DNA of 64,000 nt, from the NCBI GenBank assembly GCA_051942245.1, contig JAVECL010000036.1, positions 1 through 64,000 of the forward strand, read 5' to 3'. The notes beneath the pieces are model-generated. The model did no database searches, was not told the DNA's origin, and worked only from the letters and a program-made list of their open reading frames with translations. This DNA comes from Trypethelium eluteriae. Taxonomy: Eukaryota. Position numbers and translations under genes: made by a program. This document shows, piece after piece, positions 1 through 64,000 of this stretch (the first letter of the stretch is position 1; each line of letters starts with the position of its first letter).

Positions 1-53
1 ATAGGAAAGAATAGCGGCCGGCCCTTGACGAGGTGACGAGGAACGAAAGACGT

Positions 54-165
54 CCAAGCACCAAGCACCAAGCACCAAGCAGCCAGCAGCAGGCGGGAGC
101 GGCTGCAGGCGAAAGACGTGGGCGTAGGCGTGGGCGTGGGCGTGGTAAGGTGGTAAGGTGGTAGG
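54..165. repeat. Short tandem repeats: (CCAAGCA)x4, (GGCGTG)-type and (GGTAAGGT)-type units
   Basis: Directly visible. May lie in the 5' region of a gene outside the window (inference). Confidence 0.7.
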
Positions 166-1545
166 GTCATACTGTTAACTACTGGGAGGTCCGGAGAATA
201 GCATAGCGCCAAGCGCCACACGCCGGGGGCACATCACCGCACCGTCTGCCCTCCACCTAGTCACCTAGTACCTCGACGTCAGGCTTCTAGACAGCAAACC
301 ACCCGGCTCAGGCCCCCACACACTGCTTGCCGGCGTTTGGCGTGAGACATCGTTCGAATCGTTCAAATCTCGGAATCACGTCGCTCCAACGCCTTCGCTC
401 GCATTTCCTCCGGCAATGCGCGCGCACGTATCCACGTATCCACGCGCAACCCCCCCCCCCGCTAGGCCGAAAGCAGGAGCCTGGAAATGTTCCAGCACCA
501 CCAGGCCCGGACCAGCATTGACATTCATCCACTCACGTCGCAGCTGCCCAGCTACATCGCCCTCCGAAAGGCAATGACGGATCCATCCATATCAGACTTC
601 TCTTCCTCACCCCCGGTCGGATGGTCATCCATTGAATTGGACGCCTCTAAGCCTTACTCGGCGCAGATTTGGTGGGATCATCAATTTTGGCGCGTAACGT
701 CTTTTCCGAAACCAACAGGAAGCTCGGTTGCAACGAATCAACTCGTCTCAGCTGACGGCTCATCCTTTGACTTCTTGGTGCCTGGTTTTGCAACAGTACC
801 AATGGGAGAAAGGTGATGAGCTACCATTTCTTTACTGAGTCTGGTGCGAGAATGACGAAAGATGATGATTTTTTTTTTAGGAAGGGAGGGCTGTTGCGCT
901 GCCTGTTACCTGATGTTCTGATACTTACTTTGTCTGAATGTAGCTGGCGTGTCTTGTGGCCCTATGATGCTATCTAAGATTGGATTTCCCGGACTGTTGC
1001 GTGGATTACTCATTAGTTTGGTATCGCGATGACTGTGCTCCTTCAAGCCCGTTGTAAACCATTACTATAGGCACCTATTTATTCATGGGCCGTGTGCACC
1101 AGGGTTGCTTGATTGTCTCAGCGTGGTTCGACCCATTCGCAGCGATGTGTCACCCGTCGCAAACTGTCGATATCGTCCATGTCAATGGTCCCTGAATGCA
1201 CTGCGATCATGTGAAGCGTGCCCGCGGTAAATCTAGGTAAACACAAGCTGGTACACACTTCCGGCAATTCTCATATTCAAGGTCAATGGGACAGCGGGAT
1301 TGCAATTCTCCAGACGGCCCGATGCTTTGGGGAGCTGCATCCAGTGTTTCGGATGGGCCTCCCAAAGGCCGCCCATTCCATTATTCCTCGTCGGTGAAGG
1401 GGCGAGGTCAGAGTGATCACCCTTGCGCACGGACCAATGCTTAATTCCCCGGTCCCTGTCTTGCCCGTCCAGGATTCGGACGTCAACTCCAAAATTTCAC
1501 TTCGCCGCGACCGGCCCCACGCCCTCGAATTGCACCAGCAGCAAA

Positions 1546-4506
1546 ATGGCCGACGACCTCTACGACGAGTTTGGAAACTACATAGGTGATGTTGAGGAAT
1601 CCGACGAGGAGGATGTCCAGCATGGTGCCACTGATGGCGCTGCCTACCTTGACGAGGAGGAAGACGAAGAAGAAGCCGAGGCCAATTCTCAACAACTAAT
1701 GGAGGTCGATGAAGGCCCATCAAATGCTGTGGTGCTCCACGAAGACAAACAATACTATCCGACCGCACAGCAAGTTTATGGACCTGACGTGGAAACACTA
1801 GTGCAAGAAGAAGACACACAACCACTTACCCAGCCTATAATCGAGCCCGTAGTGGAAAAGAAATTTGCGGTCGAAGAAGCCGAACTACCTCCCGTCCAGT
1901 TCTCACGAAGTTTCATGGTAGACCTCATGAATTTTCCTGACCAAATAAGAAACATTGTCTTTGCTGGACACCTCCACCACGGCAAGACTGCACTAATGGA
2001 TATGCTAGTCATGCAAACCCATAGCAGCGTTCAAGAGATGCTTCAGAAGAGAAAAGGGAAGAAGAGAGATGAGCAGTTACGCTATACCGATACCCACTTA
2101 TTGGAGCGTGAGAGAGGCCTTTCCATAAAGACTTCACCAATGAGCCTGATACTGCCAAATTCGAGGGGCAAATCCCAACTCATCAACATTCTTGACACTC
2201 CCGGCCATGTTAATTTCGTGGACGAGGTGGCTGCTTCCTTACGACTGGCAGATGGCGTCGTTCTTGTTGTCGACGTCGTGGAAGGTGTCCAGATAAACAC
2301 CGAACACATCATCAAGCATGCTACCTTGGAAGGCATACCATTAACACTCTTGATCAACAAGATGGACCGTCTGATCGTTGAGCTTAAGCTCCCGCCTGCT
2401 GATGCCTACTTCAAGCTCAAACACGTCATTGAAGAGGTTAACACGGTCATTGAAAACACCATTCCAGGTCAAGGCGAGAAGCGACGGGTCAGTCCAGAAA
2501 AGGGGAATGTCGCATTCGCCTGCAGCAGTATGAATTGGTGCTTCACCTTGCCTTCCTTCGCCAAAATGTATGCAGACAGCTTCGAAGGGGTCGATGCATT
2601 GGAGTTTAGCCGAAGATTGTGGGGTGATATCTTTTTCAATCCTAGGAGTCGAAAGTTCTCAAGAAAGGGCCTGGAAGAAGGCAGCAAGCGGTCTTTTGTC
2701 AACTTTGTTTTGGAGCCTATCTACAAGCTTTACTCTCATACAATCAGTGAAAGCCCTGACGACCTCAAAGACACACTCGCACAACTCGGTGTGATTTTGA
2801 AACCTTCTCAGTATAAGACTGATGCGAAAGTTTTGTTGCGACTCGTTTGCGAACAATTCTTCGGGCCCGCGACGGGTTTTGTGGATATGGTTACACAGCA
2901 CATTCCCTCACCCGTAGAAGGTGCAAAGAGGATGCTGGAAAGATACTACACTGGACCGCTTGATACGACGACCGCTGAAGCTATGCAACAATGCGATGCT
3001 GATGGACCACTTGTGGTTCATATCACGAAGCTCTTTAACACCACAGATGCCAAAAATTTCCACGCCTTTGGACGAGTCATGAGTGGCACTGCTCGACCAG
3101 GCCAACAAGTCCGCGTACTTGGCGAGGGCTACACCATTGAAGATGAAGAAGACATGGTTCATGCGACAATATCAGATACGTGGATTGGCGAGTCTCGTTA
3201 CAACGTTCCCACGAGCGGTGTGCCAGCGGGTAACTGGGTCCTTCTGGGCGGCGTCGACAATTCTATCGTCAAGAGCGCCACAATCATTCCCTTGAAACTT
3301 CCTGAAGATGAAGATGCCTATATATTCCGTCCCATCAAGCACTTCTTCGAATCCGTCTTCAAAGTTGCTGTCGAACCTATCAATCCATCCGAACTTCCGA
3401 AAATGCTTGATGGACTCCGTAAAATAAATAGATCCTATCCTCTCATCACAACCAAGGTCGAGGAATCTGGTGAACATGTCATTCTCGGCACTGGAGAACT
3501 CTACATGGACTGCGTCCTCCACGACCTTCGTCGCCTTTACGCCGAAATGGAGATCAAAGTTTCAGATCCAGTGACACGCTTTTGTGAGACTGTTGTCGAA
3601 ACCTCCGCAATAAAGTGCTATGCCTTAACTCCAAACAAAAAGAACAAGATTACCATGGTCTCGGAACCTCTGGACGACGGGATTGCCACCGACATCGAAT
3701 CTGGTCGCGTCAAAATTACAGACCCCGTTCGCTCTGTCGGTAAATTTTTCCAAGATAACTACGACTGGGATCTCCTCGCCAGCCGCAATATTTGGGCTTT
3801 CGGTCCTGACGACACTGGTCCCAACATCCTCCAAAACGACACCCTACCCACCGATACCGACCAGAAACTGCTTCGCGCAGCACGGGACTCGTTGCGACAG
3901 GGCTTTAGCTGGGCCACGCGTGAGGGTCCTCTTTGTGAAGAGCCCATTCGTAACGCCAAATTCCGCCTCACTGACATCGCACTCGCCGAGGAACCCATTT
4001 TTCGGGGCGGAGGACAGATCATCCCGACCGCAAGACGGAGCTGCTACTCGAGCTTCCTGATGGCGAGCCCACGACTCATGGAGCCGGTCTACGCGTGCGC
4101 CGTGATGGGCCCCGCTGATGCCGTGTCGGCCGTCTACACCGTGCTCTCCCGCCGTCGAGGACATGTTCTGCAGGATGGGCCGGTTGCTGGAACACCGTTG
4201 TATAGCGTCAGGGGCTTGATCCCGGTCATTGATTCCTTTGGCTTCGAGACCGACTTAAGAATTCATACGCAGGGTCAGGCGACGGTGTCGCTGGTGTTCG
4301 ATCGGTGGAGTATTGTGCCTGGAGACCCGCTAGATCGGGACGTCAAGTTGCGACCACTGGAGCCTGCTGGAGCGCAGGCGACGGCAAGAGACTTTGTCCT
4401 GAAGACAAGGAGGCGGAAGGGATTGAGTGAGGACGTGGGGATTAGCAAGTTCCTTGAACCGGAGCTCTACCGGAGTTTGAGGGAGAGTGGAATTTTAGAT
4501 GGATAA
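1546..4506 (+). CDS. SNU114: U5 snRNP GTPase Snu114 (EFTUD2), intronless
   Basis: Starts MADDLYDEFGNYIG with an acidic N-terminus. Contains GHLHHGKT, DTPGHVNF, NKMD and EF-2-like C-terminal domains. ATG at 1546 is in frame with ORF 1423..4506. Confidence 0.97.
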   Translation: MADDLYDEFGNYIGDVEESDEEDVQHGATDGAAYLDEEEDEEEAEANSQQLMEVDEGPSNAVVLHEDKQYYPTAQQVYGPDVETLVQEEDTQPLTQPIIEPVVEKKFAVEEAELPPVQFSRSFMVDLMNFPDQIRNIVFAGHLHHGKTALMDMLVMQTHSSVQEMLQKRKGKKRDEQLRYTDTHLLERERGLSIKTSPMSLILPNSRGKSQLINILDTPGHVNFVDEVAASLRLADGVVLVVDVVEGVQINTEHIIKHATLEGIPLTLLINKMDRLIVELKLPPADAYFKLKHVIEEVNTVIENTIPGQGEKRRVSPEKGNVAFACSSMNWCFTLPSFAKMYADSFEGVDALEFSRRLWGDIFFNPRSRKFSRKGLEEGSKRSFVNFVLEPIYKLYSHTISESPDDLKDTLAQLGVILKPSQYKTDAKVLLRLVCEQFFGPATGFVDMVTQHIPSPVEGAKRMLERYYTGPLDTTTAEAMQQCDADGPLVVHITKLFNTTDAKNFHAFGRVMSGTARPGQQVRVLGEGYTIEDEEDMVHATISDTWIGESRYNVPTSGVPAGNWVLLGGVDNSIVKSATIIPLKLPEDEDAYIFRPIKHFFESVFKVAVEPINPSELPKMLDGLRKINRSYPLITTKVEESGEHVILGTGELYMDCVLHDLRRLYAEMEIKVSDPVTRFCETVVETSAIKCYALTPNKKNKITMVSEPLDDGIATDIESGRVKITDPVRSVGKFFQDNYDWDLLASRNIWAFGPDDTGPNILQNDTLPTDTDQKLLRAARDSLRQGFSWATREGPLCEEPIRNAKFRLTDIALAEEPIFRGGGQIIPTARRSCYSSFLMASPRLMEPVYACAVMGPADAVSAVYTVLSRRRGHVLQDGPVAGTPLYSVRGLIPVIDSFGFETDLRIHTQGQATVSLVFDRWSIVPGDPLDRDVKLRPLEPAGAQATARDFVLKTRRRKGLSEDVGISKFLEPELYRSLRESGILDG

Positions 4507-4922
4507 GAAAGTAGGGACACTGTCTGGCTGCGGAATTCTTTGAGTTCATTGAGTCAGAAAGGGAACTCGAGCAGGCCCTTGACCAGGAACCGTCATATAC
4601 GGCATGCCGCGAAAGCATAGCATGAACGTCGATCTTGTCCAATCTTTGCGCCGTGTCGCAAAACTGGTTTGGCAATGGTTCGGCAAAGATCCGGCTTGCA
4701 GACCGTATCGCCCTGAGGACTACACATTCATACACCTTTAAAATGTCCGGAGATACTACCGGAACTCCTCTGTACGCATTAATTGATCTACCCAGATGAA
4801 AATCTATGCCCGCATACTCTTGAGACTGATTCCCTTTTCCCTTTTTGCTTAAAAATCGTCAATTCATCCCAAGAGAAAAGACCTGGCATTCGAAATCGTT
4901 CCAATCACCATATTTGACTTTC

Positions 4923-6428
<1,506 letters not shown>

Positions 6429-7277
6429 GTTAGAGATTTTGTGGGTTGTTGGTACGATTCAAAAGTAGACCTCGTCGAATTTGTATTGCGGTGTTGAGTA
6501 AACCACTTTGATAGCTAGGAATGTATAAGCCAACGTTGAAGCTGAAATGTTTTTATGTACCAATCAGAGCACAGCTGACATCGGCCACCGGAAGCCGTTC
6601 TCCGCCCTCTCGCTGTCGCCCCGCGTGTCCCGGAATATCGCGCTGATAATAATACTCCTAGGTCAACATGAGCTAAAATCCGACAACTTCTTGTTCCCAT
6701 CCAGCATAAATGATGCTTAACGAAGCGGCTACGAATTCTCGGACTTCGGCAACCACCCTGCTCCCTTGCCACCACACCTTGCTTACGATGACTCTCCATA
6801 ATTTGCTTGAGCTTCATGCTCGCTCAGAACCTTCCAATCACGCCTTGTTTCACATTGTAGATGCATATTTTTTAAGTCTAAATAGGGTGGCACCCATCAT
6901 AATATTAGCTTTATTGACGGTTCGCCTGAAATGGACTCTAGGGGCCCGGACCGCCATGAGTGACCTACGCACTACAGGGGTTTCAACCCGCTAGTAAGGA
7001 AATTTCCAGTGAGGTTGCCGTTGTGTGTAGAGGGACAGAGGTAGAATCCAAGAGAGACCTATCTGAGGGCTGAGTTCCGTGAAAATCAAAAATTGCGATA
7101 CACGCAATTCAGGATCCTATCACTGTTTCTTCTTAGCGAGCAACCTACTCGATTTGTACGCCACGACAGAGCTTATCAGCCTAGAGAGCGAATCCGATTG
7201 TGGTGAACTGTTCATTTGACTATGAACTCGTGTAGTACACCAAAAGGGTGCTGCTCTTGGAAATTCCGGCTGAGATC

Positions 7278-8461
7278 TTATCCCTGGACACGGAAGGTCC
7301 TCCCAGTTGCAGTCTTTCGCTCCTTTTCTTCATTTTCTGGCCTTGCCCTGCGTAGTACTGTTGATGTTAGCTTTCTCCTTCGCCAGATAGTTGTCAGCTG
7401 GCGCATACCTTGCAGGAAGTCCGCTGTTCGCTTGCGCATTCTCGAGTGGATATAGGCCTAGATTAAACCAAGTAAGATAAAGTGTACCGCAAGGCCAGGC
7501 CAGGGTCAATTTCCTCACCTTTGAGGCTTTGATGTGGTAGTGGAAGTAGTCGCGGAATGTCTGGATATGGGAAATGACTTCCTCTCGCCGCTGCATCGAA
7601 ATATGCCTTGGAAAAAGAACAAAGGTGATGTAACCAATCTCCCCGCTTCCTGATTGGGCAAGGCCTGGAACGCCCTCTAGCTCCAAAGGTGGATCGTTGC
7701 GGAAAAGTACTTGAGGTGCGTTCTGGATGGCGCGTCGTCGGGCGTCTACAAACTCCTATGCTGATGTGTCAATGATGCCCTTTAATAACCGAAAGGTAGA
7801 ATTGGAAAGGCGTGCCTGGAGGAACACTTTGCCGAAGATTCTATCTGTATCCTCTCTGAATATCGTGCTGAAAATGACGGTGACTCTGTCGTAATTTGCC
7901 TTGACATAAATCGCTTCCTCCTCTCGATAATGTATGGCCCGAACCACCCCTCCTTCTCGCACGCCCTGAGGCGCCGATTCTGATGTGTACTTAGAGGCTT
8001 CCTCTTGTAACTTGGCGAACTCGTCAAAAGCTTGCTCAAACGGTGCTGCCATAGCGTTGCGCTTGAGGAGTGATATCCGCCGGATCAGGTCGTTACGAGC
8101 ATCTTCCTCAGCCGGCAGGTTTTCCAGGTCTACCGCTACCGAGAAATCGTACCCTTGCTCTGGTGATACAATGTAAGGGCCATATTCTCTTTCCAGCATC
8201 TGCTGCGCGCCATACTGGACCAGCTCATTGAAGCATCTTACAGATATGGAGATGAGGAGCTTGGTCTTAGTTTCTGGGGTAGATATGTGGAACGTCACCC
8301 CGTCAAAGTCCGAAACAACCTGATCTATGGAGGTAGGAGTGGCTCTAGTAATGTATCAACATCTTGTCCCTCGTGAATGTTTCGAGTCAAAAGACTCACC
8401 CTGAGAATCGGTCTTTGAGTAGAGACTCGATAAGTACATTTTGATAGTCAAGAAGAAGCAT
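7278..8461 (-). CDS. ARC35: Arp2/3 complex 34-kDa subunit (ARPC2), 5 coding exons
   Basis: MLLLDYQNVLIESLLKDRFSG...DFDGVTFHIS...FLQ|EFVDARRR...HIKASKAYIHSRMR...TGRTFRVQG*. One intron is GC-AG (7756-7815). A probable 5'UTR intron lies at about 8478-8668. Confidence 0.95.
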
Positions 8462-8928
8462 TTTTGTACGAGGAACCCTGCAACATCGTGTCAGACTTCA
8501 CTTGGGGGTTATGAATCAAGAGCGAGAGTTTGCAAGAGGATATAGGGTTGCATTTCAGAAATCCGATGCATTCATTGGGAGTAAGCTCCCTAACATAAGA
8601 GGTACCAGAAAGTTGTGTGTTGGTTCATCAGAGCATAGGCAAGAAGAGAACTTGAATTACGAGCGTACCTAGAAGCTGGACAGATCGTGTGTCTAGGTAG
8701 TGCCAGGGCAATTTTTCCTTAGTCTTGCGCACATGTTTTTCATACAGCCGCAATGCGAAAGATGAATGCGAATGCTAGCTGTGGGTTGCGCAGAGGTCGG
8801 CTGGAGCTCCGGTTCGCCAGGCGAGACCTCCGACAGGTCACATGACGCACTCTGTCGCGTACCTCATGCGCCAAATTTAATCCACCGCCTCCATCTCATA
8901 TCGAAATCAAACACACCAACTCATCGCC

Positions 8929-9662
8929 ATGGGTCGTCTTCACAGCAACGGCAAGGGCATTTCGTCAAGCGCGATCCCATATTCCCGTACTCCTCCAGCA
9001 TGGCTCAAGACTACACCCGATCAAGTTGTCGACCAGATCTGCAGACTTGCCAAGAAGGGTGCCACACCATCGCAAATCGGTGTTGTATTAAGAGATTCGC
9101 ATGGTATTGCCCAAGTGAAGGTTGTCACTGGTATGTCCGTTGATTTCTTGACGCACTAACGAGTCCAAAAACTGTACTAAAGCGACAAATAGGCAATAAG
9201 ATCCTTCGCATCCTCAAGTCTAATGGTATGCTCGCCTTTGGCTGAAGCGCATAATTCTGTACCGTTTCGCCTTCAAATTCATTCCCAATGCCTCTGTTTG
9301 GTCAGTGACTGACGGAGCGACTGTAAAAAAGGCTTGGCACCCGAGATACCGGAAGATCTATATGCAAGTTTTTCCTATCCATTTTGTACCGACTAATCTA
9401 ATCCTATGCTCTCAGATGCTCATTAAGAAAGTAAAGCTCCAATATGATATAGCGGGAGTTTGCGTGGATGCACTAACCCACTCTTCAGGCCGTCGCTGTT
9501 CGCAAGCATCTTGAGCGCAACCGGAAGGATAAAGACTCCAAGTTCCGACTCATCCTTATCGAGTCCCGCATCCACCGTCTATCAAGATATTACAAGTCTG
9601 TCGGTGCGTTGCCGCCAACATGGAGATACGAGAGCGCAACTGCGAGCACACTGGTGGCGTAG
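8929..9662 (+). CDS. RPS13: 40S ribosomal protein S13 (uS15), 5 exons
   Basis: [18 protein letters not shown]...[47 protein letters not shown]...ASTLVA*. Includes a 15-nt exon (9416-9430) and a GC-AG intron (9364-9415). Confidence 0.97.
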
Positions 9663-9954
9663 ATGCGCACTTCGGAAGGAAATGCTGATGGAGAATGGTG
9701 TGAAGATTCAGCTTCTGCGGCGCTGCGAGCGTTTGAAAGATCCATATGGCCCCTTGTTAGTTAGATGAACTCATCTAGATTCTCACTTGTAGGCATGACC
9801 TCTTGCGCTTGGCTGTGGGATAGTCACGCCAAAATATAGTCAGCCAAATCAAATTCACTGACTTTTCCCGCAACATTGTCAGCCATAGCTGGCATGGAAA
9901 TCCTGCCTTGAACGCCGTCGCTGTAGAAGATAAACCACTAAAATGCAATTGTGC

Positions 9955-10609
9955 CTAGGTGCCCTCAATCTCCCGGCTCCTTTCTCCTAGAAACTCCGCA
10001 AGCCATTTCAACGGTTTTTCAGGCCTACTCCCGAGTCAGCTAGTTTTTCCCCCTCTGAAAAGATCTTTCCTCGAGAAGTGGTAGACCTCACTCACTCATA
10101 GACCGCCAAATACTTCACACCCTCCAATAGATGCGGCGTCACATTTTGATTCAGATACACCCTTGTCGGACTCCCATGTGGGCTCGGTGCCGGCGGAGGT
10201 GCTAGTGATGTAGCTGCAGACGGTGTGGTGGGAGGGTTAGAGGAAGTGCGTGGGGCGGGACCACCTGGTTGGGACGGAGCAGGCGAAGCGACCATAGGAG
10301 CAGGTGGAGTTGCTGTCGAGGCTATAGGAATGGAAGGAGTTGGTGCCGTCGTGGACGTAAGTGTGTCGACTGGTGTATTTGAGGGAATGGCGGATGTAGA
10401 CTGGAGTAGTTTCGATAGGTCAGTGACGAGGGAATGACGAGATAGAAGAACAAGAAGAAAAGATGGGTCAAAGAACGGACTTCTGAAGGCACTCTGTCTT
10501 CAGACATTTCTACGTCTAGTGATGTGCCATTGAGGGCCGGCGTGGTGAGCAGCTGCTCTGGCGCCGACTGTGTTTGGCCATTCTGAGAGTCCGGGGCCCC
10601 CTCAGCCAT
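9955..10609 (-). CDS. SDC1: COMPASS subunit Sdc1/Dpy-30 domain protein, 3 exons
   Basis: Low-complexity N-terminus followed by the Dpy-30 motif HGSPTRVYLNQNVTPHLLEGVKYLAVYE|PEKPLKWLAEFL. Confidence 0.88.
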
Positions 10610-11703
10610 CAATTTGACACTGAATGACAGGACAGATTCGATAGTGTTGCAAGTTAATTACTTTCGAGGAGGTGATTTCGTGGAAGTATGCTCTGGAGAG
10701 CTTTGGTCGGACGCGTGGTCGACACACGCCGAACGCAGAGACGTCATCCTCCGCCCTTCCCAGCACATTCTCACACACGTCTACGGAGTACCTAAACACG
10801 ACATCAGAAAGGATCTCTTACTCCATTCAAAGTCTCTCACTAACCCTCAGTAAAATCGACGAACCCTATCATGATTCGAAAAGCGTGGGCATTTCTGATC
10901 AAGACGTCATAGAAATCCATACCACAAGTGCAAAACTTCTTTCCTTCCTTAATTTTGTTCTCTGTCATAGATCGGCTCTTTCCTAGCTACTATGAGAGCT
11001 CCTCTCATAAAGTAGATATTCTAGATACATCATTTGGAACTCTAGGGTCTGATCATTGGAAATCCCGCTATCTGGAATTTCTGTCTATGAGGCGTTACAT
11101 CTGGTGGGACTTTCGAATAGTGGAAGTATGAAAGTGAGCTTTTACTATTCCAGTCTGAATATATGTGCTTCAAGTCTCAAAGTCGTTGTGAAAACGAATG
11201 ATCATTGCACAAACTCATTCCTGATGCTATGGCTTTCCGGGGACTGATTACTCTATGTCTCAAATGATCCTTATAGAGTGGCAGAAGTAGGCGACGTCAA
11301 TCTGTGTGCTTGTGCATAATTATGACGCCTGTATTCAAATATCAGTATCATGCAAGGTACTTTGACATGTGCCGGTTTGCTCAGATCGTGTCTGCTGATG
11401 TCTTGCAGGCCCCACTTCTCTCCAAGTATATGGGTTTGGCTTGGCATTAGATAGATCAGTCCTCTGAAACTGTCTCCTTTGCAGGCTGCAGGGATTGCGA
11501 GTGTCTACTTCACTTTTGTCCCATGGTGAAAGTGAAAAGGTCACTTGCATCCTGCTGTTAGCCTTGCCTCCTATTTAGCTTCGATCTATGCCAAGCTCCA
11601 CTCCACTACCTTTGACTCGACCTATCTTCCTGCGGCACAAACCAGACCTTCACCCGACTTTGGCCACCTCCCGGGTTCTCTCCACAAGTCAAACGTATCT
11701 AGG

Positions 11704-12746
11704 ATGGCGAAAACCGAGCCCGCAGTGAAGGCCGAGTCTAATGTTCGTGAGGAGTAACAATTCAAGAGACTTTCGCTCATCTGCCACAGGTCACTAAGCC
11801 CAAATCTACAAGGGCCGCAATGAAGACCCCTTACAAGGCTTTGGCCTCCGAAGACAACGCTACTGTGGCAGTAGATGCCTTGTATGCCGGCGAAAGTCCT
11901 GAAGCTAGCGTCAGTGAAATCCTTCGTTATCTATGTGCACGTTAGCTAACGAATACTAGGTTTTGTCTAAGACTGAAGGCTTTGCTCTCGATCTCAAGGT
12001 TCGCTCTTCCCGTGGATTTACTGCAACCCGCACAGTGAGTCAATCTGTCCGAACTTTGAATATACATACCATACTCATGCATCAGTCAGATCGCCATCAC
12101 TGAAGGCAAGTATGCCGGTTGCTCTGCCATCATATTCAAGCCGGAATCGCCCTTTCGCTATTTGGAATTGCCCCTTGAGATTCGTGACCGCATTCACAAG
12201 ATCATTCTTCATACTGGAGGTCTTATACATCTTAGGCCAAAATCGAGCACGAAGGCCGGCATTACAGCTACAGGCTACTCCGGCAAAAATCGCCTTGCTC
12301 TCCTTGGAGTTGACAAGCAAACAAGGGTTGAGACCTTTCCGCTCATATACGGCAAGACGTCTTTTTCTGCCGATACCAGCAATACTTTCATCAAATTCCT
12401 CGTTGGTATTGGCAACGAAGCCCGTGGTCACTTGAAGAATGTCTCTCTCGACAATTACATTCGCAAGGACATTCATATGCTCTTCATGCTCTTGGCTGAA
12501 TGCAAGGAGCTCCGCCGCTTCCATGTTGCGATTTACCCCATGACGGGCCCGCCCGCTAAGCTCGCCAGGTGCTTTTCCATTGATGCTGGTAGCTGGCTTT
12601 CCTCTCGTGTAACTAAGTTAGGGAAGGAAATGGCTCTGGAACCGCTCAAATTCGGACCTCGCGCCCTGAGAACTCCAAATGGATTTAAGCCCTTCACCGA
12701 GAAAGAGATGGCGCTCTTCTATGAAGAACTCGAGAAGAAGATGTGA
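11704..12746 (+). CDS. Hypothetical fungal protein with an F-box-like FRYLELPLEIRDRI motif, about 4 exons
   Basis: ATG at 11704. Three short introns with GT donors and CTCAT/CTAAC branch sites join in frame to ORF 12162..12746. Confidence 0.7.
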
Positions 12747-13163
12747 TGCGATTCAGATATAATACATATTGAGAGAGAGAGAGAAATGGGAAGAGATGTG
12801 GCTCTTTTGAGATGGATCTGGCAGCACTACCTCTCGACGATGAGGAAGTTGCCAGAGAATGAAGTTTGCTTTGCATGATAGCACGGCTTGAAATTGAAGG
12901 ACAGATTGCTCAAACTAGCTCACTGAGTTCCATATTGCCCCTTGGCTCTTAAGGCTTAGAAATAATGAATCTTCTTCAAATCGACGCTTTATCAGAGGGT
13001 TGCTATGCTTCGATAGGTATTTGATTGATGAGGCTGTGGCCTTACCTATTCTTGGTTTATCTAGTTTGCACCGTCAGTCGGCGATTTTGTCCAGATAAGG
13101 TATTGATCATTCAGCCGAGTCACCAGGGATTTAATAAGAAATGTCGGCGAGATACAACCAGCT

Positions 13164-13590
13164 CTAGATCATGCTGGGAATCTTTCGGGTTGTGCAGAGC
13201 TAAAACAGGTTATAGGAGATCCTCTATCAACTCTTACTTGATATCCTTACCAACTGCATCTCTCTTCTTCGAACAAAGGGAGAACTTGCCAAGGAACCCT
13301 TAAAATGTGCGGAGGTCAAGACGTCAGGCAGCTCTGATAGTCCAGACATTTCTTACTACATCACCTAGCAGCCTCGCATGATTCGCTAGCCGAGCCCTAC
13401 AGTTAGGACCCGGGAGTACTGCTGTTTCGTCGCTGGACACAGACTCGGAGAAATCCTGCTTTCGTAGGCCAGTCCGCCGACCTTTAGGGAAATAGAACAC
13501 CTCCGGTTCCACCGGCTCGATGAGTGCTCCATGTGGGTCAAGGCAGGATGCTGGAATGAAAGGCACGAAGTATTGCGCAGGTGGAGACAT
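13164..13590 (-). CDS. Putative orphan small protein (about 105 aa, 3 exons)
   Basis: ORF MSPPAQYFVPF... plus two candidate introns (13299-13356 GTAAGA..AAG and 13200-13250 GTAAGG..TAG) that keep the frame open to TAG at 13164. No recognised homology. Confidence 0.3.
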
Positions 13591-13619
13591 TCTCAGCTTC
13601 GCGTATTGAACGACCCCGC

Positions 13620-13620
<1 letters not shown>

Positions 13621-13652
<32 letters not shown>
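13621..13652. repeat. (GT)16 microsatellite
   Basis: Directly visible perfect dinucleotide run. Confidence 0.98.
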
Positions 13653-13654
<2 letters not shown>

Positions 13655-13820
13655 AGGTGACTTGTTTAGGTGAGAAGAGGTATCACACAATGACATGACA
13701 CTAGTTATCAGGCCATTGTTATGTTGATATTTACATTTACTCGATGAGGAACCGTGATTTTATAGCTGCGTCGCGTAAAATGTCTTGGGTACCCGTTACT
13801 ATTATAAACAAATTGTCGCG

Positions 13821-14975
13821 ATGGATTCAGCTACTCATTGGTCTACTCAAAATATGCCGGCCCTTCGTACCATTTGGGAGAAAGCTACAATGAATCAGAG
13901 AATGCGTTGCACATTCTTCGAGATCAAGACTCTGTATTTCAAGCGTCAGTTTAGGCAATGCGTGCAACTCTGTGAACAATTCTTGTCTTGTTCAGAAACG
14001 GTACGTTCAGCACATCCTTTTAAAGCTTGCCCATCTTTCCTGCATCTCAGTTTCCGTGGATAGGGTGCTGATAGTACTGATATTTAGACGAACCCGGTGT
14101 CTATGACTTATACTAATTTTTATTCGGCGTTGTCTTACGAGGGCTTGGCGCGCGCGATGAGCAACTATGCAACGAATAAGCTATCGACCCTGGAGCTCGC
14201 CGAAAGTTATTACATTGCGGCCTTGCGATCATTGGCTTCTGCCAATGCTTTCAGTGGGAAGCCCATACCTAGCTTGATGTCTCAAGACTCCATTTTTGAG
14301 ACATTGACCCATCTTGACCACTCACAATCTCCATACTATGTCACGACGAATGAAAGCCGTCCAAAGTCAACATCATCTACCTCCTCTATGGCAACGACAG
14401 TCGATGGAGCTTGTCTTTCGCAGTCCTCACGTGCATCGTCCGCATGCTCATCAGACTGGGAGCCAACAAAGCTCGGATGGGAAGGAACTCCTGGAGCACA
14501 ACGATTCTCACAGGGTGACGGCTCGTCAACGACATCAGTGGAAAGTGGCAGGACACCATCACCTCTCTCACTCAAGTCAAGGATAGTGCCTGCGGTACTT
14601 CCTGTCTGCCGTAATGTAGAAACAGCATCTCCTCCCGCCTCGCCCACTTCACCCGGCTCTACCGAAGACTGGCTTCTTGCTCGCTCCAAAGCCAAATACA
14701 CCCTCCATCTTGGCACTCTTCGCGACCAACTGGAATACCACATCCGTGCTGTACAAACGCTAAAAGAGGCGGCCTCGAATACTCAGCAGAGGAAGAGGCT
14801 AACATCTGCGCCGGCGAGCTATTGGGTGCTTCCCACAGGGACGATGAGTGAGGAGGACAAGGCGGAACGAGTTCGGGAAGGAAGAGCCAGAGGGTGGGAA
14901 AGAAAGAATGTGTTTGGGGAGAAGGGGGCGGAAAGAATTCAGATGCTTTGCGAGCGCGCACTAACAGAGCTGTGA
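13821..14975 (+). CDS. Hypothetical protein with a Ser-rich middle region, 2 exons
   Basis: Exon 1 ...YFKRQFRQCVQLCEQFL, then intron 14001-14087 (GTACGT..CTGAT..TAG), in frame with ORF 14097..14975 ending RIQMLCERALTEL. Confidence 0.75.
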
Positions 14976-17900
14976 AGGAGCACGAGGTCCTAGAGGGGCG
15001 AGGGAGAGGACCTTAAGTTGATGCTGAGGGGCTGAAGTTGTACAAGAAAATTTGGAGACGGAATTGGGATGGAGATAATTCTTTCATGGATGTTTGACTA
15101 TGAAGATGACTTCGATGTTTTCCGGAAGCGGACTGTAGATGCTTTGTATTTGTACATTCGCCGAGAAACTTAGGATACTTACGAACCACAATCTTGATGA
15201 ACTTCGTCATAGTATAGTGGCATTGCTGTAGATCGATCGATGCCTTGGTGTCAACTCTGAGTAGACATCGAACGTGGTTTCGGTTTTGCTCCTCGAGAAG
15301 ATCTGGAATAAGGAGAGGTTGTCAGAAGAGTGGGTGTTCCATTCGACATCAGCTATCGGCCGAAGCAACGTGGTATTGAAATTGGGGCAGGCAAACACGA
15401 ACACTTCCCGAAGTAGACGAATCTCGGTAGCGTCGAGAAGGATTGGTGATCGTAGCTGTGGAACGACGAAAATGGAAGTGGTGATTACTAGGAAAACGTC
15501 ACAAGGTAACTAAGAATAAGAGAATATTATCGAGCCAACTCAGACGATTCCAAACTGGCTTCCTTCACAAGCATGTTCTTCGTCCGGCCTTTAGGTTCCC
15601 GTTTCTTTCTTTCTCCTTTTTTTTTTCTAAAGAAAAAAAAACAGCACTAGACACTTCTATGTCAATTTTCTGCCAAGTTGGAGACTAACTCCCGGCAAGT
15701 CAATTTCCACTGCTTGTGAAGATAGTGGTGGCGAATCGATAGAAATGAACCTTGAAGCACTTTAATGCTTTCAACGTGAGAGACCCTCTCTGATCAGCAG
15801 GTATCTTATGTCGCTCAAACGGCGTTAGTCTCAAGGCGCGATTCTGAATGCAAGCTTCCAAGAACAGGTGCTGCGCGCCAATGCGTCGCCGATGCGAGCT
15901 GCATTGACAAGTGATCTAATTCACGACCCCAACCAGAGTAACATGATAAACGTAACTAAGAGGTCAATGAAAATACCCACCTCCTGCATCGATAATGAAG
16001 TTCGCACTAGCGCACTTTGAGAGAGAAGTGGTATGTGACTGTCTGATAAGCAGGTTCCATCTTGGGGAGGGGATTTGCAAAGGTGGTGATTCGCCATTGA
16101 CCCTTAGGAGAATTTCCCACTAGTTGCAGGTAGGCTGCGCACATGGTGCTGCAGACATCAGACGCAGGAACGTGATGCATGTAATAGGTGCAGGACTAGG
16201 GCTGCCTTCAATTCAAAAGAAAACACAACGTGGTAGATACTCGGTCCCTCAACGTGGTGGCCACAGGATAGGTACAATCTTGTCAATCCGTCTAAATTGA
16301 GCAAAGGACGGCTTGTGGATAATGCCTGAATCTTTCTAGTTGAAAGGTCAGATGACTGTCCTGTGGAGTGCATTAACAAGACGAAGCAAGCTGGGTCACA
16401 TTAAAGGATCCCTTCGTCTTTGCAGCATTATTAGGGAAATTGTATCTGCGATACACGAAGAAGTCGCAAGTTGTGGAGATCGAGCGTCTGAGCGACAAAT
16501 CTGGGCGAGCAAATAACCGCGGGCGGCAGTGCAGTTGGTGTTTCGCCTCCACGCTTTGCACTCGGGCTTTCACCCTGTTGGAGATAGCTAGTTAACGGCT
16601 CCGCAAACAGGGGTGAAAATAGACGTTGGATTAAGCTCGCCCTACTCGTCACTGCTATCAGCAGGCATAGGATCTTGACCTTGCGAGACCACGCGGCGGA
16701 AGAATAGTTAGCCATCCGGTAGGGATATTATAGAACGGCCGGGTCTTCTTGTCTGAAAGATACTGCGGCTACCGAAGTCCCAGACTCGAAGATGTGTTGC
16801 AGGAGGCGATTCGATTTCTCGTCATCATCTTAATATGACTGTCAAGATGACTTGACACATTGCGCGAGAATACTGTCTGGTGTATTTCAATGACCGGGAT
16901 GCTCATCGTCTCTACGCAGGCTTGTAGGACTTGTCCATAAGCATGTGCCGAAGAGGGTTTTCATGTATTCGTATTCATAAGCGAGAGCCGATTGCTCTTG
17001 GACCGCTGGCGAGATCAGTGCTAGTCCGATGTCTATTTAAGATCCGCACATGGGGATCATTGAAGCCAGAGGAAACGATACGTGTGTGAGTTGGACCTCT
17101 ACATTCAGCAGCACAACGCCCTCATCATCAGTCAGTGGATTTCTTGCAGATACCAGAGAGCGTCATTGTTCGGGTCGTCCCGGCGGACGGAGAAGCCACG
17201 ATGGAGGCACCGGAGGTATGAAAGGCGGAGCAGTTCGTCGTAGAGCAGCGTCTTAGCCCACGGTAGGTACCGAAGTGCTGAGGTTGAATCATCGCACCCA
17301 TCGCATAAGATAACTAATGCAGGTGGTGGAAATGACAGAAAGGGGAATAGGGGCCAAAGAAGTGGCGTGACGGTTTTGAAGCCAGCTGAGGCTAGCGGGC
17401 ATTGATGATTAGGGCGCAAGCCTCAGCTCCCACCAGCTCCCTCTCCACTGACGTCGAATCAGTCCTCGATGCTGTGGATGACTTCTCACTGCTGTGGCCC
17501 ACTTGCTACAAGTGGACGTTACATATCCGGATCCCCGCCATTGTAGTTTTTCCAAGTCCAGGGGTCGACGCCTCAGGAGCTGTTCGTCCCGTTGCAAAGT
17601 CAGTCTTCTCCTCGACTGACTCGTGCGCTGAAAATGTGATCCAGCGCGTGTTCGAGGTCGCGATGCGAACCTTAAGTTAATGAAAATCTCTCAATAATCT
17701 CGTCTAGAAGCAGGACACCCTGCAGGTTAAGTTATAGTATCAAGCAGATAATTGCGCGTAGAGCGGTCCATGCATGAAGCAGATGGCCGGAATGGTTGCT
17801 GATCATGCAATTCAGCGTGCTCGGCTATATCCTAGGGTACTAGGTGGCTAGGTACCGTAATCTACAGACTACGGTGGACTAAGCACCAGTGTACTCCGTA

Positions 17901-18377
17901 CCTTATCTAACCCGAACCTTTGTAGCGGACCGATCCGATAATTGGGATTTGGAACAGTGCCGAAGCAAGCCAGTCAATCACACACCGAGGAGCTCTTCAC
18001 TCTGCACTGTCTGCAGTACCCAAACGCCGTTGGTGGCTGTTCCAGGGTCAACTTTTAGTCGGAGACGTAACCCTGCTGCTGCTGCTGCACCTCTGGTGCC
18101 CTCTTGTCCAGGCCGACCTTCGTAGCGGGGAGGAGTAAATTAAGCGTGGCACTGACTAGGACGTTTTTGTTGTAACTCTCGACCAGCTTTGCCGACAGCC
18201 TCTTTCCATCCTTAAATTATCTCGGGCTTGCCCGAACCCTTCACCTGTAGGCTTCTGAGGATTACTACCCTGTCCCACGCTCTCCGCGTCCTTCAAATAG
18301 GCGCAAGCCCTCCACACAAGTCGCCCAGCTCATCACCGTCAACGCTCACTCCTTCGTCTCTACCTTCCACCAGAAAT

Positions 18378-19478
18378 ATGGGTCTTCCGTGGTCGTGGGG
18401 ACACGCCATATGGGTGACATGTATCGTTGCGCCATTTGTCACTTTCCTCTTTCTCTCCTTGCGTCTGTATACTCGCGGCTTCGTAACGCGATCTCTCGCG
18501 CTCAATGACTGTGAGTATTGGTGCTTGTGCGCCCTGTGAGAAGAGTCGAGACTAACGACTCATGAAGATGTTTCCGCTATTACTATGGTCTTCATCATTT
18601 GCTATAGCATCACCCTCGGGATAGCAACACATCATGGCATGGGCCAGCATGTCTGGACGTACACTAAAGAACTCTCAGCAGAGTATTACTACTGGCTTGG
18701 GGTTGCTTCAGAGTTCTACGTTCTTAGTCTTGCGGGCTACAAAACGGCACTGCTACTACTCTATCTCCAACTGTTCAAGGTGAACAAAATCTTCCGATGG
18801 GCATGCTACATCACTCTTTTTTACACCAACGGCTACCTTTTCTGCAACTTCATCACCGAATTTTTGGGATGCGATCCACCCGCCAGAACCTATAACAAAT
18901 CCATTCCGGGTCATTGCATCAACACCATTGCTGCCAACATTGCTTACGGAGTTGGTCACATGTCTAGCGACTTAATTATCGCCATTCTGCCTCTTTTCAT
19001 GGTTTGGCGACTGCAACTCAAGTCATTCAAAGAGAAGCTGGGAATTTCTCTTGTTCTTACAAGCGGCTTCCTCGCATGGGCAGTCGCATGCGCTCGCTTC
19101 ATCATTTCGACGTATGACATGGTTTCCTACGACCGAACATGGTATGCCGGTATTGGTTTCATGCTCAGTGTTCTTGAGATCAACACCGGCCTGATCTGCG
19201 GCTGCACACCTGCTTTGAAGCCACTATTCCACAGCATCAAGGATCATTCTCAAAGATGGTCCGAGAGATACAGCTCACGAAAACATTCGACCAGCGGACG
19301 TACTGGTTCTTCCGCCTCGAGACCCATGAAGAGCGCCGATAGCTTCCCGCACATGGCTCCTAAAGACTCTCAATCATCGAGTACTCCGCGAAATCAATCA
19401 GTGGACCATGAAGCTTACAGCTACCGTGATAGCAACGAAAAATACGGGCATGCTGCCCCACATCATAATGTGGTCTAA
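18378..19478 (+). CDS. PTH11-like / fungal rhodopsin-domain 7TM membrane protein (no CFEM domain)
   Basis: Family motifs LRLYTR...LNDY, GMGQHVW, K.ALLLLYL.LF, SDLIIAILPL..VWRLQ and LEINTGLICGCTP. Intron at 18511-18567. Confidence 0.88.
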
Positions 19479-20002
19479 AATCCCTTTTACTATTGGCCTA
19501 ATTATGTAATTTGGACATGTTCGTTGTTCAGTCGCACACACAGTGATACATCCTGTTACGATACCATGATCTCTCAATTCTGGAAAGCGAGGCTTCCTGG
19601 CATGGAAGCGCTGTTGCTTGGCAACGTTGGCACGACTAAAGCCACCTTTTTCTTTACGTGGGGCGTTCAAGGCGATCAGGGTGTTGAGAAGAGGCTGTGC
19701 TTAGGCAGACGAATGCGAGGCTGGGTATGAAAGTAGGGATTAGGATATCGTGAGCGTTTCGTATTTCGCATAATCCATGCGATGATTATGTCTAGTGCTA
19801 CGTTTCGAAGCGAAAGTAGTTAAGGGTTTCAGATGGTGAGCATACCGTTAGCTTGTGGCTCTGATCGCATGAAGACATATTACTGGCTAGACGAAATTCG
19901 TCGCTCTCTTCAATAATTGATCTCCGTATCGTGTCAACCCTATTTAATCGGTATCGGTCTCCCAACGCCAAGGCTATGCAAAAGTCATGCGTGCATCATG
20001 CG

Positions 20003-21201
20003 CTACCTTATCAACTGCTGCAAATTCCCTCTAAATCTCGCACACTTGCCCTTTAATACTTTTGCTGCTTCCACAAACAGTTCGGCACTCTCAAATTGTC
20101 CCGTGCTCTCCACCGAAAAGATGAAATGATCCCTGACTCGGCCCAGTCTCACCTTGTCCTTGAACTCGTCGTGCCTCAAACATTCCCTACTCACGGTGTC
20201 GTTGAATGTATCTTTGACCACCGCTTTCTCTTCTCCCTCATGGCCTGCATAACCGGAGTCCCTATTGGCATCAGCACCCGAGACGGTCTCAATGCCAATA
20301 ACGCCTTTGGGAAAGCAGCGAGCAAACTTCCTCGCTTCCTGACCTAATATTGGTTGTAGGATATCAATAGTGGGTAGCAGTCGATATGAAGCCGTTGCTA
20401 CAGGACTAAATTTTGCATGGTCCTTTCCGATTCCTTTGTAACAATGTAACCGTAAATCCAATATCTGCCCGGGCCTCATTTTCGCTACCAGAATATCAGG
20501 ATTCACCGGCTCAACATTTCCAAGAACATCTGGTTGTCGACCGTGACCGTCGAATTCTAATTGATGCGCGTACACGTTCGAGCCCTCATACAGTCGTGTC
20601 GGTTCTCGTTCACCTTGCTCCCATCTCTTTTTCCCATCGTTTCGCCAACTGCAACTTGCCTTCAGTGTCAATACGACACAGTTATCCGCTGTCGGGATGC
20701 TCTCCTGGAAGTTCTCAGGCAGTTCGGCCTGTTCTGCTTCATCGCTTGGTCTTTTGAAGTACCATTGCATGCTCTTCAAGCCTTCTGCATTGGCAACGCG
20801 AAGTGGAATGAGTCCCAACCGGTGAGCTAGGACTTCATCGGCGATTATGGAAGTGTTGTTGTAAACAAAAACGTCTTCGATTGCAAGGGTTGGGATTTCG
20901 GAGAGGAGAATCCGACGTAGGGCATTTGCAATCGAGGTGTCGATGCCAATGAGAGAGAAGACGGATTGGGACGGAGAGCGTTGATGAAACTGAATAGTGC
21001 AGTTCTGAGGGAAATCAGCGCTCTAGGAAGAGAAGTGTTGAGGAGGTCAATCTAAACCTTTATAAACTGGTTGATGTTGAATGAGTGATCCTCGCCAGGA
21101 TAGTGGCCGGGAAAGTCGGTGCTAGAGACATTAGAGACGGTGTGCTTGTTCACACCGACACGCTTGCGTCTGTCCAGCTCTTTTTGACTAGGTCCGGGCA
21201 T
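20003..21201 (-). CDS. RPC40: RNA polymerase I/III shared subunit AC40, 2 exons
   Basis: VSNVSSTDFPGHYPGEDHS, GIDTSIANALRRILLSEIPT, DEVLAHRLGLIPL, GIGKDHAKFSPVATASYRLLP, RVRDHFIFSVESTG. Confidence 0.96.
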
Positions 21202-21402
21202 TGTGGTGGTGTAGCAGCTTCATGGTGGGGTTAATGTCTACGGTACCTCCAAAAATTCTTGGGCTAGTGTATGTGATCCAGAGACGAATTCCGGCAGAAT
21301 CTTTCACCGCCCGAGCGCGGCTCAGAAACATCAACGACGTCGACGACTTTGGCCCTTTGAGCCACTCCATCCCAATTACTCTCCACTCTAGGCTGATTGA
21401 AC

Positions 21403-22946
21403 ATGTCTGCTTCAATCGGTCGTCTTCTCGGCCGCAGCGCCAAAAGACTATGTATACGGCCTCCCTCACGACCGGCACCTCTCCGCCAGCTCTCCCGTCC
21501 CATCTCGACCTCCGTTCCACGCCACTTTGCTGAGCCTGCACAAGAAACGGGCACTGGCACTCGCCTTATACCAGTCGACCCAAACTTTGGCCATCCGATA
21601 AATGAGAATGACCCCCAACACATGAACGTCACGCCCGATGACGGCTCCAATCCCGAGAATCGCAAGATTCGACATTACACCGTCAACTTCGGACCACAAC
21701 ATCCAGCTGCGCATGGAGTGCTCCGTCTCATACTTGAGCTCAATGGTGAGGAGATTATACGTGCAGATCCACATGTCGGCTTGCTCCATCGAGGCACTGA
21801 AAAGCTTATTGAATACCGGACATATCTTCAAGCGCTACCGTATTTCGATCGACTGGATTATGTGAGCATGATGACGAATGAGCAGTGCTTCAGTCTGGCA
21901 GTCGAGAAGCTACTAAATGTGGAGATTCCGGAGAGAGCGAAGTGGATTCGGACATTGTTTGGGGAGATTACGAGGATTTTGAATCATCTCATGAGTGTGC
22001 TCAGTCACGCTATGGATGTGGGAGCTTTGACACCATTTTTGTGGGGATTCGAAGAAAGAGAAAAGCTCATGGTATACTCCCCGTGTCAGATATATCATTT
22101 CGATGAGAACGAAGCTAAGCTAGTTGCAGGAATTCTACGAACGCGTCTCTGGCGCCCGCCTCCATGCTGCCTACGTTCGCCCTGGTGGCGTTTCTCAAGA
22201 TCTTCCTCTCGGCCTCCTTGACGATATTTACCAATGGGCTACCCAGTTTGGTGACCGTATTGACGAAACCGAGGAATTACTCACTGATAATCGTATTTGG
22301 AAAGGCCGAACCCAAGGCGTCGGTGTTGTCTCCGCTGCCGACGCTATCAACTATTCTTTCACCGGTGTCATGCTGCGCGGCTCTGGTGTGCCCTGGGACG
22401 TCAGAAAATCTCAACCCTACGACGCCTACGATCAGGTGGAATTTGACGTTCCCGTTGGCGTGAATGGGGACTGTTATGATCGCTACCTCTGTCGCATGGA
22501 AGAATTCCGACAATCTCTCCGTATCATTCATCAATGTCTCAACAAAATGCCATCTGGACCCGTCAAAGTCGAAGATTATAAGATTGCACCTCCGCCACGT
22601 GCAGCGATGAAAGAGAATATGGAGGCTCTTATCCATCACTTCCTTTTATTTAGTAAAGGTTACACTGTTCCGCCTGGTGAAACCTATTCAGCAATTGAAG
22701 CACCCAAGGGCGAGATGGGCGTATATTTAGTGAGTGATGGCAGCGAAAGACCGTATCGATGTAAGATACGAGCACCTGGGTTTGCACATTTGAGTTGCTT
22801 TGATCAGATTTCGAGGGGCCATCTCCTGGCCGATGCAGTGGCCATTATCGGAACCATGGATTTGGTGTTTGGCGAGGTGAGTGCACTTCTATTCATTGTT
22901 ACCACAAATGTATTACTGCTAATAATTATTGTAGGTCGATCGGTGA
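21403..22946 (+). CDS. NDUFS2: NADH:ubiquinone oxidoreductase 49-kDa subunit, mitochondrial, 3 exons
   Basis: Presequence, then [24 protein letters not shown] and the C-terminus DLVFGE|VDR*. Introns at 22072-22129 and 22877-22934. Confidence 0.97.
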
Positions 22947-23394
22947 GGACAGAGCATGGTCTCGCTATTTTCCTTGTACATAAGAAGTATATGCTGAGGA
23001 CATGAGTTTCCGGCATTGCGTGAATATTCCTACTGCTCATCTTTACACAGCCTTTTGCAAAGCCTATACAGTGTGTAGCATAGGGGTTCTGGCCGAACGA
23101 ATGGCCACAATGAGTTTCTTATCGTAGCATAAAATCGTTTTCTCGGACCTTCTCATCAGATCTCTCACAACGATCACATTTGGATTTGCGGTGTCCTTAC
23201 TGGAAATCACTTGGACCAAATTCTGAATATTCCCACAGACTCGGCCAAACCACCGATGATTCTCAAACTTCATATCCTGCCATGTTGGCTGTAGCCATAC
23301 GATTATATTTGCCTGAAACCGGTGACGCCATGGACATCCAGGACATTTTACTGTCGCTGCCACTAGTCCTTGGGCTTGGAGCCTTTGCAACACC

Positions 23395-25656
23395 TTAGTC
23401 GTCAATTCGGAAAACACGGTCCAGTACTCGGGGCCTGGACGCCGCAAAGAGTGTAACGGCGGTTGTAGCAATTACAACAATGATGTAAGCCCACCAAGGC
23501 GTTTCTGAAGATACCATTGCGATGCTGAACACGCTCTGACTAAGTATTAGTGTTTGAATTCTGGCTTTTATAAATGCTCCAGGTCTTACAGATGCTAAGG
23601 ATGCAGGGAGGTAAAGCTAGTGCGAGCATCTCAGCAAAAATCTTTGGGATGGTCACCGAGCCCAGACTCACAACCGTCATTCTAGTAAGTACTCCAATTG
23701 TCTCGTTCTGTCGCGTGGCAGCGGCACTTTCACGAAGTGATGACGCATTTGTGAGCTATATGTTATTAGGGACATAGGTCGTACGTTCCGTCAGTGATCA
23801 TTGTGATCTGTCTCTACGAACTTACTCCGTTCTTCATTTCCTTGAATAACTCCAGATTTTGTGTAAGTACAAGTTGAAGAGATCTGAGGCTGGAAATATG
23901 GCCCCTGATTTCGGCGATGTAACCCCACCAGAGACTTTGAAGTGCCTCGCCACTGCCCAAGTTAAATTGATCGAGCTCGGCTGAAGCAAAGTTATCCCAG
24001 GCTACGAGAGTTCTAGCAAGCGAGTCACGAAAATGCTGCAGCGTTGACACAGCCCATGTCAGTTGCTTAGTCTTTGAGAGGAAACGGTCATCCACAAAGG
24101 GAAATTTCATGCCTGATTCATCTTCGTTCGCGGTTTCTTCCTGATGTTAATAAGCATGAACCAGACTCAAGAGCAATTTGTTTTGGCGCTCACGTAGTGG
24201 ATCAATCTCTCTTCAAACACATGAACCAAGTTGGTCCATTCCCTGGTTGCTTGCATCATCCGTCGGGCCAAGACCATGAGAAAATATTCTCGTGGATTCC
24301 ACGTCGGGAATCTCAATTCTCTTGAGCCGCCAGAAGGTGCATCGACGCCGTATGACATTCCAAGGTCGTCCTCAAAACCGTCGTGATAAGTTCGGTGGTC
24401 TGGTTCAGTTCCAAAATAGGTATCTACACAGCAATATACTGTCCAAACCCATTCATCTATACCATACAAAAGCATTGATACTTGCGCTTCATGGAAAAAG
24501 TCCTCCTCTTCATTTTTTTTCTGATTCCGAGGCAAAGGAAGCGAACGTGACTTTCGAAATGGCTGGTCGTTTAAAAGTCGTAAATCTTTGAGGCCACGCC
24601 CTCGCCGTAGGCTGAAGAATGGAATATGAAATTCCAGTTCAAACTGCGGCATAAATGTTGAAGCCTACGCAAAGTCAATTTGGCATCAAGAAATCTACCG
24701 ATCTTAGGATATCCATCAACGACATACCGTACTAGCACCGAAGTATGCCCTAGAAGCTACGTGCCGATCCAAAAAATCTCGAAGAACAGTAGCGTTTGCG
24801 GGAGCAACAGTAGCTACAAGCGCAAGCATCGAGTTCGGGCTGGGATCTGCTACATATCTTGAGTCTTGTCAGATTTCTGGGCTCGGGTAAGTTGCTGAAG
24901 TCTTACATTGTTCTTCTTTCTGCACCACAGCCTTGTGGTGGTTGCGGAAGCCTCTATTAATAATTAGCAAGTGCATCTCCAATTGATAGAGAAATTAGAC
25001 GAATGCAGGTGCTGTTCGAGGAGTAATACAACCTTTTTGCGAAGTCTAGAGAAGAATTCTGGCAATTCTAGGGCTGTCACGAGAATATTCTCCCCGCGAG
25101 GAGGGCGTTCCAAATATTCTTCACAGTCCCAGACACGCGAAGCCGAAGTCCCGCCGTTAGGATCATGTCTGTCATCCAGAAGCACGATATCTGTACGTGC
25201 ACAGGATTCTGGTGGTGTCCCAATCCATACAGCCGTATCTTGACCTCGTTGCTGTAAAGCTCTAACATCCGCCGATCCCAAGAAATCCTTCAAGATGCAG
25301 AAGTCGAATAATGTTGATGGGTCTAGGTTTCCAATTCTTCGGGATTGCATGAAAGCTTCTATAAGTATTGATCCATCCCGTAAATCTTGCAACTGGACAC
25401 GGGGTCTGTCAGGGTTGCTGGGAATGAAAGTTCCATCGACGCGCAGTTCATCAATCACGGTCTTATCTTGGGTATGGTAGAATTTGCTCTGGCGTCTTGC
25501 AAATTTATTCTCCCATGAGTGCAACGAGGGTTTAATTTCCCGTGATGACAGATGTGACATATCCATCGAATGGAGCAAGAAGCCCAGAGACGCGTATCGC
25601 ATCCTGACTTTCGCTTTGCTTCTGATGGTCAGCCTCGCCAGGGCAACTGACGCCAT
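23395..25656 (-). CDS. Fungal CorA-like membrane protein with a C-terminal 2-TM hairpin, about 8 exons
   Basis: Spliced exons give ERRTIYVADP, FELEFHIPFFSLR, EAQVSMLLYGIDEWVWTVYCCVDTYF, WNPREYFL, then IGVLTRMTV|LYLPASLAS|SVFSIAM..PWWAYIIVVIA...RIDD*. The start codon is uncertain. Confidence 0.72.
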
Positions 25657-26199
25657 TGTGCAGTAAGCTCTTTCCCATTATCTGACATTAATCGGGCCGC
25701 AAATAGACTTCACACCGTCGTTGTAGCACCGACTAAACTGTTGTATCAGAAGATGTTAGGGAAGAGTATACTGCTGTATCATCTCAATCTTTGGGTTCAC
25801 CACATGGGTGACATAAGGAATGTCGGTGCAGCTAGAGGTAGCCGGCTTTTAGCCTCCCTCCTCCGTACGTTCTAGGAGTACGATACTAGGTACCTCAACA
25901 ACGACGACTTGAGTACTGTAAATATATATCAATGAGGCCATTGGGTTATCAGCGGCAGTAATCTGTCTAATCATCCCATTTAGCTTTACACAACCAAAGA
26001 AGTCCCTAGCAAGATCTCAAGCTGACGTTTCTTCTTGCACTCTAGCGTGCCACTTTTGGTACGGTACCGTAGAGATTGGGCCCCTCTAATTTACCAGGAA
26101 TTTGTGAGGCAACAAGCCGATTGAACCTTGCATATCAGGGATTCGCTTTGGATAATCAGAGGCAATCTGAACTGTCTGGGCTCACAGTATGTGGAGCTA

Positions 26200-26659
26200 A
26201 TGGGTAGCATCTGGTCCGAGCTTGATTTAAACCATACCCTGAGGGAGCTGTATTTTGATGAGGAACTCCGGTGGACCTGCGTAAGTAGCTCCAACGGTCC
26301 AAGCTGCTGAACATAATTAACGTAGATCATCAGTGCCACGCAGGTTGTGGAGCGACGAACTCCAAATCTAAGTCAAAATGTGGTAGTTGTGGTCACGATA
26401 GATGCTGCAAGTGCCTATGGGACTGTGACTTTCCGTTACATCCAACCAAATTTATGTTATGTGCGTCCGAACCCTTTGACGGAGGCTACGTATGGTACTG
26501 CGTAAGTCTGTTAATGACCGACGCTTACAAACCATCAAACTGACAAGCAATGTACGATAGCACAGTTGCGGTGATGGTCCCATGGGTACCTCCAACTACC
26601 CAGCTTGTGTAAATTGCGGCCATCATCGATGTGGTGCGTGTAAGGTTTCGGCCGCATAG
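26200..26659 (+). CDS. Small Cys/His-rich double zinc-finger-like protein (about 115 aa, 3 exons)
   Basis: Exons 26200-26280, 26334-26501 and 26561-26659. Both introns have GTAAGT donors in phase 0. The product has two W-x-C..CG..C-x2-CGH-x-RC-x2-C repeats. Confidence 0.75.
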
Positions 26660-27165
26660 AGCCTCTTTGCAGCTGTCATTGCCAAATTTTCAAAGGCTTT
26701 ACAAGATATGGTTCCTTCTTCTGTGGCTGAAAGTTCTTGGAAAAGGGCATTCATTCAGTTAATCAAACTTTTGTCTCCCGAATTTGTCGTCCCTCACTGC
26801 TCTCAATCAGGATGGTTGTTGGCCACTCGCACTTCGTCGAATAGAGTACATTCAAGATTTATGATCGATGTCGGGATTTGCAAATTGTAGAAAGCCTCCC
26901 CTTATCTTACAAGTCTGGGAGGAGCGGCGCGATAAGCATAGTTGGCGATCGACACAGCCTCGAAAGGCAAGGTAGAATGTTAGAAGATATCAGGTGGCTA
27001 GAAGAGGCAAGTCTATAACCAGCCCAATACTATCCACCGTGCGAGTTACCCATTTTTCTGCCAGAAGGTCGATATTTATCATGCTATCATATCTATGGAA
27101 CATCTATTCTCTCCCTCTCTCTCTCTTGACAACTGGTATAGAAGGTTTTGCGCTTGGAACCTTTT

Positions 27166-28545
27166 CTACTTTACTTTCTTCCCGCCATCTGCAATTCGTT
27201 TCTCTACCTCTAACGTCCCGAGCACCTTCTTCTTGCCCTCCTTAGCACGTGCCACTGGCCGCTGTTTGATCGTTAGACAGTTGATGTCCAAAAAGTCGCA
27301 GATGTCTCTGATGACCAGGTAAGCCCACCGAAAATACACCATGTTCGCATACAAGAAAAATGCCCAAAGATAGTAGTACTCCGTAGCTTCACGGCTAAGG
27401 CCTAGCAGTGTTATTGGCTTTAATCCTAGTACCGGTAAGTTGAACAGCAAAGCACCGGCCAGGAGCGGTACAAGCATTGCTGTGAAGTATGGGAAAGGCT
27501 GCCTTGTCAAATGGGCCAAGATAATCTTGGTAGTCATCCGTCCAAAGACTAGAGACAAGGTGAGGCAGAGTAGCATCAGGTGATTTTGCAGTAGCAGGGT
27601 CGAGTGTGGACTGTACACCCAGGCACCGATTCCGAATGTGTAAATAACCATAGGAGTCCATTCCAGGAAAACTGGTGCTATTGGCAAACCCCTCTTTCGC
27701 CGAGTTGTAACAACATTGTATATACAGTCGGGCATGTGTGCAGCAAAGAACGAGAACAGCAATAATGGGACCCAACAGTCACGAATGGTATATTCACCGA
27801 AGAAATCAGCACCTCCTAGCACGTCTGCTATTTTAGAATGCCATATCTGAGGTCCGTAGATACCAGACATGATCATAATCGAGCATGCTAGGATGAGCCC
27901 TTCTGTTGGACCGTTGAAATATCCGAGGTAAAGAGTGTGAGTATGGTATGTTTCCCAAGTCGAAAAAAACATTGGTAGGCATGGGACCAGTGCCGTGAAG
28001 GTGCCGGCCTTGCCAGGTCCATAGCCCATTGCCGCAGTTTCTAGCAAGCTTCCCAATGTACAATTGAGAGAATCAATCCCATGGTCAAAGAGCTCGCCAA
28101 GCCCACTGCTTGTTCCTGTCCTCCTCGCTTGCTTCCCGTCCACATTGTCCATGGTGCTGTACATCCATAAGCCGAATGCGAAGCTAAAGTAAATCCATTG
28201 TGGACCCGGGCCAACAAGGTCAGGCACGTATATAGCGAGGAGACCGACATTGCCCAGAATGAAGAAAAATCCGAGGAGGGTGACAGTATTGGGAGCAAGC
28301 CACAATGGCAGGACATTTACGAAGGCATTCCAATAATGCTTTAGAATGTATCGCGAAATGTATGACTTGTCGACGGAGGAATATTTGTAGGATTTGAGGT
28401 GAATGAGAGCGTCGTGTGAGAGGACACCTGCCATCCACAAGAGTCAGTCTTAGTAGAATTGAAGGGTTTCGATTGACCTCGAATCCGTTAAATTGCCCTC
28501 AAGCACGGCGGCGTGAACGAAGGTGTGCAACTCACTCTTAACCAT
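27166..28545 (-). CDS. CDP-alcohol phosphatidyltransferase (choline/ethanolamine phosphotransferase, CPT1/EPT1 family)
   Basis: LKSYKYSSVDKS, WLAPNTVTL and the CDP-alcohol motif DNVDGKQARRTGTSSGLGELFDHGIDS. One 5' intron ends at 28428, and its donor is ambiguous. Confidence 0.93.
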
Positions 28546-29079
28546 TGTTGTGGAGTCGTCTTTCTCAATAGGGCGACGCTGTGTTAAGGGGAAAAAGCTT
28601 TGGCTTATATCATGGTTTCAAGCTTTTGTCAAACAAAGGTTATTGCCAGTCTGGTGAGAGGAGGACTGAACCCCGCGAAACGTAAGGACTACATTTTTTT
28701 ATGGACTGTGGAGCTTAGGTCGAGTTTATGACGATAGTTGCCCGATCCCGGCCGCGGCAAATGCATTAATAGAGAGGTACCTAACCGCCTAGTGCTATCT
28801 CTCAGCTTGCTTAAGCACGTGAAATATGGGTGCATCCTCCCTAAGCCAAAGTTTAATCGTGTTGGTATTCCTTTTGAACAGTTGCTTTGGTAGCTTTCAC
28901 ATTGGACCGTGAATTTTGGCTGCATCCAGCCATTTATGATCACTCGGAAACTAAGATACAAAAAGTACATACTGCCCTGAGCCACCATGCCCGAGATTTG
29001 GGAATCGGCCATAACCAAACTCGAACGCTGTCATTTCCAACAAACACGTATTCATCACCTCGTTTGCTTCTGGCTGTCT

Positions 29080-29877
29080 TCAATGACAGGCAACGGTCTT
29101 CTGCGCAGAGCCTTGTCCGAAAGCCAAGTATCCCATGAATGCCCCAACAGCAACCGCTAACATCACCCATCCGTTATATGTCATGAACAGGAGCCTTACA
29201 AATCATACAAGTTAGTTGAGAATACGTCAATCTCGCGCTTCGTGAGACCAGTCAGCACTCACATGATGAAGAATGAGTAGAAGACTTGGACTGCATAAAA
29301 GGCGGCCTTGATGACTTTACTTTTCCTCTCCGCGCTCGCCTTCGTTCGTCCTGGGTAGAGCAATGAGCTTGCTTCTGTCGTATCTTGACACGTGAGATTC
29401 AGTATCTCGGAACGATAAGGCCCACATCTAATTTATTCCACTGGTCGCGCTGTCTCCACACCACTTCACCTCTTCTCGCTCACTTCACTCCTACGTCTCT
29501 CCGTGGGAAGGTGTAGCTTACTTGGCAGTGAATCTATCTCTTGCTTCGACGAACTCTCATACCTGCGTGAGAGCTCTCGAACAGCCTCGTATCCTGCGGT
29601 GAGGGCGGCGACGGCGATGAGGGAGCCAACCAAGGAGATCGTTGAGCGGATGTGCCAAGATTTAAAAATGATGCAGAGGTCGGTTGGGTCCCAAGTAAAT
29701 AGCATCTAGAAACAGGACGCCAGGTCAGCCACCCAAATGCTCCATAAAAGCTTTCCCAAAAGCGAGAACAGCGCAAGGACAAAAACGTCGTCTGTCAGTG
29801 AGAATGCTTACACTCATTTGGCACATTGGCTCCATATTGCCCATGTCACCACCATGATGCATGTGCCCGTGATCCAT
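29080..29877 (-). CDS. CTR2: Ctr-family copper transporter (Ctr2-like), 4 exons
   Basis: Met/His-rich start MDHGHMHHGDM..CQMS|MLFTWD, the MxxxM motif IM|LLFMTYNGW, a GxxxG helix and the C-terminus VACH*. Confidence 0.92.
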
Positions 29878-30134
29878 GATCACGACGAGATATTCTGAAG
29901 GCTAGATGCGGACTTCTGAGGAGGGTGGATTAATTTTTGGAGAGGCCGTTCAAGCCGCACTCCTAACGCGAATCGTTTCATAGGGCTAAAAGTGTAAGTG
30001 ACGGGTAGAAGAGCATAGCGTCGATGATATCAGCGGGGTCCCGAAAGATTTCCAATCCAGCTTCGACCTAAATGCTGTAAATTATCACTCAACTATAAGA
30101 CACATTTTCTGTCTTCGGATCCAGCTCGGAGAAG

Positions 30135-30891
30135 ATGAAGTCGTCGAGAATAATACGGTCTATAACTACGGGAGGCTTAAATCGCTCTCTTCGACAGCAG
30201 AGCCTTTATCCGTGTCATCGCTTGCAAGGCGCTCCATTCTCTAGCACAACACATCGGCGAGAGCTCGCTGCTCCACTGAACATTCCGAAATGGTACGCCA
30301 TCAAATATATGTATAAATGTGCCGAGTTCACACTTCGCCTTTAACAGGCTCTCAGAAAACGCGCACCTTCTCAAACCACCCGTCAACAACCACCTAATAA
30401 ACAACGATGAGATGACCGTCCAAATAGTGGGTGGCCCGAATGCCCGGACTGATTACCACATCAACACGACGCCAGAATGGTTCTACCAATATCAAGGCTC
30501 TATGCTGCTCAAGACCGTTGACATGTCGGTTTCACCCTCCACCTTCGAGTCCGCCGAAGCTCTCAAACCTTCCACGGGCGGCATTTTCAAAGACATCCAC
30601 ATCCACGAAGGCGACATCTTCCTCCTTCCCGCAAACGTCCCACATAATCCCGTGCGCTTTGCAAATACTGTTGGGGTGGTGATTGAACAGCCGCGGCCAA
30701 AGGACAGCGTTGATCGCTTGAGGTGGTATTGCCAGGCATGCGGAGAGAAGGTACACGAGAAAAGTTTCTATTGTACAGATCTGGGTACGCAGATCAAGGA
30801 AGCCGTGCAGGCGTTTGAAAAAGATGCCGAGGCAAGGACCTGCAAAAAGTGTGGTGAGATTTGTGATGTGAGGCCAAAGGCCAAAGCGTAG
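30135..30891 (+). CDS. BNA1: 3-hydroxyanthranilate 3,4-dioxygenase, 2 exons
   Basis: PLNIPKW|LSENAHLLKPPVNN, VGGPNARTDYHIN, PEWFYQ, PHNPVRF and rubredoxin-like CQAC/CKKC. Intron at 30293-30347. Confidence 0.95.
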
Positions 30892-30963
30892 GAGCTGGGC
30901 TGGCGAGCCCACTTGTATATATAGTAACGGAGCGAATAATGAGTTTGCACGCTGCAGAATAAA

Positions 30964-33265
30964 TCACAGCCCCTTCCATGCAAGTTTACTAACATGATCC
31001 AATTTCTTTCGGCTCGTCTTCAAGAATCCCATATATTTGAGCTCAGCGAGCGCTCGCTGGAAAAGTACCCTAGATTGGCTTGTTAGAGAAATTTGGAACT
31101 CGGAGCGGATAAGATGCACGTACATGACGCGCTTTTCGTCATCATCATTATCATCTTTCACAATGATTGCGTTGAATGCCGAATAAAGGTCAGAAACATT
31201 GATTAGAGAGCCCGATTCCAGATACAGTTGATAGAGAATCGAAGTTGGCGGGTTCGATGGCATTAAGACTGACTAGAAATGCATGGTCAGCATTTGGTAG
31301 AGCTTGTGAAATCAGTCCGTTCCGTACCTCGTCTTCGTGGACTCGACCAACCTGGCAACAGCGGCAGTTGAGATAGTCATGAGGAGTTGACAGCGCACGC
31401 TCAATAACGAGTCGAGGTCTGGGCATTGAGGAGTCTCGATGCGGGCTTTTGATGTCATACATGAAAATCTCGTGCGTGAACAAAGCTTTGGGGTCGATTA
31501 GCATGGCATCAAAGTATTCGGAGAGATTTCGGTGCAAGTCCCGCACGATCTCAGAGTATTCGCTTTCCTGTTTCGTAAGACTTGACTTTTGTTTGCTTAG
31601 CTCAACCTTTTGAGCGACTACGGTGGTCCTTAAGGTTTCATGGCGGAGATCGTGCTCGCTCCTCAAAGGATCAGCTGCATGCTCGTTTCCTGAAATGAGT
31701 TCATCGAGCCTTTTGAGCATCTGTTCGGCTACTTTGGCAATTTGAACTTGGTTCGCAGATCTGAGATAGCCTAGTATCGCTGGCAACTTGTTGGATGCCA
31801 CCTTCTTTACCAAGAGAAGAAGTTCTCGAATGATTGGAGACTGATTTAGGGTACCTGCTGTGGCTTTTGTGTAGAGGCTGGAGAAGGTGATATCGGGTTG
31901 CTGTTGGAAAACAGCTCTCAAATGACGCACAAGCTTCAAAGCCCCAATGATGCCTCTCATCTTATCTGTTCCGCTTTGCAAGGCATGTTGAATACTTTGG
32001 AGGAGTTGCTGGTCTGAGTCGAGCCACGAGCGTACAGTATCGGTCTCGCCATCTTCAAGTGTGTCTTCAGCATATCTGATATGCGTTAGCGGAGAGTCCA
32101 AGTTTTGAGTTGGTGCTTACCTTCGAAAGGATGCAAGATTTCTTGCGCTTTCGAAATGATCCTTGGGTGTAGTCTTGTCTGTAGAACCTTCAAAGACAAA
32201 CAAGCTAAGTGGATTGGCGTAGAAATGAGACATATAAGCATACTGTGCAAACATTAGTCAATTATAAGTTCTACCATGGACGAACATACTTGAACAGCGT
32301 CTACGAATGCTTGCACACTTTGAAAATGATCGTTTTGCCGATCTATCATCATCCGACAAAGTCCCGGACCAAGCCAGAGTCTTTGATCAGGATCGTCTAT
32401 CGTAACTTCGAAGACTCGCTCAAGCATATCATTTGCTTTTACAGCGTCAAATTGTTGTCCTTCTAACTTTCGAATCGTCGCCCGAGGAAGACGGTCTTGG
32501 AAATGTTCTACGGATGTGGCGACGCCGAAAAGGAGCACAAATTTTACTGGGAAAGTACTATATATCATCAGTCAGACACAAGACACATATCGACTAATGA
32601 GCAAACCTGAGTACGTCTATGGCTTCTGCGAGTAATTCGGCATCAAAGGCTTCGCTGTCCTCGAACCCCACGACAACCTTTGCAACGCGATGCTCTGCCG
32701 CCCACTCCTGCAGAGTTCGAAGATCATAGTTCAATGATCGGGGCCCTTTTCGATGGGGGGCGAATTCGTCTTCGTTATCATCGAGGGCTTCACTTCGCGA
32801 TGTTGCCCGCTGGATAAGAGTTCTCAGAAGACCTTTGAGATTCAACGCATCTCTAGAGGACAAAGCAACAAAGGCATTGCAATCCTTTGTTTTCTGGATT
32901 GCTGCAGCTAATTGCTCGAAGAGTCTCCGTTGAGAGGAGAGGTCCGGCCCGCCGGAAATAATCCCAGTTGGAATTGTAGAGCTGGTGCCGTCCGATCTCG
33001 TCTGGTCGATGAAGTCCAAAATATTATCTAAAGTCTCTTGGTTGGATTTGTCGAGAACATCCTAATCCTTGTCAGAAATTGAGAAGCCAAAGGTAGGGAA
33101 GATGAAGAGGTTCACGTTAATGCGTTGCTCTTGCCGCCTCCACAGTTCACTGTATAACTGCTTGCGCTGTTCCCATGATGACAACGAACTTTTCCGATCA
33201 ATTTTTCGCTTCTTCTTAGGTCGCTCGTCTGGGAACTCAAGGATGTAGCATTTTTCGTACTCCAT
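30964..33265 (-). CDS. ORC3: Origin recognition complex subunit 3, 7 exons
   Basis: MEYEKCY..., IPTGIISGGP, FEDSEAFD, FVLLFGVATS, YAYMSHFYANPL, ERALSTPHDYL, LYLESGSLIN, ALAELKYMGF. Confidence 0.93.
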
Positions 33266-33296
33266 TGACGTGTGATACCAGACTTGGATTGGGTAG

Positions 33297-33309
33297 ACGC
33301 GTCGCGCGT
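33297..33309. promoter_or_regulatory. MCB-like cell-cycle elements upstream of ORC3
   Basis: ACGCGT followed by CGCGCGT about 30-45 bp upstream of the ORC3 ATG. MCB boxes are established MBF sites at replication genes in yeasts. Confidence 0.45.
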
Positions 33310-34484
33310 CCTCGGCTAGAAGATTGCCAAAATGCTCCGCAGAAAACGCACGACCGCTAGGTAAGCACGAGTGGCACTGTAAGTACCCTAAAGGCACATA
33401 TGACTAGGTACAGTCTAGAATTACAATCGTCTGTTTTCTCACTCCAGTGCGCAGTTTGTCGACGAGATTCTCTCACACTACTCTACAGTGCAGGTTGGAG
33501 TAGACTTTCTGTTCGCAACCGTTCTCATGAACTGCTCACAACCAAGTTGTGACGCGGGAACATAGCTTAGCAGTATCTGCGTAGAGCCTAGGTACTAGGT
33601 AGATATGCATTAATTCTACTTCAACAAAACGGCTCCTTCGCCTTTCCAGTGCATCGCATTAAGATGATTCTACTGATTCTGATATTTGGAGACAACATCG
33701 TCAACAACACGCCAGGCGAGAAGGTAAACCAAAACCGAGTACTCCGTATCCTTCACAAGGTTACTTGCCGGCCCGGGCTTGCCTCAATTTTGCCAGCCAG
33801 AGGTCTTGTAACAGGTTGGTGGTGCATGCTTTGCGTGTTTATTTTCATCCCAGGAATAGTATTCTAGTCCTTGTAAGATCGATGCCATGGATGCCAAGGG
33901 ATAAGTGTGCGCCCAGCCCCGTGGATGGCACTGAATGTGGAAGGTCGCCGCCAAGACCAGTGACGTCGACGCGAGATTTTATTTCCCACGAGATCCGGAC
34001 TTCCAATTCTTACCTTAGGTAGCAGACCCTCTGCAACACTTCGCCCCGTTTCCCGCAGATTGCTCCTCATTTAAGCCGAGAAATCTTCCGTAGGTCCATC
34101 TTCCCTGGAAATGCTTACTCTAGTCTCGTACAACTACCGCTTTCCGCTTCGAATCTCGAGCCTGACCGGCAGGAAATTGCATCCCTTTGCAGATCGGACG
34201 TCAACCTGCATATCTTCCGCTCCCTGTACCTGAGTCTAATACTTGAAAGATGATCAGGGCTAGCAAATCCAGAGAAGCGAAGATCCCCGCAGCAATACGG
34301 AGTACACAATACTCTAATGCGGAGCCCCAAAACGCGTCACCCTAGAATGGGTACGCCGAGAAATGGCACCCACCGCACCGTTGTAATGCTTTGCGGGGTA
34401 GAGGTAGGGCTATATATTTCGTAGCAAATGCTCCCCAAGAATGGCTCCTTTGGCATTTTAATACGAGTCCTTGTGTCCGTAAAA

Positions 34485-36119
34485 ATGGTGCGCTGGTCAT
34501 TCGCTCGCCAAGCTCTTGCCGTGGTGTCATTGTTTTACAATCCAGTAGACTCGTACCTGGACAATAAAACTGGTGAAGTAATTATTCCTGGTGCATCTTC
34601 CTACAATGGACTCAACCATTTGCCTCAAATGGGTTGGGATAATTGGAACGCTTTCCAGTGCAATGTTAATGAAAGCCTCCTGCTCAACACCGCTCGAGCA
34701 ATGGTCGACTATGGACTCAGGGACCTTGGCTACAATTATATCGTCTTGGATGACTGCTGGTCAATTGGACGTAATTCGACTGGTTATCTGGTGGCCAATC
34801 GTATGCTTCTCTCAATTTGATCGCTTTGCCATTCATTACTAATATTTGGAAGCCGAGAAATTCCCAAGTGGAATGAAGCATGTCGCAGATACACTTCACA
34901 GCATGGGCATGAAGTTTGGCATGTATTCCTCTGCTGGTGTTTACACCTGCGGTAAATATCCGGGTTCTCTTGGTTATGAACAGAAAGATGCGGATCTTTG
35001 GGCAAGTTGGGACGTTGATTATCTGAAGTACGACAACTGTTACAACCAGGGGCAATCAGGGAATGCGATGCTGTCTTTCAACCGGTATGATATTATGTCA
35101 AAAGCGCTGAACAAGACGGGACGGCCGATCCTTTACTCTTTGTGCAACTGGGGAGATGATAACCCATTCGACTGGGCATACACCATTTCGAATTCCTGGC
35201 GTATGTCCGGAGATGTCTATGACTCCTTCAATCGCCCTGATAGTCGTTGTCCCTGTACAGAAACACCGTGCGCGTGGCCTGGATATCATTGCTCGATTAT
35301 GAATATTTTGAACAAGATGACGCCAATTACATCAAGGTCGCAGCCGGGTGCCTTTAATGACATGGATATGTTGGAGGTTGGCAATGGAGGTCAAAGTGGT
35401 AAGCAGATCCATAAGCTAGAATCGTTGCTGGGCAGAGTCATCTAATGATTGTGGCAGATAGCGAATACGTTGTGCACTTCTCTATGTGGGCCATTAACTC
35501 TTCTCCACTGCTTATAGGTACCAACGTCCTTACTCTTTCTCCTGCGAACCTTGCTATATATTCCAATCCTGCCGTCATCGCCCTCAATCAGGACCCGTCT
35601 GGATCCGCTGCCGTCCGTAAATGGCAATATTTCGTCAACCCTGACGAAACTGGTGAGGGTGAGATTGCTCTCTGGACACGCGCGATGGACAATGGTGATC
35701 AGGTCTTCGCTCTGCTCAATGCTGGAAATCTGAGTATGATGATGAACACTACACTCTATGATATATTCCTCGATGATGCAACTGCTGGCGCCTACCAGGC
35801 CCCGCCAGAACTCTCAGAGAGCTGGGATGTGTATGACTTGTGGGCAAATCGTATGAGTGATGAAGAAGCTGGATCAATCATCAATGGAACTGCACCGACG
35901 ATTGGTGCAGATTCCAATAGCACCACGAGGTATAATGCGACTGCTACGAGTTATGCTGACGGACTGATGAACAATAATACGGCATTGTACGGTTCAAAAG
36001 TGGGCACCATTGGGCCAGGATCTCAAAGCAGGTTCTCTGCGATGATAGATCGACACTCAGTGGGCCTATATAGGATTAGGCAAGCTTCGAGCACGATGCG
36101 AAAGCGAGACGAGCTATGA
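34485..36119 (+). CDS. GH27 alpha-galactosidase with signal peptide and C-terminal RDEL, 3 exons
   Basis: PQMGWDNWN, LDDCW, YLKYDNC, SWRMSGD, NDMDMLEVGN. Introns at 34801-34852 and 35399-35457. Confidence 0.94.
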
Positions 36120-37147
36120 CAGCGTACCAAGGCGGTCATCAAGAAACGTCGGTGGGCTACAGCAAGACTCGAGAGCACTGCATCAAGCCTAAAAGAATTC
36201 CAGGGCTCTTTTGGATCTAAAATAGAATAACGAAATCTTTTATGGGTTCTCATCTCAAGATCATTCTGAATAATTTATGTGGCTCTGGATACATAGTATC
36301 AGGTACCCATTAAACCTCCATAGGCCAAAAATTTGGCTACGTTTAACAGTACAGGCATTTTTAATTCCACTCACGATTGGGAAAAGTCGGTGCTGTAAGC
36401 ATAGCTAGCGACCATTCATCAAACCTCGTAGTAGACCTTGTAAACTCAATGTCTTTCATCGCCCCGGCCGTTACAGGCTTCGAAGAACGAGAAATAACAA
36501 GCATGAAATGCGGAAGAAAGCATGACTGCTACTGTGAGCAGCCTGTAGCACTGGGAAAATAAGATAATTTACGATCGAAGCGAGTGACTCCGAAATAAAT
36601 GAGCTCAGCTATTACTTGAGCTACTGTACTGTTAACCCAATTCCGATTCGGATCCTCCAGTACTTCTAGCGGTGTCGTCATGTTGACTTGTTCTCCTCAC
36701 TGACATTGTGAGGTAATTCTCTCTCTAGGAACGCGACAACGCATTGAGAGGTGACTTAGGCGAGAATTTGAGAGTTGCGGTAAACAGTTTTCGGGTGACT
36801 GGTTTTATAGGTAGATCAGTACCAAGGTAAGGTTATATCAAATTCAAGCTTACGTAATCGTGTTATTCCTACCTGTATCTAAACAGGTGCATCAAACTCA
36901 AGCCAAGCAACTACGGAGCACTTCCCAAAAAGTCCTGAGTCTCAGTGCTAGGTAGGTATCTTTTGTTCCAGCGGCGCCACATAGTCTAGAAGTACAGAAC
37001 AAGCCCAAAATCTACTCAACTAGATACAATAATTATCAACTTCAGGCAGTCTTACCACACAAGAAACAGATGACAGGCGATAGTCGCCTACTTCGGCTTT
37101 AGCTTGGTCTGCTCTCCCTAAGTTGTACCAATATAGTATCAACGTGT

Positions 37148-38458
37148 CTACTTTCCCCTTGCCCCTGGTCCGCTCACCCCGGCCCCAATAACAGAAGGTA
37201 ACTCTTCACTACCCATGCTCAATAAAAGTCCAATCCCCCATGCAACCGCACTGACCATAGCAATGGTGAATCCGGCAAGAAGCCAGAAGCTCGTGCTCAC
37301 ATCCCTTTTCTGACATGCTGGCCCACCCCAGACAGTTGTGAGGAGTTGTCCCATGTCATTCTTGTCGACGGTATTTTGGCATTTGCAGGCCCAGCATTCT
37401 TTCTGACTGCCCTGTTGGTCTTTATTTGTATACTTGAGTTCGCAGGTACCATGGCCAGAACATCCATTTGTCTTCCCACTGCAGGCATCCGCGTTGGGAA
37501 AGCATGCTGGGAGAATACCGGCCGGAGGCGTTGTTGATGTAGGAGCAGAGGTTGAGCCACTGCTGGAGGCAGAACTCGAGGCGGCAGCTGAAACTGTCTC
37601 AATATTCTCGCCACTCTTAGAGCCTTGAGCTTCAGCTTCTAGAAGTTCCTCTCCTTGGCGCTTTGCATGTGCGTGTGCATGTGCATAAGCATGTGGCGAA
37701 CGGATGTAAGATTCTGTAAATTCTGTGGGCAGGGAATAGCTGCCCCACGAGTTATCATTAGAAGAATTAGAGGTGGGCATAAATATTAGCGTGAGGGTAG
37801 CAGATTTGGAGCGTAGCGTGGAGAGGAGTTGACCGATGTTGTCTGAGGATTGCCGGTGGAGAAAGTAGCGGTCGCTGGCTGGGAGACTCTTGTACGATCC
37901 GTCATGCTCCAGGTGATGCGCTAAATTTGAGGATGGAGCAAGACCATCTTCAGCAGAACTGGCTTGTTCAACGAGGTCCTGTAGAAGCGCGGCATTCGAA
38001 GAGGGAGAGGGAGGATTGGATATGTCAAATGAGGGAAGCGAAATCAGAGAGGGATCAATGTCTATATTGTTCCAGTCAGCCGCAAATTCGGGCGAAGAGA
38101 TGCCACTTGCGAATATCATGATACCTTCTGGCCACTCCCCCTCCTCAACAACGACTATCGCCTGAGGCCTTCTGCTCGAACTTGGATTGACGAAGAGGGT
38201 CTGTTCCGGGGCCGCATATCGATTAATATATCCCAAATCCTCCTCATCTACCCCCTGAAGTGCGTGGAAACTTGATAAGCCCAATCTTTGCGCAATTATT
38301 AACCGCGCAGTGTCAGCTGGTAAGCTGGGTTGTTTTGATGTTGGCTCTGGAACGCTGTCCGGATCGTGAAGATATACGCGGGCGACCGCAGAGGATGCTG
38401 CCACAACGGATATATGACAGGTCAATCCAGAGAGAAGCAAGCTCGGTAACGGCTTCAT
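37148..38458 (-). CDS. VPS3844: DUF3844 / Vps3844 type I membrane protein
   Basis: Signal peptide, ARLIIAQRLGLS, a Cys-rich CSGHG.C..C.C..WGGPACQKRD segment, a TM helix and LPSVIGAGV. Probable in-frame 63-nt intron at 38062-38124. Confidence 0.85.
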   Translation of the reverse strand: MKPLPSLLLSGLTCHISVVAASSAVARVYLHDPDSVPEPTSKQPSLPADTARLIIAQRLGLSSFHALQGVDEEDLGYINRYAAPEQTLFVNPSSSRRPQAIVVVEEGEWPEGIMIFASGISSPEFAADWNNIDIDPSLISLPSFDISNPPSPSSNAALLQDLVEQASSAEDGLAPSSNLAHHLEHDGSYKSLPASDRYFLHRQSSDNIGQLLSTLRSKSATLTLIFMPTSNSSNDNSWGSYSLPTEFTESYIRSPHAYAHAHAHAKRQGEELLEAEAQGSKSGENIETVSAAASSSASSSGSTSAPTSTTPPAGILPACFPNADACSGKTNGCSGHGTCELKYTNKDQQGSQKECWACKCQNTVDKNDMGQLLTTVWGGPACQKRDVSTSFWLLAGFTIAMVSAVAWGIGLLLSMGSEELPSVIGAGVSGPGARGK

Positions 38459-38807
38459 GGTTGTGGATTGGGGAGGGAAATACGAAGCGATGCTTTCGAG
38501 GGACAGCGCGAAGCTCTGGGGAGGTGATGGTCTGGACAGTTCGCTGTTGCGGACGGCAAGCGTCATGAGGCGTCACGAATCAACCACCCCTCGATCTACG
38601 TAGTCTGCGCCGTACATAAGGTATTGGCCTATCGCCAACCGCACGACTTATCCTCCATGGCATTTTGAGATTCATATTATTCTAGCTGGTGATACCCTCT
38701 CGCTTCTTTGGTTTCTTGCTTTACGGCGTCTGCTTGCCCGCATCCCGATTCTTTCCCCACTCCCGTCGTCCTTTATCCCTTCATTACATCCAGCCTCACT
38801 CCCAGAT

Positions 38808-40200
38808 ATGTTCCGCTCAAGAGTAATTCGAGCTCGAATTCAGTATCGCAGCATTCTCTCTCAGAGTCGAGCACCTTGCAGAAGAGGCTTGCAGAGCTTT
38901 CAGCCTGCGGAAAATGCACCTGTCCAACGGGTACGGTTCAAAAAGCCTAGCGTCTTCGACTGGAAGTATGTGCCTCCTTTTTGAGAAAGGGAAGAGGAAA
39001 AGCTTGTGGCTAACAATTCAATCTAGGCGTCTTGCTTCCTTTGGACTCTACTCGGGATGCGCGGTTGCCTACTTCTGTCTATTCTTTCCGGAAATTGAAA
39101 TCGAAGAGGAGGATTCCGAAGGAGAGCTTTCGGAGGTCGACGAATCAAATACAGGTGAAGATGAGGATCTTGAGGACTATGAGCCTGACGAAGATTCAAT
39201 ATTCATCCCGCTCAGTCTTGCAAAACGGAAAGAGCGATCGTTTTACCGGGGTAGCGATCCGGAATGGCAAGAGTTTATAAAATTAGCCGGCGATAAACAG
39301 AGGCATCAAAAGATTCAACAGGAATTGGTTGCGCTCATCATGATGCATGTGACCGGAAATATCAGGTTTTCGCATAGTCTGGGTGGTGCTCCCAAAGCAG
39401 GCAAGATCTGGCTAGACATACAGTTTCCAAATGGGCCACCACCAGAATTTGAGCGGACAGGGTAAGCCTTACAGTTAGGGAAGAGCCACAAATGGGAAAA
39501 TGACGAGAGTATTAGGATTATCATCACGGACGACTACATAGCGCTTGCGAAAAAGACGAGCTCTGAGCTAGACGAACAACGTATTAATCGGACTCTATGG
39601 CCTAGCGCTGCGTTCTCCTCTATATATGCAAGCATGCGAGTCCTATGGCGTATTCAATGGCAAAAGGCTAAAGCAACCCTCGGCATACAAACCAAACCAA
39701 CAAGAGAGGATGAACAACTGCGGCAAAGTATGCAAGCTATTCAACGGATGCAAGAAAAGCATCTCGGCCGGTCCAGCAGGAACATGTCAAGCACTCCCAC
39801 GAATGGGGTAGACAAATCAGCTTCTGACTCAAATCCGGTCCAAACTCAGGATTCGTCGACGGCAAAGAGCGCACCAACGGCTGGACATGCGGCTGATCGT
39901 CCAACAACGACTTCGAGTCTACCCAAGCTACCCTCTGGTTCATTGCCATCCGGAACCGAAGTTCCACTTGTGCTTCATGTATTTTACGCAAATATGGACA
40001 AGAATCGAGTGCCTCCGAAAATGGAGCCGCCAAGAGGAACATGTATTGTGAGCGGATTGGTGGAGGTCTCTGGTAGTAAGGCACGAGCCACGCTGGATGT
40101 CAGAGCTGCGTATCATCCTCAGGAAGCAAAGTTCGTAGTCATCAGCGCAGCTGTCCGGAGCTTCAAGCTGTTTCGACAGCCTCCCATGGGCGGGCCTTAA
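38808..40200 (+). CDS. Hypothetical protein with a predicted mitochondrial presequence, 3 exons
   Basis: Arg-rich start MFRSRVIRARIQYRSILS. Introns 38966-39026 and 39462-39515 join ORFs containing YRGSDPEWQEF, WLDIQFP..PPPEFER and EPPRG..VSGLVEV. Confidence 0.8.
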
Positions 40201-40979
40201 CAGTAGGAGGAGGGCACGAATAAAGTGGAGCTTTCAGCGTCTCTTTTGAAAGGCGAGTCTTGCGGTTTTGCGCGGCCTAAACTATGGGATTGGGTTCACT
40301 TGTGGCGGCTTTCACGGACTTTCTTGCATTGCCTGGGTGTTTGAGGTTCACAATAGAGGGACCAAGCAGCTTCCTGTCACTTCACTGAAGTGATAACATG
40401 GTGGGGTCCATAGATATGACAATGATTCGGGAAGATATCACATTGGAAAGTCTTACTATCGTTGTCACGTCGCTAAGTCCAGGAGCTATTTCATACAAAT
40501 TGCCCCCATCATTTCCGTGTCAACCTTAACCTACAATCATCATGCAGATAATCTACGCTGGTTGGCTCTGAAATGTGAACCTTAGGAGTGACCAAGACAT
40601 GGCATTGCCTACCTATCTACGGTACCTACCCCTAACCTATAAACATACCTTAGGCACCTTACCTTACCTAAAAGGTAGTTAACGTAAAAACAGTCCACAT
40701 GACGGATATCAAAAAGATATAATACCAACATGCTCATTAAGTGTATGTAATTGCTGAGGTAGAAAGCATGCAACGTAATAGTCTTACTCAGACTTATGCT
40801 CCGATTGGCTTTATACAGCGCCATGTCCATCCGTTTCGTATTTCTCCGAAAGTTTCATCCTCGACCATCTCTTCCACCACCACCTACTCTCCAAAGCGCT
40901 TTATCTTATGCGGCTGGAGACCAAAAAGTAACACTCATTCGAAGTTCTTTGCGACTCCATTGTCTCTTCAGGTTTACTA

Positions 40980-43900
40980 TTAACCGCCCCCTATGAACTT
41001 CGCCAAGGTGCTCTTCTTGTCACCCCTGCCCTGGCCTATCCCAACGTGCGTCCCTTCCCACCATTTCTCGCGTGCTCCAAAACCAAGCTCATCCCTCCTG
41101 TCATCCGTCATTCTTCCCCATTCCAATAACAAGCGGAACATATACACCTCCATATCCTCCTTCCTCAGCACTCTGTCTGCCCAACGTTTACCTTCCTCTG
41201 CAATCCGCTGTGCTGCATCCTCATGCGGTGGGAACTCCTTACTATCCTGTGTCTCGGGAAATCCGTGAAAATAAGCCAGCGTGGGGAACAAGCTGTGCCC
41301 CCGCACATCAAGAGGAACAAAATGTTTCCATGCTGTTACACGATTGCTCCACCATTCGCGAAGAATGCCAGCTTTGAAGACGAGACTGTGGCTGCGTAGG
41401 AAGGCAGTAAAGCGGGTATTGTGACCTGAACCATCCAAGTCTAGGAGATATTTGTACTTCCAGAAATCTTGGAACGATACTGGCGGGGACGTGGCACCCT
41501 CGCTCGCCGATTCAAATTGAACCCGCTCGAGGATACAATCAGGATCGATGCAATTCGCGATTTCTGTGAACTTAGCGTTTGCAGGCAGTAGCGCGCGGAG
41601 AGTGTCATCCGGAATATTAGAAAATATGAAAGATTCCGAGTTCCGAGCTGGAAGGAGAATAGGCGAGGTCGTACCCGTATGTGCTCCGGGACTGAGAAGA
41701 TGGAGGAAGCGCTGACGGAGAAATGAACGCCAAGCATTGTTGCCAGTACTAATACCCTCAGATGCGGCACCGCGAAAGAAGAGCGTGGATTCTTTTTCGG
41801 CAAAGGGCGGGTCCGGATGTTCATCAGTAGGAGCATGGATGGCCTCGCCATTGGCGGCGTACTCTTCAATGCTAGGATAGAGTATGTCTTGGAAGCCTTT
41901 GGCCTTGCTATTAGAGAAAACTGGTAGGAGGTTGTGGTGCACACGAAATGATGGGGGGGACACGTAGAGACCATGTAGGGAGGCAAGATCAGGTTGGTGG
42001 CAAGGATCTTGGGAAAGAGTCCAATTCGAGAGAAAAGCACCACTCTTGTCGCTATGAGGTGCAGCGCAAGAAGTGCACAAGCGTGCAAGGTCCCAATTAC
42101 GTTGGAGGCGCGAGGGAGACATGGTTGGGCAAGATACGGAGCCCCATTCACTAAAGACCTGGTTGCCAGCGTTGTCTTGGAAAATTGGGGGGTTCTCGAC
42201 AGGACCATCAGTAATCGTCTGCCATTGGCCTCCACGATCGCCAGAGAAGGAACTATCTTTGGTGTTGCGATCGTCTGCATTCCGGAGTCCCATATCACGC
42301 ATAACCCTAAGGGTGCTGTAGGGTACGGCGACGCGCGGGGATTCAAGGACATTGATGGCGAGGTCCATGTCTGGGAGATATTCGGCGAACTTAGCAACCA
42401 TATTTACTAATCCATCCAACATACGTTTATGCTCGGAGGGAATGTTTGAGGCAATCGATGCCCTTCCACCACGAATGCTAATGCCAGCAACCTCATTTGC
42501 TGGATTAACGATTAAGTCCCAGGTTTGTTGACGGATCTCTTGAGGAGCCATACCCCAAAAGGGTAGCAAGTCTTCGTGGATCTGGTCAAAATCGTTCATG
42601 ATCAAGGTTTTCTTGTTCTTCGCCCACTGATACCATTGATCAAACATTGGGGGCGGGGGTCGATGATACCGAATTCGGTATTGGCTGACAGCGTCAGAGA
42701 GTGACTCGGCAGCCTGCGCCTTTTTCAACCAGCTCTGATGTAGTGATTGGGCATTTCCAATCATTTCGTCGATAGGATGGATGCTCAGTTGACCTGTTCG
42801 CGATAGAGCAAGGAATATGCGAAGAAGAAAGAGGATTACAATTGTAATGGACATCCATCCTGGTAAACGTACGAGACTTGAACGTTGCTTGGCCGATCTT
42901 GCCGAATGGTACTCTTCGTTCGGAGTTCCAATCCGAGTGTACCAAAAGGTGCCTAGAATATACAGAAAAATCGAAAACAACACTAGACTAGTGTTTACGG
43001 GTGGATATGGCCCGCGATTAATCCAAGCCGAGTCGGAATCTCGAGAATATGTGCAAACGAACGCAACAATAACAGAAGTAGTCAATGGGCCAACGCCATC
43101 CAACTACCGTAATTTAGCACATCCCGCTGAATGGTTGGTCGAAAACTTACTGCAAATAAAGCACAGAGTACAGAGAGCAATGCAGCCGATGCAAATGCAC
43201 AAAGACTTCGAATATAATAAAAGGAAAGGGAAAAAGCCCAGTGACGATACCCAGGCCGAAAAATGACAACCAGAGTACCACCCAAGGCAAGTACCAAAGA
43301 GGAAGACTTCGGCAAGATTAGCTCGACCCAAAAGGCATCAAATGTGCACAACATACAAGAAAAGCCCAGCCCACAGCTGAATATGACCTTGCTTCTTGCG
43401 TCTGGCTTACTCTACCGCGGCTAACAAGACCCACCGAGGAAATTATTATGCAACAGTCTAACATCGTCGCGAGAGCTTGGGAAAAAGGAACGATTCCTCG
43501 GTATCTGAACACTTCGGCGCAAATGTACGTCGATCTCGGGAGATCTGTTGTAGCCATGACCAGGGCACTTCCGAGTGCAAGACACATGGTCGGCAGGAGG
43601 AATCTGTACCGAGATTGGGTTATACGGCTCCGAATTACTGCTAGCCGCGATGGGCTGACAACGTCTTGCTCATTGAACTGTTCATGTCGCCTCACCGTCC
43701 AGAAATCATGCAGGGCAATGACGAGTGGAATTGCCCACTAAATCCATTAGTACCAGCTCCTTTGAGATGGAGCTTGTAACTTACCACATAACTCCTTGTA
43801 GCACATTGGCTTTCTCGCGCAATCCAATGCAACAGCTTGACGCGACAACATATTGCAACCACCAGAAAGACCCACGTGATGCGTAACTTTTTCAGACTTG

Positions 43901-44385
43901 GCGGAGGGGCGGGATCTGATTTGGTTTTAGGGCTCTTTAGAAACCCATTGCCATTTGCGAATCGAGGCGAACCAGGTGAGATTGGTGATCGAGGTAATGG
44001 AGATCTTGGTCTGGGAGATCTAGGAGAGGGGGACTCATTGCGGAGCTCTTCAAGTGGTAAGGCGTTGTATTCTTGAGACTTGGGTCTTCCTCGCCATATC
44101 AATCGAACTACTCTATTCCAGCCGATGAGAACTATGCCTGCAGCGGCGAGAACTGTGATTGAGGTGTGTACTGGACGATCTGAGCAAGTTAGTGGAGAGG
44201 CGGCATAACTTTTTGGAATTCAGGGGATGGCGGCAGTACCGAAGGCGTAAGACTTGTCATAAGTTAAGGACAGGTATGAAGAGCCGACAATGAGTCCGCT
44301 ACGTAGAAACTGATGTTAACGCTGAATATGAGACTTGGGAATAGGGCCTTGCTGACCAGAGAGCGAGCACTGTCCGACTGTCCAT
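40980..44385 (-). CDS. GT90 (Cap10/Cxt1-like) glycosyltransferase with a multi-TM N-terminus
   Basis: HPIDEMI, YHRPPPPMFDQW, PDMDLAIN..PRV, DILYPS, YKYLLDLDG, WKHFVPLD, RKEDMEVYMFRLLLEWGR. The 5' exons were traced to ATG at 44385. Confidence 0.88.
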
Positions 44386-44806
44386 TTACATTTGTGCAGT
44401 TCGGCGTCGAGTGCTGTGCCGCGGGTGCCTGCATGCGAGACCTAGGTTCACCGGTGACAGAAACGAGAGGAGGTTTTGTGGCTTGAGAAGAGGGCGGTGG
44501 GCATTATTGTCAATGAATGTCCCCAACCAAACTTTCCGACGTAGAGGAGGCAAAAATAACTGAAGTCGCTTGTCGATGTTTCAAGGCCTTGGCATGACGC
44601 GTATTCTTTCAAGAAGGCCGAAAGCTTGGCTCACCGCCCTCCCCTAGCCTTGAGTCTTTACAGTTTAGGTCTTTACCCAGTAGCTCGGCACCCCGGCAGA
44701 AATAATTTGGTGAACTCAAGCTCCTACTGCCACCCCCACCATAATAGGTAACTTTCTCCTCAGAATTTGCTCATCCAAGCATGACCTTGTAGCGCACGAT
44801 CTCGTC

Positions 44807-47800
44807 ATGGTAAAGAGAGCCATGTATGGATCTCTCTGCTTCGCGTTGTCACATACTCAAACTTGCGACTAACGTTTCTCTTAGCGACTCGCGTATTCCG
44901 GCGCTGATTCGCAATGGGGTACAAGTAAGCAGTTGCATTACTCTCTCCTCGATGTACCTACTTACACTCGTGCAGGAAAAGAAAAGAAGCTTCTTCGTCG
45001 TGGTCGGGGACCGTCAGAAAGACGTAATCGTCAATCTCTATCATGTGCTGCTCAATGTGGATGTAAAATTGAACAAATCGGTCTTGTGGGCCTACAAAAA
45101 TAAGCTGCTCGGTTTTACGAGTCATCGACAGAAGCGTGAAAAAAAGATCAGGAAAGAGATCAAGCGCGGCATTCGCGATGTTGATACCGAGGATCCTTTC
45201 GAGCTCTTCGTCTCGACTCAGAATATCCGTTACGTCTACTACAAGGAAACCGACAAGATCCTTGGCAATACCTATGGCATGTGCATATTACAAGATTTCG
45301 AGGCAATCACTCCAAACCTATTGGCTCGAACGATTGAAACGGTAGAGGGAGGTGGCCTAGTCTTGCTCCTCTTGAAGGGCATGACTAGTTTGAAGCAACT
45401 CTACACACTTTCAATGGACATACACTCACGATATAGGACAGAGGCGTATGGAGACGTCACGGCACGTTTCAATGAGCGATTCCTCTTGTCTCTCGGAAGC
45501 TGCGATTCCTGTCTGGTAGTAGATGACGAGTTGAATGTACTGCCAATATCAGGTGGAAAGTCCGTACAACAACTACCTCCAGTAGAATCTGAGAAAGATG
45601 GTCAAACTCCGGAAGCAAAAGAGCTTGCATCAATAAAGGAGGGTCTAGCAGATACGCAACCGGTCGGATCCTTGATTACCCTGGCAAGAACTGTTGATCA
45701 AGCCAAAGCTCTTCTTACGTTTGTCGATGCGATAGCAGAGAAGACATTGCAAAGCACTGTTGCTCTTACTGCTGCACGAGGCAGAGGAAAATCAGCAGCG
45801 TTGGGCGTAGCAATTGCAGCAGCTATCGCATATGGATACAGTAATATCTTTATCACCTCTCCTAGTCCCGAGAATTTGAAAACCCTCTTTGAATTCGTGT
45901 TTAAAGGATTTGACGCTCTCGACTATATGGACCATGTGGATTACACGATTATACAATCGACCAATATCGAATTCAACAAGGCCGTCGTTCGGGTCAATGT
46001 CCATCGTCAACATCGCCAAACGATCCAATACATCCAACCACAAGACGCTTATACACTCGGCCAAGCTGAGTTATTAGTCATTGATGAAGCAGCAGCCATC
46101 CCGCTTCCCCTTGTGCGGAAACTTATGGGTCCATATCTCACCTTCATGGCTTCTACCATTAACGGCTACGAAGGCACCGGACGTTCCCTCTCCCTCAAAC
46201 TCATTCAACAGCTTCGCGATCAATCTCGAACTAACGCATACTCATCCAATTCCTCTGAAACCGTCACTGATCGCAACTCCGGCCATCCGATTGCCAACGG
46301 CAACTCCGCGGCCTTGAGCTCCCGTTCCCTCCGCGAGATCACCCTCTCGACACCCATCCGGTATGCTCTGCATGACGATGTAGAGAAATGGCTCAATCGA
46401 CTTCTATGCCTCGATGTCCCCCTGTCTCGTTCTTCTAACCTCAAGACCCTAGGATGCCCACATCCGTCACAATGCCAACTCCTGCACGTCAATCGTGATA
46501 CTCTTTTCTCTTTCCATCCAGTGTCTGAAAAATTCCTACAAAACATGCTGGCGCTCTACGTAGCCTCACATTACAAGAATTCTCCCAACGACCTGCAGCT
46601 CATGTCCGACGCTCCCGCACATCAACTTTTCGTGCTTGTGCCGCCAGTGGACGAGGGGACTAATCGCCTTCCGGAGCCGCTGTGTGTAGTGCAAGTTGCA
46701 TTAGAAGGGAAAATAAGCAAGGAAAGCGTGCTGAATAGCCTAAGTCGTGGTCAACGCGCAGGAGGTGATTTGATACCTTGGCTAGTATCTCAGCAATTTC
46801 AAGATGAGAACTTCGCTGGACTTTCAGGGGCGAGAATTGTACGAATCGCAACGAATCCGGAATATATTTCTATGGGGTATGGCTCGCGCGCTTTGGAGTT
46901 GCTGCTGGATTTCTATAGCAACAAATTCACCTCGCTTTCCGAGTCTGAAAACACACTTCCCCTGGAGCAAGAAGAAAAAACTATGGTGCGGGTGACGGAT
47001 GAGGAATTGGAGAACGTAGAATTAGCCAAAGAAGAAGTCAAAGTCAGGGATATCAACGCAATGCCTCCGCTCTTTACACGACTCGCGGAACGCAAACCTC
47101 CCACATTGGACTATGTTGGCGTGAGCTATGGTTTGACACCGCAACTGCATAAATTCTGGAAACGTAAAGGCTTCATACCTATATATTTAAGACAGACAGC
47201 GAATGAGCTCACAGGAGAGCATACCTGCGTAATGCTACGGGCACTTGATCATGATAACCTTGATACTGTTCTGGATGAGGAACAGAGGGATTCGATTTGG
47301 CTTGCGGATTTCGCACGGGATTTTCAAGCAAGATTTCTATCACTTTTATCATACGGTTCCTTTCGCTCATTTTCATCTGTCACCGCGCTGGCTATAGACG
47401 AGGCGACGATACTTGGTACACAACAAGGCGATCTGAACTCACGGCTCCAGAAGAGCCATGCTCGTTTGAGCAAGGATGAACTGGACACAAATTTTAGCCC
47501 GTTCGATCTCAAGCGTCTCGATGCTTATGCTTCAAATATGTTGGACTGGCATGTCATTCTCGATCTTGTTCCGAAGATCGCCCAACTATACTTTACTGGC
47601 AGAATCAAGGCCCTGCACAGTGTTGAGGATGGCGATCAAAACGGAGTAAAGCTAACAGGCGTACAGCAAGCTCTCTTGCTAGCAATTGGACTACAAAGGA
47701 AGACTCTTGAGGACGTCGAAAAGGAACTCGGGCTACAGACAAGTCAATTACTGGCCATGTTTGTCAAGGTGATACGGAAGGTCAGTCAGTGCTTCCGTGC

Positions 47801-48242
47801 CATCATCTCTAATGAGTTGGCTCGAGACTTGCCCAGAGTGAACGAGGGCGTGATTGACTACAAGAACAACAATGCTGAACATCACGATCAAGCCATTGGT
47901 CTCGAGAAAGGAGCTCGTGAGAAAATGAGCTTTGTTCCTCTGACACAGCCTCTCAATGAAGAACTTCAGGAGGGGGTTACCGAGATCGATCGAGTAGAAA
48001 AAGAAAGGGCAAGAGAGTTGATCAATGCGTTACCACTAGACAGGTATGCGATTGCTGAAGAAGATACTGAGTGGGAAGGTGCTGAAGACCAAGTCAAAGG
48101 GGGGAAAACAAGCGGTGTTGTGACAATCAAAAGCAGAAAGAGCAGAGAGGAACGGAAACGTAAGGCTGGAGAAGCTACGGACGAAGCATTGAAGGAGGCT
48201 GAGAAGGGAAGAGAAAGAAGAGGTAAGAAGGGGCGAAGGTGA
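44807..48242 (+). CDS. KRE33: RNA cytidine acetyltransferase Kre33/NAT10, 3 exons
   Basis: MVKRAI|DSRIPALIRNGVQ|EKKRSFFVVVGD, Walker A TAARGRGKS, DEAAAIP, GNAT motif RIATNP..GYG and a basic C-terminus. Confidence 0.97.
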
Positions 48243-49994
48243 AATGGGCGAAATCGAAATGAAGAGAACTCCACAACTAGCAGGTCTGCACGATCATAAC
48301 TATACAAGCTACTGGTTTGATCGGGTCCAAAGTTGTCTTTATTTGCCCTTATACATCACTGGCGACCAAGCTTACCTAGTCTGAATTTAAACGTCAGACG
48401 CCTTCGACCACGACTGCCGAATCGAATCATTTTCAAGATCAAGGATGTTAGTAGTTCCTTGCTGTAATGGCTCGCGAGAGGATGTATTTGGCATGCATCG
48501 AGCACAGGAGGAAGAGTGAGCCGTCGAGGGGATCGAGATGGGGCCGGGCAGAGCGCTACAAAACTGCCGGAATACAGGAATTGGATGTCACAAAGACGAC
48601 GACAAGGGAATTTCATCTGGTGTACGTCTGACTTGAGTTGCCGGCATCAAGTACTCTTCTCCCCCTACGGGAGTTCTGGAGCTGGGTGCTCAATCTCGAA
48701 CCAAGACCATCAAGAGGCACTTATGATTGGACTATCTGAGCTGACTGAGGAGCTTTGAAGCCGAACCTGCGTCACCATTCGATACACTCCATACGCTCAT
48801 TTGGGACAGGGTGCGTTTCTCCAAGCTTCTCAGCTGCGGGGCCTTGTTTCTCACGAGGCAGACCTGAATGCTACTGAGAAAGCTTATCCCCAGTATCCAA
48901 CTCTGCTGGTAGTAAATTCCTGTGACATACATTAACATGACCATGTCGGCTCGATGAAAGTACAGTCTCCACGGACTTATTCAGCATAATCTTTGATACC
49001 CCTCAATGGCAAGCTTCCTACTTTGCTGATCTACTGCCGTGAGCACGCTGCAGTTCAACGACTTCATCGAATCGTCCGTCGAAGTTTGATTGGGTTCATG
49101 GAACCAGCAACAGTGATTCCTTGCATGATCAGAATCGGATCTACCGCTGTTCGTTCTGACTATACATCTACTAGCGGAGATACTGTGCCGGCTTAATGCC
49201 AAGGCTATCGTCAAATATTATCCTAGATTGCTAAGACACTCAGACACACTCTTCTTGACGTTATTACTGTAGCTTCTATCTTTAGCTGGCAAGATCACTC
49301 ACTATATCAGTCCGAGGTAAAATGACAACTGTCAAGACATCCCTAACTGATATAAGCCTCCTCGCCTTCATCACTGCGATTGATTGGGGCGTGAAGCAAT
49401 TTCTCAAGCGCGTATCGAAGGCGATAAAATCTAACCAGCGTTTCCCGTAGCTAAGGCTATTGCTAATACCATGCCCCTGAGAAACGGACTGCCCTGGGAG
49501 ACTTGACCTTCCAGAGGCTTCTGAGGACCCTTTTATGGATTCGAAATCCAGAAGAGAAAAAAATAAGCGTTTTGATCAGTGGTGCAACCTCATGGAAATC
49601 AACCGTCTTTGTAGAATGATGTTATTGTTGTAACATAGAAACTAGAGCCTCTTCGCTAGTGGTAAAATACCTCCATCAATAAGGCTTCAATGGCGGTGAC
49701 AAATTGATAGCTCCAAATCTATTCATCAGTGCCTTGGAAATGGAACAAGACATATGTACCGATAGTGCCCAGGAAGTCGCAATAAATCCACAATCTTACC
49801 AATGTGACACCACACTTGGCCGAAGAAACCGTAAAAGCATGCCTAATTTTAGTGGTACAGTTCAAAGAAGTATGAAATGCAAATCAGAATCCTATGGCTT
49901 ACCACACCAGTCACGCGCTGACAACGCCAATAAATACATTTGCTGCACCTGAACTCCCTGCATAAGTATACCACAGATACAATGCATATATAAC

Positions 49995-50804
49995 CTATCT
50001 CTTGGCCTTCTTCTTGTTGCTCTTTCCTTGTCCTCCCCCAGGAGTGCTGGCTGGCCCACCAGATTCAACCAATACAGCATCGTCATCGCTACTTTTCCTT
50101 TCAGCCCTATCTTTCTCCTCCTTCGCCTTCGCATCATCATCAAGCTCTTTCATAAAATCCGATTGAATCGTGGCCTTTCGCTTTTCCCACCAATCTTTCT
50201 CGGCCGCAACCTGAGATTGAATCTCGTCGAGTCGCTTACGCATGATTTGATTATTGGCCATTTCGTTGGCAGACTGAAAAATCGTTTGACCCCAACCATC
50301 TGAAAAAGCATTGGCCTAATAGAAAGTTTATTAGCTCTGACAACTCGCCAGAAACACCTCACCAACGGAGTGAGCGGATACCTCTTGCACAACATCTTTC
50401 AACTCGGCCTCAATTTCCTTCTCTGCCCTGAGAAATTGCTGCCATAAATCATCACCCACACTCCCCCGTTGTAACAATGTGCTCAAGGCTTGCTTGGCAG
50501 TCCTGACTTGTATGATACGATGAATGTCTTCTACCGCCCTTCGTAGTAGTGCGGCTTTCAGTACGCTATCAGGAACCTTTGCATTTTTCTCTGCCGTAGC
50601 GTTCGCGCTTTGCTGAGCAGGACTATCCTCGATATGTAGAAGGGAAAGGTAGATATTGCGTTGGAGATGAGGTGGAAACCAAGGAGCGAGGGAGAGGGCA
50701 CGACTGGACTTGCGTTTGCGATAGAGGGATGAGAATGTTGCAAGAGAGCCTATGAGGACTCCTAGATAGGCAAAGGGGATCGCGAGTGAGATCCAGTCAA
50801 CCAT
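49995..50804 (-). CDS. SEC66: Sec63 complex subunit Sec66 (Sec71), 2 exons
   Basis: N-terminal TM LATFSSLYRKRK, PWFPPHLQRNIY, LKAALLRRA, GSVGDDLW, E|ANAF..GWGQTIFQSANEM. Confidence 0.92.
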
Positions 50805-51306
50805 TGTGGAAAAGGAGCCTCTTAATAGATGAGACGTCTCTTGGTAGAATGTCGTCGAAAGCCCGCTCCAGGTGCGGCTTCATTGACTTGTAGGGAAATC
50901 TACCTCAGGGTTGCGAAGCTGAGCATCGATTATGACAGAGGTAGCGTGATAGGCGAATTTCCGCAATTCATAGTCAAAACTTGTGGGGTTTACTTTCTGG
51001 ACACGGTGGAGATCGTGAAGTCGCATCTTTCTCAGGCGGTATCAACAGGCAGAACTCCCGAGTGACGTGACCCGACATGACGCCCGGAGAATCACTCGTC
51101 GTGATAGTCTCACTCAAACCCACTTCTCTATTTGCTTCCTGCTCCGAAACTTCTAGCTATTTCTTCGAAGTGACTCTCAGCAGTGTAGGTCTCCACTGTC
51201 CCTGACTCACATGACTTTTTCACTTCCTTCTTGATGGCCTCATAATCCTCTCCGCAAGCACCGTGGCGGGTTTAGTTCCTATCTCATTCCAAAATCTTTG
51301 CCGAAC

Positions 51307-53419
51307 ATGATCATCAGGTTTCAGGGTCGCGACGGTCAGTTTCGTCTCAATGTGGAGCCAAAAGAACGGATCGTATCTATCCTTCCACAAGTCACGGAGA
51401 AGCTTCCTAAAGATGTCGATCCGACCTCAATCACCATTAGTCCCAAACCGCACGGTGCGGAAGCTCATCCAATAGTTACCTTGAAAACCGTGACCTTTGA
51501 TCAGCTTGGCGTGCAGTCAGTAGAGTATTCAAACCAAGCGGTAATTTACCATAAGCTGATAGTTCGGACAGACATGGAGCTCAAATCTTTATCGACTACA
51601 AGCAACAGCCGGCTGTAATGAACGGCCATTCAACCAGCATATCAGCAGACACCAGAAAATTGAATGGCGCTCCCATTTCTACCGAAGAAGATCCCCCGAT
51701 CGTTACTTCACCCATCGATGAGACACCACACCTCAGTAGGCCATGGGAGATTGTGCAACAATCTTCGCTCGACGATCTGTTAGATAAGCAAGACGGCAAG
51801 ATTACGCGAGGACGAGATCTAAAGCTATGTCGACATGGGCCAAAGGGCATGTGTGAGTACTGCATGCCCCTTGAGCCTTATGATCCCAAGTATCTCGAGG
51901 AGAAAAAGATAAAGCACGTCTCCTTCCATGGCCATCTACGCAAGGTCAATCAAGGGAAGAACAAGCCTGAATTAGGATCATCATATATGCCACCCCTGTC
52001 GGAACCTTTTTATCGCGTTCGCCTTGACTGCCCTTCTGGCCATAAACCTTTCCCAGCTGGCATCTGCTCTAAATGTCAACCCTCCGCTATCTCGCTTCAA
52101 CCTCAACCCTTTCGAATGGTGGATCATGTCGAGTTTGCTTCTCCTAATCTAGTCAATACACTTCTTGACTTCTGGCGAACATCTGGTTGCCAACGCCTTG
52201 GTTTCTTGTATGGTCGATATGAAGAATACCCAGAGGTTCCCCTTGGAACTAAAGCTGTGGTCGAAGCGATATACGAACCCCCACAAGTTGACGAGGTGGA
52301 CGGCGTTTCTCTAAATCAGTGGGAGAATGAAAAGGAAATCGATGAGGTTGCAAGACTTTGTGGATTGCAACGAGTCGGCGTAATCTTCACGGACTTGATC
52401 GACGCTGGTACTGGAGATGGTACTGTCGTGTGCAAGCGACATGTGAACAGTTATTTCCTGGCTTCATTGGAAGTCGCTTTTGCATCAAGATATCAAGCAA
52501 AGTATCCGCGCCCTACCAAATGGAGCGACACAGGTCGGTTCGGCTCGAATTTTGTGACCTGCGTTGTAAGTGGAGACGACGAAGGCCAGATCAGCATTTC
52601 TGCCTATCAGGCATCCAATTCTGCTGTCGAGATGGTGAGGGCCGACATCGTCGAACCTTCCGCCGATCCCAACCTTATGCTGGTGCAAGACGAACAGGAG
52701 GACAAGGAATTGGGGCGGACGAGGTACATTCCTGAAGTTTTCTACCGAAGAATCAACGAATATGGGGCCAATGTCCAGGAAGAAGCCAAACCAGGTTTTC
52801 CTGTCGAGTATCTATACGTTACGCTCACGCACGGGTTCCCAACGCAATCCAAGCCAGCTTTTAGGCAGGCAAATACTTTAACAAGCGGGCTTCCTATTGA
52901 GAACCGAGAGGTGTTGGGGCAGAGTCAAGAACCCAGAGCGTTAGCCAAAGCATTGGATGTAAAAGGTAAATTGGGCTCAAGACTTGAAGGCGAAGCAGGA
53001 GACAAGGTGTCGGATTTTCACATGTTGTGTTTCATCTTTGGGTTAGGCATCTTGAGCATTGTAAGTGAAACCCTTCATCTATTGAGCACCACGATCCCAC
53101 CAACCCAGATTGTTTGCCTCTGCAAGGGCTCTACATTTTCGTCACCTAGTCAGAGACTTTGTACTCATCATTTGAACCCTTCTAGGACGAATTTACCGCC
53201 CTTTGCCGCGTTGCTACAAAACACGACAATGCCGACAAAATGCAAGTCCAGCACTCATCTGGCTGGGCAACATTGGTCACAATCTTGCAAGAAAGTGGTG
53301 AGCGCCCCCCTAAGCGTCCGTCACCATTCGCACATATGAATGAATACGGCGACGCTTCCCATACTCGCAGCGGCGATGAGCGTCTTGCTAAGCGACTTCA
53401 ATATGCCAGTCTGAGTTAA
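51307..53419 (+). CDS. NPL4: Cdc48 cofactor Npl4
   Basis: UBL N-terminus, zinc fingers [15 protein letters not shown] and CPSGH.P..GICSKC, MPN-like domain, [15 protein letters not shown]. Introns at 51516-51571 and 53061-53185. Confidence 0.96.
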
Positions 53420-53859
53420 AGTACATGCCTTTACTCCCTACTTCGTCAAGCCCCGAACGCTGATATCGCCGGAAGCCTGATGGATAGAGGAATGGGATGG
53501 AGTTTAATTGCGAGATTTAAGCTCCTTGCTTCTTGCATGTAATATGGCGTGGCGACAATGGAGCATAGCGGGTTCGGTTTGATCGAAGCATCTGGTAGAG
53601 ATGTGATAGGACAGCGACAGTCTCATGGTGAAATACCATTTTGCGTATACATGACCCGTTGTCGAAACCATGTGCCCATTACTAGCCTATGAATCCTTGC
53701 ATGTGAGTGCTGTACTGTCTCTCACTTTGCCATTCAACTATAAGGCCCGGTAGGTTCAAGAATATACTGCCTCGATGTTCATTTGATTTAGGTAACTAGG
53801 TAAAGTTGAGGAGTTGCAATGCAAAACCACAAGGCCACCCACTCCGGTGTATTTTCCTG

Positions 53860-55179
53860 TTACCTCTCAGTTAATATTCCCGATATCCTCAAACATAAAT
53901 CTAGCATCTCCATCCATTCATCTGCGCCATCAATCAAACGTTTGTCAACCTCAGAGAAAATGCTGACGATCTTGTATTTCTGCCGATCTGAGACGGTCTC
54001 GTCGAACACAACTCTCTCGTATAGCTGTGCGACAGTTTGATTTGCAGACCAGCCGTCAGCAACCATGTCTCGAACCACTCTTTCCACAGCCTGAAATCGT
54101 GTGCCTGGGGATTTTGGACTCTGCATGGCGGAGACGAGGGATTCAATTGTAGGAGAAGGGATTACCCCCGCAATCTCTTCAATCGAGGATGCAGTGATAG
54201 TATCACCTCTCAATTTTTCGTCTGCATCGATGTCCATTTTGTCCCCTCCCCCTTCTGCTTCCCTCTCCTCCTCCTCCTCCTCCCTCTCCTTCTTCCTCTT
54301 CCCTTTCGTCGGTACCACCGGTCCAGTCCCCGCCAGTGCTCCGACCAGCCTCGCCGCGCTCTGTAAAAAAGTGATGGCGCGTCTTAAGTCACCTTCACTA
54401 CACCTAATTAGTGCTTCTATCGCGTCAGAGTCTACCCGGACGCCTTCGTGTTGTGCAATTTCTTGTAAACGATTTGAGGCGTTGGCGCTATCCAAGGATT
54501 TGAAACGGAATTTAGAACACCTTGAAGCCAGTGGATCGATGATGCGGGAGACGTAATTGCAAACGAGACAGAAACGTGTGAGGCGTGAATATGTCTCCAT
54601 GGTCCTTCTCAATGCGCTCTGTGCGTCTTGTGTCATTGAGTCTGCCTCATCCAAGATTATCACTTTGTATGGTGGGCATGGGTAACGATCCTGATATGCC
54701 ATCTTCTTTCCCTCAATTTCTAAGTCTCTTCCTGTTGGGACCTGGCTCAGTTGCTGTCTCGCAAAGTCCTTGACTTTCTTCCGTACTATCCCAATACCCC
54801 GCTCGTCAGAAGCGTTTAGCTCTAGGACACGCGACTTGAAGAGGAGAGGTCCGAAAAGCTGGTGACAAAGAGCGAGGATGGTAGACGTTTTACCAGTACC
54901 AGGAGGCCCATAGAAGAGAAGATGAGGAAGATTAGTCGTTTGGAGCGTGCGAGCAAGAATTTGGGTAGTATGAGATTGAGCAGTGACGTCGGCGAGGGAT
55001 TTTGGACGACTGAACGGCAAACAAAGAATTAGCCAGATAGTAACTGAAGGTAGTAATCCATACTATTTCTCTACCCATGGTTGTAAGCGGTTGTCTACCA
55101 GGGGTTTTGCGGGTGTTTTCGAGGAATTGGCTTCTGCAGCTGCAGCTTTGCGAGCCTTGATGTCAAAGAAGCTTGCCAT
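53860..55179 (-). CDS. RFC2: Replication factor C subunit 2 (human RFC4 orthologue), 2 exons
   Basis: QPWVEKY|RPKSL, GPPGTGKT, LELNASDERGI, ILDEADSMTQDAQSALRRTME and the SRC motif. Confidence 0.95.
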
Positions 55180-55242
55180 GTTTGGTTTTGGGATCAGGTC
55201 TTTGGATGTGAACGTAGAAAAGTAAAGTAGCTTTGGAGGTTG

Positions 55243-55261
55243 ACGCGCGCGCTTCACGCGT
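55243..55261. promoter_or_regulatory. MCB-like elements in the RFC2/DSC4 divergent promoter
   Basis: ACGCGCGCG and a perfect ACGCGT (55256-55261) about 65-80 bp upstream of the RFC2 ATG. Confidence 0.5.
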
Positions 55262-55433
55262 ATTCATCATCATGCCTAGAATGGCATAGTCGGCCGTTCA
55301 GGCCCGAACTTTCTTTTTCAGAAGTCACTCACACCTCGAATCATCAACTATCCATGAGATGAGCGCCTTTGATATTATTTCGAGCGCCCGATTATGAGAC
55401 CTTTCAGATGTAGTTGAGGCTCTCTGGCGGATC

Positions 55434-56534
55434 ATGAACGATGAATCCGCATCATCCTCCGCAGCTAATCAATCACCTACCAACCACGGAGATGGAACCA
55501 CAGCCAGGGAGAGCAATGACGTTCTTCCGGTGTCTCGAGTACGGAAGCATAGAGAAAGAAACAAGCGCATGTTCAACAGAAAGAAGGCCGAGTTCTTGGA
55601 TGATATCTTGCGCAAACTTGATCTCATGATTTACGCAGAATTATCGACTGTTTACTACATGGAGTCAGCCCATTACCCGCCTCGTTAAGCTCAGTTGCTA
55701 ACGCTAACATATCGAAGTTGCTCATTCCTTCGTATGGTGCTGCGCGCCATTGTCCAATTCTTCTACCTGACCCCGAAACCTGCCATATTCCCTGACCCGC
55801 CCCAGAACCGACCTTATCCTGTTGGCTTGATTCTTGGAACCAACGTGTTTTGTGCCTTGTTGCACCTTTGGGCCGTAAGACCAGAAGCTGGCGAAGCGAC
55901 GCGAGGATATCTTCATGGCGGTCTCTTACTTGACTTTGTTGGGCAAAGAGGTCCTTCATCCAAGTTCCATATGATCGTACTTGACGCGCTGGTCTTGAGC
56001 CTCCAGTTGGTTATGCTATGCGCTTTCATTGAGCGGCAAAGTCTCAAGCGAGCTCTGGCTACGACTGCCGTATCCAACGCTACAACGGCTCAGCAGGACT
56101 CGGGCTCGTCTGTGTCTCTGACACAGGACCACGATCATGAAGAGCGAGGACTTCTCCGATCCGCCCCACAAGAGTTGGAGGACATCGAGCTTCGACCACT
56201 TAGTGCTACTGGAGCCGCGATACGTACCAATGTAGAGGAGGCTGGCGAGGAGGTTGGCGAGGCAGATGAGCGCCTGACTTCAACTCGTAGTACCCATCCT
56301 ACGGATGCCCACATCTTTGATGCTTTCAATTCCGGACAGATGATTGTGGCCGATTTGCATTTATGGGATACCGTACGGAGCCAATATGCAGCTAGCATGA
56401 GTCGGAATCGTGAAGCTGACCCTGCTCACTCAACCTTTTCAGCGAATCTACCAGGAAATCGATGGTTTGGGTTTCGGATGCGCATGCGCGTGCGCATTGG
56501 AGGCAGAACTTTGGGGCAAGACGAGAACGAGTGA
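55434..56534 (+). CDS. DSC4: DUF1746 protein, Dsc E3 ligase complex subunit Dsc4, 2 exons
   Basis: LDLMIYAELS..YYMD|CS...QFFYLTPK, EAGEATRGYLHGGLLLDFVGQ. Intron at 55664-55717. Confidence 0.85.
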
Positions 56535-57619
56535 AAGTTGATATTTTTCCGACCTGTACATACGGACACGGGCGAAAGGAGCACGGCGTTTGGGGCATGT
56601 AACGTGACATAGTGGAAGTGGCGTTAGAAAAGGGACGTCTTGCGGACAATAGAGTATTGTGGCACGGTGTATCGATCTCTGTAATGACCGCGTCGAGCTT
56701 GTGCCAGATCAAAAAGCTACCATGCCGTCGGTAAGCGAGCCGAGCCTCACGCTTTCCCCGCGTTTTACCTCCCTGACCAGCATGACGACAAGTTCTGCTT
56801 GGCATCAAGGACTTTGAGTTTTATGGGGGTAATAAATATTACGCAAAGCCCACCACAACTTCCACTCGTAATTCACCTGCTGACCGTTTCGTTGCGGGCC
56901 TGCTTCCTTCCAATCCGCCAGCTTCGAATCCACATGCGCCTTTTCAGCAGCGATGTCCGAACACAATTTTCGCCAGCCATGGCATCATTGGCAATCTGTG
57001 ATCTCAACATGCCATCTGATAGGCCACGGGGCGTTCCGGATGGCAAATTTACTTCATCGATGAGATTACTTCCAACCAGAAGTCTCCAGTAGTCCGAATG
57101 TACCTATGCAGTCGGAGGAGCGGACATGGACAATTAGATTTGAGCATCCTAGTGCCCTCCACCCGAGATTTAAATGATTCCCTGGCGTCTAACCAAAATC
57201 GAATGTTATTACCCTCAGAAAACTCCTCGCCACATGCGCCCTCCAACTATGGCATGACCGATGCCGTTGGGGCCGTTCGAGCTTGGCTCACGAATTGTCT
57301 ATCCGATATGCCGGCCTAGAGCGTGATCTGATGTCTACGGTCAACGAGGGCCGTTATTGTAGGCACGAGCTGTAGTGCAGTGGCCAAAAGCCATTGATAA
57401 AATTCTGATCATATAAGTCTGACTCCCCGAGGAAGGTGCTCTTTGTTACAAACCTTTACGAACTTGTTTGTCGTAGCGGCTAATGCACCCATTCATTTAT
57501 TCACTTACGACTACCTTTCACATTCAACTTTTTCACGCCTCAGTTTCCCCATACACCTCAGATTTTCTTCCTCAACCTTGCTACAGTTGTTGGCAATTTC
57601 ATTCCAGGTGCTGATTGAC

Positions 57620-59168
57620 ATGCCCGGCCTGATGATTAATGACCTTCCTTATGAGATACTAAGTAATATTCTCGCCGAAGCAGCAAAGCTCAATGCGGTA
57701 GAAGGTGTCACATGGACCTTTGGCTTAACAGAACCGGAGCTACCGCATGGCAAGATTCCAATCCACAAATACGTACGTGGCCCTGTACAAAATGAGATCA
57801 TCAAGTGGGATTCAGTGACAGACATACGACAAACCTGCTCTGTCTGGCGGAATTGGGCTTTAAGTCATGCTTTGGAGCAAATCCATCTTAACAAGTGGCG
57901 TACGAGTGAGAGATGGGCTGAAGTTACTCGAGACAGATGTAAGTAGGTTACCGATTTGGGATAGCTTTCTTGACCAACAATCCATAGCTGCGTACAATAT
58001 TTACGAGCTCATCGACCGACCCTCTGGGGCATATGTCCGGCAGCCACCATATCTCTCACTGGACAAGACCTGCAGACTATTCTCAGACCATCGGGAAATT
58101 GCTCGTCATGTCCGACGCATCTGGTTCAATGGCTTCTATGTAGCAGAGACTGACCAAAGGATTTTCGACACCGTTAATGAGTGTAGCAATCTACACTCGG
58201 TTGCCATTCCTTGGACAATGCTACGTCGTGGGAATGCCGATGACTGGGCTAGACTCCTACGGGCGAATGACAAAAATCCTCTGCAATCACTGGAGCTCCT
58301 TGGAGTGGAAATTCCACAAGATCAGAAAAAGAGGTCAGAGAACCAAGTCGATAAGCGGGCGCCGCGACACCACCGTGTGGATTTTAGCCAACTTAAGCGT
58401 TTGAAGGTTTTTGGCAACACCACATTCATGCCAGTCTGCGATGACGACCTTCAGGCTATTGCACGGACTGCAACTGGCCTTGAGGAGATTCATATTTCCT
58501 GCCTGTCTACCATATCCATCAAAGGTCTCATTGCTCTCATTCAGTCCTCTCGCAATACTCTTCGTGTCATCGAACACGCTCCACGTTCAAGCGATGGTTT
58601 CATCCACTGCCATCCGGGTGAGCTAGAACCTGACTCATCGATACACCTATGCGAGCTCCTCACTTCCTGTCCAAATCTGCGTGATCTTTCGCTTTCTATG
58701 CCCACCGTCTGTGCCGAACTATTTTCAAATCATCGCGTCAAGTGGAGTGGTGAGCTCCAGGTTCGAGCTCTTAGCCTATGTCCTCTACAACATAAAAGGA
58801 ACGTGAACCGAAGGGACCAAGTCAATTCACTTTCGAAGCTTCTTTCCGCAGCACGGGACTTAAGTCGAGGAACAGCATATCGCCATTGCGCATCGGATTA
58901 CCAGCAATCTCTGAGCATCGAGTTCTTCATGTCCCACAGCATCTTCACGCCCCTTTCAGGCACGGTGCATGGGGATTTCTCACTCGCGAGGATTAGTTCG
59001 AATAACCTATTCCCTCGTGAGCAACACTTCAGCTTCAAGGGTCCATATGGGAGCTCAGGTGTCTATGGCAAGCAATTAACAGACGAGGAGATTGAGTTAT
59101 GGGAGGTGGTAGGAGAGCAGGAATATCTTGTAGCTATGGACAGCGGATGGGTCAGTATGGACATTTGA
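57620..59168 (+). CDS. F-box-like / RNI-like protein, 2 exons
   Basis: F-box-like start INDLPYEILSNIL and LRR-like segments (CSNLHSV, LKRLKV, LEEIHI, CPNLRDL). Intron at 57939-57987. Confidence 0.8.
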
Positions 59169-60078
59169 GTTTATTCGCAATGACTTGCGTGGAATGCAAA
59201 AATGACGTAGGGTAATGCCGTTTATGAAGAGACGACTGCAATTTCTCTAGCTTGAAAGTTGACATTTGGAGCAAGCATGCATCTTAGCAAGTTTCAAGCA
59301 AATTAAAAGTACAATATGCCGAGGGCACATGGTATCCTCGGAGTGGATTTAAAAAATGAATATGTGGTATTGTAGTAATAACGAGTCTAGTAAATAAATG
59401 ATACTCTGTCGCCTTGATGTTCAAGATGCGCTCGAACCGTGATTATTTGGGCATGTTCAAAACTAAACATCTTGTTTCACGACAGTCTACGGAGTACAGC
59501 CTTGACGAATTGAGGGCCAACGTCGACAACAACTGACCGGTTTAGTAAGCTATCTAACGTGGAGGGAAGATGAAGAGGATGCTCAGGAACGGTTACAGGG
59601 TGTCTCGGTTGAAAGGCTTCAATCCGGAGTGGTGCCTGAAGGTTGGCGCAGGAACCGATCTGGATTCACACGCGAGCGTTCTTGAATCATTGACCAGAGC
59701 CATTTCTAAGCATTGGGTGAGCTTCGTCAAATGCAACGACCGGGTTTCTGATCGCACCGGAAGTGTTCCGCACGGCTCATTGGTCAATCCAAGCCCTGTG
59801 TAACCCCCGATCGTGCATTCTGGTGGACCCTACATGTAGTCTACTGAATGGCGGAACCACTGCAACCATGGCGAGAGCTTCACATGTACGTACAGGGGAG
59901 CTCTGTCTGGAGCACCGGAGAATGTATAAGCAGGGAGAGCCCACATCTGCTTGGAACTCCTGCAGAAAATTCGTGCCCACCTATTCATTCCACACTTAAG
60001 ACAACTACATTATTGACTATCCTGATCCGCAAAGACTTCTGATCTGGTCAATCACTTGAAAAAGAAACAGCATTCATC

Positions 60079-60937
60079 ATGGCTCCTAAAATCGCTATTG
60101 TCTTTGTACGTAGTCTCAGCTGATTGATCAGTCCCCTACCCTTATCGTTGCGGATTCGATCGCATTTAGCAAGTTTCTAACCTGACATATTAATACAGTA
60201 CTCTATGTACGGGCATATTCAAAAGATGGCCGAAGCCGAGAAGAAGGGTATTGAAGAAGCTGGTGGCTCTGCGACCCTCTATCAGGTTGCAGAGACATTG
60301 CCGCAGGAAGTCTTGACCAAAATGCATGCCCCACCCAAACCCTCAAACATTGAGACTTTGTCCGATCCTAAGACCCTGGAGCAATACGGTAAGCTACTCA
60401 AGTTCTCTCTAGTCAATGCGCACTCCTGGGTAGGATACCAACGTACGCTTGTTCCGCTGGGTCTGTATTCAAATCCAAACTCAAACTCAGCATGACCTAA
60501 TGATCTCTCATCGCGATGTCTAATTCGGTCTACTAGATGGCTTTCTCTTCGGCATTCCTACCCGTTACGGCAACTTTCCCGCACAATGGAAAGCCTTCTG
60601 GGACCACACATCAGCTCAGTGGCAGACCGGTGGCTATTGGGGCAAATATGCTGGCGTCTTCGTCAGTACAGCAACACAAGGTGGTGGCCAGGAGGCTACG
60701 GTCGCCAACTCTTTGAGCACCCTTGCCCATCATGGCATTATATACGTGCCCCTTGGCTACAAGACGGTTTTCGGTGCCATGGCCGACCTCTCTGAAGTGC
60801 GAGGCGGCAGTCCCTGGGGTGCTGGCACTTTTGCATCTGCAGATGGCAGCCGTCAGCCTACGGAGAAAGAGTTGAGTATCGCAACGGAGCAGGGAAAGGC
60901 TTTCTACAACCATCTCAGTCGGGTCAAGTTCGATTGA
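60079..60937 (+). CDS. PST2: Flavodoxin-like NAD(P)H:quinone oxidoreductase (WrbA/Pst2/Alt a 7 family), 3 exons
   Basis: MAPKIAIVF|YSMYGHI, GIPTRYGNFPAQWK, GGGQEAT, GGSPWGAGTFA..DGSRQP. Introns at 60106-60198 and 60389-60536. Confidence 0.95.
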
Positions 60938-61108
60938 CTAGATGGCAGTCAAGATGCCGCTGCTGCTGGACAGGCTTCGGGATCAGGTGAGACGACAGCG
61001 AAAACAACCCACTCGTCTGGTAATCCTGGGAATGAGAGCACAGCGGAGGGTGATGAACCGAAAGAAAAAGGACCATGCGGTTTGCCGGTCAGATGCTCGA
61101 TATTATAG
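60935..61108 (+). other. Predicted stop-codon readthrough extension of PST2 ending in a CaaX box
   Basis: TGA-CTA-G context followed by 56 open in-frame codons ending GPCGLPVRCSIL-TAG. Confidence 0.75.
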
Positions 61109-61730
61109 TACCTGCGGATGCTTTCGAGATGGTGCGTGCTCGTGAATGGTAGTGTGTGTTCAACAGGATTTGATAGCTCAGCATTTCCTTCATAGTGATA
61201 CCTTAGACAAAACAGAGCCGAGCATAATCTTTCAGTTCTAGCTTTCAAGGAGAATACTAAGTGATGTGCTGTAATTCACAAATGAGAGGACTGTGCATTG
61301 TTGGCTACGAATTTTGCGATGATTGATTATGATGTATTACCACTGTTCAGTGTTTATCAAGTCGAGCGCAGTGACTTATTGTGCTAAGCAAAGGATTCAA
61401 CAAGTGGCAACCTATAACGAGCGGACTTGACAGATTCACGTGGTTCTAGCATTGCGAGCCCATTGAGAGTTTTGTTCATAATTTTGGATTCCATTACATG
61501 ATACATGGCTCGTATGTTAATCTTGTAGATCAGTCCTATCCAAAGCTACAATCTTGGCCTGGTCTTCAGTTTGTTATATCTGACGAAGCGTCAGTTCCGC
61601 TCGTGTCTTCGCAACCGCAAAAAATTAGGTATTGCTCTCACGATCGCAAGTCCCACCATTCTGCTACCTTATCTCGACCCAGTTCTCCATCGCGACTCAT
61701 TTCAAGGACAGCTCAAGTCAGCGAACTCAC

Positions 61731-62877
61731 TTACCTGTCGCGACCAAATGTTGGTCGACCCTTCGGGGTTGTCTGAATGACATCTTCAATCTCCTTCATC
61801 ACTTCCGGAGTCAACTTCTCCAACAGCTTGAGCGCCTTGCAATTGTCATGGATTTGTTCCACTTTTGTGGCGCCCAAAATGACAGTAGATACGTTCTCAT
61901 TTTTAGCGCACCATGCTAGAGCTAATTGCGAGGGGTTTCCGCCGAGTCGCTCGGCGATGCTAGAGAGTTTGCGCACTTTCTCGATTTTGGATTTGCCTTC
62001 ATCGGTCTTCAATTCCTCAATGGTGGAGTTGAAAAATGATGCATGATTAGCGAAACGAGAACCTTCGGGAATACCGTCGTTGTATTTTCCAGTCAAGAGG
62101 CCAGAAGCAAGAGGTGACCAGATCGTAGTACCGTATTGATATTGCTTGTATAATGGGTCATATTCGACTTCAAAGCGCTCCCGGTGAAACATGTTGTATT
62201 GAGGCTGTTCAGCGATTGGCGCAATGAGATTGTATTTCTCCGCAACAAGGTTGGCTTCACTGATTTGTTGAGCTGACCATTCCGACGTACCCCAGTAATA
62301 GGCAAGATTTTGATTGCGGATCACCTGTGTGAAACCCTCAACAATCTCCTTCATGGGAGTTGCGTAATCAGGACGGTGAGCAAGCACAATGTCGACGTAT
62401 GGTTGTTGTAATCGCTTTAGGGAAGATTTCAGTCCCTCGACAACATGTTTCTTGGACAAGCCTCGGGTATTGGGTTCTTTACGTGAGGTACCGAAGAAAA
62501 TCTTGGTTGCGAGGACGTATTCGTCTCTTGGCCAAGCAAGTTCCTTGAGTGCTTGGCCCATCTCAATTTCGCATTGGCCCGAAGCATAGACCTCAGCCGT
62601 GTCGAAAAAATTGATTCCATTATCCCAAGCAGCTTGCAGACATTCTTTCACGATATTACCCTTCTGAGTGCCGCCATAAGTAAGCCATCCACCGAGAGAG
62701 AAGACGGAGACTTTGAGACCTGAAGGGCCCAAGTGGCGAAAGATCTGGGGACTTAGAATTAGCGAACATGATTTACTCGTAGAGTAACGTTACACTCTCT
62801 CGTAGTTTACTTGAGACTGACGCGGGCGGTTTGAGACATACCATATCCTTGGGATCATACTTGGATTCGACAGCCAT
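61731..62877 (-). CDS. Aldo-keto reductase of the Kv-beta-like (AKR6) type, 2 exons plus an optional terminal exon
   Basis: [61 protein letters not shown]. Intron at 62745-62841. Confidence 0.93.
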
Positions 62878-63754
62878 TGTCGCAAAGCTCTATGAATTGA
62901 GTACTGGGACAACAAGAAATAGAATCAATGGAAGAACTGCAGCTGGGAATATGGCCGGGTGGTATGATCAAGACGAGAGCGAGAGATCTGAAAGAAAAGA
63001 AAAAGAGGCTTTTGGAAGGACCTGTGCTCTTTAAGTACACAATGTGATTGGTAAAGTTATAGGAAGGTTGACATACAATTGCGGGGCAATTAACTACCGT
63101 TGCAACCCCTGTGAGGCAAAAAACATGCATCATACTACGTACGGTACCCACCAGTACCTTTCTTTCGATCCATGACGCAAGGGCCGAGCCTATGAGAAGC
63201 CCCACGCGGGACGTTCTAAGCTAGCACGGGAAGGCATCTCCACACCGCTCTGCAGGTATCACTGCTCGTGGAAGTGTTGGTGGGCCGCGGAAATAACGAG
63301 AGAAGGAAAGTTTTGCATCGAAAGATTGGAGAATTCATCCTCTCAACGCTCAAGTGTCTCGGTCTCGGGAAAGTGCAAGGCTCTTCATCCTTCTACCTCA
63401 CTCAAATGTCTGTGAGATGCGCACCTTCTTGCAGACCAGGCGAAAGAGAGGTAATTAGGTAGTTATTCGGTGTATTGCTCCAGTGTTATCTGCAGGAACC
63501 CGAAAGTACCTGTACTCTAAATCAGCAAGGCCCTTTGACCGCCCTGGCAGAACGCTGTCCGTGCTTGCAGGAGGAAATAAGTCCTTTATGCGACCTTGAC
63601 CATTCCAAACCTGAGAAGTCCACTTTTCTGATCCCGTGTACATACTCAGATACTCTCGAATCGTCTCAAATTCCTACTTCAAGGTGTTATTCGGCTCTTT
63701 GGTGGATAATCCTTTTGGTAATGCTCTGTCACCTTCCTAGTCAACTGCAGCAAA

Positions 63755-64000
63755 ATGGCCCCAACCGCAGCGCAAGATGAAGAGGACGACTACATGACTA
63801 TGCTCATTCCCGATGATGCCGTTCCAAGAAATGAAACCTCTATCCAACGCCGTGCTCGAAAACAACGGGAAGCTGAACAGCGCGCACATCCAAAAACCAA
63901 ATCCGAACTCGAACGTGAGGCTCGTGAGACTCGAGACTCTGCCCTATCCTCCTCTATTCTGACTTCCAACCCCGATAACAAAGGTGCGAAGATGATGGCC
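63755..64000 (+). CDS. G-patch domain protein (GPATCH11/Cmg1-like), 5' part, truncated by the window end
   Basis: MAPTAAQDEEDDYMTM...ETSIQRRARKQREAE...DNKGAKMMA, the start of a G-patch. The frame is open to the window end. Confidence 0.8.
   Translation, partial: MAPTAAQDEEDDYMTMLIPDDAVPRNETSIQRRARKQREAEQRAHPKTKSELEREARETRDSALSSSILTSNPDNKGAKMMA

Follow-up and report, generated by a model that had tools for sequence, protein, structure and literature searches.

What does it mean when a stop codon is followed, in the same frame, by a sequence that ends like a prenylated protein? The question is raised by a quinone reductase gene of the fungus Trypethelium eluteriae, found in a stretch of 64,000 nucleotides (positions 1 to 64,000 of contig JAVECL010000036.1, assembly GCA_051942245.1), which is called the window below. 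It is quite probable, in our judgment, that the locus represents conserved and programmed readthrough at UGA-CUR, which would append a CaaX tail and so give a soluble and a membrane enzyme from one gene.

A quinone reductase gene with an open frame beyond its stop codon

The gene model derived from the window sequence consists of three exons (60079-60105, 60199-60388 and 60537-60937) and gives a product of 205 amino acids followed by a stop codon. Its best database match is "benzoquinone reductase" of Viridothelium virens (P0002), which has the same length of 205 amino acids, differs from the window in one residue of the compared part, and likewise ends in ...KFD. Pfam recognizes FMN_red (45.6 bits, cut-off 24) and Flavodoxin_1 (42 bits, cut-off 25) in P0002, and the top names among 3879 matched database proteins (E <= 0.001) are benzoquinone reductase, NADH-quinone oxidoreductase Pst2, and Alt a 7 / Cla h 7. 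The product is a flavodoxin-like protein of the WrbA/Pst2/Ycp4 family with a predicted NAD(P)H:quinone oxidoreductase activity. The features of the locus are as follows.

60079..60105, + strand: exon 1 (MAPKIAIVF), with ATG at 60079 and a GTACGT donor at 60106; agrees with the N-terminus of P0002
60106..60198, + strand: intron 1 (GTACGT...CTAAC...CAG), at a position common to the relatives with genomic sequence, in which the frame opens at ...YS[MT][YW]GH
60199..60388, + strand: exon 2, whose translation equals residues 10-72 of P0002
60389..60536, + strand: intron 2 (GTAAGC...CTAAT...TAG); joining of G and AT gives an Asp present in P0002
60537..60934, + strand: exon 3, the remaining flavodoxin-like quinone reductase core, from the open reading frame, its translation and Pfam on P0002
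60935..60937, + strand: TGA, the proposed leaky stop; of 63 distinct relatives bearing the tail, 62 have TGA at this junction
60938..60945, + strand: CTAGATGG, the conserved 3' context (+4 to +11), from base counts in 57 TGA-CT loci
60938..61069, + strand: low-complexity linker of the putative readthrough extension, 44 codons; linkers of relatives vary in length and are always in frame
61070..61105, + strand: conserved tail GPCGLPVRCSIL, with the upstream Cys at 61076-61078 and the CaaX box CSIL at 61094-61105; such a motif occurs in 63 of 67 distinct relatives
61106..61108, + strand: TAG, terminator of the proposed extended form; its counterparts in relatives are TAG 26, TGA 24 and TAA 13

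The junction in the window reads ...GTC AAG TTC GAT TGA CTA GAT GGC..., so the end of the coding sequence given in the original prediction, AAG TTC GAT TGA CTA G with TGA at 60935-60937, is correct, and the readthrough context TGA CTA G occupies 60935-60941. The open stretch past the TGA (60938..61108) is translated as LDGSQDAAAAGQASGSGETTAKTTHSSGNPGNESTAEGDEPKEKGPCGLPVRCSIL, 56 amino acids, before TAG at 61106-61108; the list of open reading frames and the translation bear out the continuation of 56 codons, its CSIL end and the second Cys six residues upstream. CSIL stands directly before the TAG with its Cys exactly four residues from the C-terminus. It is to be noted that its a1 residue is Ser, which is not aliphatic, and this is a point against a prenylation reading.

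An open frame of 55 codons by itself has a chance of about 7%, estimated as (61/64)^55. Because the last 12 residues of the extension match the tail GPCGLPxKCxxx of long database homologues, and because the tail recurs in 63 of the 67 distinct relatives described below, the extension is not a product of chance. G+C content is 0.54-0.57 across the extension and falls to 0.41 beyond 61100. Two RNA runs each gave one small contig near-identical or identical to the window, covering 60969-61119 and 60636-60822, neither of which spans the TGA. A Pfam scan of the 56-amino-acid extension matched no family.

Conservation of the stop codon, its context and the frame

Relatives were collected as 80 metagenome loci, the best of 475 tblastn matches, which comprise 67 distinct sequences. 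The query contained the extension; tail-bearing loci are over-represented for this reason, and the presence of the tail GPCGLPxKC-aaX in 63 of the 67 distinct loci is not its frequency in the whole family. The loci are also interrelated, and the counts below are not numbers of independent events. Ranking by tblastn with such a query gives no advantage to TGA over a sense codon.

Of the 63 distinct tail-bearing loci, 62 have TGA as the junction stop, and none has a sense codon there. The tail lies in the frame of the core (frame 0) in 63/63, at extension lengths of 44-100 codons, and no other stop intervenes between the junction stop and the tail in 62. The second, true terminator, an internal control over equal evolutionary distances, is freely variable (TAG 26, TGA 24 and TAA 13 in the 63 loci). 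Next to the TGA comes CTA in 45 loci, CTG in 12, ACG in four and TCG in one, that is, CT in 57 of 62. In these 57 TGA-CT loci the codon preceding TGA, another such control, takes 18 different forms, and the bases following the TGA are C (57) at +4, T (57) at +5, A (45) or G (12) at +6, G (34) or C (18) at +7, A (54) at +8, T (50) at +9, G (55) at +10 and G (47) at +11. The alignment of stop contexts and 3' sequences proposed with the original prediction thus came out in its favor: relatives carry TGA-CTR and an in-frame tail always ending in Cys-x-x-X, rather than lacking either.

Is this conservation a matter of amino acids or of nucleotides? Leu is encoded in the cores by CTC 351 times, CTG 147, CTT 124, TTG 108, CTA 52 and TTA 12, CTA accounting for 6.5%, whereas the Leu codon after the stop in the 57 TGA-CT loci is CTA or CTG only. 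The second codon past the stop is NAT in 47 cases versus NAC in one, while cores favor GAC (231 versus 129 GAT) and CAC (183 versus 73 CAT). Thus, a constraint at the nucleotide level exists beyond that on the amino acid, and conservation of the bases +7 to +11 could partly come from a need of the protein for Leu-Asp/His-Gly. No conserved RNA structure was predicted 3' of the stop (0 pairs in 33 aligned sequences), and the first 100 nt after the stop in the window fold no better than shuffled sequences (z 0.57), so that RNA structure does not account for any stimulation beyond the short context.

Constraint is seen also at the protein level. dN/dS of the extension is mostly 0.1-0.4 (range 0.10-0.59 in 16 pairs with dS >= 0.29, drawn from 7 clusters) and that of the linker mostly 0.12-0.45; two pairs show weak constraint, L007-L008 (0.85 overall and 1.16 in the linker) and L010-L016 (0.59 and 0.79). 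Twenty-three tail-bearing contigs of the 80 loci, about 1-1.8 kb long, have an uninterrupted frame from Met to TGA and lack the introns seen in genomic loci, one of them ending in an A-rich run; these mRNA-like contigs keep both the TGA and the extension.

The association has exceptions. Six tail-bearing loci have no TGA-CT (TGA TCG in L016, TGA ACG in L039, L040, L046 and L056, and TAA in L076), and the tail can therefore persist outside the canonical context. Three loci have no tail (L012, L049 and L070), and their stops are TAA, TAG and TAA. L012 is close to the core of the window, with 79% identity over 128 columns, and this means that the tail is dispensable in some genes. A quick tree of 57 core sequences, poorly resolved with only 6 of 51 inner branches starred, places the tail-less loci among TGA-CT loci.

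The stop codon, its context, the frame and the CaaX tail are conserved across many Pezizomycotina. Readthrough had originally been predicted for this fungus; the comparison with relatives supports it there, and the feature is not special to it, since the extension is spread over at least four classes.

How the stop codon may divide the enzyme into two forms

From the anatomy of the junction and its conservation we infer a ribosomal bypass of the stop codon, its efficiency, and the lipid modification and localization of the product, as follows. Most ribosomes would terminate at UGA 60935-60937 and release a soluble enzyme of 205 amino acids. The context UGA CUA G, here extended to UGA CUR NAU GG, is expected to make termination weak, so that a fraction of ribosomes would decode the stop with a near-cognate tRNA and translate 56 more codons. 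Readthrough would append a linker, supposed to be disordered, and the tail GPCGLPVRCSIL. The terminal CSIL, a CaaX box whose X is Leu, is expected to be geranylgeranylated, and a candidate site for palmitoylation is offered by the Cys six residues upstream. Once lipidated, the long isoform would be held at a membrane; this is probably the plasma membrane, in which flavodoxin-like proteins of yeast and Candida have been detected. In this way one gene could supply a soluble and a lipid-anchored quinone reductase, at a ratio set by the context of the stop. This division into soluble and membrane isoforms by readthrough, as originally proposed, drew support from every comparative test that had been suggested with it.

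Is the tail a lipid anchor?

All 63 tails end in C-x-x-X, with X being L in 33, M in 16, S in five, A in three, Q in three, V in one and I in one; one further X, counted as P, is an artefact of an internal stop in L076. L, M, S, A and Q are residues classically accepted at this position by prenyltransferases. The original prediction had taken X = L as a signal for geranylgeranylation in particular. The prenylation-type tail is indeed conserved, but X varies, and what is conserved points to prenylation in general.

Readthrough might also occur for another purpose: the Cys-x6-Cys end could be a degron, a redox or metal motif, or a peptide that binds proteins. The conserved block GPCGLPxKC is larger than a CaaX box, which hints at more than recognition by a prenyltransferase, and stop-loss extensions in Fusarium are described as destabilizing tails (PMC13123824). 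We nevertheless regard such a role as unlikely: in every tail-bearing locus Cys is precisely the fourth residue from the C-terminus, the last position is taken by accepted residues, and yeast Ycp4 counterparts are described as CAAX-ended and palmitoylated (PMC4556627; 10.1101/2023.04.27.538084). The best reading of the tail, as far as its sequence tells, is a CaaX prenylation signal like that of yeast Ycp4.

Other conceivable ways around the stop codon

Can the core be joined to the tail without readthrough? Alternative splicing would do so if a minor transcript dropped the TGA. In five relatives (L039, L040, L046, L056 and L066) the junction is intron-like, TTTG/GTGCGTGA...GCTAAT...AG, over 63 nt, and in L076 and L078 it reads G/GTGCGTAA...GCTAAT...AG over 69 nt with two in-frame stops; an intron-like segment lies at the site in L080, too. 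Freitag and colleagues (2012, cited in PMC3840789) reportedly found that one and the same C-terminal signal is obtained through splicing in certain fungal species, while others use readthrough. In the window, however, no consensus donor is found close to the TGA (GTCAAG, GTCGGG and GTTGAG come into question, but none of them fits GTRAGT or GTNNGT), and an in-frame excision would take either 48 nt or the conserved last helix. Moreover, conservation of the protein extends to the last codon before the stop and resumes with the codon directly after it, and the specific stop is conserved as well, none of which splicing requires; the 23 intron-free contigs retain the TGA. Splicing is quite improbable as the way past the stop. 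In some Sordariomycete-like lineages the junction itself appears, from these sequences, to have turned into a stop-containing in-frame intron.

Another way is editing of the mRNA from A to I, which would convert UGA to UGG as in the sexual stages of filamentous ascomycetes. Stop-loss editing with C-terminal extensions is widespread in Sordariomycetes (PMC13123824), and three database proteins (P0008, P0017 and P0089) have W at the position of the stop, followed by LDGS. The fungal bias in such editing is to UAG stops (PMC13123824), but here 62 of 63 loci have TGA at the site, and TAG does not occur. Conservation falls on the readthrough context CUR and not on a hairpin, in whose loop edited stops often lie, neither the 33 aligned sequences nor the window (z 0.57) giving a sign of structure, and the feature spans classes for which no such editing is documented in the literature covered. 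Editing has, in our estimate, a very small chance of being the cause.

That the locus is a relic with an untranslated extension, be it a recently truncated gene of Ycp4 type, a nonsense allele of one strain or an error of sequencing, is hardly credible: 82 of the 120 best homologues are annotated as ending at the stop and the tail-less L012, L049 and L070 exist, but a decaying 3' region would gather frameshifts and stops, whereas the distinct tail-bearing relatives, which come from at least four classes, keep TGA in 62 of 63 cases, with the frame and tail intact and dN/dS below 1. An error or private allele, which would have undone the original prediction, is ruled out, since the independent P0002, different in one residue, has its stop at this very position, and so have dozens of relatives.

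Further readings were considered and dropped. Fungi have no machinery for selenocysteine (PMC4207609); frameshifting is ruled out by the tail lying in frame 0 in 63/63; reassignment of TGA to a sense codon, by TGA being the final terminator in 24 of the 63 loci; and a constitutive long form of Ycp4 type, by the in-frame TGA between core and tail in the window and by a sense codon in 0/63 loci.

Comparison with known systems

To our knowledge, functional readthrough in cellular genes has few well-understood examples, and in fungi it essentially serves peroxisomal targeting. In Ustilago maydis and in HeLa cells a UGA with CU(A)(G) next to it suffices for efficient readthrough, and UAG or UAA lowers it (PMC4207609); "UGA CUA G" has been named a high-readthrough motif (PMC12233894). 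The readthrough that yields PTS1-bearing forms (PMC4207609; Schueren et al. 2014, PMC4359377) resembles the present case in having UGA CUA G and a signal at the extreme C-terminus of the extension, and in obtaining a major cytosolic and a minor relocated form from one gene. It differs in that the signal here is a CaaX box, the extension has 44-100 codons with a putatively disordered linker, the enzyme is a flavodoxin-like quinone reductase, and conservation reaches +11. The words "flavodoxin" and "quinone" do not occur in PMC4207609.

Ycp4 of Candida albicans and S. cerevisiae belongs to the same family and has the same order of core, linker and Cys-containing lipidation end (PMC4556627; 10.1101/2023.04.27.538084); that of S. 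cerevisiae is stated to be palmitoylated (10.1101/2023.04.27.538084). In these yeasts the long form is described as a separate paralogue, whereas here an in-frame TGA lies between the parts and both forms are predicted to come from one gene. Prenylation signals appended by readthrough have been predicted before, in one Drosophila extension (PMC3840789) and in Arabidopsis MT1C (10.1101/2021.11.09.467898). These are single predictions from motif scans, with no deep conservation or tests reported for them, while the present CaaX is conserved in many lineages together with the stop context. Stop-loss editing in Sordariomycetes likewise extends C-termini of filamentous ascomycetes with the DNA unchanged, but it is described for UAG, as stage-specific, and with destabilizing tails (PMC13123824), in contrast to UGA (62/63) in a readthrough context. 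In the openly accessible full-text literature searched, nothing links Pst2, Ycp4, flavodoxin-like proteins, Alt a 7 or Cla h 7 to readthrough, and no conserved CaaX appended by readthrough is described.

It seems to us somewhat more probable than the contrary that UGA CUR NAU GG is an ancient signal, shared at least by Dothideomycetes, Eurotiomycetes, Leotiomycetes and Sordariomycetes, which would split the enzyme into a soluble pool and a prenylated pool protecting membrane lipids; this would be the first conserved readthrough for lipid anchoring, with splicing interchangeable at the same site. If true, conditional lipid anchoring would be a second cellular use of readthrough, with unusually strong comparative support, and it would explain how a single gene provides filamentous ascomycetes with both a Pst2-like and a Ycp4-like enzyme. 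Through its extended 11-nt context, more readthrough genes may be recognizable in fungi, and the conserved context offers a compact natural reporter for studies on control of termination efficiency.

Allergens and annotation

The mould allergens Alt a 7 and Cla h 7 belong to the same gene family, as the database names of many homologues tell. They are known as short products of about 204 amino acids, and no extended lipid-anchored isoform of them is mentioned in the literature found. Three loci (L058, L060 and L063), 91-96% identical to an Alternaria alternata protein, have the junction TGA CTA GAT G and the tail. Since the family includes these allergens and Candida enzymes for resistance to oxidative stress, a membrane isoform would be relevant to the stress biology of fungi.

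How are such genes seen in databases? Among the 120 best homologues in the databases, 82 break off at the putative leaky stop and 33 more have the tail without the residues around the stop. Database "Ycp4-like long forms" seem to be this same gene, modelled in such a way as to avoid the stop, and in at least one tail-bearing homologue the gap amounts to an implausible GT..AG "intron" of 15 nt.

The gene and its extension

The core of this WrbA/Pst2/Ycp4-family quinone reductase runs into GTC AAG TTC GAT TGA CTA GAT GGC (60923-60946, forward strand), and beyond TGA the frame runs on for 56 codons before a TAG closes it. Re-translation of the window gives the extension as LDGSQDAAAAGQASGSGETTAKTTHSSGNPGNESTAEGDEPKEKGPCGLPVRCSIL, identical to the sequence in the original prediction.

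60079-60105, forward strand, exon 1 (gene model from window sequence)
60199-60388, forward strand, exon 2 (gene model from window sequence)
60537-60937, forward strand, exon 3 (gene model from window sequence)
60935-60937, forward strand, junction stop TGA (sequence reading)
61106-61108, forward strand, TAG terminating the extension (sequence reading)

The two introns have donors GTACGT and GTAAGC and branch sites CTAAC/CTAAT, and the predicted product of the three-exon model is 205 aa long, its core belonging to the FMN_red and Flavodoxin_1 families (Pfam). The top database match, at 99% identity, is P0002, a 205-aa 'benzoquinone reductase [Viridothelium virens]' from a lichen-forming Dothideomycete; a single residue differs in the compared part, and both proteins end in ...KFD, which points to V. 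virens or a fungus very close to it as the source of the window. Since this independent sequence has the same stop, the concern that the TGA might be a sequencing error or a private allele is not borne out. Throughout the extension, G+C is at a level typical of coding sequence (0.54-0.57), falling to 0.41 beyond it. Further downstream lies a convergent neighbour, a 352-aa open frame at 61731-62789 on the minus strand that Pfam assigns to the aldo/keto reductases (Aldo_ket_red, 196 bits) and whose 3' end is about 620 nt from the extension end.

Stop and tail in related loci

Metagenome contigs were scanned; 475 loci were confirmed, of which the best 80 (L-numbers) gave 67 distinct sequences. 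It is to be noted that the query contained the extension, which favours tail-bearing loci in the ranking; it gives no advantage to loci that have a stop, rather than a sense codon, at the junction. The features expected of orthologues in the original prediction were all encountered among these loci. A tail of the form GPCGLPxKC, ending in C-x-x-X, is present in 63 of the 67; it lies in the core reading frame in every one of the 63 despite extension lengths of 44 to 100 codons; and the junction stop is TGA in 62, with CT next in 57. None of the 63 has a sense codon at the junction.

Table. Stops and following codon in the 63 tail-bearing loci
Junction stop: TGA 62, TAA 1
Codon after junction stop: CTA 45, CTG 12, ACG 4, TCG 1, AAA 1 (in L076, whose junction stop is TAA)
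Second stop, ending the tail: TAG 26, TGA 24, TAA 13

Among the remaining loci, L066 is cut by the contig end, and L012, L049 and L070 have no tail in any frame. These three end in TAA, TAG and TAA, so that TGA is kept only where a tail follows; either they have lost the tail, or there is a paralogue without one. In a quick tree (weak support), the locus placed nearest to the window is L012, with 79% identity.

When taxonomy is assigned by best match to named proteins, loci with TGA CTR (CTA or CTG) and the tail include L002 (99.5% identity to a Rutstroemia protein, Leotiomycetes), L018 (98.8% to Penicillium citrinum, Eurotiomycetes), L058 and L060 (95-96% to Alternaria alternata, Dothideomycetes) and L026 (93% to Fusarium lateritium, Sordariomycetes). 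With the window included, the feature spans at least four classes.

Constraint on the nucleotides after the stop

In the 57 TGA-CT loci, the codon preceding TGA takes 18 different forms, and the bases following it are conserved as tabulated (the counts serve as description, given the common descent of the loci).

Table. Commonest bases after the junction stop in the 57 TGA-CT loci
+4: C 57
+5: T 57
+6: A 45, G 12
+7: G 34, C 18
+8: A 54
+9: T 50
+10: G 55
+11: G 47

The consensus is UGA CUR NAU GG, at each position of which the window has the commonest base, and its flanks vary. Leucine directly after the stop is encoded by CTA or CTG in 57 of 57 loci, while these two codons make up 25%, and CTA 6.5%, of core leucine codons (CTC 351, CTG 147, CTT 124, TTG 108, CTA 52, TTA 12). 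At the third position of the next codon, 47 loci have T (GAT 31, CAT 13, TAT 2, AAT 1) and one has C, opposite to the core preference (GAC 231 versus GAT 129; CAC 183 versus CAT 73). Sites expected to be neutral have been randomised over the same distances. Judged from the sequences, the constraint evidently acts on RNA, beyond protein; no conserved secondary structure 3' of the stop was predicted in the related loci and the window.

In Ustilago maydis and in human cells, CU directly after UGA is reported to be enough for readthrough to be efficient, with CUA more effective and CUA G still more so, and replacement of UGA by UAG or UAA to lower it (PMC4207609; PMC12233894). The leakiest stop, a context held against codon preference and a constrained open frame beyond are what would be expected under selection for leakiness. 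Ribosomes would partly read through UGA CUA G and append the extension with its CaaX box.

The predicted lipid anchor

A CaaX box with X = Leu directs a protein to geranylgeranyltransferase I, of which the CSIL terminus in the window is a predicted target. The original prediction named this X = Leu signal, which holds for the window and is not general among relatives (L 33, M 16, S 5, A 3, Q 3, V 1, I 1). Prenylation as such, not one particular lipid, appears to be conserved. The second Cys that it had noticed six residues upstream is invariant among the tails and is a candidate palmitoylation site; Ycp4 of S. cerevisiae is reported to be palmitoylated (10.1101/2023.04.27.538084). We consider it probable that most of the reductase made from the gene is soluble and that a lesser part is prenylated and bound to a membrane. 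That the tail is translated for a role other than lipid anchoring seems unlikely.

A full-text literature search found no paper linking the WrbA/Pst2/Ycp4 quinone-reductase family to readthrough. Prenylation signals are reported in one Drosophila readthrough extension (PMC3840789) and in that of Arabidopsis MT1C (10.1101/2021.11.09.467898), both as isolated motif predictions; compared with these, the quinone-reductase case is conserved unusually deep. The readthrough mechanism and motif are already known; the CaaX payload and the gene family are, judged by this search, new.

Splicing, editing or a relic

Could the stop be bypassed by splicing? In an alignment with 24 homologues, the last 12 residues of the extension match the ends of 'long' proteins of about 250 aa, every one of which terminates in GPCGLPxKC-x-x-X, while all 'short' ones stop exactly where the window has TGA. 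Among the best 120 database proteins, 82 end at the TGA site, the tail is present in 33, and 5 fit neither pattern. The named long forms nearest to our loci (protein homologues P0014, P0045, P0072 and P0115, compared with L018, L002, L058/L060 and L026) have 5 to 30 residues absent, spanning the stop. Between L018 and the Penicillium citrinum protein, the absent segment corresponds to a 15-nt GT...AG stretch (GTGACTGCATGGTAG). Fungal introns are much longer than this, and the simplest explanation is a gene-prediction artefact, made to hold the frame open. In Alternaria-like loci, the stretch left out of gene models is about 90 nt, starts with GTGACT and may be a real minor intron. P0008, P0017 and P0089 have W at the stop position, then LDGS: either the gene caller read TGA as Trp, or TGG is fixed in some species. 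The former is suggested by P0017, in which another W stands at the site of the loci's second stop. Public annotation of the family is inconsistent, being truncated at TGA or omitting residues around it.

Twenty-five contigs among the best 80 loci, of about 1-1.8 kb, have an unbroken frame from initiator Met to first stop and lack the introns of the genomic loci and the window; that of L009 ends in an A-rich run resembling a poly(A) tail. TGA and the in-frame tail are present in 23 of the 25 (TCG follows TGA in L016). We infer these contigs to be spliced mRNAs, and the predominant transcript would then retain stop and extension; a minor form with the stop region spliced out may exist. As the window appears to contain no usable donor, bypass by splicing in this species seems improbable.

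Some Sordariomycete-like loci differ. At the junction of L039, L040, L046 and L056 (and the cut L066), TTTG is followed by GTGCGTGA..., then GCTAAT about 45 nt on, then AG, a 63-nt segment that, on its sequence, has every hallmark of an intron; L080 resembles these loci, but has CT after TGA. In L076 and L078, G is followed by GTGCGTAA...GCTAAT...AG, 69 nt with two in-frame stops, and splicing seems to be the one way to reach the tail. In these segments of 63 or 69 nt, a GTGCGT donor overlaps the stop and the frame is preserved. Such loci nest within the otherwise TGA-CT group (quick tree, weak support), and it looks as if a stop-containing, frame-preserving intron replaced the readthrough site. 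Cryptic peroxisomal signals are likewise reached by splicing or readthrough, depending on the fungus, and the alternation at the quinone-reductase junction is parallel. In L005, a 19-nt stretch directly after the stop (GTGACTAGCTAACACGCAG, about 740-760) has elements resembling a donor, a branch site and an acceptor; it is too short to be an intron, its excision would break the frame, and it is probably a coincidence.

A-to-I editing of the stop is even less credible: fungal editing is reported to favour UAG (PMC13123824), and the junction is never TAG among the 63 tail-bearing loci. The idea that the tail is a relic is scarcely tenable, contradicted by the conserved frame, motif and dN/dS. 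Among 23 alignable pairs of related loci, the 16 with dS of at least 0.29 (seven clusters) have dN/dS of 0.10-0.59 over the whole extension and of 0.12-0.79 without its first three and last 14 codons, so that it evidently behaves like coding sequence. The closer pair L007-L008 (dS 0.14) gives 0.85 whole and 1.16 trimmed, and six near-identical pairs have at most three substitutions.
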